Assembly: GCA_963704165.1 (NCBI GenBank)
Contig: CAVPHD010000009.1
Coordinates: 64,001-128,000 of the forward strand
Length of the DNA: 64,000 nt
Direction: 5' to 3'
Source of the DNA: an uncultured delta proteobacterium
Lineage (GTDB): Bacteria; Myxococcota_A; UBA9160; SZUA-336
Both the position numbers and the translations under genes were made by a program. Below, piece by piece: positions 1 through 64,000 of this stretch (within the stretch, counting starts at the first letter, position 1; each line of letters starts with the position of its first letter). Under the pieces are notes generated by a model. The model did no database searches, was not told the DNA's origin, and saw nothing but the letters and a program-made list of their open reading frames with translations.

Positions 1-2654
1 CGCTCCGGATGCTCGGGCAGGCCTTCGATTCGCGCGCGGCCGATTCGGTCGCCGCCGCTCTTCGGAACCACCCACGGCTGATGGCTACCGACGGCGTCGA
101 GCAGGCCGGAGACGTTGAGCGGCCGTTTCTCGTCGTTGCAGGACAGCAGCACGATGTCGTCGCCTTCGAGCGTGGCGAGCGAGAGGCGCGCGCCGGTGCG
201 CAGTCTCAGTCGCCGGCCGATCTCGCCCGGATCCAGATTCGCGGGCACGCGCGCGACCGCGAGCTGGTACTCGCCGAAGTGCACCATGCGCGGGTCGTTC
301 GCCTCGACCCAGTCGGTCTCCGCGCGATACACGTCCGGCGCCGATGGCAGATCGATCGGCTTGCCGGCGAGCACCGGCATGATCTCGGCTCGGTGTTCTC
401 CCGGGTTCTCCGCCATTCGCTTGATCAGCGCGATCACGCGATTGCCCCACTTCTGCATGTCGGCGTCGGAAAGACGGCGCGCCGATAGATCGACGAGCTT
501 GTCGGTGAAGCGGCTGCGCCGCTCCGTCACCTGGCTGACGGCTCCGAGCGGGCTCGTGGCGTTCTCTTCGATCACGATCGAATCCCGCCCGAGAACCGCA
601 CGCAGGCGCTCGAGATCCTCGATCGCCCATTCGTGATGGTCAAACCATTGCAGCCGGCCGCGGAACAGCTCCGCAGTGTCGAGCACTTCTTTCGGGCGCG
701 GCTGCGCGCTGCAGCCCACGACGAGCACGTCGACGTTCTCGGCGATGTCCGTCGCCGGTCCCTTGAAGAAGTCCATCAACCCGTCTTGCGGCGTGACGCG
801 GAACGACACGATCGTGCGTCGGTCTCGTGCGAGTACGAGCGCGGCGAGGATCGAATCCGGATCGTCGCGGACGAGGATCGCGGCGCGCTGCCTGCGCGCA
901 CGCGGTGGCGAGACCTCGACCGGCTCCGCGGCGGGACCCGCTTCGGGCTCCTCGTCGCCGTCGGTGAGGGTGGCTTCCAGGTCGCTCGTGAGCTGTTCGT
1001 CCAGAGCCGAGGCGGCGATGGGCGACGCCTCTTCATCGGTCGCGTCCGCGGCGTCGCGCGGTTCGAGCTCGTCATCGCGCGCGTCGCCGCGAGTCTCGGC
1101 CTCGCCCGCGATTCCGTCCGCGTCCTCGGACGTACCCAGCCGAGCTCCCTCTTCGGATCGCGCCCCGCCACCGCGCCGACCACCGCGACGTCTGCGTCCG
1201 CGACGACCCCGCGATCGCCCCGATTCCTCCTCGCCGACGGGCGCATCCGAAGCTTCCGCCTCGGGCTCGCGCTCCGCTTCGAACGAGGCCGCGTGTTCGA
1301 ACTCGCCCCCGTCGTCGCGCTTCCCTTCCGACGTACCGACGGCGAGCTCGGCCGCTCGGCGAGCTTCACGTCGGGCGTTTCGCTCCTCCGCCGCAGCGGC
1401 CGCGTCGTAGACACTCGCCGCGGCCCCGCCGGACTCGCGGTCGCCGTCGCGCCGCCGGCGACGTCCACGCCGCCCCCCGCGACGCTGCGACCGACCATCG
1501 TCTTCGCGCGTCTCGTCACCATCCAGAGCGTCGTCGGATTCCCGAGCCACCTCGGATGTGAACTCGCGCGCCGGCGCTTCCGGAAGACCGCGCTCTCCGA
1601 TCGGGCCCGCGAGTACCTCGAGGATCTCGCGCGCCTCGTCGGCGATCCCGTCCGCCGAGATGAAAATCCGCGGCGCACCGATCGCACCCGGGCTCCAGAT
1701 CTCGCGATCGAGATCGAGCAGGTGCCAGCCCGCGACCAGACCGGGGACGTCCGAGACTTCGATCCGAGGTCGAATCGCGCCGACGACGGGCCGACCCGCG
1801 ATGTCGATGCCGACCCAGTCGATCGCATCGTCTCCTTGCTCGTTCCAGGGAAGCCAGCGCGCGGTGACGCCCGCGTGCGCCTCGTCGGCACAGCGCTCCA
1901 CCAACGCATCGCGCCGGGCCGCGGAACCGTCGAGCAGCTTCGTGTCGTCTGCGAGTCGCACGACCCACTCGTGCAGATCCGCGCCAATCCGCGCGAAGCC
2001 TGCCTCGGTCGCGCGAATGGTTCGGTTCTCGGGAAGGGCGATCGAGACGACGACCTCGTCGCCCTCGACGCTGACACGCGCGGCGCGCTCGCCGCGCACG
2101 TACAGCAGGTAGCTCGACCCCGCAGGGCGAACTCCGCCGCCCCCGGAAACGGCCGAAGCGCCCTCGAGTACGCGCAGCACGCGGGCGAGCAGGTTCGTGC
2201 TGCCGCCGACGATGGAGGGCCGGGCGGGTGCGGGATGACTCTCGAGCTCGAAGGTCGCGCCTTCCTCCGCCAGCGCCGGCAACGCCAGCAGGTGCACCGA
2301 CGGACCGCACTCGGCTGCGCGCGAAGCCGCGCGCCGGGTGCGCAGAGAGAACTGCGGAGCGGCGATCAGGACCTCGTTCAAGCTGCGGCCACCACCCGCT
2401 CGGCGCGCGGCGATCCGCGCCCAGCCGAGCAGGTCGAGGCCATCCCGGCGGCTCGCGAGCAGAGCGATCGGGCGATTGCCCTGCCATCGCGCCACGCCGG
2501 CCTCCAGACCCTCCGGAAGCTCGTCGAAATTCTCCAGCTCGCGGACCTCGACCAGATCGATGCCGCGCAGATCGCGAAGTCGATCGAGCATACGTCCGCC
2601 GCCGCTGCCGCCGCGGCCGAACCAGCGACCGGCTCCCCAGCCTCGCTTCCTCAA
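1..2654 (-). CDS. Large multidomain protein, runs off the left edge (>884 aa): unknown N-terminus, degenerate PD-(D/E)XK-like segment, Arg-rich/acidic disordered linker, C-terminal DHH/DHHA1-like domain
   Basis: Translated by hand; absent from the ORF track, probably because no stop lies inside the window. AGGAGG RBS precedes TTG at 2654 (alternative ATG at 2591), and the frame is the same at the start, at the DHH motif and at base 3. Motifs: AILVRDDPDSILAA, VDVLVVG, QWFDHHEW (DHH at 633-641), AIDWVGIDIAGRPVV (~1770-1826). Confidence 0.8.
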   Translation of the reverse strand, partial: MRKRGWGAGRWFGRGGSGGGRMLDRLRDLRGIDLVEVRELENFDELPEGLEAGVARWQGNRPIALLASRRDGLDLLGWARIAARRAGGGRSLNEVLIAAPQFSLRTRRAASRAAECGPSVHLLALPALAEEGATFELESHPAPARPSIVGGSTNLLARVLRVLEGASAVSGGGGVRPAGSSYLLYVRGERAARVSVEGDEVVVSIALPENRTIRATEAGFARIGADLHEWVVRLADDTKLLDGSAARRDALVERCADEAHAGVTARWLPWNEQGDDAIDWVGIDIAGRPVVGAIRPRIEVSDVPGLVAGWHLLDLDREIWSPGAIGAPRIFISADGIADEAREILEVLAGPIGERGLPEAPAREFTSEVARESDDALDGDETREDDGRSQRRGGRRGRRRRRDGDRESGGAAASVYDAAAAAEERNARREARRAAELAVGTSEGKRDDGGEFEHAASFEAEREPEAEASDAPVGEEESGRSRGRRGRRRRGGRRGGGARSEEGARLGTSEDADGIAGEAETRGDARDDELEPRDAADATDEEASPIAASALDEQLTSDLEATLTDGDEEPEAGPAAEPVEVSPPRARRQRAAILVRDDPDSILAALVLARDRRTIVSFRVTPQDGLMDFFKGPATDIAENVDVLVVGCSAQPRPKEVLDTAELFRGRLQWFDHHEWAIEDLERLRAVLGRDSIVIEENATSPLGAVSQVTERRSRFTDKLVDLSARRLSDADMQKWGNRVIALIKRMAENPGEHRAEIMPVLAGKPIDLPSAPDVYRAETDWVEANDPRMVHFGEYQLAVARVPANLDPGEIGRRLRLRTGARLSLATLEGDDIVLLSCNDEKRPLNVSGLLDAVGSHQPWVVPKSGGDRIGRARIEGLPEHPE

Positions 2655-2736
2655 GCTGAGTCCTCCTGCATCGCGGCGCCAACTCTATCCGCCACGACGA
2701 CCGCCGCCAGAGGGCCGGCGCACGGAATCGGTCCGT

Positions 2737-3877
2737 CTAGACGTGGGTATGTGGATCGAAGAGCCGATCGTGCTCGTCCATCGCGAAGCGGTCGGTCATG
2801 CCCGCGACGTAGTCGACGATCGCCCGCTCCTCCGGCTCTCCGCGCGCACGGTCGAGCACGTGCGGCGGCAGCTGACGCGGGATCGGCGGCGTAGGCGCGC
2901 CAGAGATCACCGAGGATGCGATCGGCCTTCGCGGCCATCCTCACCACACGGTGATTGCGATAGAAGTTCTCGAGCAGATAGCGCGCGAGCGCGCGTTTCT
3001 CGGTCGCGATCTCCGGAGAGAAGCCGATCAGCGGCTCGGTGGCGGCGCAGGCCTCGGCGGCCGACTTCGGCGCCGCTCGCTCGAGCCGGTTCGCGCTCGA
3101 CTCGATCAGGTCGCTGACCAGCAGGTCGATCAGGACGACCGTGACTCGGGGACGGAGGGTTCTCTCGGAGACATCGGCCTCGGCGCGAAGCACTTCCATC
3201 GCACGCCGGAACAACGCGAGCTCGGAGAGCGAATTCCAGTCGAGCAGATCCGCGCGCAGGCCGTCATCGAGGTCGTGGGTGTGGTAGGCGATCTCGTCGG
3301 AGAGATTCGCGATCTGCGCCTCCACCGTCGGTCCCGCTCCCAGATCCGGCAGTGGCACGGGGTGTGGATAGCGCGGAAAGTCCGAGCCGTGCTTCAGGAT
3401 GCCCGCACGAGTCTCGGCCGTGAGGTTCAGCCCCGGGTAGCGCTCGGAACGGTCCTCGAGCCAATCGACGATCCGCAGGCTCTGACGGTTGTGTTCGAAG
3501 CCGCCGTGCCCCTTCAACAGATCGTGCAGTACACGCTCGCCCGCATGACCGAAAGGCGGATGTCCGAGATCGTGCGCGAGCACGATCGCCTCGACGAGAT
3601 CCTCGTTCGCACCGAGCGCGCGGGCGACCGTGCGTGCGATCTGCGCGACCTCGAGCGTGTGAGTGAGCCGGTTCCGGAAGTGATCCCCCTCGTGATACGG
3701 AAAGACCTGCGTCTTGTACTGGAGCCGCCGGAACGCTCGCGCGTGAAGAACGCGATCGCGATCGCGCTGGAAGACGGTGCGATACGGGTGCTCCGGCTCG
3801 GGCTCGACTCGCCCGCGCGAGTCGCGCGCGCAGACCGCGTACGGAGCGAGGATCTCGCTCTCTCGCTGCTCGGTCAC
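2737..3877 (-). CDS. dgt: Deoxyguanosinetriphosphate triphosphohydrolase (HD-domain dGTPase); +1 frameshift near 2880
   Basis: FQRDRDR, FRRLQYKTQV, RNRLTHTLEV, LAHDLGHPPFGHAGE, FEHNRQSLR. The C-terminal DYVAGMTDRFA lies in the next frame, ending at TAG 2737. Confidence 0.95.
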
Positions 3878-3897
3878 GACCCGGGTTCGCAGCGTCT

Positions 3898-4197
3898 CTA
3901 TGGCTCCCTCGTCTTCTCCTCGACCAGTCGATCGAGCCTTGCGCGCTCGTCGGCGCTGAACTGCTCCACGGCGCGCTCGGGAGGAGCGGTCGATACGGGC
4001 GGCGGATCGGAAGCGACACCCGCGACGCGCTCGGCCGCCTTGTCACCCATCGCGCGCGCCGTCGCCTGCACGCTCTTCACGAGCTCGACGGGGGTGCGAA
4101 CGCGAAGCGTCAGCGTGAGTGTCTTCGGCTCCCAGTTCGGCTCGACGAGCAGAAACGCGGCTCCGAGCAGGACGAGGAGGAACAGGAGGCGGAACAA
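3898..4197 (-). CDS. Small hypothetical protein with N-terminal hydrophobic anchor or signal
   Basis: 99-aa ORF beginning FRLLFLLVLLGAAFLLV that fills the gap between the HIT gene and dgt on the same strand. Confidence 0.7.
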   Translation of the reverse strand: MFRLLFLLVLLGAAFLLVEPNWEPKTLTLTLRVRTPVELVKSVQATARAMGDKAAERVAGVASDPPPVSTAPPERAVEQFSADERARLDRLVEEKTREP

Positions 4198-4244
4198 TCG
4201 AATCTACCTCGCGGTGGGCGGACCGAACGGAGTCTAAGTCAGGC

Positions 4245-4592
4245 CTATCCGGGCGGCCAGCGGAAGCTCCGGCCGCCGAGCAGGTGCAGATGCAGGTGAT
4301 ACACGGTCTGTCCAGCCGCCGCGTTCGTGTTGAACACGAGTCGGAAGCCCGGATCCGCGATTCCGAGTTCACGAGCGAGTCCGGCCGCGGCCTGCACGAG
4401 CTCACCGATCAACGCGTGGTCCTCGACGCCGATCTCGAGCGCGCTCGCGATGTGCTTTCGCGGAATCAGCTGCACGTGGGCCGGTGCCTGCGGGTGGATG
4501 TCTTCGAACGCGACGATCCGTTCGCTCTCGAAGACGATTCGCGCCGGCAGCTCTCGGGCTGCGATCCGACAGAACAGACAGTCCGGTTTCAT
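4245..4592 (-). CDS. hinT: Histidine triad nucleotide-binding protein (Hint family)
   Basis: DCLFCRI start, AFEDIHPQAPAH, GQTVYHLHLHLLGGR, WPPG end. Confidence 0.95.
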   Translation of the reverse strand: MKPDCLFCRIAARELPARIVFESERIVAFEDIHPQAPAHVQLIPRKHIASALEIGVEDHALIGELVQAAAGLARELGIADPGFRLVFNTNAAAGQTVYHLHLHLLGGRSFRWPPG

Positions 4593-4630
4593 CGTGCCCT
4601 CACCAAAGTGCGGCCGAGTATACTCGCCCG

Positions 4631-5731
4631 GTGAGCCGACTCGAAATGCCAGAGCGCCTGCTGCTCGGCCCCGGACCGAGCAACGTTTCCGACGAGGTGC
4701 GCGAGGCCCTCGCAAGGCCGCTCATCGGTCATCTCGATCCCGCCTTCCTCGCGCTTCTCGACGAGGTGCAGGCGCAGCTCTCGACGGTATTCCGCACGCC
4801 CGACGGCGCGCTGACCCTGCCGATTTCGGGAACCGGGAGCGCGGGCATGGAAGCCTGCCTGGTGAACCTGCTCGAGCCCGACGACCTCCTGCTCGTAGCC
4901 GTGAACGGCGTCTTCGGCGAGCGGATGGCGGTGATCGGCGAACGCTGCGGCGCGCGCGTGCATCGCGTCGAGGCCGAGATGGGCGAGATCGTCGCGCCGA
5001 AACGACTCGTCGCGGAGATCGAGGCGCGACGTCCCGACGTGGTCGCCCTCGTTCATGCCGAGACTTCGACCGGCGTCGCGCAACCCATCGCCGATGTCGC
5101 GCACGCGGCGCGCGCGATGGGCGCCCTCGTCGTGCTCGACTGCGTCACATCGCTCTCGGGGATGGATGTGCGCATGGGAGACTGGGAGATCGACGCGGCC
5201 TATTCCGGTACGCAGAAGTGTCTCGCCTGCCCGCCCGGTCTCTCGCCTCTGGCGATCGGCCCACGCGGTCTCGCCCGTCTCGAGCGCCGGAAGCGTCCCG
5301 TGCAGAGCTGGTACCTCGATCTCTCGTTGATCGGCCGCTACTTCGGGGAGAAGCGCGTCTACCACCACACCGCGCCGATCTCGATGATCTTCGCTCTGCA
5401 TGCCGCCCTTTCGCGCGTGCTCGCGGAAGGCCTCGAGGAGCGATTCGCGCGTCATCGACAGGCACACGAACGACTGGTCCACGGCCTCGAAGCGCTGGGA
5501 TTCGAGATGCTCGTGCCCGCGGAGCATCGGCTCCCGATGCTGAACACGGTACGGCCGCCGGTCGCAGACGAAGCGAAGCTGCGACGGAGACTGCTCGACG
5601 ACTACGGGATCGAGATCGGAGGCGGGCTCGGCAAGCTCGCAGGACGAGTCTGGCGGATCGGGTTGATGGGTGAGAACGCGCGGCCAGAGATCGTCGACCG
5701 GCTGCTCGCCGCGCTGCGCGCGCTGCTCTAG
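4631..5731 (+). CDS. Alanine-glyoxylate / serine-pyruvate aminotransferase (class V)
   Basis: LLLGPGPSNV, HAETSTGV, SGTQKCL (PLP lysine), YHHTAP, WRIGLMG. Confidence 0.93.
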   Translation: MSRLEMPERLLLGPGPSNVSDEVREALARPLIGHLDPAFLALLDEVQAQLSTVFRTPDGALTLPISGTGSAGMEACLVNLLEPDDLLLVAVNGVFGERMAVIGERCGARVHRVEAEMGEIVAPKRLVAEIEARRPDVVALVHAETSTGVAQPIADVAHAARAMGALVVLDCVTSLSGMDVRMGDWEIDAAYSGTQKCLACPPGLSPLAIGPRGLARLERRKRPVQSWYLDLSLIGRYFGEKRVYHHTAPISMIFALHAALSRVLAEGLEERFARHRQAHERLVHGLEALGFEMLVPAEHRLPMLNTVRPPVADEAKLRRRLLDDYGIEIGGGLGKLAGRVWRIGLMGENARPEIVDRLLAALRALL

Positions 5732-7752
5732 AAGGACGGGTCGGGAGCGCCGGCCACGTCTCCGATTCGGTGGGGCTCGGCGGAGATCCCGTCGAGACCG
5801 ATTCCCACCCGCGCCTCGACGGGGAAGTACCGCGCGATGCCCAGCCAGCGCGCGAAGGGAATCACGAGCGATGCACGCGGTCCGGACGTGCCGACCTCGA
5901 GCGATAGCCGCGCCTCGTCGAAGCTCGCGCGCACGCCGATCCCCAGATCTCCACTCGAATCCCCGTTGGCGTAGAAGATCGGGGCGAGTGTGCGCCGCAC
6001 CTCGATGCACGGCATCTCTTGCGGACAGGCCGCGCTCTCGCCTCCGAGCGATCGCTCCGCGACGACGTCCTCGTCCCGCCGCTCGATCTCGATGTCTCCC
6101 ATCGTCCGCGCGCGCTCGCGGTCCACGAACGCCGCCTCGAGCGCATCGGCTCCGGATGCCAGCTCGGTCGCCCACGGGCGCGCGATCAGCTTTCGCCCCG
6201 CCCGAACCTGCGCGTCCAGACGCCGCAGAGAGCGGAGCACGTCGTTCGAGCTCGCGCCGCGCGCACCCAGCGTCTCATCCTCGATCCCCGTCGCCAGCCG
6301 TGCCAGCAGGTCGAGTGACGCCGCCATCGACACCTCGGTGCCAGACTCGGTCTTCCGACCCCGTCCCGTGTCGAGCGCGAGCAGCACGGCCGACGCGCCG
6401 TCCGAGAGATCGCTGACGATGTCCGATGCCGTGGCTTCGAGCGCGGCTCTCGCGACCACGAGGCGCATCGACGCGAGTCGGGTCCAGGCCGTCTGCGAAT
6501 GCGGGAGGACCAGGACACCGTCCTCGAAGACGGAGACACGCGGACTCTTCTGCTCCTGCACCGCGAGTTCGTCGAGCCACGAGGCGGCTTCGGCGGCCAT
6601 CTCCCCGTCGGGAACGAGTTCGAGGTAGCGCCGTGCGACGTCGCTCAAGTCCCGACCCTCCGGTTGCCAGGAACGCCAGGCGCGTGAGGGAGCGTCGATC
6701 ACCAGGTTCGCCGGAGTCAGTGCGCCACGCCAGGCGCGGATGGACTCCTCCCAGGCCTCGAGCCCGTCGCGACTCAGGGACAGAGCCTCCTGCGGAGACG
6801 GAAGCGCGGTCGCCGCGAGCTCCTGCCCGCCGACCCAGCCGAGCGCGCGGCGCGTTCGATACGATCGGAGCTGCATCTCGAACTCGCTCGACGGGTCCAC
6901 CTCCGGATCGGCGAGGAACTCGCCAGCCCGTCTGGCTGCGAAGTCGGTTCCGCGCGCGATGCGGCGGAACTCGTCGAGCGCACCGGGGCGATCGCCGCCG
7001 AGAAATCGCGCGGTCGCGCGCGCGAGCGCCGCGTCGTTCGCATCGCTCGGGCCGAGCGTCCGTGCGCGTTCGAGATCATCGAGGAGCAGAGCAGCGCCGA
7101 GCTGCACCTCCCAGCTCTCGATCGCGCGGTCCGAGTCGGTCCTCGCCGGAGCCGCGTCCTCGTCGAGCGAGGTCCGCCACTCGCTCTCGTCGAGCGCGTC
7201 GAGCAGGCGATCCGCGCGCGTCGAACCTGGCTCGAGTGCGAGTGCACGATCGATCGTCCGGCGCGTGCGCCGCAGGTCCCCGACTCCAAACGCGCGCTCG
7301 GCGTCGGCGAGCAGCGTAGAGACGCGCGCCTCGCTCTCGCGCCGCTCGAGGTGCGAATAGAGCGCGAGGCTCTCCGGGTCGAGGTCGCCACTTCGGACAC
7401 CCGGAGCGAGAAGTGCGAGCGCCTCGTCTTCGGCCCAGGTTCGGTCGTCCCAATCCCGCACGCCCCGGCCGACCCTTCCGACCGCCCGAAGGAGCTTGAA
7501 GGGCGAGGCCTGTAGAGACGCGTGGATGCCGATGTCGACGAAGTCCGCGGACAGATCCGCGAGCTTCCGTCTGCGTTCGGTGGCGAGCAGCTCGAAGGCC
7601 TCGCCGGCACGCGCCTGATCGCTGCGGAGATCGGGGGTCAGGAGCAGACTCGCCGCTTCCTCGCCACTGTCGAACTCTCCCGCGTCACCGCGAATGCCGA
7701 GCGCGAGCACGAGCAGGCCGAGTCCGAGAGCGAGACGCCGCTCAGGGCGCAT
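5728..7752 (-). CDS. Hypothetical exported protein (~674 aa) with TPR-like helices and a beta-rich C-terminus
   Basis: Signal-like MRPERRLALGLGLLVLALG; TPR-like LADAERAFGVGDL..IDRALALEP; long open frame; stop overlaps the convergent aminotransferase stop at CTAG 5728-5731. Confidence 0.75.
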   Translation of the reverse strand: MRPERRLALGLGLLVLALGIRGDAGEFDSGEEAASLLLTPDLRSDQARAGEAFELLATERRRKLADLSADFVDIGIHASLQASPFKLLRAVGRVGRGVRDWDDRTWAEDEALALLAPGVRSGDLDPESLALYSHLERRESEARVSTLLADAERAFGVGDLRRTRRTIDRALALEPGSTRADRLLDALDESEWRTSLDEDAAPARTDSDRAIESWEVQLGAALLLDDLERARTLGPSDANDAALARATARFLGGDRPGALDEFRRIARGTDFAARRAGEFLADPEVDPSSEFEMQLRSYRTRRALGWVGGQELAATALPSPQEALSLSRDGLEAWEESIRAWRGALTPANLVIDAPSRAWRSWQPEGRDLSDVARRYLELVPDGEMAAEAASWLDELAVQEQKSPRVSVFEDGVLVLPHSQTAWTRLASMRLVVARAALEATASDIVSDLSDGASAVLLALDTGRGRKTESGTEVSMAASLDLLARLATGIEDETLGARGASSNDVLRSLRRLDAQVRAGRKLIARPWATELASGADALEAAFVDRERARTMGDIEIERRDEDVVAERSLGGESAACPQEMPCIEVRRTLAPIFYANGDSSGDLGIGVRASFDEARLSLEVGTSGPRASLVIPFARWLGIARYFPVEARVGIGLDGISAEPHRIGDVAGAPDPSF

Positions 7753-8680
7753 GACTCTTGACTCCCTGGTGGTAGGCGAGCAGCGCCTCGATCCGGGTTC
7801 GCGCCTCGTGACGGAGCGCGGGCTTGTGGTCCTCGCCCGCCAGCTCGTAGGCCGAGAACGCCTGATCGACGAGCGCGTCGTACTGCTCCGCATCGAAGCG
7901 TCCGCGGTTCGTCCGTGCCTGCAGCTGTTCGTGTTGCGCGGCGTCGGCGTAGAGATCTCCGAGTCGCAGCAGGTGCTTCGAGAAGAGCTTCGACTCGCGG
8001 TTCGCCTCGATCAGGGTTCGACAGGCTCGAATCGCCTCGGAGAGACGTCCCGAGCGCTCGAAGCCGTCGACGCGCAGGATCTCCCACGCCTCCACCTCTT
8101 CGCGCGCGAGCGGCTCCTGCGGCGTGTTCCGCACCGCGCGCGCGAGGGACCGCCAGCTCTCGAGGCGTTCCTCGATGAAGTGCAACTCTTCCGCGGCGTT
8201 CGCGAAGGGCCGCTCGGGCGCGGCCGACGCAGACGCGAACATCCCGACGATTCTCGCGCGCTCGGCCGCCGCATCGCCGAGAACGGATCCGGACTGCTTC
8301 ACACGCCCGTAGGCACGCGACGCATCCTCGTACCGGCGCAGCCGCTCGAGTGCCTTCCCGCGCGCGAACTCGATCACGTAGTCGGCGTTCTGCCACTCCG
8401 ATTCCCCGCGCGCACGCTGCGCGGCGAGTCGATCGAGCTTCCAGAGCGCGATCGCATAGACGTTGTTGCCGTCCTCACTCACCGCACGATCGAAGCGATA
8501 GGTGTCGTCTCGCATGTGCAGCTTGAGCTGCGAGATCACCACCGTCAGTGACTCGGCCGCCTCGGATGCGGCGCTCGGACTCTCCGTCGGGGAGAAGCCC
8601 GCACAGCCGACGAGCCAGCCGAGACTCGAGGCGATGAACGCGATCTGTCGAAGGCTTCGCACGCTGTCCGAGAACTGCAT
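7742..8680 (-). CDS. Putative TPR lipoprotein
   Basis: Lipobox-like LVGC after a hydrophobic stretch; TPR-like FARGKALERLRRYEDASRAY and LLRLGDLYADAA; overlaps the start of the downstream gene. Start uncertain (8680 or 8662). Confidence 0.75.
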   Translation of the reverse strand: MQFSDSVRSLRQIAFIASSLGWLVGCAGFSPTESPSAASEAAESLTVVISQLKLHMRDDTYRFDRAVSEDGNNVYAIALWKLDRLAAQRARGESEWQNADYVIEFARGKALERLRRYEDASRAYGRVKQSGSVLGDAAAERARIVGMFASASAAPERPFANAAEELHFIEERLESWRSLARAVRNTPQEPLAREEVEAWEILRVDGFERSGRLSEAIRACRTLIEANRESKLFSKHLLRLGDLYADAAQHEQLQARTNRGRFDAEQYDALVDQAFSAYELAGEDHKPALRHEARTRIEALLAYHQGVKSHAP

Positions 8681-8849
8681 CGACCGTGCCGGGCATCCGG
8701 AAGCGGCAGCTCGTGAGCAGCTGTGCACGCAACCCTCCGCATCGGGGCTCGGGAATCAGCTGCGACCGGGAGAGACTGCGCAACCGCCTTCGCGGGGCGA
8801 ACCGGCGAACACGGTCGAGTTGCGGAGATGTTGCGGATCGATCGCCGTC

Positions 8850-9344
8850 TCAGGGATCGAGCCAGTCCTCCGGGACTCCCGCGAGCGACGCCTCGACCCG
8901 CAGATCTCGCAGTCTCTGCCGCGACGCTTCGAGGGATTGGCGATCTCGGCGGAGCTGAGCACGGAGCTTCAGGACCTCCGGATCCGTGGCCTCACCGCCG
9001 GCGGGCGAGTAGTTCCAGTCCCCCGACGTGGTCTTGCGGAGGCGATCTTGACTGACTTCGACCTTCGCCTCGAGATCCTTCACCTCGAGATTCGCGCGCT
9101 CGAATTCGTCACGCCACGCGACCCGATCCCGGCCTCCGTAGCTGGGCTCCGACGGAGGCGTGTCCGCAAGAATCCCCGGGGGTCGGAGCAACCTCTCGAG
9201 ATCGAGCGGCGCCGACGGCTTGTGCTGGGGCGCCGGGGACACGTCCTCTGGACCGATATCGCCGCCTGGCGGCGGCGCCGATTGCGCCCACGAGCCGGCA
9301 GGGCCGATCAGGAGGAGCAACAGACCGAGACGTGCGCCGCGCAT
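8850..9344 (-). CDS. Hypothetical secreted coiled-coil protein
   Basis: Signal peptide MRGARLGLLLLLIGPAGSWAQ, Pro-rich linker, two heptad-like helices, C-terminal AGVPEDW. Confidence 0.72.
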   Translation of the reverse strand: MRGARLGLLLLLIGPAGSWAQSAPPPGGDIGPEDVSPAPQHKPSAPLDLERLLRPPGILADTPPSEPSYGGRDRVAWRDEFERANLEVKDLEAKVEVSQDRLRKTTSGDWNYSPAGGEATDPEVLKLRAQLRRDRQSLEASRQRLRDLRVEASLAGVPEDWLDP

Positions 9345-9460
9345 CGTCGGCCGAGTATAGGACAGGGCCGCAGCGGCTCCCATCAAGCGCGGGTGACGTG
9401 CGACCGAAGCAGTGAGGAACGCGCGGGATCTCGGGTCTACGCGCGAAGACGGGACCCTAC

Positions 9461-10587
9461 ATGGACCGAGAGCGACTCCATCGACTGCTTCGGCTGGGCT
9501 TCGAGAAGGGTGCGTCCGACATCCACTTCCAGGTCGGATACCTGCCCCTGTATCGCTTCAACGGTGAACTGGTCGAGCTGAAGTACAAGATCCTGACGAT
9601 GGCCGACACCGAGGCCATCGCGCGTCTGCTGATGGAGTTCGACCCATCCAAGAATCTCGACGGCGGTCTCCGAGATCGACATGGCCTACGAGATCGCCGG
9701 CGAGGGCCGCTTCCGCGTCAACATCTCGCGCGAGCGCAAGGCCTACAACATCGTGCTGCGCGTCGTGCCGCTCTCGATCAAGACCTTCGAGGAGCTGAAC
9801 CTGACCGTCGGTGCTGAGGACGATCGCGTCGGTGCGGCGCGGTCTGGTGCTCGTCACCGGCGCGACCGGAATGGGCAAGTCCACCACGCTCGCGACGATG
9901 CTCCAGGAGATCAACCGGACGCTGCAAGTGCAAGATCGTGACGATCGAGGATCCGGTCGAGTTCATCTTCACGCACGAACACTCGATCATCACCCAGCGC
10001 GAGATCGGCACGGATACGCCGAGCTTCCCCGCGGCGCTCCGCGCCGCGCTGCGCCAGGATCCCGACGTGATCATGGTGGGCGAGATCCGCGACGCAGAGA
10101 CGGTCGATACGGCGCTCAAGGCCGCCGAGACCGGCCATGCGGTGTTCTCCTCGATCCACACCAACGACGTCGTGACGACACTCCGCGCGCGTCGTGCTCG
10201 TTCTTCCCGGTCGAGGAGCACCAGCAGGTCCGCGAGCGGATGGCCGAGAACCTCCAGGCGATCGTCTCGCTGCGCCTGCTGCCCAACAAGAAGGGCACCG
10301 GCCGCGTGCCCGCGGTCGAGGTCCTGCGCACGACCCGCTCGATTCGCGAGTGCATCCGCGATCCGAATCGCGCCGTGGAGATCCGCGACCACATCGAGAA
10401 GGGCCACTCCGACATGGAGATGCAGACCTTCGATCAGCACCTCCTCGAGCTGTACCAGGCGAACAAGATCAAGCTCGAGACCGCACGCGACGCGGCTTCG
10501 AATCCGCGGGACTTCGCGACCAAGCTCGCCCTCGAGGGAGACACGTCCTACACGCAGGAGAGCTCGAGTTCGCGTCCCCGGTGGTAG
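9461..10587 (+). CDS. pilT: PilT/PilU-family type IV pilus retraction ATPase; about 4 frameshifts (~9665, ~9810, ~9930, ~10190)
   Basis: GASDIHF, GRFRVNI, Walker [55 protein letters not shown] spread over successive frames. Confidence 0.9.
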
Positions 10588-10613
10588 TGACGAGGGTCGG
10601 TTCTAGAGACGCC

Positions 10614-11844
10614 ATGGAGATCCTCGCTCTCTACACCTCGCCCGACACGCTGCCGTCCGCGCTCGCCGCCGGTGCGCGTCATCTCGCGGCCTCGCTGCAG
10701 GGCTTCGCGCTGGTCTATCGAGCCGCCACGTCTCGAGCGAGCCCGACGGCTGGGCCGGCTTCACGTGCGCGAAGGACGCGCAGGTCGCGGGCGAGGAGCT
10801 CGACGATTTCGTCCGCCAGACGCTGGCCTCCGAGCGCCCGCTCCGCACCGACTCCCCCGAGGGAAGCCCGCGCATCTGGGGCCGCGCCGCGGGGGGAGTC
10901 TACGGCTTCCCGATCCGCCACAACGGACAGGTCGCGCGGCGTCGCGTTGCTCGGCTGCCCCGGACCGTGGCCGCGGGTTCAGAACGCAGGAATCGAGTCG
11001 GTCCTGCGCCAGATCGCCCTGGTCCTCGATCACCATGCGGTTTCGGGCGGAGGCGCGCCCGACGCCGAGCCATCGGACGAGCTGCTCCGGCTCTCCGAGC
11101 AGCTTCTCGCTCAGGACATCGAGCTGATCAAGCGCGAGGAGCGGCTCACGCTCGTCGAACGCCTGAAGGCAGACCTGATCGAGACGATGTCCTACGAGCT
11201 TCGTCAGCCGCTGAACAGCATGATCGAACGCATGATCTCGGTTCTGGCCAACGAGCACGAGGCGCTCTCCGGCGCTGGCCGCGATGCGCTACGCGGTGTT
11301 CTCGCCGACGGGAACACGCTGATGCAGATGCTCCAGAACATCCTCGACCTCTGGCGCCTGAAGCAGGGCGAGGTCACGCGTGGACATCCAGGACGTGAAC
11401 CTAGCCGAGGTGATCGAGGAAGCGATCTTCAACGTGCGCGACACGCTTCAACCCGACGTCGTGTTCGAGAAGCGCATCCCCTCGGCGCTGCCGAAGATCC
11501 GAACGGATCTCGCCAAGCTGAATCAGATCCTCTTCCACCTGCTCGACAATGCGGCGAAGTTCACGCGCCGCGGGCGGATCGCTCTCGAGCTCGGACTCGA
11601 GGATGGCCAGCTCGTCTGCAGCGTGACCGACACGGGGATTGGAATCGCCCCGGACGATCAAGAGCAGATCCTCGACGAGTTCTACCGGGTCGATTCGTCA
11701 CCCGACAGTCGTCACCGCGGTGCGGGACTCGGCCTCACGCTCGCGCGCGGACTGATCGAGAAGCTCGGCGGGTCGCTCTCGTTGCAGAGCGAGATCGGTC
11801 AGGGTTCGCGCTTCAGCTTCGCCTTGCCGGTCACCGTCTGCTAG
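10614..11844 (+). CDS. GAF-like + HisKA + HATPase histidine-kinase homologue with Tyr at the phospho-His position; frameshifts ~10720, ~10932, ~11380
   Basis: GAF-like GVYGFPIRHNGQV.GVALLG..VLRQIALVLDH; H-box MSYELRQPLNSM; N box QILFHLLDNAAKFT; G1 DTGIGI; G2 GAGLGL. Confidence 0.85.
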
Positions 11845-11871
11845 AGGTCGCCGGAGACTGACGCTACCGGA

Positions 11872-12081
11872 TCAGTGCTGAGCGGCGTCACCTTCGACGT
11901 CGGGTGCGATGTGGCCGGCCGCGATCTCGCGAAGCGCGTTCACGACCGCCTTGTTCTCGGTCGACTTCACCAGGCCGCGAGCGCCTCGCATGATCTGCTT
12001 CGCCCGGACGGAGACCATGACGACCAAGGCGAATCGATTGCCGACCCGCTCCGTGCAGTCCTCGATCGTGATTCTCGCCAA
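11872..12081 (-). CDS. rpoZ: RNA polymerase omega subunit
   Basis: ARITIEDC, NRFALV, RAKQI, ALREIAAG; AGGAG RBS before TTG. Confidence 0.95.
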   Translation of the reverse strand: MARITIEDCTERVGNRFALVVMVSVRAKQIMRGARGLVKSTENKAVVNALREIAAGHIAPDVEGDAAQH

Positions 12082-12135
12082 CGCGGTCTCCTTCTCGTAG
12101 CGGGACCGATCCTAGGATTCCGCCTTCTCGTTCGC

Positions 12136-12180
12136 AAGAAAGAAGAAGCCCCCGTCGCTTCGCAGCGACGGGGGCCTTCT
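12136..12180 (-). terminator. Rho-independent terminator after the histone-like microprotein gene
   Basis: Perfect 12-bp stem (12148-12159 / 12164-12175) with a GCGA loop on the minus strand, followed by TTCTTCTTTCTT. Confidence 0.8.
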
Positions 12181-12202
12181 ATGGAATCAGGATGCTAGGC
12201 CC

Positions 12203-12328
12203 TCAGCTGGCCTTCTTGCGGCGCCGCGTGGCCTTCTTCCGGCCAGCCTTCTTCTTCGCGCCCTTCTTCTTGCCACCCTTCTTCCGCCGCGTTGCCTTCT
12301 TGCTCGCGGCTTTCTTCCGAGCTGCCAT
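12203..12328 (-). CDS. 41-aa Lys/Arg/Ala-rich histone-H1-like microprotein
   Basis: Hand translation MAARKKAASKKATRRKKGGKKKGAKKKAGRKKATRRRKKAS; GGGGGTGAG RBS; terminator directly downstream; below the ORF-track length cutoff. Confidence 0.8.
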   Translation of the reverse strand: MAARKKAASKKATRRKKGGKKKGAKKKAGRKKATRRRKKAS

Positions 12329-12533
12329 TTGCTCTCACCCCCATTTGCGTTTTTGTTCACCGTGTTCGGGTTGCGACCGCTCTGCTTTCGCGTCCTGGAG
12401 CAACTCGTGCACGACCGAGAGGACCCTGATTTTCGTTTCCTCTCGCGTCACGTATCGGACTCGATCTTCCGAACTTGACGCGAGTACCGTTGTTTCACGT
12501 CTGGAAACGCATGGTTCCCGTTCTCGGTTGCAC
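12329..12533 (-). ncRNA. Candidate structured 5' leader or sRNA upstream of the histone-like gene
   Basis: Nested inverted repeats: 12407-12420 / 12522-12533, perfect 9-bp 12442-12450 / 12476-12484, inner 12455-12459 / 12468-12472, and 12492-12496 / 12504-12508. No family recognised. Confidence 0.4.
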
Positions 12534-12535
12534 AC

Positions 12536-12565
12536 ACAGTAAGCATTGCGCGGCGAAGGTGTCAA
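12536..12565 (-). promoter_or_regulatory. Putative sigma70-type promoter
   Basis: TTGACA (12565-12560), 18-bp spacer, TACTGT; T8 tract upstream resembles an UP element. Confidence 0.5.
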
Positions 12566-12646
12566 CGGACGTGCCAAAAAAAACGCACCGATGTGTTCCA
12601 TCGGTGCGTGTAGGTTGGCTCGAGGTGCTGCCGAACGCGATCGCGC

Positions 12647-12742
12647 TCAGCGCTTGTTGCGCTTGTGCCTCTGCTTCGCGCGCAGCTTCTTGTACTTGTG
12701 CTTGCGCATCTTCTTGCGGCGCTTCTTGATCACACTGCCCAC
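12647..12742 (-). CDS. 31-aa AURKAIP1/COX24-domain (bS22/mS38-like) basic microprotein
   Basis: Hand translation MGSVIKKRRKKMRKHKYKKLRAKQRHKRNKR; matches the MGSVIKKRRK start of actinobacterial bS22; GGAGG RBS before GTG. Confidence 0.88.
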   Translation of the reverse strand: MGSVIKKRRKKMRKHKYKKLRAKQRHKRNKR

Positions 12743-12776
12743 GGAAAACAGGGCCTCCACCGTCGAGTGGCGGCCG

Positions 12777-12804
12777 AAGTTATCCGTGGGCTTGTGCTTG
12801 TCAA
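12777..12804 (-). promoter_or_regulatory. Putative sigma70-type promoter for the bS22-like gene
   Basis: TTGACA (12804-12799), 16-bp spacer, TAACTT. Confidence 0.5.
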
Positions 12805-12809
12805 GCGTC

Positions 12810-13304
12810 TCAGACTCGAGAGAGCGCCCAGGCCGCCCGCCCGAGCATGCGCGCCTGGATTCGCCCGCACAGCCGGTTGAGGGCGTGCCCGCGTGGCAGG
12901 AAACGGATCAGCGGTCTGCGACGGATCCCGAGCTCGGCCAGGCGCCGGTGCACCGCCGCGTTCTCGGGATCGACCATCAGCGCTCGGCGCAGGAAGCGGA
13001 TCGCGTCCGCCTTGAAGTCGAATGCGAGGTAGATCCGCGCGAGGTTCTGATAGAGGTCGGGATTGTAGAACTCCTGTCGCACCGCTGCGCGCGCCAGCTC
13101 GACGGCGCCCAGGAACTGACCACGCACGAGCGCGAGCGCGAGCGCATAGGACGAGCGGAAGCGCGCATTCTGCGGATCGATCAGATAGGCACGACTCAGA
13201 TGCTCGAATGCTTCGTGCCCGTGTCCCGCCTCGAGAAGCGCGATACCGCGACGGTTGTGCTCTTCGGGCGTAAATTCGGTCTTCTGCTGCATGAGGTCTG
13301 CCAC
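12810..13304 (-). CDS. Tetratricopeptide repeat protein (~160 aa)
   Basis: TPR-like AFEHLSRAYLIDPQNA and LYQNLARIYL..AIRFLRRALMVDPENA; basic C-terminus; start GTG 13304 or ATG 13292. Confidence 0.85.
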   Translation of the reverse strand: MADLMQQKTEFTPEEHNRRGIALLEAGHGHEAFEHLSRAYLIDPQNARFRSSYALALALVRGQFLGAVELARAAVRQEFYNPDLYQNLARIYLAFDFKADAIRFLRRALMVDPENAAVHRRLAELGIRRRPLIRFLPRGHALNRLCGRIQARMLGRAAWALSRV

Positions 13305-13396
13305 CTGTCCCCTTCTGCCCCCCTGAGCGGCCTTATCGGCCAGTTCCTCCGGGAGATGAGTGGCCTCGGCAACCGTGCAGATCGCCCAGCCTCTGC

Positions 13397-15142
13397 CTAT
13401 GCGTGAAGTGGCAGGCGCACGACGAACTCGACCGTTCCAGCGAAGGGAAGCTCGGCCCAGGCGCGTCCGCCGTGCAGCTCGGCAATCGCGCGAACCAGGT
13501 TGAGCCCCAGCCCGACGCCCCCGTACTTCCGGGAGTACGAGCCGTCGCGCTGAACGAAGCGTGCGAAGATCCGCTCGAGATCCTCCGGTCCCAACTCGGC
13601 GCAGGGATTCCGCACTCGAACCTCGACGGCCTCGTCGTCCGCATTCGTGGAGACACGCACGCGAGCACCGCGCGTGCTGAACTTCAGGGAGTTCTCGAGC
13701 AGGTTGAGCACCACCTGTTTGATCCGATCGGGATCGAGGTCCGCCCGAGGCAGGCCGGGGTCGAGCGCCAGATCGACCGCGAATCCGGCCTCGTCCAGTC
13801 GGGGCTTCAGGATCTGCAGGCACTCGTGAACGATCGATCCCAGGGCTACGGGCCTGCGTGCGAGCGCGACACCCCCCGCCTCGATGTTCGATAGCTCGAG
13901 CAGACCGCGGATCAGCTCGGTCATGCGCGCGGCCTCGCGTTCGACGAGCCCGAGGAACTCCGCGCGCTGGACGGTATCGAGCCTCGCGCCTCCGGCGACT
14001 TCGGCGGCGATGTCCCTGCGGAGCAGTGTCGCGAATCCCTTGATGCTCGTGAGTGGAGTCGTCAGCTCGTGGCTCACGTTCGCGAGGAACTCGGACTTCA
14101 TCCGATCCGCGTCCACGATCCGTACGTTCTGCTGCCTCAATTCCTCGTTGCGCTCTCCCAGCTCTCGCTCGAGGCGCAGTCGCTCCGTCACATCGCGTGC
14201 GATGCACACGAGGGCATTCGAGCTCGCGGAGACGCGAGCGGATACCTCGATCGTCGCCAGCCCGGTCCGCGTGCGCGCCTCGAGCTGGATGCCTCGCATC
14301 GCGCCGAGCTCGAAGAGACGCGGGAGCACCTCCCGGATCGCCCGCCAGGAGGCGTCGGAGAGAAGGTCCTGCGCGGACTGACCGCGCAGCTCCGCGAGTG
14401 TCATGGAAGAGAAGCGCAGCGCGGCGCGATTCGCGTCGAGCACCATCATCGAGCGGTCGAAGACCAGAATGATGTCCGGCACCTCGTCCATGAAGCGCCG
14501 GACCCGCTGCAGATCGCGCAGGTCGGAGAACTCAGTCGTTCGAGCTTCGGACTCGGGATCGTCCCGCCGGACGGACTCGCGTCCTTCGAGCTCCGCTTGA
14601 AGCAAGCACGCCTCGCGCAGCACGCGCTCGTGCCGCGCGTCGCGGCATGGAATCCAGGACTTCACCTCGAAGCAACAGCGGTTGCCGCCACTCGCCGCGC
14701 ACTCGACATGGGAAACCAACACCGGCCCCTCGCCCGAGCAGCTCGACAGGAGAGCCCGCAAGGCGCCGAGCCGGAACTCGCACTCGCTCGCCTCGGCTGG
14801 AAAGCCGGGCGCGTTGGACCAGAAGAGCTGCGTGTCCCGCTCGCCGGAGCGGACCTCCACACTCGAGTGTCGGTCGAGCAATCGCGCCCAAGTCGGGAGC
14901 TCAGCCAGGAGAACGCTCGGGTCCTGAGCGAGTTCTGCGAAGGCGAGCACCCAGGGCTCCGAAACCTCCCAGACGCGCAGGCCCGCGGTGAAGGCGTTGT
15001 CGCGGTCCGCGAAGATCTCGAGCAGCCGCGCCCGAGGAATCCAGAGCGCCCGTTCCGCGCGCTCCTCGGGTTCGGGGCGCGCCAACGTCGGACCCTTGAT
15101 GGCGACCGGAGCCTGGGCGCTGCGACGAGCGCGCTCGCTCAC
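13397..15142 (-). CDS. V4R-like + PAS sensor histidine kinase
   Basis: ECEFRLGAL..VSHVECAASGGNRCCFEV (V4R-like); PAS VLDANRAAL..IARDVTER; H-box VSHELTTPLTSIKG; N box NLLENSLKF; G2 GGVGLGL. Confidence 0.9.
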   Translation of the reverse strand: MSERARRSAQAPVAIKGPTLARPEPEERAERALWIPRARLLEIFADRDNAFTAGLRVWEVSEPWVLAFAELAQDPSVLLAELPTWARLLDRHSSVEVRSGERDTQLFWSNAPGFPAEASECEFRLGALRALLSSCSGEGPVLVSHVECAASGGNRCCFEVKSWIPCRDARHERVLREACLLQAELEGRESVRRDDPESEARTTEFSDLRDLQRVRRFMDEVPDIILVFDRSMMVLDANRAALRFSSMTLAELRGQSAQDLLSDASWRAIREVLPRLFELGAMRGIQLEARTRTGLATIEVSARVSASSNALVCIARDVTERLRLERELGERNEELRQQNVRIVDADRMKSEFLANVSHELTTPLTSIKGFATLLRRDIAAEVAGGARLDTVQRAEFLGLVEREAARMTELIRGLLELSNIEAGGVALARRPVALGSIVHECLQILKPRLDEAGFAVDLALDPGLPRADLDPDRIKQVVLNLLENSLKFSTRGARVRVSTNADDEAVEVRVRNPCAELGPEDLERIFARFVQRDGSYSRKYGGVGLGLNLVRAIAELHGGRAWAELPFAGTVEFVVRLPLHA

Positions 15143-15162
15143 CGTGGCCGAGATCCCCGGGC

Positions 15163-15396
15163 TCAGTTCTCGATGATCTCGAGGATGTACCGCTTGTTCT
15201 CCTTGCCGCTCGCAGCTGCGAGGATGGTGCGGATCGCCGAAGCGTGTGCCCCGCCCTTGCCGATCACCTTGCCGAGATCCTCCTTCGCCACGGAGAGTTC
15301 GATCACGTGGGCATGGTTGCCCTTGATCTCGGTGATCTCGACCGATTCGGGCCTGTCGACCAGAGCCTTTACGATCATCTCGACCAGCTCTTTCAT
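15163..15396 (-). CDS. khpA: KH-domain RNA-binding protein (KhpA/UPF0109 family)
   Basis: MKELVEMIVKALVDRPE, AKEDLGKVIGKGG, AIRTIL; AGGAG RBS. Confidence 0.9.
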   Translation of the reverse strand: MKELVEMIVKALVDRPESVEITEIKGNHAHVIELSVAKEDLGKVIGKGGAHASAIRTILAAASGKENKRYILEIIEN

Positions 15397-15457
15397 GTCC
15401 GACTCCTGCACCGGTGGCGAAATCGAGCGTCGGTGAATCCAGGGAGAGACCCGATTC

Positions 15458-15486
15458 AGTCTCTCACCCCGTTTCGAAAGGGTCAA
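15458..15486 (-). promoter_or_regulatory. Possible sigma70-type promoter for khpA and the kinase
   Basis: TTGACC, 17-bp spacer, GAGACT. Confidence 0.35.
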
Positions 15487-15520
15487 CCACGCAACTTCCG
15501 GGGAGAACGCGCGACCCGCT

Positions 15521-16135
15521 TCAGCTACCGGTTCGCGTGAATCCAGCATTCTCCAGATACCGAAAGACGTACTTCCCGAGCACGTCGAGCTCGAGATTCA
15601 CGGTCATGCCCGGCACGAAGCTCCCGAGTGTCGTGACCGCGAGGGTGTGCGGGATGAGCGCCACGGAGAAGCCCCGCTCATCGGGGGCAACCACCGTGAG
15701 CGAAGTACCTTCGAGCGAGATCGATCCCTTGGGCACGATCTGCCTGGCGAGCGGGGTCGGGCAATCGACGCGAACCAGACGATCGGTGCCATCGCGCTCG
15801 ACCGAGCGAACCGTTCCCGTTCCATCGACGTGTCCCTGGACGATGTGCCCGTCGAGGCGAGCATCGGCGCGCATCGCGCGCTCGAGATTCACGGCGTCGC
15901 CGGGCTTCCGCGTTCCGAGCGACGTGGTTCGCATCGTCTCGGCGACCGCTTGGAAGACGAGGGCCGCACCGCGGACCTCGACCACCGTGAGACAGCATCC
16001 GGAGATCGCGATGCTGTCTCCGATCCGGACCTCGCCCGCGAGATCGACGCCGGCTTCGATCTCGAGTTCCACCCGGCCCCCGATCGGCTCGATCCGCGTG
16101 ATTCGCGCGACGCGTTCGACGATTCCGGTGAACAC
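15521..16135 (-). CDS. ribE: Riboflavin synthase
   Basis: MFTGIVE start, GDSIAISGCCLTV, VNLERAM, GHIVQGHVDG, LIPHT. Confidence 0.97.
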   Translation of the reverse strand: MFTGIVERVARITRIEPIGGRVELEIEAGVDLAGEVRIGDSIAISGCCLTVVEVRGAALVFQAVAETMRTTSLGTRKPGDAVNLERAMRADARLDGHIVQGHVDGTGTVRSVERDGTDRLVRVDCPTPLARQIVPKGSISLEGTSLTVVAPDERGFSVALIPHTLAVTTLGSFVPGMTVNLELDVLGKYVFRYLENAGFTRTGS

Positions 16136-16145
16136 GCGGCGCCCC

Positions 16146-17102
16146 TCAACGTGGCTTGAAACGGAAATTGTGCTCCGCTTCGATCCAACGTGTCGTCATC
16201 GAGTGACTGCGCATCACGACGGAGTGGGTCAATGCGCCCTCCGCGCGGAATCGCACGCCCTTCAGGAAGTCTCCCTCCGTCACGCCGGTGCCGGCGAACA
16301 ACACGTCCCCCGAGGCGAGGTCGTCCAGGGTGAGCTTCGCGTCGACGTCCTTGATTCCCATCGCGCGCGCGCGATCGGCCTCACCCTGGTTGCGCGGCTT
16401 CAACCGACCCTGGATGTCCCCGCCCTGGCAGCGGAGCGCCGCCGCGGCGATCACGCCCTCGGGCGCGCCGCCGATTCCCAGCAACACGTCGACCTGATGT
16501 TGCCGGCTGCACGTCGCGATCGCGGCGGAGACGTCGCCGTCCTTGATCAGCTTGATTCGCGCCCCGGCCTTCCTCACCTCGTCGATCAGCTTTTCGTGAC
16601 GCGGTCGATCGAGGATGACGACGGTCAGATCCGACACGGGTACGCTCATGGCCTTCGAGATGTTCTTCAGGTTCTCCGTCGGTCCGAGGTCGATGTCGAT
16701 GGCACCGCGCGCGGCCGGCCCCACGGCGATCTTCTCCATGTAGGTGTCGGGTGCGTGCAGGAAGCCACCCTCTTCCGCCGCGGCGATCACCGAGAGGGCG
16801 TTCTGTCCGCCCGTGGCGCAAAGCGTCGTGCCCTCGAGCGGATCGAGCGCGATCTCGATCCGCGGACCCTTACCGGTCCCGACCTTCTCGCCGATGTAGA
16901 GCATCGGCGCCTCGTCGCGCTCGCCCTCGCCGATCACGACCGTCGCATCCATTTCGATGCGATTCAGCGCGGTGCGCATCGCATCGACCGCGGCCTGGTC
17001 CGCGGCCGTCTCGTCACCCCGCCCCATGAGCCGCGCGCACTCGAGCGCGGCCGCCTCCGTCGCACGCACGAGTTCGAGTGCCAGATTCCGATCCATTGCC
17101 AT
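16146..17102 (-). CDS. glpX: Class II fructose-1,6-bisphosphatase
   Basis: VIGEGERDEAPML, DPLEGTT, APDTYMEK, DRPRH, GIGGAPEGV. Confidence 0.97.
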   Translation of the reverse strand: MAMDRNLALELVRATEAAALECARLMGRGDETAADQAAVDAMRTALNRIEMDATVVIGEGERDEAPMLYIGEKVGTGKGPRIEIALDPLEGTTLCATGGQNALSVIAAAEEGGFLHAPDTYMEKIAVGPAARGAIDIDLGPTENLKNISKAMSVPVSDLTVVILDRPRHEKLIDEVRKAGARIKLIKDGDVSAAIATCSRQHQVDVLLGIGGAPEGVIAAAALRCQGGDIQGRLKPRNQGEADRARAMGIKDVDAKLTLDDLASGDVLFAGTGVTEGDFLKGVRFRAEGALTHSVVMRSHSMTTRWIEAEHNFRFKPR

Positions 17103-17123
17103 GTCTGTTGCTCCCTCCGTCAG

Positions 17124-18476
17124 CTAGAAGCGCTGATCGATCTGTCGGTAGATCTCGCTTCGTACGACGTCATAGCGCGCAGGAAGCACGATCGGCGGAT
17201 TCGCCAGCCCTGAGTCGATGCCGGCGAGCTTCGATTGGTGATAGCGCACCTTGAAATCGGTGAACTTGAGTCCGTGCGCGGTCGAGACGACGACGACACG
17301 CTGGTCCTTCTGGATCTGCCCGCGCTTGACGAGCTTCTTCAACGCGGCGAGCGCCACCCCCGTATGGGGACACGCGAAGAGGCCCGTACGGTCGGCCTCA
17401 GCGGCGGCCGCGGCGATCTCGTTCTCCGAGGCCTGCTCGACGATCCCGTCGAAACGGCGCAGGGTCGCGACCGCGCGGTCGAACGAGACGGGATTCCCGA
17501 TCTGGATCGCCGACGCCAGCGTCGGCCGCGCGTGCATCGGCTCGAACTTCTCGAAGTCGCCGAGATAGCTCTGATAGAGAGGGTTCGCGTTTTCCGCCTG
17601 CGCACAGCAGATGCGCGGCAGCCGGTCGATGATGCCGAGGTCGAGCCACTCGAGCAGTCCCTTTCCGAGCGCCGAGACGTTGCCGAGGTTGCCCCCCGGA
17701 ATCACGATCCAGTCCGGAACCTCCCAGTCGAACTGCTGCACGATCTCCATGCCCAGCGTCTTCTGGCCCTCGATGCGCAGGCTGTTCATCGAGTTCGCCA
17801 GGTAGATGCCATCGCGCTGCGCGATCTCCCTCACGATCGCCATGCATCCGTCGAAGTCCGTCTCGAGCGAGAGCGTGATCGCACCGTTCGCGAGCGGCTG
17901 GACCAACTGGGCGATCGATACCTTGTCCTTCGGCAGCAGCACGATCGCGGGGATCCCCGCATAGGCCGCGTACGCGGAGAGCGCCGCAGAGGTGTCGCCC
18001 GTCGATGCGCAGGCGACCGCGCGCACGTCCTTTCCCATCTTGATCATCTGATTCACGACCGACACGAGCACGGTCATGCCGAGATCCTTGAAGCTGCCCG
18101 TATGGGTATTGCCGCAGAGCTTCACCCACAGATCGTCGACACCGAGCTGCGCGCCGAGTCGTTTGGCCCAGAACAGGTTCGTGTGTCCCTCGAACATCGA
18201 GACGACGTTCTCTTCCTCGACCGCCGGGCAGATCAGCTCCGACTTGCCCCAGACCCCGGAACCGTACGGCCACTCCGTGCTGTGGGCGCGATCGTCGAAG
18301 ATCTTCATCCACTTCTGGGGTGGGGTGCGCTTCAACCGCGCCATGTCGTGCTGCACCGTGAGCAACCCCTCGCAGTGCGGGCAGGTGTAGATCACCTCGG
18401 TGAGCTCCCAGCGACCCGCACAGCCGCGCGCGCACTCGAACCAGGCGTCGTACTTCGGCGAACGTGTCGGCGGCAT
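17124..18476 (-). CDS. thrC: Threonine synthase (plant-like subtype)
   Basis: [49 protein letters not shown]. Confidence 0.96.
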
Positions 18477-18478
18477 GT

Positions 18479-19786
18479 CTAGAGCTCCCGTTCGATTCGA
18501 ATCGACTGAGCGGGCGCGACGACCTCTCGGAGCTTCGCGATCTCGCCAAGCGCCGCATCGAGATCGAGCTGTCGCGATTCGTGGGTGGTGATCACGATCG
18601 GCACGGCGCGCGACTCGTGGCGCTCTTCCTGAAGGACGCTCGCGATGCTGATGCCGCGCGCACCGAGCGCCCCGGTGATGCGCGAGAGCACGCCCGGCGA
18701 GTCGTGCGCGGTGAAACGTACGTAGAACTCGCCGCGCTGGTCGCCGGGTGCACAGAGCTCGGCGTCGCGGGGCTCGGGGGTTCCAAACGGTGGAACCCGG
18801 CCCGACAGGCCGTGTCGCCGCGCGCGCGCGAGCTCCATCAAGTCCGCCACGACCGCACTCGCGGTCGGCAAGGCGCCCGCGCCCGCACCGTAGTAGAGCG
18901 TCGGTCCCGAGAACTCGCCGTGCACCTCGACCGCGTTCATCGAGCCATCGACGCCCGCCAATACGCTCGTTCTCGGAATCATCGTCGGATGCACCCGAGC
19001 CTGGATGCCCGTTCCATTCTGCTTCGCGACGGAGAGCAGCTTCACTCGAAAGCCGATCCGGCTCGCGTACTCGATGTCGGCGGGGACGATGTGCCGGATC
19101 CCCTCGATCGGGAACGCGGATGGCCCGAGATACACACCAAAGGCCAGCCCCGCGAGGATCGCGAGCTTGTTCGCGGAGTCGATTCCATCGATGTCCGAGC
19201 TCGGATCGGCTTCGGCGTAGCCGAGATCCTGCGCGCGCTTCAGACACGCCTCGTACGGCTCACCGGACTTCTCCATCTCGGTCAAGATGAAGTTGCAGGT
19301 GCCGTTGACGATCCCGTGCAGAGCGACCACGCGATCCCCACACAGCCCCTCGCGGAGCGCGCGCAGCACGGGAATCGTGCCACCGACGCTCGCCTCGAAT
19401 GCGATCTCCGTCGACTTCGAGGCGGCCAGCGCGAAGATCTCTCGCCCGTGACTCGCGAGAAGCGCCTTGTTCGCGGTGACGACGTGCTTGCCCGCGTCCA
19501 GCGACGCCAGCACGAGGTCGCGAGCCACGCGCGTACCGCCGACGAGCTCGACGACGAGATCGATCGTCGGATCGTCCACGAGCTCGCGCCAATCGCGCGA
19601 GAGCCGGTAACCTCCGAGGTCCACACCACGCTCGCGCTCGAGATCGATGTCCGCGACGCGGACGAGCTCGAGCGGAAAACCGAGTCGTTCGGAGATCAGC
19701 GCGCCGTGGGACTGAAGTGCGCGGACGACGCCGGTCCCGATCGTGCCCAGCCCCACGAGTCCCACACGCATGGACCGCTCAGACAT
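18479..19786 (-). CDS. hom: Homoserine dehydrogenase with C-terminal ACT domain
   Basis: [50 protein letters not shown]. Confidence 0.97.
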
Positions 19787-20954
19787 CGCGCAGGAGTCTC
19801 TTCATGTTGCGAACCGCCTGTCGGATCCGGTGCGTGTTCTCGACCAACGCGAATCGCACGAAGCCTTCCCCCGCGGGACCGAAGCCGATGCCCGGCGCGA
19901 CGGCGACGTCGGCCTTCTCCAGCAGGAGCTTCGAGAACTCGAGCGATCCGAGCGAGGCGAATCGCTCCGGCAGCGGCGCCCAGACGAACATCGTCCCGAG
20001 CGGCTTCTCGATCTTCCAGCCCGCCTGGTCGAGTCCGTCGACGAGCGCGTTTCGGCGCTCGCGGTAGTCCTCGACGATCTCGGCGACGAAGTCCTGCGGT
20101 CCGTCGAGCGCGACGATCGTCGCGATCTGGATCGGCTGGAACGTGCCGTAGTCGAGATAGCTCTTCACGCGCGAGAGGACGCGCACGTACTCCGCGTTCC
20201 CCGCGCCGAAGCCGACGCGCCAGCCGGCCATCGCGTGCGACTTCGAGAGCGAGGTGAATTCGAGCGTGCACTCCATCGCGCCCGGCACCTGCAAGGCGCT
20301 CGGCGGCTTGTAGCCGTCGTAGCAGATCTCCGCATAGGCGAGGTCGTGCACGAAGACGAGATCGTGCCGACGGCAGAAATCGACGAGACGCGCGAGGAAC
20401 GGCAGGTCGACCGTCGCGGTGGTCGGATTGTGCGGAAACGAGGCGATCAGCATCTTCGGGCGTGGCCAGCTCGCCTGCGTCGCCTCCTCGAGGCGCTCGA
20501 TCAGTCCATCGAGCGGAAGCAGCGACACGCGCCGGATGTCGCCCCCCGCGATCAGCACCGAGAAGCTGTGAATCGGGTAGCAAGGGTCCGGGCACAGAAC
20601 GGTGTCACCGCGGGAGATCGCCGCGATCACGAAGTGCGAGAGGCCCTCCTTCGCGCCGATCGTCGAGATCACCTGCGTGTCGGGATCGAGGTCGATGTCG
20701 TAGTGGCGCTTGTACCAACGGCCCATCGCGCGCCGCAGATTCGGCAGGCCGCGCGACGCGGAATAGTGGTGGTTTCGCGAGTCGCGGGCGGCTTCGACCA
20801 GCTTCTCGACCACGTGTGGAGGGGTCCCGTGATTGGGATTTCCGAAACCGAGGTCGATGACGTCCTCGCCGGCGCGCCGCGCCCGAAGCTTCAGGTCGTT
20901 GACGATCGCGAGGATGTAGGGCGGCAGTCGGTCGAGCTTTTCGAACTTCGTCAT
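19779..20954 (-). CDS. alaC: Class I/II aminotransferase (AlaC-like)
   Basis: RLPPY, DLGFGNP, YSASRG, PHNPT, HDLAY, SLSKS..GWRVG, KSYLDYG; sits upstream of hom-thrC. Confidence 0.85.
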   Translation of the reverse strand: MTKFEKLDRLPPYILAIVNDLKLRARRAGEDVIDLGFGNPNHGTPPHVVEKLVEAARDSRNHHYSASRGLPNLRRAMGRWYKRHYDIDLDPDTQVISTIGAKEGLSHFVIAAISRGDTVLCPDPCYPIHSFSVLIAGGDIRRVSLLPLDGLIERLEEATQASWPRPKMLIASFPHNPTTATVDLPFLARLVDFCRRHDLVFVHDLAYAEICYDGYKPPSALQVPGAMECTLEFTSLSKSHAMAGWRVGFGAGNAEYVRVLSRVKSYLDYGTFQPIQIATIVALDGPQDFVAEIVEDYRERRNALVDGLDQAGWKIEKPLGTMFVWAPLPERFASLGSLEFSKLLLEKADVAVAPGIGFGPAGEGFVRFALVENTHRIRQAVRNMKRLLRDV

Positions 20955-21874
20955 CTCGGGCCTTCGGGGGGGCGGAGGTGATCGACGAGCGTCTCGGCGC
21001 GGAATGAGCTGCGCACGAGCGGTCCGCTCTCGACGTGGCGGAAGCCGAGCCCGAGAGCGAAGTCGCGAAGCTCGGAGAACTCGGCGGGAGCGAGGAAGCG
21101 ATCGACCGGACGGTGCCGCAGGGTCGGACGCAGGTACTGCCCGAGCGTCAGGACATCGACTCCGGAATCGCGCAGGTCGCGCAGGACTTCGACGAGCTCG
21201 CGCCGCGTCTCTCCGAGGCCGAGCATCAGCCCCGACTTCGTCAGCAGATCCGGGCTTCGCCGCTTGACCCGCGCGAGCAGCGCGAGCGAACGCGGGTAAC
21301 GCGCGCCGATACGGACGCTCGGATAGAGACGCGGAACGGTCTCGAGATTGTGGTTGTAGACGTCCGGTCGTTCGTCGGTCACGCGATCGATGCAGGTTGC
21401 GTCGCCGCGGAAGTCCGGGGTCAGGACTTCGATCGTCGCGGGCGGCAGGGCCATGCGGATCTCCGCGATCGCGCGCGCGAACTGGCTCGATCCCTGGTCC
21501 GGGAGGTCGTCCCGATTCACGCTGGTCAACACCACATGGCGTAGATCGAGCGCGCGCGCGGCTTCGGAGACCCGCCGAGGCTCTTCGAGATCGATCGGTC
21601 GGCCGAGCCCGGTCGCGACATTGCAGAAGCGGCACGCGCGCGTGCAGACGTCGCCGAGCAGCATGAACGTGACCGTGCCGCGTCCGAAGCAGTCCGAAAG
21701 GTTCGGGCAGCGCGCCTCCTCGCAGACGGAGTGCAGGCCGCGCTCGCGCAGCATTCGCTTCATCTCGAAGACGGCCGGGGTCATCCGCGAATCGCTCCTG
21801 CAGTGCGACGGCGGGCGCAGGAGCGCCTTTGCCGAAACAGCGGAGATCCGCGACTGGCCTAGGGAATCAGCCAT
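20951..21874 (-). CDS. lipA: Lipoyl synthase
   Basis: CEEARCPNLSDC, CTRACRFC, NHNLETV, GQYLRP, PLVRSSF. Confidence 0.96.
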   Translation of the reverse strand: MADSLGQSRISAVSAKALLRPPSHCRSDSRMTPAVFEMKRMLRERGLHSVCEEARCPNLSDCFGRGTVTFMLLGDVCTRACRFCNVATGLGRPIDLEEPRRVSEAARALDLRHVVLTSVNRDDLPDQGSSQFARAIAEIRMALPPATIEVLTPDFRGDATCIDRVTDERPDVYNHNLETVPRLYPSVRIGARYPRSLALLARVKRRSPDLLTKSGLMLGLGETRRELVEVLRDLRDSGVDVLTLGQYLRPTLRHRPVDRFLAPAEFSELRDFALGLGFRHVESGPLVRSSFRAETLVDHLRPPEGPR

Positions 21875-21930
21875 GGGCCGGCAGGATATTCGAGCCTGAG
21901 CGGGCCTGCCAGCGAGCCCGCCCCGGCCGG

Positions 21931-24276
21931 TCAGGCAATCGACCCGAAGGCCAGCCGCACCCCCCAGCGACGCTCGACCGCGGCCCGCAGCGCGGGTGTC
22001 CGACGCAGCTCCGGATCACCCTCGAGCAGCTTCGAAGCGGCGCGACGCACGGCCGCCAGGGTATCGCCGTGGCGGACCAGGTCGGCGAGGCGAAGCTCGG
22101 GCAGATGGCCGGCCTGACGCGTGCCGAGCCACTCCCCGGCGCCTCGAATCCGCAGGTCCTCTTCCGCGATCTCGAAGCCGCTCACGCTGCGTTCGAGGAT
22201 GGCAAGCCGCTGCACGCCTTCGGGCGTCGTCGGGTCGGCGATCAGCAACGCGCGCCCCGGCTTCTCGCCCCGTCCGACTCGCCCGCGCAGCTGGTGGAGC
22301 TGCGCCAGGCCGAAGCGCTCCGCGTGCTGCACGATCAAGAGCGTCGCGTTCGGGACGTCGACGCCCACCTCGATCACGGTGGTCGCAACGAGCACCCGGA
22401 CCCGACCCTCGGCGAAATCGGCCATCACGCGAACCCGCTCGCGCGCCTCCAGGCGCCCGTGGATCAGCGCCGCCGGCACCCCGGGGAGGGCCTTGCACAA
22501 GCGCTCGAAGCCGCGGGTCGCATCCTTCTGGTCCTGCTTCTCGGATTCCTCGACGAGCGGATAGACGACGAAGACCTGCTCGGATCGGCGCAGCGTCTCG
22601 TGCAGCGCCCCCATGACTTCACGCCCCGCCGAGGGTCCGACCACGCGCGTCGATACCGGCGCTCGCCCCGGCGGACGCTCGCGCAGAACCGAATGCTCGA
22701 GGTCTCCGAAGACCGTGAGCGCGAGCGATCGGGGGATCGGAGTCGCCGACATGGCCAGGACGTGCGGGCTGCCGGCCTTGCGGGCCAGGGCGCGACGCTG
22801 TCCGACGCCGAAGCGATGCTGCTCGTCGATCACGGCGAGTCCGAGCCGCGGCAACTCCACCGATTCGGAGAGCAGCGCGTGCGTACCCACCACCACGTGG
22901 AGCGCACCCTCCTCGAGCCAACGCTCGAGCCGCCGCCGATCTCCCGGCGGTGTCGCACCGGTGAGGAGTGCGGTGCGCATGCCGAGCGCTCCGCCCAGAC
23001 GCGAGAACGTGTGCAGGTGCTGCTCGGCCAGGATCTCCGTGGGCGCGAGCACGGCGGTGGTGTGCCGGGCCGCGTGTGCCGCGGCGGCGGCGAGCACCGC
23101 GAGCACCGTCTTCCCGCTGCCCACGTCGCCGATCAACATCCGGTTCATCGGCGTCGAGCGCGCGAGATCCGCGCGGATCTCCGTCCACGCGCGAAGCTGA
23201 TCCGAGGTGAGGGCGAACGGCAGCGCCGCACGTGCGTGCGCCTCCGCGGCATCGCTGATCTCGAGCTTCGCGGTGCGCCGCCGTGCGAGCTCGCGCTTGC
23301 GCAGCCCGAGACCGATCTGCAGCAGGTACAGCTCCTCCGCGACGAGCCTCAGGTGGTAGGGCGTGTTCCGCTCGCGCAGCGCGGTCGGATCGAGCTGCGT
23401 GCCGGGCAGGTGGACCTCGCGAAGTGCGGCACCGACATCCGCAAGTCCCAGCTGTGCGACCGTGGACGCCGGCAGGAAACCATCGACGAGGTCTGTCGCC
23501 GAACGAACGGCGGACTCCACCACGCGGCGCAAGCTCCGCGGGGCGAGTCCCTCGACGGCGCTGTAGCTCGGGACGATCCGCGGTAGCTCACCCGACGAGG
23601 TTTCCGCCGAGAGCGTCTCGACGTCGGGATGGTGCAGCTCCTTCGCGTAGCGGAAACGCCGAACCTCGCCCGCTACGAGAACGCGCGTACCGGGCGCCAG
23701 CCGGTTCTCGAAGTGGGCGAGCCCGCGGAACCACTTCAGCTGAACTGCACCGGTACCGTCGGAGACGATGGCCTCGAAGAAGCGCCGACCGTTTCGCAGA
23801 GGTACGACACCGGAACGCTTCACCGTTCCCGAGAAGCAGACAGACCGGCCGACCTCGAGCTTCTCGATCGGCATGATCTCGCGCCGGTCCTCGTACGCGC
23901 GTGGCAGAAAGAAGAGTAGATCCTCGACCGTCGCAATCTCTTTTCGAGCGAGCGCCGCCGCGGTCTTCGGCCCCACGCCGGGAACGCGCGAGGCCGGCTG
24001 CGCGAGCATCCGCGTGGGGAATTCCGGAGCGAGAAGCGGTGCGAGGCGCTTCGCGATCCAGGCGAGCGCGGCCGGCTCGACGCCGGACGCGAGCCGCTCC
24101 GATGCTTCGCGCAGTCGCTTCTTCGCCTCGGGCGGTATCCAGAGCTCCGCCGCCGCATCGATCGCTGCGCGAAGCGTTGGCCCGGGATCGCGCGCCCCCG
24201 CAGTGGCATCCTCGCCGCGCAGCGCGAACTCGAGCGGACCGCGAATCGCATCGGCGGCTTCGCGAAAGCTCGTCAT
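21931..24276 (-). CDS. recG: ATP-dependent DNA helicase RecG
   Basis: GDVGSGKT, DEQHRFGV, MSATPIPRS, ATTVIEVGVDVPNA, QLHQLRGRVGRG. Confidence 0.97.
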   Translation of the reverse strand: MTSFREAADAIRGPLEFALRGEDATAGARDPGPTLRAAIDAAAELWIPPEAKKRLREASERLASGVEPAALAWIAKRLAPLLAPEFPTRMLAQPASRVPGVGPKTAAALARKEIATVEDLLFFLPRAYEDRREIMPIEKLEVGRSVCFSGTVKRSGVVPLRNGRRFFEAIVSDGTGAVQLKWFRGLAHFENRLAPGTRVLVAGEVRRFRYAKELHHPDVETLSAETSSGELPRIVPSYSAVEGLAPRSLRRVVESAVRSATDLVDGFLPASTVAQLGLADVGAALREVHLPGTQLDPTALRERNTPYHLRLVAEELYLLQIGLGLRKRELARRRTAKLEISDAAEAHARAALPFALTSDQLRAWTEIRADLARSTPMNRMLIGDVGSGKTVLAVLAAAAAHAARHTTAVLAPTEILAEQHLHTFSRLGGALGMRTALLTGATPPGDRRRLERWLEEGALHVVVGTHALLSESVELPRLGLAVIDEQHRFGVGQRRALARKAGSPHVLAMSATPIPRSLALTVFGDLEHSVLRERPPGRAPVSTRVVGPSAGREVMGALHETLRRSEQVFVVYPLVEESEKQDQKDATRGFERLCKALPGVPAALIHGRLEARERVRVMADFAEGRVRVLVATTVIEVGVDVPNATLLIVQHAERFGLAQLHQLRGRVGRGEKPGRALLIADPTTPEGVQRLAILERSVSGFEIAEEDLRIRGAGEWLGTRQAGHLPELRLADLVRHGDTLAAVRRAASKLLEGDPELRRTPALRAAVERRWGVRLAFGSIA

Positions 24277-24278
24277 CT

Positions 24279-27466
<3,188 letters not shown>

Positions 27467-27474
<8 letters not shown>

Positions 27475-28603
27475 GCGTGGACTCCACGAGCTCGCGGAAG
27501 CGGCGGAAGAGGTAGGCCGTGTCGTGCGGACCCGGCGCGGCCTCCGGATGGTACTGCACGGAGAAGAGCGGTAGCCGGCGATGACGAAGTCCTTCGACGG
27601 TTCCGTCGTTGAGATTCACGTGCGTGACCTCGAGGTCGTCGGCTTCCGCGAGCGTCGCCGCGTCGACGGCGAAGCCGTGGTTCTCCGAGGCGATCATCAC
27701 GCGCCTCGATTGCTCGTCCCGAGCCGGTTGGTTCGCACCGTGGTGACCGAAGCGGAGCTTCCGAGTCGTGCCGCCGAGCGCCAGGCCGAGAATCTGGTGG
27801 CCGAGGCAGATCCCGAAGATCGGAATCCGGGCCGCGATGAGCTCGCGGACGATCGGAAGCGCGTAGCTGACCGCCGCCGGATCGCCCGGTCCATTCGACA
27901 GGAAGATGCCGTCCGGCTCGAGCCCGAGCGCGGTCTTCGCGGGCGTATCGGCCGGGACGACCGTCACGTCGAAGCCCGCGTTCGAGAGCTCGCGCAGGAT
28001 GTTCCGCTTGATGCCGTAGTCGTAGGCGACCGCGCGGTAGCGCTTCCCGCGCACGGGCGGCTCGAGCGACCACGCCGTGCCCTCACGCCACTCGTAGGGC
28101 TCCTTGCACGTGACTCCGTCGACGAGGTTCAGCCCCGCCATCGACGGCAGCGCTCGCGCCCGCGAACGCAGCTCGACCAGGTCGAAAGGCGCGTGCGCGA
28201 CGATTCCATTCATCGCGCCGGCCGTTCGCAGACGGCGCACGAGCGCGCGGGTATCGACGCCCGAGATCGCGCTGACCCCGTTTCGGACGAGAAAGGTCTG
28301 CAGCGACTCGCGACTCCGCCAGCTCGACGGAAAATCGACGTGATCGCGCACGACGAAGCCGCGCAGGAACACGCCGCGCGATTCGTCATCCTCCGGAGTG
28401 CAGCCCGTGTTTCCGATCTCGGGATAGGTCATGCAGACGATCTGTCCCGCGTAGGACGGGTCGGTGAGGATCTCCTGGTACCCGGACATCCCCGTGTGGA
28501 AGACGACCTCGCCCAAACCCTCGCCGCGCGCGCCGAATCCGGTCCCGCGGTACACGGTGCCGTCCGACAGAACCAGCGCAGCTTCGTCGGTCCTCTCGCT
28601 CAT
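27467..28603 (-). CDS. carA: Carbamoyl-phosphate synthase small subunit
   Basis: [32 protein letters not shown]. Confidence 0.97.
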
Positions 28604-29892
28604 CGCCCCCCCTCTTCATCCAGCGCGAATGCGAGCCGCCCGCCCACCCAGGTTCGGAGTGCGCGGCCGCGAAATTCCCTTCCGAGGAAGGCGGAGTTCT
28701 TCGAACGCGACTCGAGACCCGGAACCTCGACCTTGAAGGCGCGCTCGGGATCGATGAGAACGAGGTCGGCCGGGGCGCCGGGCTCGAGCGTCCCGCCGCC
28801 GACGCCGAAGACCCGCGCGGGACGAGTGGCCATGCGATCGATCAGCGTCAGCGGCGAGAGGACGTCCTCGCGAACCAGCTCGAGCCCGACCGCGAGCGAG
28901 GTCTCGAGACCGACGACGCCGAATGGCGCCGCGGTGAACTCGACGTCCTTCTCGTAGTGCGCATGCGGTGCGTGATCGGTCGCGATGCAGTCGAGCGTCC
29001 CGTCGGCGAGGCCCTGTCGAAGCGCCTCGCGATCGCGTGCCGTGCGCAGCGGTGGCGCCATCTTCTTGTTCGTGTCGTAGCTGCGGATCGCTTCGTCGGT
29101 GAGGAGAAGGTGATGCGGAGTCACCTCCGCCGTCACCCGAACCCCCGCCGCCTTCGCATCGCGGATCAGCTCGACCGAGCGCGCCGCCGAGACGTGCGCG
29201 ACGTGCAGATGCCCGCCCGTCAGACGCGCGAGCTCCAGATCGCGCGCGACCATCACCGTCTCGGCCTCGCCGGGCGAACCGGGCAGACCACAGCACGTCG
29301 CGTGCGAGCCCTCGTGTACGACGCCCGAGCCGCGCAGGTTCAGGTCCTCGCAGTGCGCGACCACGGGTCGGCCAATGCCGCGCGCGTACTCGAGCACGCG
29401 CCGCATCACGGCCGCGTCCATGATCACCGCGCCATCGTCGGAGAACGCCACCGCGCCGGCGGCCGAGAGGCTCGCCATCTCGGACATGATCTCGCCGCGG
29501 AGACCCTGCGTCGCCGCGGCGATCACGCGGACGCGGACGTTTCCCGAATCGCGCGCGCGGCGTTGGATGTACTCGGTCACGGCCGGGCTGTCGTTCACCG
29601 GATCGGTGTTCGCCATGCAGCACACCAATGTGTATCCCCCGGCCGCCGCGGAGCGAGTTCCCGTCTCGATGTCTTCCTTGTATTCCTGGCCAGGCTCGCG
29701 CAGGTGCGTGTGCAGGTCGATGAACCCGGGTGCGAGCCATAGTCCGCCGGCCTCGATCACCTGATCGGGAATGCCAGCCTCGTCCCGGCCGACGGCTGCG
29801 ATCCGCCCATCCGCGATGTCGAGGGAGCCGATCTCGTCGCGTCCGCTCGCCGGATCGAGAAGTCGCGCTCCCGAAATCCTCACCCGGCTCAT
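28600..29892 (-). CDS. pyrC: Dihydroorotase
   Basis: [29 protein letters not shown]. Confidence 0.96.
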
Positions 29893-30800
29893 CGTCCGCC
29901 CCCGGTCAGCAGGTAGAGCACCGCCATTCGCACCGCGACGCCATTGGTCACCTGATCGAGAATGCGAGACGGCTCGGCGTCGGCGATGTCACTCGCGATC
30001 TCTACGCCGCGATTGATCGGCCCCGGATGGAGCACGATCGCATCCGGTTTCGCGAGCGCGAGCGTCCGAGCGTTCAGTCCGAAAGTTCCCGCATACTCGC
30101 GGACCGTCGGGAACAGCGCGCCGGCAAGACGCTCCTGTTGAATGCGGAGCATCACCACCACGTCGGCGCCGGGCAGCGCTTCGGCCATCGAGAAGCAGGG
30201 TTTCACACCGAGTGCCTCGATCCCCGCGGGCATCATCGTCGGCGGCGCGGCGACTCGAACCTCGGCCCCGAGCTTGGTGAAACAGTGGATGTCGGATCGA
30301 GCCACGCGGCTGTGCGAGATGTCGCCCACGATGGCCACGACCCGTCCCTCGAGCGAGCCGAGCGACTGGCGCAGCGTGAACGCGTCGAGAAGCGCCTGAG
30401 TCGGATGCTCGTGGCAGCCGTCGCCCGCGTTCACGACCGGCACGCGAACCCGCTCCGCCAACATGTGCGGCACGCCCGCGACCGAGTCGCGCACGACGAG
30501 CACGTCGGCACTCATCGCCGCGAGGTTTCGCGCCATGTCCGCGAGCGTCTCCGCCTTCGACAGGCTCGAGCCCGACCGGGTCACATTGATCGCGTCGGCC
30601 GACAGCCGTTTCGCCGCGATCTCGAAGCTGACACGCGTGCGCGTCGAGGATTCGAGAAAGACGTTGATCACCGTCCGTCCCCGCAGCGTCGGAACGCGTT
30701 TGATCTCGCGCTGCGAGATCTCGAGCATCGCTTCGGAGGTCTCGAGCACGAGCTCGATCTCGTCGCGGCTCATGTGCTCGATCCCGAGCAGGTGTCTCAT
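29889..30800 (-). CDS. pyrB: Aspartate carbamoyltransferase catalytic subunit
   Basis: [36 protein letters not shown]. Confidence 0.97.
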
Positions 30801-31378
30801 ACGACCACGACCTCGAGTTCACCGTCCTTCCGCTTGCGCAGCACGACTCGCTCCGCGCGCGCGGTCGGGATGTTCTTTCCCACGAAATCGACCTTGATCG
30901 GTAGCTCGCGGTGGCCGCGATCGACGAGCGTCGCCACCTGGATCGAAGCGGGGCGACCGAAATCGAGCACGGCATCCATCGCCGCGCGGATGGTCCGACC
31001 CGTGAACATCACGTCGTCCACGAGCACGACGCGCTTCCCATCGACGGAGAACGGCATGCGCGTCGGCCGCGGCATCGGCCGCACGCCGCGTGCGACCACG
31101 TCGTCCCGATAGAGCGTGATGTCGAGCGCTCCGAGCGGAATCACCCGGCCCGCGAGCTGCCCGAGTTGGGACGTGACGAGCGCCGCGACCGGCTCTCCAC
31201 CGCGCACGATCGCGACGATGACGAGGTCGGAGACGTCGGAGTCGCTCTCGAGAATCTCGTGCGCAATCCGGGTCGTTGCTCGCTGGATGCCGGCGGCGTC
31301 GAGGACGACGCGTCCCTGCGCGAGCTCTCGCTCGGGTTGGCCGCTGGCCGCGCTCGCAGGTTCTGCCGGGTTGCTCAT
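30797..31378 (-). CDS. pyrR: PyrR attenuation regulator / uracil phosphoribosyltransferase
   Basis: [39 protein letters not shown]. Confidence 0.96.
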
Positions 31379-31397
31379 CCCTACCTTTGCCCACCTC

Positions 31398-32267
31398 TCA
31401 GGGATCGGGATTAAAGGAGTCGGCGCGAAGGCTATCCGAGGTGGTCCGAGCGTCAATCAGCCGCGGCCGCCGACCTTGCGTTCCGAGTCTTCCCCAGCGG
31501 ATCTCCTCGATCTGAAACGTCACCACGCGCCAGACCGTGAAGAACAGATCTCCGACGAAGCTGCGCGGCGCCTGCTCGGCGGACGCGACGACCCAGGACC
31601 AGTGGATCATGAACGCCTTGCCCTTGATCTGATCGGGCGAGACGAACGGGTGATTCCAGAGCCGGCTGTCGCGCGAGTTGTCGCGGTTGTCGCCCATCAT
31701 GAAGAAGTGGCCTTCCGGGACGACCCACGGACCACGCCGATCGGCCGGACCCGCGATCTCGCCTTTGGCCTGCAGGATCGTGTACTCGCGGCCTTCGGGA
31801 TTCCTCTCGAGGTAGCGCGCGGCGCTTGCCCTGACCGCCGGACTCCGGCGAGGACGGAGCGTACTCGCCTTCGTCGATGCGATCGACCAGCTGGCCGTTC
31901 AGCCAGAGCCTGCGATCGATGATCTGGATCCGGTCGCCCGGCAGACCGATCACGCGCTTGATGTAGTCCTGGCTCGGATCGTCGGGCCAGCGAAACACGA
32001 TCACGTCGCCACGCGCGGGAGGGCTCTCGCCGAAGAGCAGGGTCCGGTGATCGGAAGACGAACGCCGTAGGCGAACTTGTTCACCAGCACGTAGTCGCCG
32101 ACCAGCAGCGTCGGGATCATCGAACCCGAGGGGATCTTGAACGGCTCGATGACGAACGAGCGGATCGCGAGCGCGATCAGCGCCGCCCAGAAGATCGCGC
32201 GCAGCGTCTCGAAGCGCGGCTTCGCCGCGGCGTCTCCAGCTTCCGTATCCCGATCGGATTTCGCCAA
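31398..32267 (-). CDS. lepB: Signal peptidase I; several frameshifts, 3' end uncertain (31398 or ~31457)
   Basis: EPFKIPSGSMIPTL, DYIKRVIGLPGD and MMGDNRDNSRDSR in different frames; follows lepA. Confidence 0.92.
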
Positions 32268-32278
32268 AGTCGGTCCGC

Positions 32279-34080
<1,802 letters not shown>

Positions 34081-34084
<4 letters not shown>

Positions 34085-35028
34085 GCTTTCGAACGCGCGA
34101 GCTCGGCCTTGAAGTAAGGCAGGGTCTTGCGCAGGCCCTCGTCGGGTGTGACGACCGGCTCCCAAGCGAGCACGCGCCGGGCCAGGCTGATGTCGGGACG
34201 GCGAACCTTCGGATCGTCCGGTGGCAGGTCGCGGTGGACGACCTTGCAGCTCACCCCCGCGATCTTGGCGATGCGCTGAGCGACCTCGAGCACGGTCATC
34301 TCTTCGGGGTTGCCGAGATTGACGGGCCCGACGTAGTCAGAGGCGAGCAGGCGCACGATCCCCTCGACCAGATCCGAGACGTAGTTGATGCTTCGCGTCT
34401 GCTGCCCATTGCCGAAGATCGTCAGATCCTCGCCGCGCAGGGCCTGGCTGAAGAACGCGGGGATCATGCGACCGTCGTCGGGGCGCATGCCGGGACCGTA
34501 CGTGTTGAAGATGCGCACGATGCGGGCTTCGACTCCGTGGTAGCGGTGGTACGCCATCGTCATCGCCTCGGCGAAGCGCTTCGCCTCGTCGTAGACGCCC
34601 CGGATGCCGACCGGGTTCACGTTTCCCCAGTAGCTCTCGGGCTGCGGATTCACCTCGGGGTCGCCGTAGCACTCCGAGGTCGACGCCAGAAGGAAGCGCG
34701 CACCCTTCTCCTTGGCGACGCCGAGCGCATTGTGCGTACCGAGCGCTCCGACCTTCAGGATCTGGATCGGCAGTCGCTCGAAGTCCACCGGGCTCGCGGG
34801 TGACGCGAAGTGGAGCACCGCATCGAGCTTTCCGGGTACGTGGATGAAGTTGGTCACGTCGTGCTTCACGAAACGGAAGCGATCGAGTCCGAACAGGTCC
34901 TCGATGTTCGCAAGCCGGCCGGTGAGCAGGTTGTCCATGCACACGACGTCCCAGCCGTCTTCGAGGAAGCGCCGGCACAGGTGCGAGCCGATGAAGCCGG
35001 AGCCTCCGAGAATCAGCACCCTACGCAT
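34081..35028 (-). CDS. UDP-glucuronate decarboxylase family SDR
   Basis: [52 protein letters not shown]. Confidence 0.93.
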
Positions 35029-35929
35029 CCCGTCCCCCCTGCTCCGCATCGAGATATCCATCGAGTGCCTCGCGCCAATGCGGCAGGACGAGCCCCAGAC
35101 CGCGCGCCCGTTCCAGTCCGAGGACCCCATACGCCGGCCGCGCGGCCGGGCGGGGCATTTCCCGGGTCGGAATCGGCACCACGTCGACGCGCCCGTTCAG
35201 TCCGCGTCGAATGCCCTCATCGATGACGGCGCGCGCGAAATCGAACCACGATGCCACGCCCTCGCATGCGAGATGAAGCCGACCTCGCGCCTCGACTTCG
35301 ACCGCCCGGAAGATCGCGCGCGCCAGCGCCGTCGTCCACGTCGGCCGACCGATCTGATCCTCGACCACGCGCAGCGTGGTGCCACGCGCGGCCGCGCCCA
35401 GAATCGTCCGGACGAAGTTCGGACCCGGTCCGAAGAGCCATTGTGTGCGCACGATCAGGAACTCGCCGCCCGCCCGGATGACGGCCTCCTCGCCCTCGAG
35501 CTTGGTCCGACCGTAAACACCCAACGGCGACGTCGCGGCGTCCTCCGGGATCGGCTGGCAGGCCCGGCCATCGAAGACGTAGTCGGTCGACATCTGCACG
35601 AGCAAGGGGCCGCCCGCACAGGCCGAGGCGAGCACTGCGGGAGCGACGGCATTCGCGCGGCGCGATGCCTCCGGCTCGCTCTCGCAGCGATCGACCGCGG
35701 TGAATGCCGCGCAGTTCAGCACGACGTCCGGTCTCAGCCGCTCGAGCGCGCGCTTCACCGAGTCCGGATCCGAGACGTCGAGATCCGCACGGCTGACACC
35801 CTGCGCACAGACCCGATGGGCGCTCGCGAGCCCGAGCACCGCTCGGCCGAGCTGACCACCCGCTCCCGTCACGAGCCAGCGCGATGCCGCGATCCGCTCG
35901 CGTTCGCCGTTCGCGGCCCCAGAACTCAC
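35021..35929 (-). CDS. rfbD: dTDP-4-dehydrorhamnose reductase
   Basis: [39 protein letters not shown]. Confidence 0.95.
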
Positions 35930-36603
35930 TCCGTCGTGGCCCACGTGTCGAAGCCGAACCCGCGCAGACGCTTGGCGAGGTCGGCTGCAGCCTCGCCGGG
36001 GCCGGGTCGGATGCGGACCCGGAAGCGGCCGTTCTGCGCCGCAGGCTGACTGACGTAGGCGTCGAAGCCGCTGCCACCGAGCTTCGCGACGAGCTCCTCG
36101 GCCGGCTTGCGCTCGACGAACGAGGCCACCTGCACGACCGCCCCCCCCGGCCGCGCGGACTCCGGCGCTTCGGCGGTCTCGGGAACTGCGGCGGCCGCGG
36201 GCGAGGCCGGAGTCGGGGGCGCGGAGGCGACCGGCGGCGCCGGCTCGAGCTCCGCGGGCGGCACGAGCGCGGGCGGCGGTTCGACCTCGGCTTCGGCCTT
36301 CGCGGGCGCGGGTCGTGCCGTCGCCTTCCGCGGCGCCTTCCCTTCCTGGAGCTCGCCAAAACGTTCGAGCGGAGCGGCACTCGGCGCCGCCACGGGGGAC
36401 TCCGCAGCGCGCGCGCCGACCTCGACCGTCTCGACCGGTCCGCGAAGCCGCTCGAGCAAGAGGCGCGGGGTCTCCGAGAGCGACCCGATCACGATCCCGA
36501 GACACGCCCCCAGCGCAACGAGCGCGCTGCCATAGACGACGCGCAGCGCTGCCGAGCCCCTCGGTCGGCGGACTTCTCGGGCCTCATCCTCGCGCTTGGT
36601 CAC
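35926..36603 (-). CDS. SPOR-domain membrane protein (FtsN/DedD-like)
   Basis: N-terminal TM segment, Pro/Ala linker, SPOR VVQVASF..FRVRI; follows argS. Confidence 0.88.
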   Translation of the reverse strand: MTKREDEAREVRRPRGSAALRVVYGSALVALGACLGIVIGSLSETPRLLLERLRGPVETVEVGARAAESPVAAPSAAPLERFGELQEGKAPRKATARPAPAKAEAEVEPPPALVPPAELEPAPPVASAPPTPASPAAAAVPETAEAPESARPGGAVVQVASFVERKPAEELVAKLGGSGFDAYVSQPAAQNGRFRVRIRPGPGEAAADLAKRLRGFGFDTWATTE

Positions 36604-36606
36604 TCT

Positions 36607-38274
36607 TCACATCCTCTCCGGCGCGTCGATACCGAGCAGCGCGAGGCCACTCGCGAGCACGATTCGCACCGCCGATACCAACCCGAGTCGGGCGATCGAG
36701 AGCTCACGGTCCTCCGACACCACTCGGTGCCGCTTCCCGTCCGAGACGTAGGTATTGAAACCGTTCGCGAGCTCGAGCAAGTAGCGCGCGATCTCCTGAG
36801 GCTCGCGGGCCGCGGCGGCATGTCGGACCGAATCGGGCCAACGGCCGACGAGCTTGGCGAGCTCGATCTCCTCAGGTGACACCAGACGGTGAAGCGGAAG
36901 ATCGCTCGGGTCCGCGGGGAGCTCGAGCGCCTGATCCTGCGCCTTGCGGGCAATGCTCGAGAGCCGCGCATGCGCGTACTGGACCTTGTAGACCGGGTTG
37001 CGATCGGATCGCTCCGCGGCAAGATCGAGATCGAAGTCGAGATGGGTGTCCGCGCGGCGCTCGACCATGAAGTAGCGAAACACGTCTCGGCCGACTTTGG
37101 CCAGGACCTCGTCGACGGTGACGAACCGGGCCGCTCGCGTGGACATCTTCACGAGCTCTCCACCCTCGCGCAGGTTCACCCATTGGTACATGACGAGCTC
37201 GACACGGCTCGCGTCGCAACCGAGCGCATCGAGCGCCGTCTTCACGTACGGGAACTGCGCGATGTGATCCGGGCCGAGCACGTCGATCACGGAATCGAAG
37301 CGGCGCTGGAGCGTCTCGCGGTGATAGGCGATGTCCGGCAGAAGGTACGTCGCTTCGCCGGTGGACTTGACCAGCACGCGGTCGCGCTCGAGACCGAATC
37401 CGGTCGAGCGCAGCCAGACCGCGCCGTCCTGCTCGAAGACCAGGCCGCGCGAGCGCAGCTCGGCGAGCGTCGTCTCGACCTGGTTGCGCTCGAACAGCGT
37501 GTGCTCGTTGAAGTACGAGTCGAAGCGGACACCGAGGCTCGCGAGCGTGCGCTCGATCTCCGCGAAGATCGCGTCGACCGCGCGCGCCTTGAAGCGGCTC
37601 TCGTCGGCGTCGCGGCACCCGTCGCCGACCTCCGCGACCAACGCTCGCGCGATCTCGACCAGATACTCACCCTGGTACCCCTCTTCCGGCAGCTCGGCGG
37701 GCTCGCCGAGAAGCTGCAGGTAGCGAGCGCGCAGCGACTGCGCGAGCACGCGCATCTGCCGGCCGGCGTCGTTGAAATAGTACTCGCGCGTGACCTTGTG
37801 ACCGGTCGCATCGAGCAAGCGCGCGATGCAGTCGCCGAGGACCGCATTTCGGCCATGTCCGATCGTCAGCGGTCCGGTCGGGTTGGCCGAGACGAACTCG
37901 ACCATCACCTGCGCACCCTGCCCGACATCGCTGCGTCCGAACGCCGCGCCTTCGCGCAGAACCTGTGCGACGACGCCGTGCCAACGTGTCCGGGCGAGAT
38001 AGAAATTGAGAAAGCCGGGGCCGGCGATCTCGGTTCGCTCGAGCGCACCGTCGGGATCGACGAGCGCCGATTGAAGGAGCTCGGCGACGGCACGGGGCGG
38101 GCGCCGCAGGGGCTTGGCGAGAACGAGCGCCGCGTTCGACGCGAAGTCGCCGTGCTCGACGGTCTTGCCGGGCACGATCGTCAGCGTCTCGAGAAGCGCC
38201 AGAGCGTCGGGGGCATGCTCGCGCAGAACCCGCGCCGCCGCGGCCTCGAGGAGCCTCTGGACTTGATCACGCAT
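36607..38274 (-). CDS. argS: Arginine-tRNA ligase
   Basis: HGDFASNAAL, AGPGFLN, EFVSANPTGPLTIGHGR, KMSTR, VQYAHAR. Confidence 0.97.
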   Translation of the reverse strand: MRDQVQRLLEAAAARVLREHAPDALALLETLTIVPGKTVEHGDFASNAALVLAKPLRRPPRAVAELLQSALVDPDGALERTEIAGPGFLNFYLARTRWHGVVAQVLREGAAFGRSDVGQGAQVMVEFVSANPTGPLTIGHGRNAVLGDCIARLLDATGHKVTREYYFNDAGRQMRVLAQSLRARYLQLLGEPAELPEEGYQGEYLVEIARALVAEVGDGCRDADESRFKARAVDAIFAEIERTLASLGVRFDSYFNEHTLFERNQVETTLAELRSRGLVFEQDGAVWLRSTGFGLERDRVLVKSTGEATYLLPDIAYHRETLQRRFDSVIDVLGPDHIAQFPYVKTALDALGCDASRVELVMYQWVNLREGGELVKMSTRAARFVTVDEVLAKVGRDVFRYFMVERRADTHLDFDLDLAAERSDRNPVYKVQYAHARLSSIARKAQDQALELPADPSDLPLHRLVSPEEIELAKLVGRWPDSVRHAAAAREPQEIARYLLELANGFNTYVSDGKRHRVVSEDRELSIARLGLVSAVRIVLASGLALLGIDAPERM

Positions 38275-38307
38275 GGCTCGTTCCGGTAGCTCGAAGCCTC
38301 GCGTCGG

Positions 38308-38652
38308 TCAATCTCGCGGCCGCTCGGCAGGCGCGGGCGACCTCGGCAATCGCACCACGATCTCGCCCGGGCGCACCATGCCGAGCGACTCCCGCGCCAC
38401 GGTCTCGATCTCGAGCGGGTCGGAGCGCAGCCGCTCCGCGCGGAGCTGCAGATCGGCGCGCTCCTCGTGCAGCCGGTCGAGCCTTACGTCGGCGGAGTCG
38501 AGCTCACCGTGTAGATGAAAGACAGCTCGAAGACCGGACTCGGCGTCGTAGAAGAGTGCGCCGGCGGCACCGAGCAGCGCAGCCAGCGGTCCGATCCAGA
38601 AGACCGCACGCAGCGAAGCACGCCGTTCGACTTCCTGGAGCTCAGGAGCCAC
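38308..38652 (-). CDS. Septum formation initiator (FtsB/DivIC family)
   Basis: TM segment, coiled coil, IETVARESLGMVRPGE. Confidence 0.88.
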   Translation of the reverse strand: MAPELQEVERRASLRAVFWIGPLAALLGAAGALFYDAESGLRAVFHLHGELDSADVRLDRLHEERADLQLRAERLRSDPLEIETVARESLGMVRPGEIVVRLPRSPAPAERPRD

Positions 38653-39220
38653 CGCTTCCCTCCTCCGATCCCGAGCGCCGCCCCGAGGCGAGCGCATTTC
38701 GGATCGCACGAGCATAGCGCGGGTCGTCCCAATTCTGAGGGCCTACGAAGCGTTCGAGGACGCGCCCGTCGCGATCGACCAGAAACGTCTCGGGTACGCC
38801 CGATACCTGATACGCGCCGTAGACGCGTTTGCCGGGATCGCGCGGAACCGGAAACGTCAGACCGAACTCCTGCGCGAACCGCTCGACCGCCGCCTCGTCG
38901 GCCTCGGAGTCGATCGAGATTCCGAGCACCTCGAAGCCCTCCTCCCGAAGCGACACGTACAATCGCTCGAGAGACGGGGCCTCCTCGCGGCAGGGGGGAC
39001 ACCAAGTCGCCCAGAAGTTCACGAACACGACGCGACCGCGCAGCGCCGCGAGCTCGGCATCCGGTCCGCCCGAAACGCGAAGCGTGAACTCGGGTGCGAC
39101 CGATCCGACACGCAACGAAGGTCGGGACGGCTCCCGGATCCAGGCGAGGGCGGCGATGCCTGCCGCGAAGATCGCCACGGCCGCGACGAGAGCAACGACG
39201 CCGCTCCGGGTCTGGCTCAA
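38642..39220 (-). CDS. TlpA/ResA-family thiol-disulfide oxidoreductase
   Basis: N-terminal TM, VNFWATWCPPCREE, GVPETFLVD. Confidence 0.93.
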   Translation of the reverse strand: MSQTRSGVVALVAAVAIFAAGIAALAWIREPSRPSLRVGSVAPEFTLRVSGGPDAELAALRGRVVFVNFWATWCPPCREEAPSLERLYVSLREEGFEVLGISIDSEADEAAVERFAQEFGLTFPVPRDPGKRVYGAYQVSGVPETFLVDRDGRVLERFVGPQNWDDPRYARAIRNALASGRRSGSEEGSGGS

Positions 39221-39609
39221 TGGGCCGCGTCGGCTCCCGCGCCGGTGGACTTCTGCATGTCCACGAGCTGGATCAGGGACATCTCGGCGTTGTCCCCGTG
39301 CCGCGTACCGAGCTTGAAGATCCGGGTGTATCCACCCGGTCGTCCGCCGTAGCGCGGCGCGAGCTCGTCGAAGACCTTCTTCGCGACGGTCTTGCTGCGG
39401 ATCGTCTCGAGCGCCCTGCGTCGAGAGGCGAGCGTTCCGCGCTTGCCGAGCGTGATCATTCGCTCGGCCAGCCGGCGCACTTCCTTCGCCTTCGCCGTGG
39501 TCGTGCGAACCTCTTCGTGCTCGAGCAGCGACGTGACGAGGTTGCGCAGCATCGCACGGCGGTGCGACGGGCTTCGAGACAGTTTTCGGTGAGCGTTGCT
39601 GTGTCGCAT
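39217..39609 (-). CDS. rplQ: 50S ribosomal protein L17
   Basis: MRH..KLSR..SHRRAM, RPGGYTRI. Confidence 0.98.
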   Translation of the reverse strand: MRHSNAHRKLSRSPSHRRAMLRNLVTSLLEHEEVRTTTAKAKEVRRLAERMITLGKRGTLASRRRALETIRSKTVAKKVFDELAPRYGGRPGGYTRIFKLGTRHGDNAEMSLIQLVDMQKSTGAGADAAH

Positions 39610-39618
39610 GTCGGCCTC

Positions 39619-40644
39619 TCAGGCGTGAGCATCCTCGCGCATTCGGTCGAGTTCCTTGCGCGCGGGGAAGGTGTCGAGCCTCATGCCGAACTCCAGCCCG
39701 AGCCCGGCGAGGATCTCCTTGATCTCGTTCAACGACTTGCGGCCGAAGTTCTTGGTCTTCAGCATCTCCGATTCGCTGCGCTGCACGAGCTCGCCGATGT
39801 ACTTGATGTCGGCGTTCTGAAGGCAGTTCGCGGACCGCACCGAGAGCTCGAGCTCGTCGACCGGGCGGTAGAGGATCTCGTTCGGGGCGAGAATCGGCAC
39901 CGGACCGGCCACCGGGTACTCGGCCTGCTCTTCGAAGTTGATGAAGATCGAGAGCTGGTCCTTGAGGATCTTGGCGGAGAATGCGAGCGCATCGCCGGGG
40001 CTGACGGAGCCATCGGTCCAGATCTCGAGCACGAGGCGGTCGTAGTCCGTCTCTCGTCCGATGCGCGCGTTCGTGACCGTGTAGTTCACCTTGCGCACGG
40101 GCGAGAAGATCGAGTCGATCGGAACGGTTCCGATCGGCTGCTCCTCCTTCGCGTTCTTCTCCGCGAGCACGAATCCCTTGCCCACCTCGACGGTCGCGGT
40201 GAGCGAGAGCTCGGCGTCCTGGGAGAGCGTCGCGATGTGGTGTCCCGGCTCGAGGATCTCGACCGTCTGATCCGGAGACGAGAAGTCAGCGGCGGTCACC
40301 GCTCCGGGACCGGACTTCTTGATCTGGATCTGCTTGGGCCCGAGGGCGTTCGAGCGCAGTCGAACCTCCTTCAGGTTCAAGATCACGTCGGTGACGTCCT
40401 CGAGAACTCCCGGAATCGTGCTGAACTCGTGCTGCACCCCGTCGATCCGAATCGACGTGATGGCCGAGCCCTGGAGCGAAGACAGAAGAACCCGACGCAG
40501 CGAGTTACCGAGCGTGAGTCCGAAGCCCCGCTCGAGAGGCGCGCACTCGAAGCGCCCGTAGGTCGCCGAGAGGTTGTCCTCCACGTCGATCCGCCGCGGA
40601 CGAATCAGCGTCTGCCAGTTTCTGACCATGAGTTCGACGTTCAT
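39619..40644 (-). CDS. rpoA: RNA polymerase alpha subunit
   Basis: [37 protein letters not shown]. Confidence 0.98.
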
Positions 40645-40716
40645 GCGTCTCCTCCGGGAATGTACCGAGATGGGTGGGCGAGCAGGCGCGGGCGCGTCCG
40701 ATCGCGCCCGTGTTCA

Positions 40717-41343
40717 CTAGCGGGAATAGAGCTCGATGATGAGCTGCTCCTGAATCGGGAGCGTGATCTCGTCGCGGACCGGATCGCCGAGGATCGTACC
40801 CTGCTTCTGGTCCTTGTCTACCGAGAGCCAGCTCGGGACGCTGCGCGATTCGAGCGCCGCGAGTGCACCCTCGATCCGGGCGGCCTTCTGCCCACGCGGG
40901 GTCAGCTCGACCTTGTCGCCCTTGCGGACGCGGTACGACGGGATGTCGACGCGCCGTCCGTTGACCGAGAAGTGTCCGTGCCGGACGAGCTGGCGCGCTT
41001 CGGTTCGCGCGGTCACGAAGCCGAGGCGGAAGACCACGTTGTCGAGCCGCCGCTCGAGCAGCGCCATCAGGTTCTCGCCCTTGACGCCCTTCATGCGCGA
41101 AGCCTCGGCGACGGTCTTTCGGAACTGCCGCTCGAGCAGGCCGTAGATCCTGCGCACCTTCTGCTTCTCGCGAAGCTGCAGGCCGTAGTCCGAGAACTTC
41201 GGGCGTCCCTGGCCGTGCTGACCCGGTGGGTAGTTGCGTCGCTCGATCGAGCATTTGTCCGTGAAGCAGCGGTCGCCCTTCAGGAAGAGCTTCATGCCTT
41301 CCCGGCGACACAACCTGCAGACCGAATCGTTGTAGCGAGCCAA
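40717..41343 (-). CDS. rpsD: 30S ribosomal protein S4
   Basis: [28 protein letters not shown]. Confidence 0.98.
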
Positions 41344-41352
41344 GAGAACTCC

Positions 41353-41745
41353 TTACGCCCGGCGCCGCTTCGGCGGGCGACAACCGTTGTGGGGGATGGG
41401 CGTGACGTCGCGGATGTACGTGACCTTGAATCCGGCGGCCTGGAGTCCGCGTGCGGCCGGCTCGCGGCCGGCCCCCGGACCCTTCACGACCACGCCGATC
41501 TGACGCACACCGTGTTCCATCGCCTTCTTGGCCACGTCCTCCGCGCAGATCTGCGCGGCGTACGGGGTCGATTTGCGCGAGCCCTTGAAGCCCACCTGAC
41601 CGGCCGAAGAGGCGGCGATCGTGTTGCCCGCCACGTCGGTGATCGTGATGACCGTATTGTTGAACGTCGACAGAATGTGCGCGACGCCGGTCTGGATGTT
41701 CTTCCGGACCTTCTTCTTGACCTTTTTTGCTTTCGCTACACCCAT
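41353..41745 (-). CDS. rpsK: 30S ribosomal protein S11
   Basis: [33 protein letters not shown]. Confidence 0.98.
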
Positions 41746-41752
41746 CGAGCGC

Positions 41753-42133
<381 letters not shown>

Positions 42134-42136
42134 TCT

Positions 42137-42250
42137 CTAGCCCTGCCTCTGCTTGTGTTTGGGGTTCTCGCAGATCACCCGCAGTACGCCTTTGCGGCGG
42201 ATGAGCTTGCATTTGACACACATCTTCTTGACGCTTGCGCGGACCTTCAC
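42137..42250 (-). CDS. rpmJ: 50S ribosomal protein L36 (Zn-ribbon type)
   Basis: [26 protein letters not shown]. Confidence 0.97.
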
Positions 42251-42261
42251 GGCCTGCCTCC

Positions 42262-43035
42262 CTAGTGCGTGCCCGGTACACGGGTCAGGATCTCCGGTCC
42301 GTGCTCGGTGATGGCCACGGTGTGCTCGAAGTGGCACGACCGCTTGCCGTCCGCGGTAGCCGCCGTCCACCCATCGTCGCGAAGACACACCTCGTACGAT
42401 CCCGCGTTCACCATCGGTTCGATCGCGAGCACCATGCCCTCGCGAAGCCGCTGTCCGCGCCCCGGTCGCCCGAAGTTCGGCAATTGCGGCGGCTCGTGCA
42501 TCACCCGGCCGATGCCGTGGCCGACGAAGTCTCGAACGACCGAGAATCCCTCGCGTTCGACGGTCTCCTGAACCGCCGCGCCGACGTCGCCGAGACGCTT
42601 GCCCGGCTCCATCTGCTCGACGCCGGCGTACAGGCTGTTCAGCGTGGTCGAGACCAGGCGGCGGGACTCGTCGTCGATCGTCCCGATCGCCGCGGTGAGC
42701 GCGGCGTCGGCGTGGAAGCCCTCGCAGACGGCGCCGAAATCGATCTTCAGCAGGTCGCCCTCGACGAGTCGCCGGCTGCCGGGGATCCCGTGCACGATCT
42801 CCTCGTTCACCGAGGCGCAGATCACCGCCGGGAACGGCGGGTTGTCGCCGGGCGCGTAGCCGAGGAACGAGGACTCGAGCTTGCGCGCCTTGATCTCCGA
42901 CTGCGCTGCGCGATCGAGCTCGGCCGTCGTCACGCCGGGCTTCGCGAGTTCGGCGAGGCGCGCGAGGATCTCGCCGACGTGGCGGCCCGCCTCGCGCATC
43001 TTGTCGATCTCGCGTTTGGACTTGAGCTGGATCAC
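42262..43035 (-). CDS. map: Methionine aminopeptidase type I
   Basis: [33 protein letters not shown]. Confidence 0.97.
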
Positions 43036-43602
43036 GCGTCCGCTCCCAGCGCGCGCAGGAGTCTCGACGTGACCTCGTCCAGGGTTCCGATTCCATCGAC
43101 GCCCTGAACCTGATCCCGGTAGTGTTCGAGCACCGGCTGGGTATCGCGTCGATAGACCTCGAGCCGCTTGCGTGCCGTTTCCTCGGTGTCGTCCGCGCGG
43201 CCCTCGCCGCGCGAGAGGATGCGGCTGCGAAGCTCGTCGTCTGCGACGCAGAGCGAGAGCACGCGCGCACGCGCTCGACCCTGCTCGACCAGAATCCGAT
43301 CGAGCGCGACGGCTTGTGCGCGCGTTCGCGGGAATCCATCGAGGATGAATCCCGGTCTTGCAGTCCGCACGCGCCAGTCGATCGCGCACGATCTCGATCA
43401 CGACCTCGTCGGGCACGAGCTCGCCGCTGTCCATGATCGCCTTCGCGCGACGGCCGATTGGTGAACCGCTCGCGACCGCCTCGCGCAGGATGTCACCGGT
43501 CGAGATCTGCGGAATGTCGAACCGCTCCACCAGGCGCTTCGCCTGCGTGCCCTTGCCCGATCCGGGCGGACCCATCAGGATCAAGTTGAGTTCGCTCTTC
43601 AT
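43032..43602 (-). CDS. adk: Adenylate kinase, short-LID form; +1 frameshift ~43352
   Basis: [24 protein letters not shown], then [10 protein letters not shown] and RGEGRADD in the next frame. Confidence 0.95.
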
Positions 43603-44915
43603 CGTCCGCCCCGCCCACGCATCCGTGCGCCCTGAATGAACGAGTCGTAGTTGTGCGCGACGAGGTGTGCTTCGACCTGACCGACGGTGTCCATCGCAAC
43701 GCCGACGACGATCAGGAGCGCAGTTCCGCCAAAGATGAACGGTACGGCGAACTCGGACTGGAGCAGGTTGGGCAACACGCAGATCGCGGCGAGGTAGGCC
43801 GCGCCGACCGCGGTGATCCGGTTCATCACCCTCTGGATGTACTCGGCCGTGCGCTTGCCTGGACGGATTCCCGGGATGTAGCCGCCGTTCTTCTTGACGT
43901 TCTCGGCGACGTCGTCGGGATTCAACATCACGCCGGTGTAGAAGTACGCGAAGAAGACGATCAGGGCGACGTATACGAGGTTGTGGCCCCAGGTACTCCA
44001 GCCGAAGTAGTCGTTCACGAAGTCCGCGATGGACTCCATTCCGCTCCACTGAGCGATCTGGATCGGCAGGACGAGTAGCGACGACGCGAAGATCGGCGGA
44101 ATCACGCCGGAGGTGTTGAGGCGAAGCGGGAAGTAGGTCATGCCACCGGCGAGCTGACGTCGTCCGACGACGCGGCGCGCGTACTGGATGGGAATGCGTC
44201 GCTGCGCTCGCTCGAAGTACACGATCACGCCGACGACACCGACCATGAAAGCGAGCAGCAGGATCACGGCGATCGGCGCGAGCTGATCGGTGCGAACCAT
44301 GTCCCAAACGCGGGCGAGAGCGGAGGGAATGCTGACGACGATACCGGCGAAGATCACCAGGGAGATGCCGTTCCCGATGCCGCGTTCGTTGATCTGCTCG
44401 CCGAGCCACATGATGAACGACGTGCCCGCGGTGAGCGTGATGACCGTGCTGAATCGAAACGCCCAGCCCGGATCCAGGACGGTGTTCGCTCCGAGCGCAC
44501 CACCCTCGAGGGCCGTGGCCATCAGCATCCCTTGGATGACGGCGAGAATCACCGTTCCATAGCGCGTCCAGCGCGTGATCACGCGCCGCCCCTCCTCGCC
44601 TTCCTTCTTCAGCTCCTCGAGCTTCGGAATGACGACGGTGAGCAGTTGGAGGATGATCGACGCCGAGACGTACGGCATGATGCCGAGCGAGAAGATCGAG
44701 AGCTGCTCGAACGCACCGCCGGTGAAGAGGTTGAGCAGCCCGAACATTCCGCCGTCCGCGGACTGCTCGAAGTACCTGCGGATCTCGACGGGATCGATGC
44801 CGGGAGTCGGCACGGCGCAGCCGATGCGGTACACCGCGAGCATTCCGAACGTGAACAGGATGCGCCGGTTCAGCTCCGGGATGCGCGTGATATTTCCGAC
44901 GGAGCCCGGTGTCAC
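43599..44915 (-). CDS. secY: Preprotein translocase SecY
   Basis: [41 protein letters not shown]. Confidence 0.98.
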
Positions 44916-45355
44916 GACGCGAGAATCTCCACGCTACCGCCCGCCGCCTCGACCTTCTTTCTCGCCGAGTCGGAGATCGCGGCGACGTGCAGCTTGAGCG
45001 CGACGCCGAGATCGCCCGCGCCGAGGATCTTGACCGGGTCGGAGACGTTGCGAACGAGCCCCGCCTCGGCGAGCGCGGCGACGTCGACGTCTGCACCCGG
45101 CGCGAAGCGTGCAAGGGTCTTGACGTTCACGACCTGCACGCGCCGCTCGAAGATGTTCGTGAATCCGCGCTTGGGCATGCGCATGACGAGCGGGATCTGA
45201 CCACCTTCACGGTGGGGCTTGTGCTTCCGGCCGGCTCGAGAGCCCGCGCCCTTCGTACCGCGACCGGAGGTCTTCGCACTGCCGCTGCCGACACCGCGCC
45301 CGACGCGCTTGCGCGGACGTCGCGATCCCGGATTGGGCTTCAGCCGATCGAGCAT
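44912..45355 (-). CDS. rplO: 50S ribosomal protein L15
   Basis: [21 protein letters not shown]. Confidence 0.97.
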
Positions 45356-45558
45356 CACTCCCCCTCCACGCGAACGATGTGACGCACCTTGTTGATCATG
45401 CCGCGAATCGCCGGAGTGTCCTCGAGTTCGCGCACCGCGTTCGGCTTGCCCAGCCCGAGACCGCGCAACGTCTGATGCTGATCTGGCGCATAGCCGATCG
45501 CGCTGCGCACCTGGTGCACGCGGATCCGCGCGGTCGGCTTCGCCTTCTTGGTTGCCAT
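45355..45558 (-). CDS. rpmD: 50S ribosomal protein L30
   Basis: RSAIG, GLGL, DTPAIRGMINKV. Confidence 0.96.
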   Translation of the reverse strand: MATKKAKPTARIRVHQVRSAIGYAPDQHQTLRGLGLGKPNAVRELEDTPAIRGMINKVRHIVRVEGE

Positions 45559-45569
45559 CGTGGGCCTCC

Positions 45570-46082
45570 TCAGCTCGACGCCGCGCCGCCGAGCTCGGCA
45601 AGCCGCTCGGCGCGCACTCGAAGCTGGCGGAAGGCATCGAGCGTCGCGCGGATGACGTTGTGGTGTCGGTTCGTGCCCAGGCTCTTGGTGAGTACGTTCT
45701 GCACGCCCGCCGCTTCACAGAGTGCGCGGACTGCACCACCTGCGATCACGCCGGTACCTCGTCGGGCGGGCCGCAATACGACCATCCCCGCTCCAAATTC
45801 GCCCGTCACCTCGTGTGGGATCGTGCCCTCGAGCAGCGGGACACTGATCAGGTTCTTGCGAGCCTGCTCGATGCCCTTGCGGATCGCCTCTGGAACCTCG
45901 TTCGCCTTGCCGAGGCCCGAGCCGACCACGCCTTGGCCGTTGCCGAGGACGACCAGCGCCGTGAAGCCGAAGCGACGTCCACCCTTCACGACCTTCGCCA
46001 CACGGTTGATGTCGACCACGCGCTCTTCGAGCTCGTAATCGTTCGGGTTCAACCGTTCGCGTCGGAGATACTTTCGCGCCAT
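45570..46082 (-). CDS. rpsE: 30S ribosomal protein S5
   Basis: [21 protein letters not shown]. Confidence 0.98.
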
Positions 46083-46098
46083 TCGATCCTTGCTCCTG

Positions 46099-46461
46099 CT
46101 AGAAAGACAGGCCGGCTTCGCGCGCCGCGTCTGCGAGTGCCTTCACTCGCCCTGTGTAGACGAACCCATTTCGGTTGAAGCTCACCTCGCGGATGTCGCG
46201 CTCCTGCGCGAGCTTCGCGATCGCCGTGCCGACCTTCTTCGCCGCGTCGATGTCCTTCGTCGATTCCAGACCGTCACGCACACCGGGCGATCGTGTGGAG
46301 ACACCGGTCAGTGTCTTCCCCGAGATCGGGTCGGTGATCTGCGCGTAGATGTGCTTCGAGCTGCGAAAGACGGTGAGCTGCGGCCGCTCGCTGGCCCGCA
46401 ACTGCTTGCGCACGTGTAGCTTCCGTCGCTCGAGGAGAGCCTTCCGGCGAGACACCTTCAT
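46099..46461 (-). CDS. rplR: 50S ribosomal protein L18
   Basis: [28 protein letters not shown]. Confidence 0.97.
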
Positions 46462-46468
46462 GACTTCC

Positions 46469-47014
46469 CTAGCCTCCCGAAGTTCCGGTCTTGCCGACCT
46501 TCCGGCGCACGAACTCGCCGGCGTACCGGATGCCCTTGCCCTTGTACGGCTCCGGCTCGCGGACCTTGCGAATTTCGGCGGCGAACTGGCCCACCTTCTG
46601 TTTGTTCGCGCCGCGCACGACCAAGCGCGTCTGGCTTTCGGCGACGACCTCGAGCTCAGCGGGAATCGCCATCGCGACCGGATGCGAGTAGCCAATGGTC
46701 AGCGTGAGCTTCTTCCCGGCCACCTCGGCGCGATAGCCGATACCGTTGATCTCGAGCCCGCGCGAGAAACCCTCGGTAACCCCGGTCACCATGTTTGCGA
46801 CCAGCGCACGCATGAGCCCGTGCATCGCCTTCGCGCGCTTGGTGTCGGCGTCGCGGAGCACGCGAACTTCACCCGCGACGACCTCGATCCGGCAGTGTTC
46901 CGCGAGCGCCTCCTCGAGCGTGCCTTTCGGCCCCTTCACCCGAACGCGACCGTCGACGACATTGACCTCGACGTTCGAGGCGAGCTTCACGGGCAGTTTT
47001 CCGATTCGGGACAT
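46469..47014 (-). CDS. rplF: 50S ribosomal protein L6
   Basis: MSRIGKLPV, PEPYKGKGIRY. Confidence 0.98.
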   Translation of the reverse strand: MSRIGKLPVKLASNVEVNVVDGRVRVKGPKGTLEEALAEHCRIEVVAGEVRVLRDADTKRAKAMHGLMRALVANMVTGVTEGFSRGLEINGIGYRAEVAGKKLTLTIGYSHPVAMAIPAELEVVAESQTRLVVRGANKQKVGQFAAEIRKVREPEPYKGKGIRYAGEFVRRKVGKTGTSGG

Positions 47015-47016
47015 CG

Positions 47017-47412
47017 CTACCAGACCTTGGCGAGCAGTTCGCCACCGACGCCGGCATCGCGCGCCTCGGTGTCGGTCATGATTCCGCGCGGCGTGGACAG
47101 GATGGCCATGCCCAGTCCGCTGCGGATCTGTGGAATCCGGTTGGCTCGCACGTAGACGCGCCGTCCGGGGCTCGAGATGCGCTGGATGCCCTCGATCACC
47201 GGGCGATCGTCGTCGCCGTATCGGATCTCGACGCAAAGCGTCGGCTTTGCCGCCTCGGGATCATCTGAGTATCCGACGATGTAGCCGCGGTCGCGCAGTG
47301 CACGCGCGACTTCCACCTTGAGTTTCGACTTCGGCATCTTCACGCGCATGAGGCGCGCGCGGCCGCCGTTTCGAATCCGTGTCAGCATGTCTGCAATCGG
47401 GTCGTTGATCAC
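47017..47412 (-). CDS. rpsH: 30S ribosomal protein S8
   Basis: DPIADMLTRIRN, ISSPGRRVY, GVGGE. Confidence 0.98.
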   Translation of the reverse strand: MINDPIADMLTRIRNGGRARLMRVKMPKSKLKVEVARALRDRGYIVGYSDDPEAAKPTLCVEIRYGDDDRPVIEGIQRISSPGRRVYVRANRIPQIRSGLGMAILSTPRGIMTDTEARDAGVGGELLAKVW

Positions 47413-47422
47413 GTCGACACCT

Positions 47423-47632
47423 TCACCAGCTCGACTTCGTGATGCCCGGGATCTTCCCCTCGAGCGCCAGCTTCCGCAGGCAGATCCGGCACAGGTCGAA
47501 CTTGCGGTAGTAGCCGCGAGCACGACCGCACCGGCCGCATCGGTTGTAGTAACGGGTTCGGAACTCGAGCTTGCCGGCGACGCGCGCCGTCCGAAGCCTG
47601 AGTTGTTGATGCAGCTTGGATGTCTTGGCCAT
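47423..47632 (-). CDS. rpsN: 30S ribosomal protein S14, Zn-binding type Z
   Basis: [23 protein letters not shown]. Confidence 0.97.
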
Positions 47633-47638
47633 GGCCCC

Positions 47639-48256
47639 TCACGTCCGGAACGGCATGCCGAGGCCGGTGAGGAGAGCCAGGCCCTCCTCGTCGGTCTCCG
47701 CCGTCGTCACGATCGTCACGTTCAATCCCCTGATCTTCTCGACCTTGTCGTAGTCCACTTCCGGAAAGATGATCTGCTCTCGAAGCCCGAGCGTGTAGTT
47801 GCCACGCCCGTCGAACGCTCGAGGCGAGACGCCCCGGAAGTCGCGAACGCGCGGCAGCGCCACGTTGACGAGCCGATCGAGAAACTCCCACATGCGCGCG
47901 CGGCGCAGGGTCACGGTGACACCGATCCGCTGGTTCTCGCGAAGGCGGAAGTTCGCGATCGCCTTCTTGGCCTTCTGGATGATCGGCTTCTGACCGGTCA
48001 TCCGCGCGATCTCGTCCGCCGCCGCGTCGAGCAGCTTCGGGTTCTGGGTCGCTTCACCGAGACCGACGTTCAGCGTCACCTTCACGAGTCGCGGAACCTG
48101 CATGGCGCTCTTGTACTTGAAGCGATTCTGCAGCTCCGGCGCGACTGCGGACTTGTAGACTTCCTGCAGGCGCGGCACGTAGCCCTCGACCGTCGGTTCG
48201 ACCGTCGGTTCGACCGGCGCAGTGGATTCGCCTGTCTTCTTCTTTGCCCTAGCCAT
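47639..48256 (-). CDS. rplE: 50S ribosomal protein L5 with N-terminal extension
   Basis: [28 protein letters not shown]. Confidence 0.97.
48186..48216. repeat. In-frame 12-bp tandem repeat (~2.6 copies) encoding VEPT in the L5 extension
   Basis: TCGACCGTCGGT twice, followed by TCGACCG. Confidence 0.85.
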
Positions 48257-48560
48257 CGATCGCCTCGTCGTGCTTCTTGCTCCAGCGGAGCTTGCGTCCA
48301 TCGACCACCCGGAATGCCACGCGCGTCTTCTCGCCCTTGTGGACGAGCGCCACGTTCGACACGTGGATCGATGCTTCCTTCTCGATGATCCCGCCCTGAC
48401 GCGTCGCCGCATTGGGCTTCTGATGCTTCTTGACCACGTTCACGCGCTCGACCGTCACACGCTCGCGCTCGGGATGAACACGCAAGACCGTTCCGCGCTT
48501 TCCCCGATCGCGGCCGGCGGTGACTTCGACCGTATCGCCCTTGCGAATCCTGGCCGACAT
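48249..48560 (-). CDS. rplX: 50S ribosomal protein L24
   Basis: [26 protein letters not shown]. Confidence 0.97.
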
Positions 48561-48928
48561 CAGAGCACCTCGGGTGCGAGCGAAATGATCTTCATGAAGC
48601 GCCGGGCGCGGAGTTCGCGCGCGACCGGGCCGAAGATGCGAGTCCCGATCGGCTCACGGTTGTTGTCCACCAGCACGACGGAGTTGTCGTCGAAACGGAT
48701 GTACGAGCCATCAGCGCGGCCGATCTCCTTCTTCGTTCTGACGATGACCGCCTTGTGCAATTGCTTCTTCTTCACGCGCGCACCGGGCAGAGCCTCCTTC
48801 ACCGACACCACGATGATGTCGCCGATCGAGGCATAGCGGCGCTGCGACCCGCCCAGCACTTTCACGCAGAAGACCCGGCGCGCACCCGAGTTGTCCGCCA
48901 CGTCGAGGACCGACTGCATCTGAATCAC
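48560..48928 (-). CDS. rplN: 50S ribosomal protein L14
   Basis: [28 protein letters not shown]. Confidence 0.98.
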
Positions 48929-49173
48929 GCCAACTTCTCCTGGATGCGCCACCGCTTGCGGCGCGAGAGCGGGCGCGACTCGATGATGCGCACGCGATCG
49001 CCGACCTTGCACGCGTTGGTCTCGTCGTGCGCCATGAAGCGGGTCCGTTTGCGCACGTACTTCTGATACAGGGGGTGAAGGACGGTCCGGCTGACCTCGA
49101 CGATGACGGACTTGTCCATCTTGTCGGAGATCACGACCCCCTCTCGGGTCTTCCGAAGGCCGCGGGCAGTCAT
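48925..49173 (-). CDS. rpsQ: 30S ribosomal protein S17
   Basis: [26 protein letters not shown]. Confidence 0.97.
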
Positions 49174-49364
49174 GCCTTCCCTTTCCGCTCCGCTTCGAGC
49201 GTGAGCGCGCGGGCCAGATTGCGCCTGGCCTGGCGCAATTCGGCCGTATTCTCGAGCTGTTGAGTCGCGTGTTTGATGCGAAGCCTGAAGAGCTGGTCTC
49301 GCGCCTCGTTGACGCGATCCGCGATCTCCGTGTCGCTGAGCTTGCGAAGTTCGGCGGCCTTCAT
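49170..49364 (-). CDS. rpmC: 50S ribosomal protein L29
   Basis: MKAAELR, LFRLR..QLEN; position in the operon. Confidence 0.95.
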
Positions 49365-49774
49365 ACCTCGCTCCTCTCCAGGATGCGCGTGCGCACGCCC
49401 AGCTTGTGCGCCGCAAGTCGCAGGGCCTCTCGCGCGATCTCCCGCGTGACGCCCTCCATCTCGTAGAGCACGCGTCCTGGCTTCACGGGACAGGCCCAGT
49501 ACTCGGGGCTGCCCTTTCCCTTTCCCATTCGTGTTTCAGGCGGGCGCTTGGTCATCGGTTTGTCGGGAAAGATGCGGATCCAGATCTTTCCACCGCGCTT
49601 GGCATGGCGGGTCATCGCGATACGTGCCGCCTCGATCTGGCGCGCCGTGATCAAGCCGTGATCCAGCGTCTGCAGACCGAAGTCGCCGAACGCGAGCTCA
49701 CCGCCGCGATACGCCTTGCCACGCAGCCGTCCCTTCTGGACTTTGCGGAATTTGGTTTTCTTGGGTTGCAGCAT
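49361..49774 (-). CDS. rplP: 50S ribosomal protein L16
   Basis: [28 protein letters not shown]. Confidence 0.98.
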
Positions 49775-49791
49775 GGGAACTCCGTATCAGC

Positions 49792-50469
49792 TCAGCGCGC
49801 CTGCGCCTCTTCGAGCCTGCCGAGCCGATGATCGTCGAGCTTCGCGTCCGGCACGAGCCCGTGGAACACCCAGCACTTGACGCCGATCAGGCCGTACGTG
49901 CAGTGCGCCTCCCAGAAGCCGAACTCGACCTGCGCGCGAAGGGTGTGAAGAGGGACGCGTCCTTCCATGTACTGCACGACTCGCGACATTTCGGCGCCGC
50001 CGAGCCTGCCCGACACCTTCAATTTGATTCCCTGCGCGCCGAACTTGAGGGCCGCCTGCATTGCCTTCTTCATCGCTCGACGAAACGCCACGCGACGCTC
50101 GAGTTGCAGCGCGATGTTCTCGGCGATCAACTGCGCATCGACCTCGGCCTTTCGGATCTCGCGGATGTTGATGAAGACCTCGTTCTTGGTCATCTCCGCG
50201 ATCTCGTGTCGGAGCGCATCGACGTCGGCACCGCGCTTGCCGATCAGGATGCCGGGGCGCGCCGTGTGGATGTTGACCGACATCTTCTCGGCGCGGCGCT
50301 CGATCACGATCTTGCTGATGCCGGCATGAAACGCGCGCTTCTTGATGAAGTCGCGAATGCGCAGGTCTTCGTGGAGCGCGGTCACGTAGCCGCGCTCCGC
50401 GTACCAGTTCGACTGCCAGCCGTTGATCACGCCGAGCCGGAAGCCGTACGGATGTACTTTCTGTCCCAA
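49792..50469 (-). CDS. rpsC: 30S ribosomal protein S3
   Basis: [30 protein letters not shown]. Confidence 0.98.
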
Positions 50470-50478
50470 TGCCTTCTC

Positions 50479-50826
50479 CTACCGCTCGTCCAGAACGAGG
50501 GTCACATGGCTCACACCCTTGTTGATCCAGGTCGCCCGTCCCTGAGCGCGCGGTCGAATTCGCCACGACCGCGGTCCCTCGTCCACCGTGACCCGCTTCA
50601 CGTAGAGATTGTCGAGATCGATGCCTGCCTGATGCCTGGAGTTGTGCTCGACGGCATTGGCAAGTGCGGACCGCAGCAACTTCTCGAACGGAACGGCTGC
50701 GGACTTCTCGCAGCCACGCAGGATCTCGAGCGCACGGCTCGCCGACTTCGACCGGATCAAATCCGCCACCAGCCGACCCTTTCGTGGCCGGAATCGCACC
50801 CCTTTGGCTCTCGCTCGGACTTCCAT
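50479..50826 (-). CDS. rplV: 50S ribosomal protein L22
   Basis: RKGRLVADLIR, VDEGP, PRAQGRA. Confidence 0.97.
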   Translation of the reverse strand: MEVRARAKGVRFRPRKGRLVADLIRSKSASRALEILRGCEKSAAVPFEKLLRSALANAVEHNSRHQAGIDLDNLYVKRVTVDEGPRSWRIRPRAQGRATWINKGVSHVTLVLDER

Positions 50827-50836
50827 TTCCCTGGCC

Positions 50837-51139
50837 TCACTTCCTCGCCGCGGCCGGCGGCCCCGCGGCCTTCACCTTGCGGTCACCCGAATGCACGACG
50901 GGTTTTCGTGTCGGCGCAAACTCGCCGAGGCGGTGCCCGACCATGTTCTCGGTGACGAAGACGGGCATGAACAAACGGCCGTTGTGGACGTGCAGCGTCA
51001 GGCCAATCATCTCGGGCGTGATCATCGAACGCCTCGACCACGTCCGGATGATCTGCCGCGAGCTCGAGCCCGCCATCGACTCGACCTTCTTCTGAAGGCT
51101 CGCCTGGATGTACGGTCCCTTCTTGACGGAACGCGCCAT
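50837..51139 (-). CDS. rpsS: 30S ribosomal protein S19
   Basis: [26 protein letters not shown]. Confidence 0.98.
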
Positions 51140-51966
51140 TACTTCTGTCCTCGACGACGGATGATGAAGCGATCCGTCCGGCTGTTGTTGCGTGTCTTGT
51201 GGCCCTTGGTCGGCTTTCCCCACGGGCTCACCGGGTGGCGTCCACCCGAGGTGCGTCCTTCGCCGCCGCCGTGCGGGTGGTCGACCGGATTCATCGCCAC
51301 GCCGCGTACGTTGGGCCGAATTCCGAGCCATCGAGAGCGACCGGCCTTACCGACGGAGAGGTTCTCGTGCTCGGCGTTCCCCACTTGGCCGATCGTGGCG
51401 AGGCAGGTCGCGAGCACCATGCGCGTCTCGCCCGATGGCAGCTTGAGTTGCGCGTACTTCGCATCGCAAGCCATCAACTGCGCACCCATTCCGGCCGAAC
51501 GCACGAGCTGCCCGCCCTTTCCAGGCTTGAGTTCGATGTTGTGAATCAGCGATCCGGTCGGGATCAGGCGCAGGGGCAGCGTATTGCCGGGTTTGATCTC
51601 TGCGCGCTCACCCGTCATCACTCGATCACCGACGCTCAAACCCTGCGGCGAGACGATGTAGCGCTTCTCTCCGTCCGCGTAGTGGAGCAGTGCGATGCGC
51701 GCACTTCGGTTCGGGTCGTACTCGATCGCCGCGACTTTCGCGGGGATGTCCCACTTGTCGCGTTTGAAATCGATGTCGCGGTACAGGCGCTTGTGACCGC
51801 CACCGCGGTGATAGCTCGTGATCTTTCCCCGGGTATTGCGGCCACCGCTGCTGCTCTTGCCCTTGGTGAGCGCGCGCTCCGGCTTCTTCTTCGAGAGATC
51901 CGAGAAGTCGGCGACGGACATCCCGCGTCGGCCGGGTGATGTGGGTTTATAGGTGCGCACGGCCAC
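51139..51966 (-). CDS. rplB: 50S ribosomal protein L2
   Basis: [27 protein letters not shown]. Confidence 0.98.
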
Positions 51967-51969
51967 GAC

Positions 51970-52260
51970 TCACACTCCCTCGAAGAACTCGATCGAGTCG
52001 CCGGAGCGCAGACGCACACGCGCCTTCTTCCACGACGGCCGATCGCCGATGAACCTGCCCACGCGCCGGGATTTCCCCCGAACGCGGTTCGTGCGGACCT
52101 CGAGCACCTTCACGTTGAAGAGCTCCTCGACCGCACGCCGGATCTCGTGCTTGTTTGCGTCCGGGTGAACGGCGAACGTCACGATGTTCTGCTGCTCGCG
52201 CTCGATCGTGCTCTTCTCGGTGACGACCGGTCGCTGGATCACCTGCCGAAGGTCCTTCAT
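51970..52260 (-). CDS. rplW: 50S ribosomal protein L23
   Basis: PVVTEKS, ANKHEI, WKKARV. Confidence 0.97.
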
Positions 52261-52835
52261 GACAGCCTCTCCACGACGGCCGGGAGAGCGGACCGCGTGA
52301 TCACGACGTGCTTGCGCAGGAGCACGTCACGCACGTTCAGGCCCATCACCGCGAGCACTCGCACGAAGGGCAGATTTCGACCGGCCAGCTCGAGATTGCG
52401 GTCGCGCTCACGCGTGATGATCAGCACATCCTCGGCACCGATCTCGCGCAGCTTCGCGATCAGGAGCTTCGTCTTCGGCTCGGCGAGCGCGAAATCGTCC
52501 ACGACGAGTACGCGATCTTCGCTCTTGCGAAGCGAGAGCGCCGAGCGAAGCGCGGCCTTCCGCACCTTCTTGGGCACGGAGACCTCGTAGTCGCGCGGGC
52601 GCGGACCGTGAACGATGCCGCCGCCCGCCCACTGCGGGGCGCGGATCGTCCCTTGGCGGGCGCGGCCCGTGCCCTTCTGCTTCCAGGGCTTGATGCCGCC
52701 GCCCGAGACCTGCGCACGGCTCTTGACCGCGGCCGTCCCACTGCGTCGCGCGGCCATCTGCGCCACCGATACGGTGTGCAAGAGGTCGCCGCGGATCGGC
52801 GCTTCGAAAATCTTTGGATCGAGTTCCATGGCCAT
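52257..52835 (-). CDS. rplD: 50S ribosomal protein L4 (short N-terminus)
   Basis: [28 protein letters not shown] 4 nt after the rpsJ stop. Confidence 0.96.
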
Positions 52836-52839
52836 CGTC

Positions 52840-53157
52840 CTAGAGCTTGATCTCCACGTCCACACCGGCGGAGAGCTCGAGCTTCATGAGCGCGTCCACC
52901 GTCTGGGGCGTTGGGTCGAGGATGTCGATCAGTCGCCTGTGCGTTCGGATCTCGAACTGCTCTCGGCTCTTCTTGTCCACGTGCGGGCCACGCAGAACCG
53001 TGAACTTGACGATCGAAGTCGGCAGAGGGATCGGCCCTGCGGTTCGCGATCCGGTGCGAACGCAGGTATCGAGAATCTCGGAGGCGCTCATGTCGAGCAG
53101 CTTGTGGTCGAAGGCCTTCATGCGGATACGGATCTTCGGGCTACCGAGCTCTGCCAT
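52840..53157 (-). CDS. rpsJ: 30S ribosomal protein S10
   Basis: [30 protein letters not shown]. Confidence 0.98.
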
Positions 53158-53163
53158 GGCCAG

Positions 53164-54355
53164 TTACTCGATCACTTCGGCGACGACGCCAGCGCCGACC
53201 GTGCGGCCACCTTCGCGGATCGCGAAGCGAAGACCCTGGACCATCGCGATCGGGGTGATCAGATCCACCTTGATCGCGATGTTGTCACCAGGCATCACCA
53301 TCTCCGTCCCCTCCGGCAACTCCACGATCCCCGTCACGTCCGTCGTCCGAAAATAAAACTGAGGCCGGTACCCCTTGAAGAACGGCGTATGACGACCCCC
53401 CTCTTCCTTCGTCAGCACGTAGACCTCCGCCTTGAACTTCGTGTGAGGCGTGATCGAGCCCGGCTTCGCCAACACCTGACCCCGCTCCACCTCTTCCTTC
53501 TTCGTACCGCGAAGCAGGCACCCGATGTTGTCTCCCGCCTGACCCTCGTCCAACAACTTCCGGAACATCTCCACACCCGTGACCACCGTCTTCGTCGTCG
53601 GCTTCACACCCACGATCTCGACCTCGTCTCCCGTGTGCACCTTCCCCTGCTCCACGCGACCCGTCACCACCGTCCCGCGTCCCGAAATCGAAAACACGTC
53701 CTCGATCGGCATCAGGAACGGCTTGTCCAACGCCCGCTTCGGCTCCGGGATCCAGCTGTCCAACGCGTCCATCAACTCGTCGATGCACGCGTTCGCACCA
53801 TCGTCCGCCGAGTTCTGACCCGCCTTCAACGCGCTCCCGCGAATGATCGGCACGTCGTCCCCGCGGAAATCGTTCTTCGACAACAAGCTCCCGAACCTCG
53901 AGCTCCACCAGCTCCAAAAGCTCCGGGTCGTCCACCATGTCCACCTTGTTCAGAAACACCACCATGTGCGGCACGTTCACCTGCTTCGCCAGCAAGACGT
54001 GCTCCCGCGTCTGAGGCATCGGACCGTCGGCCGCCGACACCACCAAGATCGCTCCGTCCATCTGCGCCGCACCCGTGATCATGTTCTTCACGTAGTCCGC
54101 GTGACCCGGACAGTCCACGTGTGCGTAGTGACGAGCCTTCGACTCGTACTCCACGTGCGCCGTCGCAATCGTGATCCCGCGCTCCCGCTCCTCCGGCGCC
54201 TTGTCGATCTGGTCAAACGCCAGCTTCTGAGCCATCCCCTTCGTCGCCTGACGCGACGTGATCGCCGCCGTCAACGTCGTCTTCCCGTGATCTACGTGAC
54301 CAATCGTCCCCACGTTCACGTGAGGCTTCGTTCGCTCGAACTTCTCCTTGGACAT
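53164..54355 (-). CDS. tuf: Elongation factor Tu; +1 frameshift ~53886
   Basis: [28 protein letters not shown]; next frame [21 protein letters not shown]. Confidence 0.97.
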
Positions 54356-54394
54356 GGACTTGACCCCCGAGAGGAGCCGGCCGTTGGCCGGACG

Positions 54395-56465
<2,071 letters not shown>

Positions 56466-56479
56466 GCTTCGACTCGGCC

Positions 56480-56950
56480 CTACCAGCGGTAGTGGGCGAA
56501 CGCCTTGTTGGCGTCCGCCATGCGATGCGTCTCTTCGCGCTTTCGAACCGCCTCGCCGCGCTCTGCGGCTGCATCGAGCAACTCGGCCGCGAGTTTCTCC
56601 TGCATCGACTTGCCGGCGCGTGCTCGCGCGTACTGAACCACCCAACGCATCGCGAGCGCCGATCCCCGGTTCGGCGAAACCTCGACCGGAACCTGGTAGG
56701 TCGCTCCACCCACGCGGCGGCTCTTCACCTCGACGCGCGGCCGCACGTTCTCGAGCGCCCGCCGGAAGACCCGAATCGGCTCCTCCTGTCCGCGCTCCTC
56801 GACGAGGCCGAGCGCACCGTAGGCGATGGACTCGGCCGTGCTCTTCTTTCCGCAGCTCATCAACACATTGATGAACTTCGCGACCTGCCGATCGCCGAAC
56901 CTCGGATCCGGTGTCGTCTCGCGTCGCGGGACTTCGCGTCGTCGGGGCAT
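56480..56950 (-). CDS. rpsG: 30S ribosomal protein S7
   Basis: [32 protein letters not shown]. Confidence 0.98.
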
Positions 56951-56960
56951 CTTCGTGCTC

Positions 56961-57332
56961 CTACTTACGCCGCTTCGTGCCGTAGCGGCTGCGGCCCTGA
57001 TTGCGACCATCCACCCCGAGCGTGTCGAGCGTGCCCCTCACGATGTGGTAGCGGACGCCGGGGAGATCCTTCACGCGGCCACCACGCACCAACACCACCG
57101 AGTGTTCTTGGAGGTTGTGCCCTTCGCCGGGAATGTACGCCCACACTTCGCGTCCATTCGACAGCCGAACGCGTGCGACCTTTCGCAGCGCGGAGTTCGG
57201 CTTCTTGGGTGTCTGCGTGGAGACGCGGATGCATACGCCACGTCGCTGCGGACACTGCATCAGATCGCGGGCCTTGATCTTCTTCTGCTTGGTCGCACGC
57301 CCGTTGCGAACCAGCTGTTGAATCGTCGGCAT
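56961..57332 (-). CDS. rpsL: 30S ribosomal protein S12
   Basis: [27 protein letters not shown]. Confidence 0.98.
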
Positions 57333-57527
57333 CTCGGCCCCTGTGTGAGTTTCAACGAACGCGCTAGCCCTCGCGCGTACGACGACCCGCCCGCTGGATG
57401 TTTGCAGGACAGGGAGTTTCACCCCCCTGCACGACACCCCGGTGGACGGTGGCTCTTCTGCGAGGATCCCTACCGAGCGAGTCCCCGAAGGCGAACCCCA
57501 AGGGATCTGCGTCCTTCGCTCGGAAGG
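57333..57527 (-). promoter_or_regulatory. Long structured 5' leader of the str operon
   Basis: 8-bp (57473-57480 / 57516-57523) and 7-bp (57465-57471 / 57501-57507) complementary pairs, a cUUCGg loop at ~57486, and a hairpin at 57404-57430. Confidence 0.5.
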
Positions 57528-57533
57528 GGCCGA

Positions 57534-57561
57534 ATTATATTGGGAAACGGCCCGGTGTCAA
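57534..57561 (-). promoter_or_regulatory. Consensus sigma70 promoter for the str/S10/spc cluster
   Basis: TTGACA (57561-57556), 16-bp spacer, TATAAT (57539-57534), then a GC-rich discriminator TCGGCCCC. Confidence 0.85.
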
Positions 57562-57604
57562 CCGCGCGGGCAGGGTCGCGAAAACGAGGCGAAGGTTCGC
57601 ACGA

Positions 57605-61780
<4,176 letters not shown>

Positions 61781-61795
61781 TTTGGCTCTCCTCTC

Positions 61796-64000
<2,205 letters not shown>

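Follow-up and report, generated by a model that had tools for sequence, protein, structure and literature searches.

What does the long minus-strand frame at the left edge of this window (the whole stretch of 64,000 nucleotides analysed here) encode, and what could a protein built of nuclease-like folds with incomplete catalytic motifs do?

The gene and its reading frame

Translation of the window gave a single open frame of 884 codons on the minus strand (2654->3), confirming the AGGAGG-TTG frame running to the window edge that had been described in the initial annotation. With the contig extended leftwards, the frame runs on for 18 further codons and ends in a TGA (G000:C9:63946-63948), 55 nt outside the left window edge. 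The full protein has 902 aa, with zero in-frame stops in its translation on the genome contig. The features of the locus are listed below.

2737..3892, minus strand: dgt (dGTP triphosphohydrolase), a separate, co-directional upstream neighbour gene, frameshifted near 2880-2897 in the assembly
2662..2667, minus strand: AGGAGG ribosome-binding site, 7 nt ahead of the TTG start
1..2654, minus strand: the 902-aa gene (whole gene G000:C9:63946-66654; last 18 codons and TGA 1-55 nt past the left edge)
2592..2654, minus strand: Arg/Gly/aromatic N-terminal peptide, residues 1-21, of a kind kept across the class
2262..2591, minus strand: Module 1, residues ~22-131, PD-(D/E)XK-like by fold prediction, conserved acid absent at the expected positions
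1935..2207, minus strand: Module 2, residues ~150-240, YjbR/CyaY/MotA-CTD-like by fold prediction; R158, G165 and R176 are invariant
1605..1928, minus strand: Module 3, residues ~243-350, predicted NucS/EndoMS C-terminal nuclease fold
900..1592, minus strand: low-complexity linker, residues ~355-585, with alternating Arg/Gly and acidic blocks
327..896, minus strand: DHH domain and helical subdomain, residues 587-776, with D598/D600, G647 at motif II and D672-H673-H674
1..326 and past the window edge, minus strand: DHHA1 domain, residues 777-902, with GGGH replaced by GGDR

The 902-aa gene is real and present as a single frame. It is a called gene (P0004) whose relatives are annotated 'hypothetical protein'; three orthologues (48, 42 and 30% identity) align in one frame across almost the full length, and in relatives the gene is likewise one uninterrupted full-length frame, about 840-1040 codons long. 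A shadow frame or assembly fusion is extremely improbable: frameshifts do exist in the assembly (e.g. in the adjoining dgt), but single full-length frames persist in relatives down to 30% identity, the folds of both protein halves are confidently predicted, and the one-frame alignments together with the presence of the gene in 41/41 genomes searched (a single match, class-wide) exclude a frameshift fusion. The Arg-rich start keeps the same register in the 10 loci examined; a Tat signal at this RRxF-like start was rejected on inspection, the downstream hydrophobic stretch being absent.

Pfam assigned no named family to the protein (a weak DHH match appeared in 4/27 members of the C-terminal domain, best E 0.0023), and PHROGs, NCBIfam, PADLOC and PDB sequences gave zero significant matches; with respect to Pfam, NCBIfam and PADLOC, this agrees with the earlier statement that the protein matches no characterised family. 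Among the matches listed, searches for stand-alone forms returned family fragments only (8 matches; best 120 of 274), with remote relatives outside the class under-sampled. Our literature search found neither a description of the family nor a bacterial inactivated DHH scaffold or the same architecture.

Predicted folds and their catalytic positions

The N-terminal half had been read as nuclease-like and NucS-like from the motif AIDWVGIDIAGRPVVGAIR, which we located and which contains D279, A293 and R295. Fold prediction supports the NucS-like part and divides the half into three modules, of which two are PD-(D/E)XK-like, a division that had been overlooked. The predicted structure of Module 3 matches NucS 2vld with Z 11.4 (rmsd 2.8, 105 aligned). 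As to the N-terminal mismatch-binding domain of NucS/EndoMS, the aligned residues of 2vld are 126-233 only, and the upstream modules matched other folds with middling Z: XisH 2okf (Z 7.6, rmsd 3.5, 106 aligned) and AspBHI (Z 7.2) for Module 1, and YjbR 2fki (Z 7.1, rmsd 3.9, 93 aligned) for Module 2. Common to Module 3 and NucS/EndoMS are this C-terminal fold and the first Asp of the D-x13-E-x-K spacing, whereas the Glu and Lys are lost. EndoMS catalysis is reported to require D165/E179/K181 (PMC4838380). Here D279 is retained, with A293 at the Glu position and R295 at the Lys position; across 95 orthologues, residue 279 is Asp in 80, an acid at 293 is found in 0/95 and Lys at 295 in 0/95, in line with the ExK loss noted earlier. 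Module 1, with its active-site register set by analogy, is predicted to be a dead PD-(D/E)XK module.

MutS occurs in 61/61 class genomes, so a NucS-type alternative mismatch system is not needed in the class, and the idea that the 902-aa protein replaces MutS-type repair was rejected. Descent of the N-terminal unit from an Acidobacteriota NucS-like family with intact D..ELK was unsupported: the profile of that family (109 proteins collected) aligned colinearly to the unit over 265-279 columns with E 0.3-0.5, reversed controls scored similarly over 13-35 columns, and hmmsearch between the two gave zero matches. The profile test is insensitive here, because it also misses the fold-proven DHH relatives. 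Atlas matches to the N-terminal part were all <0.9 and are leads only.

The C-terminal DHH-type part is likewise present, with a size of about 316 aa (587-902) rather than the 290 first given, and the 'small alpha/beta segment' that had been noticed after DHH is the DHHA1 domain, beyond which the protein carries no further domain. The two-domain DHH + DHHA1 fold is present in the predicted structure (pLDDT 95), with 88 PDB matches at E<=1e-3, as expected from the earlier fold assignment. The top VIA matches are RecJ-Cdc45 7bhi (Z 13.0, rmsd 7.7, 272 aligned), PF0399 (12.6) and RecJ2 (11.4); deviations from DHH structures are large (RMSD 7-17 A), and the fold ranking therefore does not identify the DHH subfamily.

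The motifs DDPDSILAA (D597-A605), VLVVG (G647) and WFDHHEW (D672-H674) were all located where the half had been recognised by them. The motif I DxD is present here (D598, D600); across 222 orthologues D598 is Asp in 199 and acidic in 216, and D600 is Asp in just 137. DHH enzymes are reported to require the motif II Asp (PMC8268124). Its loss from VLVVG, suspected earlier, extends to the whole family: the position is Gly in 222/222, with any acid within 644-649 in 9/222, in a register taken from the predicted strand 641-646 and non-significant profile alignments. The motif III DHH is intact here and in 179/222 orthologues, D598, D600 and DHH are jointly intact in 93/222, and natural GHQ and DRH variants occur at DHH. 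At motif IV the position falls on R713 (hhalign register) or S/A/V724 (helix register by eye), with Asp in neither; D718, D/E722 and D732 are conserved nearby. In DHHA1 the GGGH motif is lost (GGDR here, xxDH in other families of the class), only D869 and R873 being conserved. The NrnB-like DHH protein of the class, used as a control, keeps every motif in 31/31. Another thirty positions of the family, including nine Arg, are conserved in 219 or more of the 222 orthologues; R712-R713-S714-R715-F716 is near-invariant, and DHH is less conserved than the nearby arginines.

A possible non-catalytic scaffold in a class without full-length recJ

We tentatively favour, as the leading but by no means certain explanation, a nucleic-acid scaffold of the Cdc45/RecJ4 type, non-catalytic and with DNA as its likely target: a class-wide protein whose catalytic motifs are incomplete both in its two predicted PD-(D/E)XK folds and in its predicted DHH/DHHA1 fold. 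Its arginine-rich DHH/DHHA1 surface would grip single-stranded nucleic acid without hydrolysis, the N-terminal three-module unit may provide a second binding surface, and the linker would gather partner enzymes, with a RecQ-family helicase carrying like Arg-block tails as the best-guess partner; cutting would be left to other nucleases, e.g. ExoVII. The 'RNA or nucleotide-turnover factor' proposed initially is unsupported, since turnover is hard to reconcile with the absent metal ligands, and the only other called gene of this genome with such Arg blocks encodes a RecQ-family DNA helicase.

Inactivated DHH scaffolds are known from archaea and eukaryotes, namely Cdc45, which binds ssDNA without cutting it (PMC5615345), and Haloferax volcanii RecJ4 (arCOG00429), described in PMC10470531 as a scaffold that lacks activity and contains an extensive disordered region. 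Cdc45 and the inactivated archaeal RecJ proteins (arCOG00428, arCOG00432, RecJdbd), as described in PMC3307487 and PMC5615345, have the DHH + DHHA1 fold in common with the 902-aa protein and have likewise lost catalytic motifs, and RecJ-Cdc45-type chains are its top structural matches. Unlike them, it is bacterial, with a long linker and the NucS-like unit of three modules as fusion partners. RecJ4 is also non-catalytic and scaffolds active nucleases; it differs in having S1 and OB folds and an active paralogue partner, where the 902-aa protein has PD-(D/E)XK and YjbR-like folds.

The gene was found in 48/48 sampled genomes of the host class, and a credible match was absent from the 203 other genomes of the phylum searched; its distribution thus marks a single uncultured class cleanly. 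Full-length recJ, whose absence from the class the initial annotation had overlooked, occurs in 0/81 class genomes and in 85/99 genomes outside the class. Inactivated archaeal RecJ homologues and Cdc45 are reported to be kept lineage-wide where active RecJ is absent (PMC3307487, PMC5615345). The anti-correlation is not statistical evidence, because recJ loss and gain of the gene amount to a single evolutionary event on one branch, and this, with neither gene found in 14/99 outside genomes, weighs against a DNA scaffold. So does gene position: outgroup recJ loci contain secD/secF in 13/20 cases and dgt or queE in 0/20, the host's own secDF lies ~157 kb from the 902-aa gene in a locus with neither recJ nor that gene, and positional orthology with recJ in the secD-secF-recJ neighbourhood of the phylum was rejected. 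The protein also leaves the RecJ profile TIGR00644 unmatched and lacks the C-terminal domain after DHHA1, and weak, non-significant profile alignments ran colinearly over 178-228 columns against NrnB-like proteins and over just 59 against RecJ.

Linker, acidic residues and neighbours: the alternatives

The linker has 230 aa, of which 37 are R and 62 D/E, a composition that suggests disorder. Its net charge swings here from +7 to -6 per 10 residues, and both block types are found in the linkers of 27/27 orthologues (length 151-305). These alternating Arg-rich and acidic blocks match the pattern reported as needed for the BR-bodies of Caulobacter RNase E (10.1101/272286), and would suit a non-catalytic scaffold for RNA decay whose linker forms RNA condensates like the RNase E tail, while its dead folds hold RNA or ribonucleases. 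The genome's own RNase E/G is a separate 580-aa gene with a short acidic tail only and no Arg blocks, and H. volcanii RecJ4, which scaffolds an RNase J (PMC10470531), offers a precedent. The likeness to RNase E stated in the initial annotation nevertheless holds in composition only: the 902-aa protein has neither the RNase E catalytic domain nor a sequence match to it, and in the host class the same tail type sits on the RecQ helicase. Of 3056 genes called by our own script, only the 902-aa gene and one RecQ-family helicase gene have Arg blocks repeated among acidic stretches; other Arg-block proteins may be missed, because these calls are crude and the assembly is frameshifted. The RecQ blocks recur across class loci (30/30 and 13/14), and Arg blocks are absent from the Rho, IF2, PNPase and DEAD-box frames found in this genome. 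RNase J was not found in this 84%-complete genome, RNA-decay genes are absent from the conserved neighbours identified, and no RNA holder is listed for the 902-aa gene. On this balance we consider the RNA-decay role unlikely.

The DHH half might instead, in line with the turnover idea of the initial annotation, be an active, rewired phosphoesterase (a nanoRNase, pAp phosphatase or RecJ-like 5' exonuclease) with new acidic ligands, the remainder serving as a substrate-delivery arm. The largely acidic D598 and mostly intact DHH fit such an enzyme, and a new metal site could be made up of D636, E679 and D680, which are invariant, and the almost invariant D869 and D732, a point that also counts against a DNA scaffold. 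The host's own taxonomic family appears short of standard nanoRNases in the genomes searched (NrnB-like in 3/31, Orn in 0/31 over the cut-off; its top PF01612 matches are frames of 411-839 aa, RNase D-like and not of NrnC size), and the gene lies between those for dGTPase and QueE. Against this stand the invariant Gly at motif II, the lost GGGH, the absence of Asp at motif IV in both registers tried and the GHQ and DRH variants. In other families of the class, moreover, an intact NrnB-like enzyme, mostly missed by Pfam, coexists with the 902-aa gene in 48/49 genomes, and the idea that the latter encodes the class's sole DHH protein was rejected. A gene resembling CysQ/inositol monophosphatase on sequence inspection adjoins recQ and could handle pAp. 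NrnB-like proteins and the DHH phosphohydrolases of phages and giant viruses are similar in size, with an H-x-D-x-D layout in most families; Atlas matches of 0.95-0.97 were to unnamed phage and DHH clusters, and viral Foldseek matches were named DHH phosphohydrolase and NrnB. Compared with NrnB-like enzymes, the 902-aa protein lacks the motif II Asp and GGGH and is fused, and the sequence match is non-significant. We regard a rewired enzyme as rather improbable.

Architecture and dgt linkage, whose conservation had been raised as a question, are both conserved: a co-directional dgt lies upstream in 30/36 genomes and a queE-like gene downstream in 34/36, the misses being short loci. The neighbours dGTPase, QueE and HIT point to nucleotide metabolism, which tells against a DNA scaffold and would suit an adaptor or sensor whose dead DHH cleft takes up a small nucleotide (dGTP, pGpG, c-di-NMP) or a protein and which regulates its neighbours, dGTPase for instance, without a role on polymeric DNA or RNA. 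Cleft-type residues are strongly conserved and catalytic ones are not, as such a sensor would predict; however, one to three unrelated genes often lie between the 902-aa gene and dgt, and three nucleic-acid-type folds with an Arg-rich linker exceed what a small-ligand sensor needs, so that we give this possibility a low probability.

To return to the scaffold that we favour, its boldest form would make the protein the bacterial equivalent of Cdc45/RecJ4: a triple pseudo-nuclease, probably essential and defining the class, that took RecJ's place at the fork or in the RecQ pathway and co-condenses with RecQ via matching poly-Arg/acid tails. We think this doubtful; if true, bacteria would have an architecture for DNA-end processing that does without RecJ. 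If the more general scaffold reading holds, the family would show that bacteria turned nucleases into a structural factor independently. It would then become a testable question how the class processes DNA ends without RecJ and how one of its families, without any standard nanoRNase, processes short RNAs.

Reading frame, distribution and gene neighborhood

The minus-strand frame described in the initial annotation was recovered, running from a TTG at position 2654 to the window edge without a stop, and leftward extension on the contig placed the stop 18 codons past the edge (902 aa in total); every motif quoted there is found in the protein. An AGGAGG lies 7 nt 5' of the TTG, and an Arg-rich starting peptide is found in identical register in the 10 loci examined. 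The codon model's top-scoring start is M22; conservation of the basic N-terminal peptide favors the TTG instead. The gene aligns in a single frame with orthologues at 48, 42 and 30% identity, and is a real gene. It was found in 41/41 genomes of the relatives search, and its relatives carry the database label 'Myxococcota bacterium, hypothetical protein'. A profile of the C-domain (residues 587-902) has matches in 48/48 genomes of the class, which is probably UBA9160 (one copy per genome, save two cases divided between contigs) and in 1/203 other genomes of the phylum, a 56-column piece (E 9e-4) that was treated as noise.

A co-directional queE-like gene lies downstream in 34/36 genomes and dgt (dGTP triphosphohydrolase) upstream in 30/36, the genomes without one of these neighbors being short loci. 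Frequently, cutA and two uncharacterized genes (one of about 380-400 aa, the other of about 116 aa, recurring in many families) lie between dgt and the 902-aa gene; the two tested have no NCBIfam match. The window's dgt is frameshifted relative to an intact orthologue, probably an assembly error, because the source genome also has a split mutS and a split recO. A 721-aa frame upstream of an aminotransferase gene has no Pfam match and possibly encodes an exported protein.

Window 1..2654 (-): 902-aa gene, running past the left edge
Window 2737-3892 (-): dgt, frameshift between about 2897 and 2880
Window 5728-7893 (-): 721-aa frame
L033:4057-5259, L037:4074-5222 and L024:4444-4806 (loci in other genomes): uncharacterized genes between dgt/cutA and the 902-aa gene

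Predicted folds and active-site residues

The predicted model of residues 587-902 (pLDDT 95) bears out the proposed DHH-type fold, matching DHH+DHHA1 proteins (88 PDB matches at E<=1e-3). The top VIA matches are RecJ-Cdc45 7bhi (Z 13.0, rmsd 7.7, 272 aligned), PF0399 5yh1 (Z 12.6) and RecJ2 (Z 11.4), a ranking that does not assign a DHH subfamily since the RMSDs are high, probably reflecting differing domain hinges. Phage DHH phosphohydrolases also match. The model of residues 22-360 (pLDDT 92) has three modules: one PD-(D/E)XK-like (XisH, Z 7.6) and one YjbR/CyaY-like (Z about 7), both middling matches, and a third that matches the C-terminal fold of NucS (Z 11.4, rmsd 2.8, 105 aligned, and E 3e-6 in Foldseek), in agreement with the NucS-like fold suggested earlier. 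The linker is 151-305 aa long, and in 27/27 orthologues Arg blocks occur in it alongside acidic ones.

EndoMS is inactivated by D165A, E179A or K181A (PMC4838380), and its catalytic spacing applied to the 902-aa protein gives D279, A293 and R295. While D279 is Asp in 80/95 orthologues, 0/95 have an acid at 293 and 0/95 a Lys at 295, so the reported loss of ExK extends to the orthologues; in module 1, acids are not conserved at the positions analogous to catalytic ones. In DHH enzymes metal is coordinated by motifs I-IV, and mutations of the acidic ligands inactivate a pAp phosphatase (PMC8268124). Residues were counted in 222 related and partly redundant rows (102 aligned sequences and 120 database fragments). 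D598 is Asp in 199/222 rows, D600 in 137/222, and the DHH motif is whole in 179/222, with all three together in 93/222. The motif II Asp also appears lost, the position being Gly in 222/222 rows in a register based on the predicted strand and non-significant profile alignments (E about 0.07-0.1), and the DHHA1 GGGH motif is lost in the family. Two candidate registers for motif IV place it at R713 or at position 724 (S/A/V). Thirty other C-domain positions, nine of them Arg, are retained in at least 219/222 rows; as a control, the separate NrnB-like protein of the class retains all motifs in 31/31. The domain is thus under selection, but this is weaker on the catalytic residues than around them, the pattern of a pseudo-enzyme. 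The protein falls outside the RecJ, NucS and active DHH families, whose defining residues it was tested for and found to lack.

Linker charge blocks and a possible scaffold role

We tentatively favor a non-cutting scaffold, in which conserved arginines of the DHH/DHHA1 half would hold single-stranded nucleic acid, the N-terminal unit would provide an additional binding surface, and the linker would recruit partner enzymes, with RecQ as the best guess. The initial annotation proposed an RNA or nucleotide-turnover factor. The linker does share its pattern with the charge blocks found in RNase E of Caulobacter (10.1101/272286); the source genome's own RNase E/G has no such tail, which also speaks for a scaffold for RNA decay. 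Among 3056 genes of the source genome (called by an in-house script), to which the survey of other proteins was confined, a strict block test returned the 902-aa gene alone. A more permissive test for Arg runs picked out eight, spread over five frames (two in the 902-aa gene, three in a RecQ-family helicase, three in shadow-like frames), and runs were absent from the Rho, IF2, PNPase and DEAD-box frames of this genome.

L235, G000:C4:482082-484244 (-) (contig of the source genome): RecQ-family helicase (class relatives L240-L283)

The RecQ Arg blocks are kept in 30/30 loci of the window's family and 13/14 loci of other families. Class-wide, the helicase N-terminus carries one to three poly-Arg blocks between acidic spacers, and an Arg run is frequently present after the zinc domain. 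Since Arg blocks occur on the RecQ-family helicase and not on the RNA-type frames, the weight shifts from RNA toward DNA, short of proof, and RNA decay is an unlikely role.

Nuclease context of the class

Of the standard nanoRNases looked for, the window's family has none: Orn is above cut-off in 1/81 class genomes, and PF01612 top matches in the family are RNase D-size. This is the best argument for a rewired phosphoesterase, and the invariant acids D636, E679 and D680 would permit such a site; we find it slightly less probable than RNA decay. A nucleotide or protein adaptor is more doubtful still.

No recJ over cut-off was found in 81 class genomes, none of which has a full-length recJ (one partial match lies at a contig end of a 74%-complete genome), and recJ is present in 85/99 phylum genomes outside the class. 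Pfam DHH matches occur in 12/48 class genomes vs 197/203 others of the phylum, and the 10 class matches examined are DHH proteins other than the 902-aa protein. MutS is present in 61/61 class genomes searched; ExoVII and RecO are present in the source genome (84% complete), where RNase J was not found. Simple replacement of RecJ by the 902-aa protein is disfavored: recJ absence and presence of the gene amount to a single evolutionary event, an intact NrnB-like enzyme occurs in 48/49 genomes of other families and 3/31 of the window's family, outgroup recJ adjoins secD/secF in 13/20 loci and dgt or queE in 0/20, and the source genome's secDF locus has no recJ remnant.

Several other proteins were observed. 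The NrnB-like DHH protein of other families (about 287 aa; L207-L234) has Cys in motif I with the remaining motifs intact, and scores below the Pfam DHH cut-off; in the window's family, besides the few NrnB-like genes, Pfam DHH matches occur in 2/6 genomes and no Orn or NrnC-size protein was found. A protein of about 460 aa (L076, L077, L080-L083), sporadic in the class, joins an extra N-terminal domain to an intact DHH domain. An Acidobacteriota family of about 510 aa (L085-L164) has an intact NucS-like D..ELK site, with no Pfam or PDB sequence match in the member tested; the N-terminal unit of the 902-aa protein may have a layout parallel to that of this family.

The architecture, which the initial annotation did not recognize, is apparently undescribed: a full-text literature search, with most subscription papers and all supplements outside its coverage, returned no description. 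The gene may be essential. As a non-cutting scaffold, the protein would have a mode of working like that of Cdc45, the inactivated archaeal RecJ groups and H. volcanii RecJ4 (PMC5615345, PMC3307487, PMC10470531).
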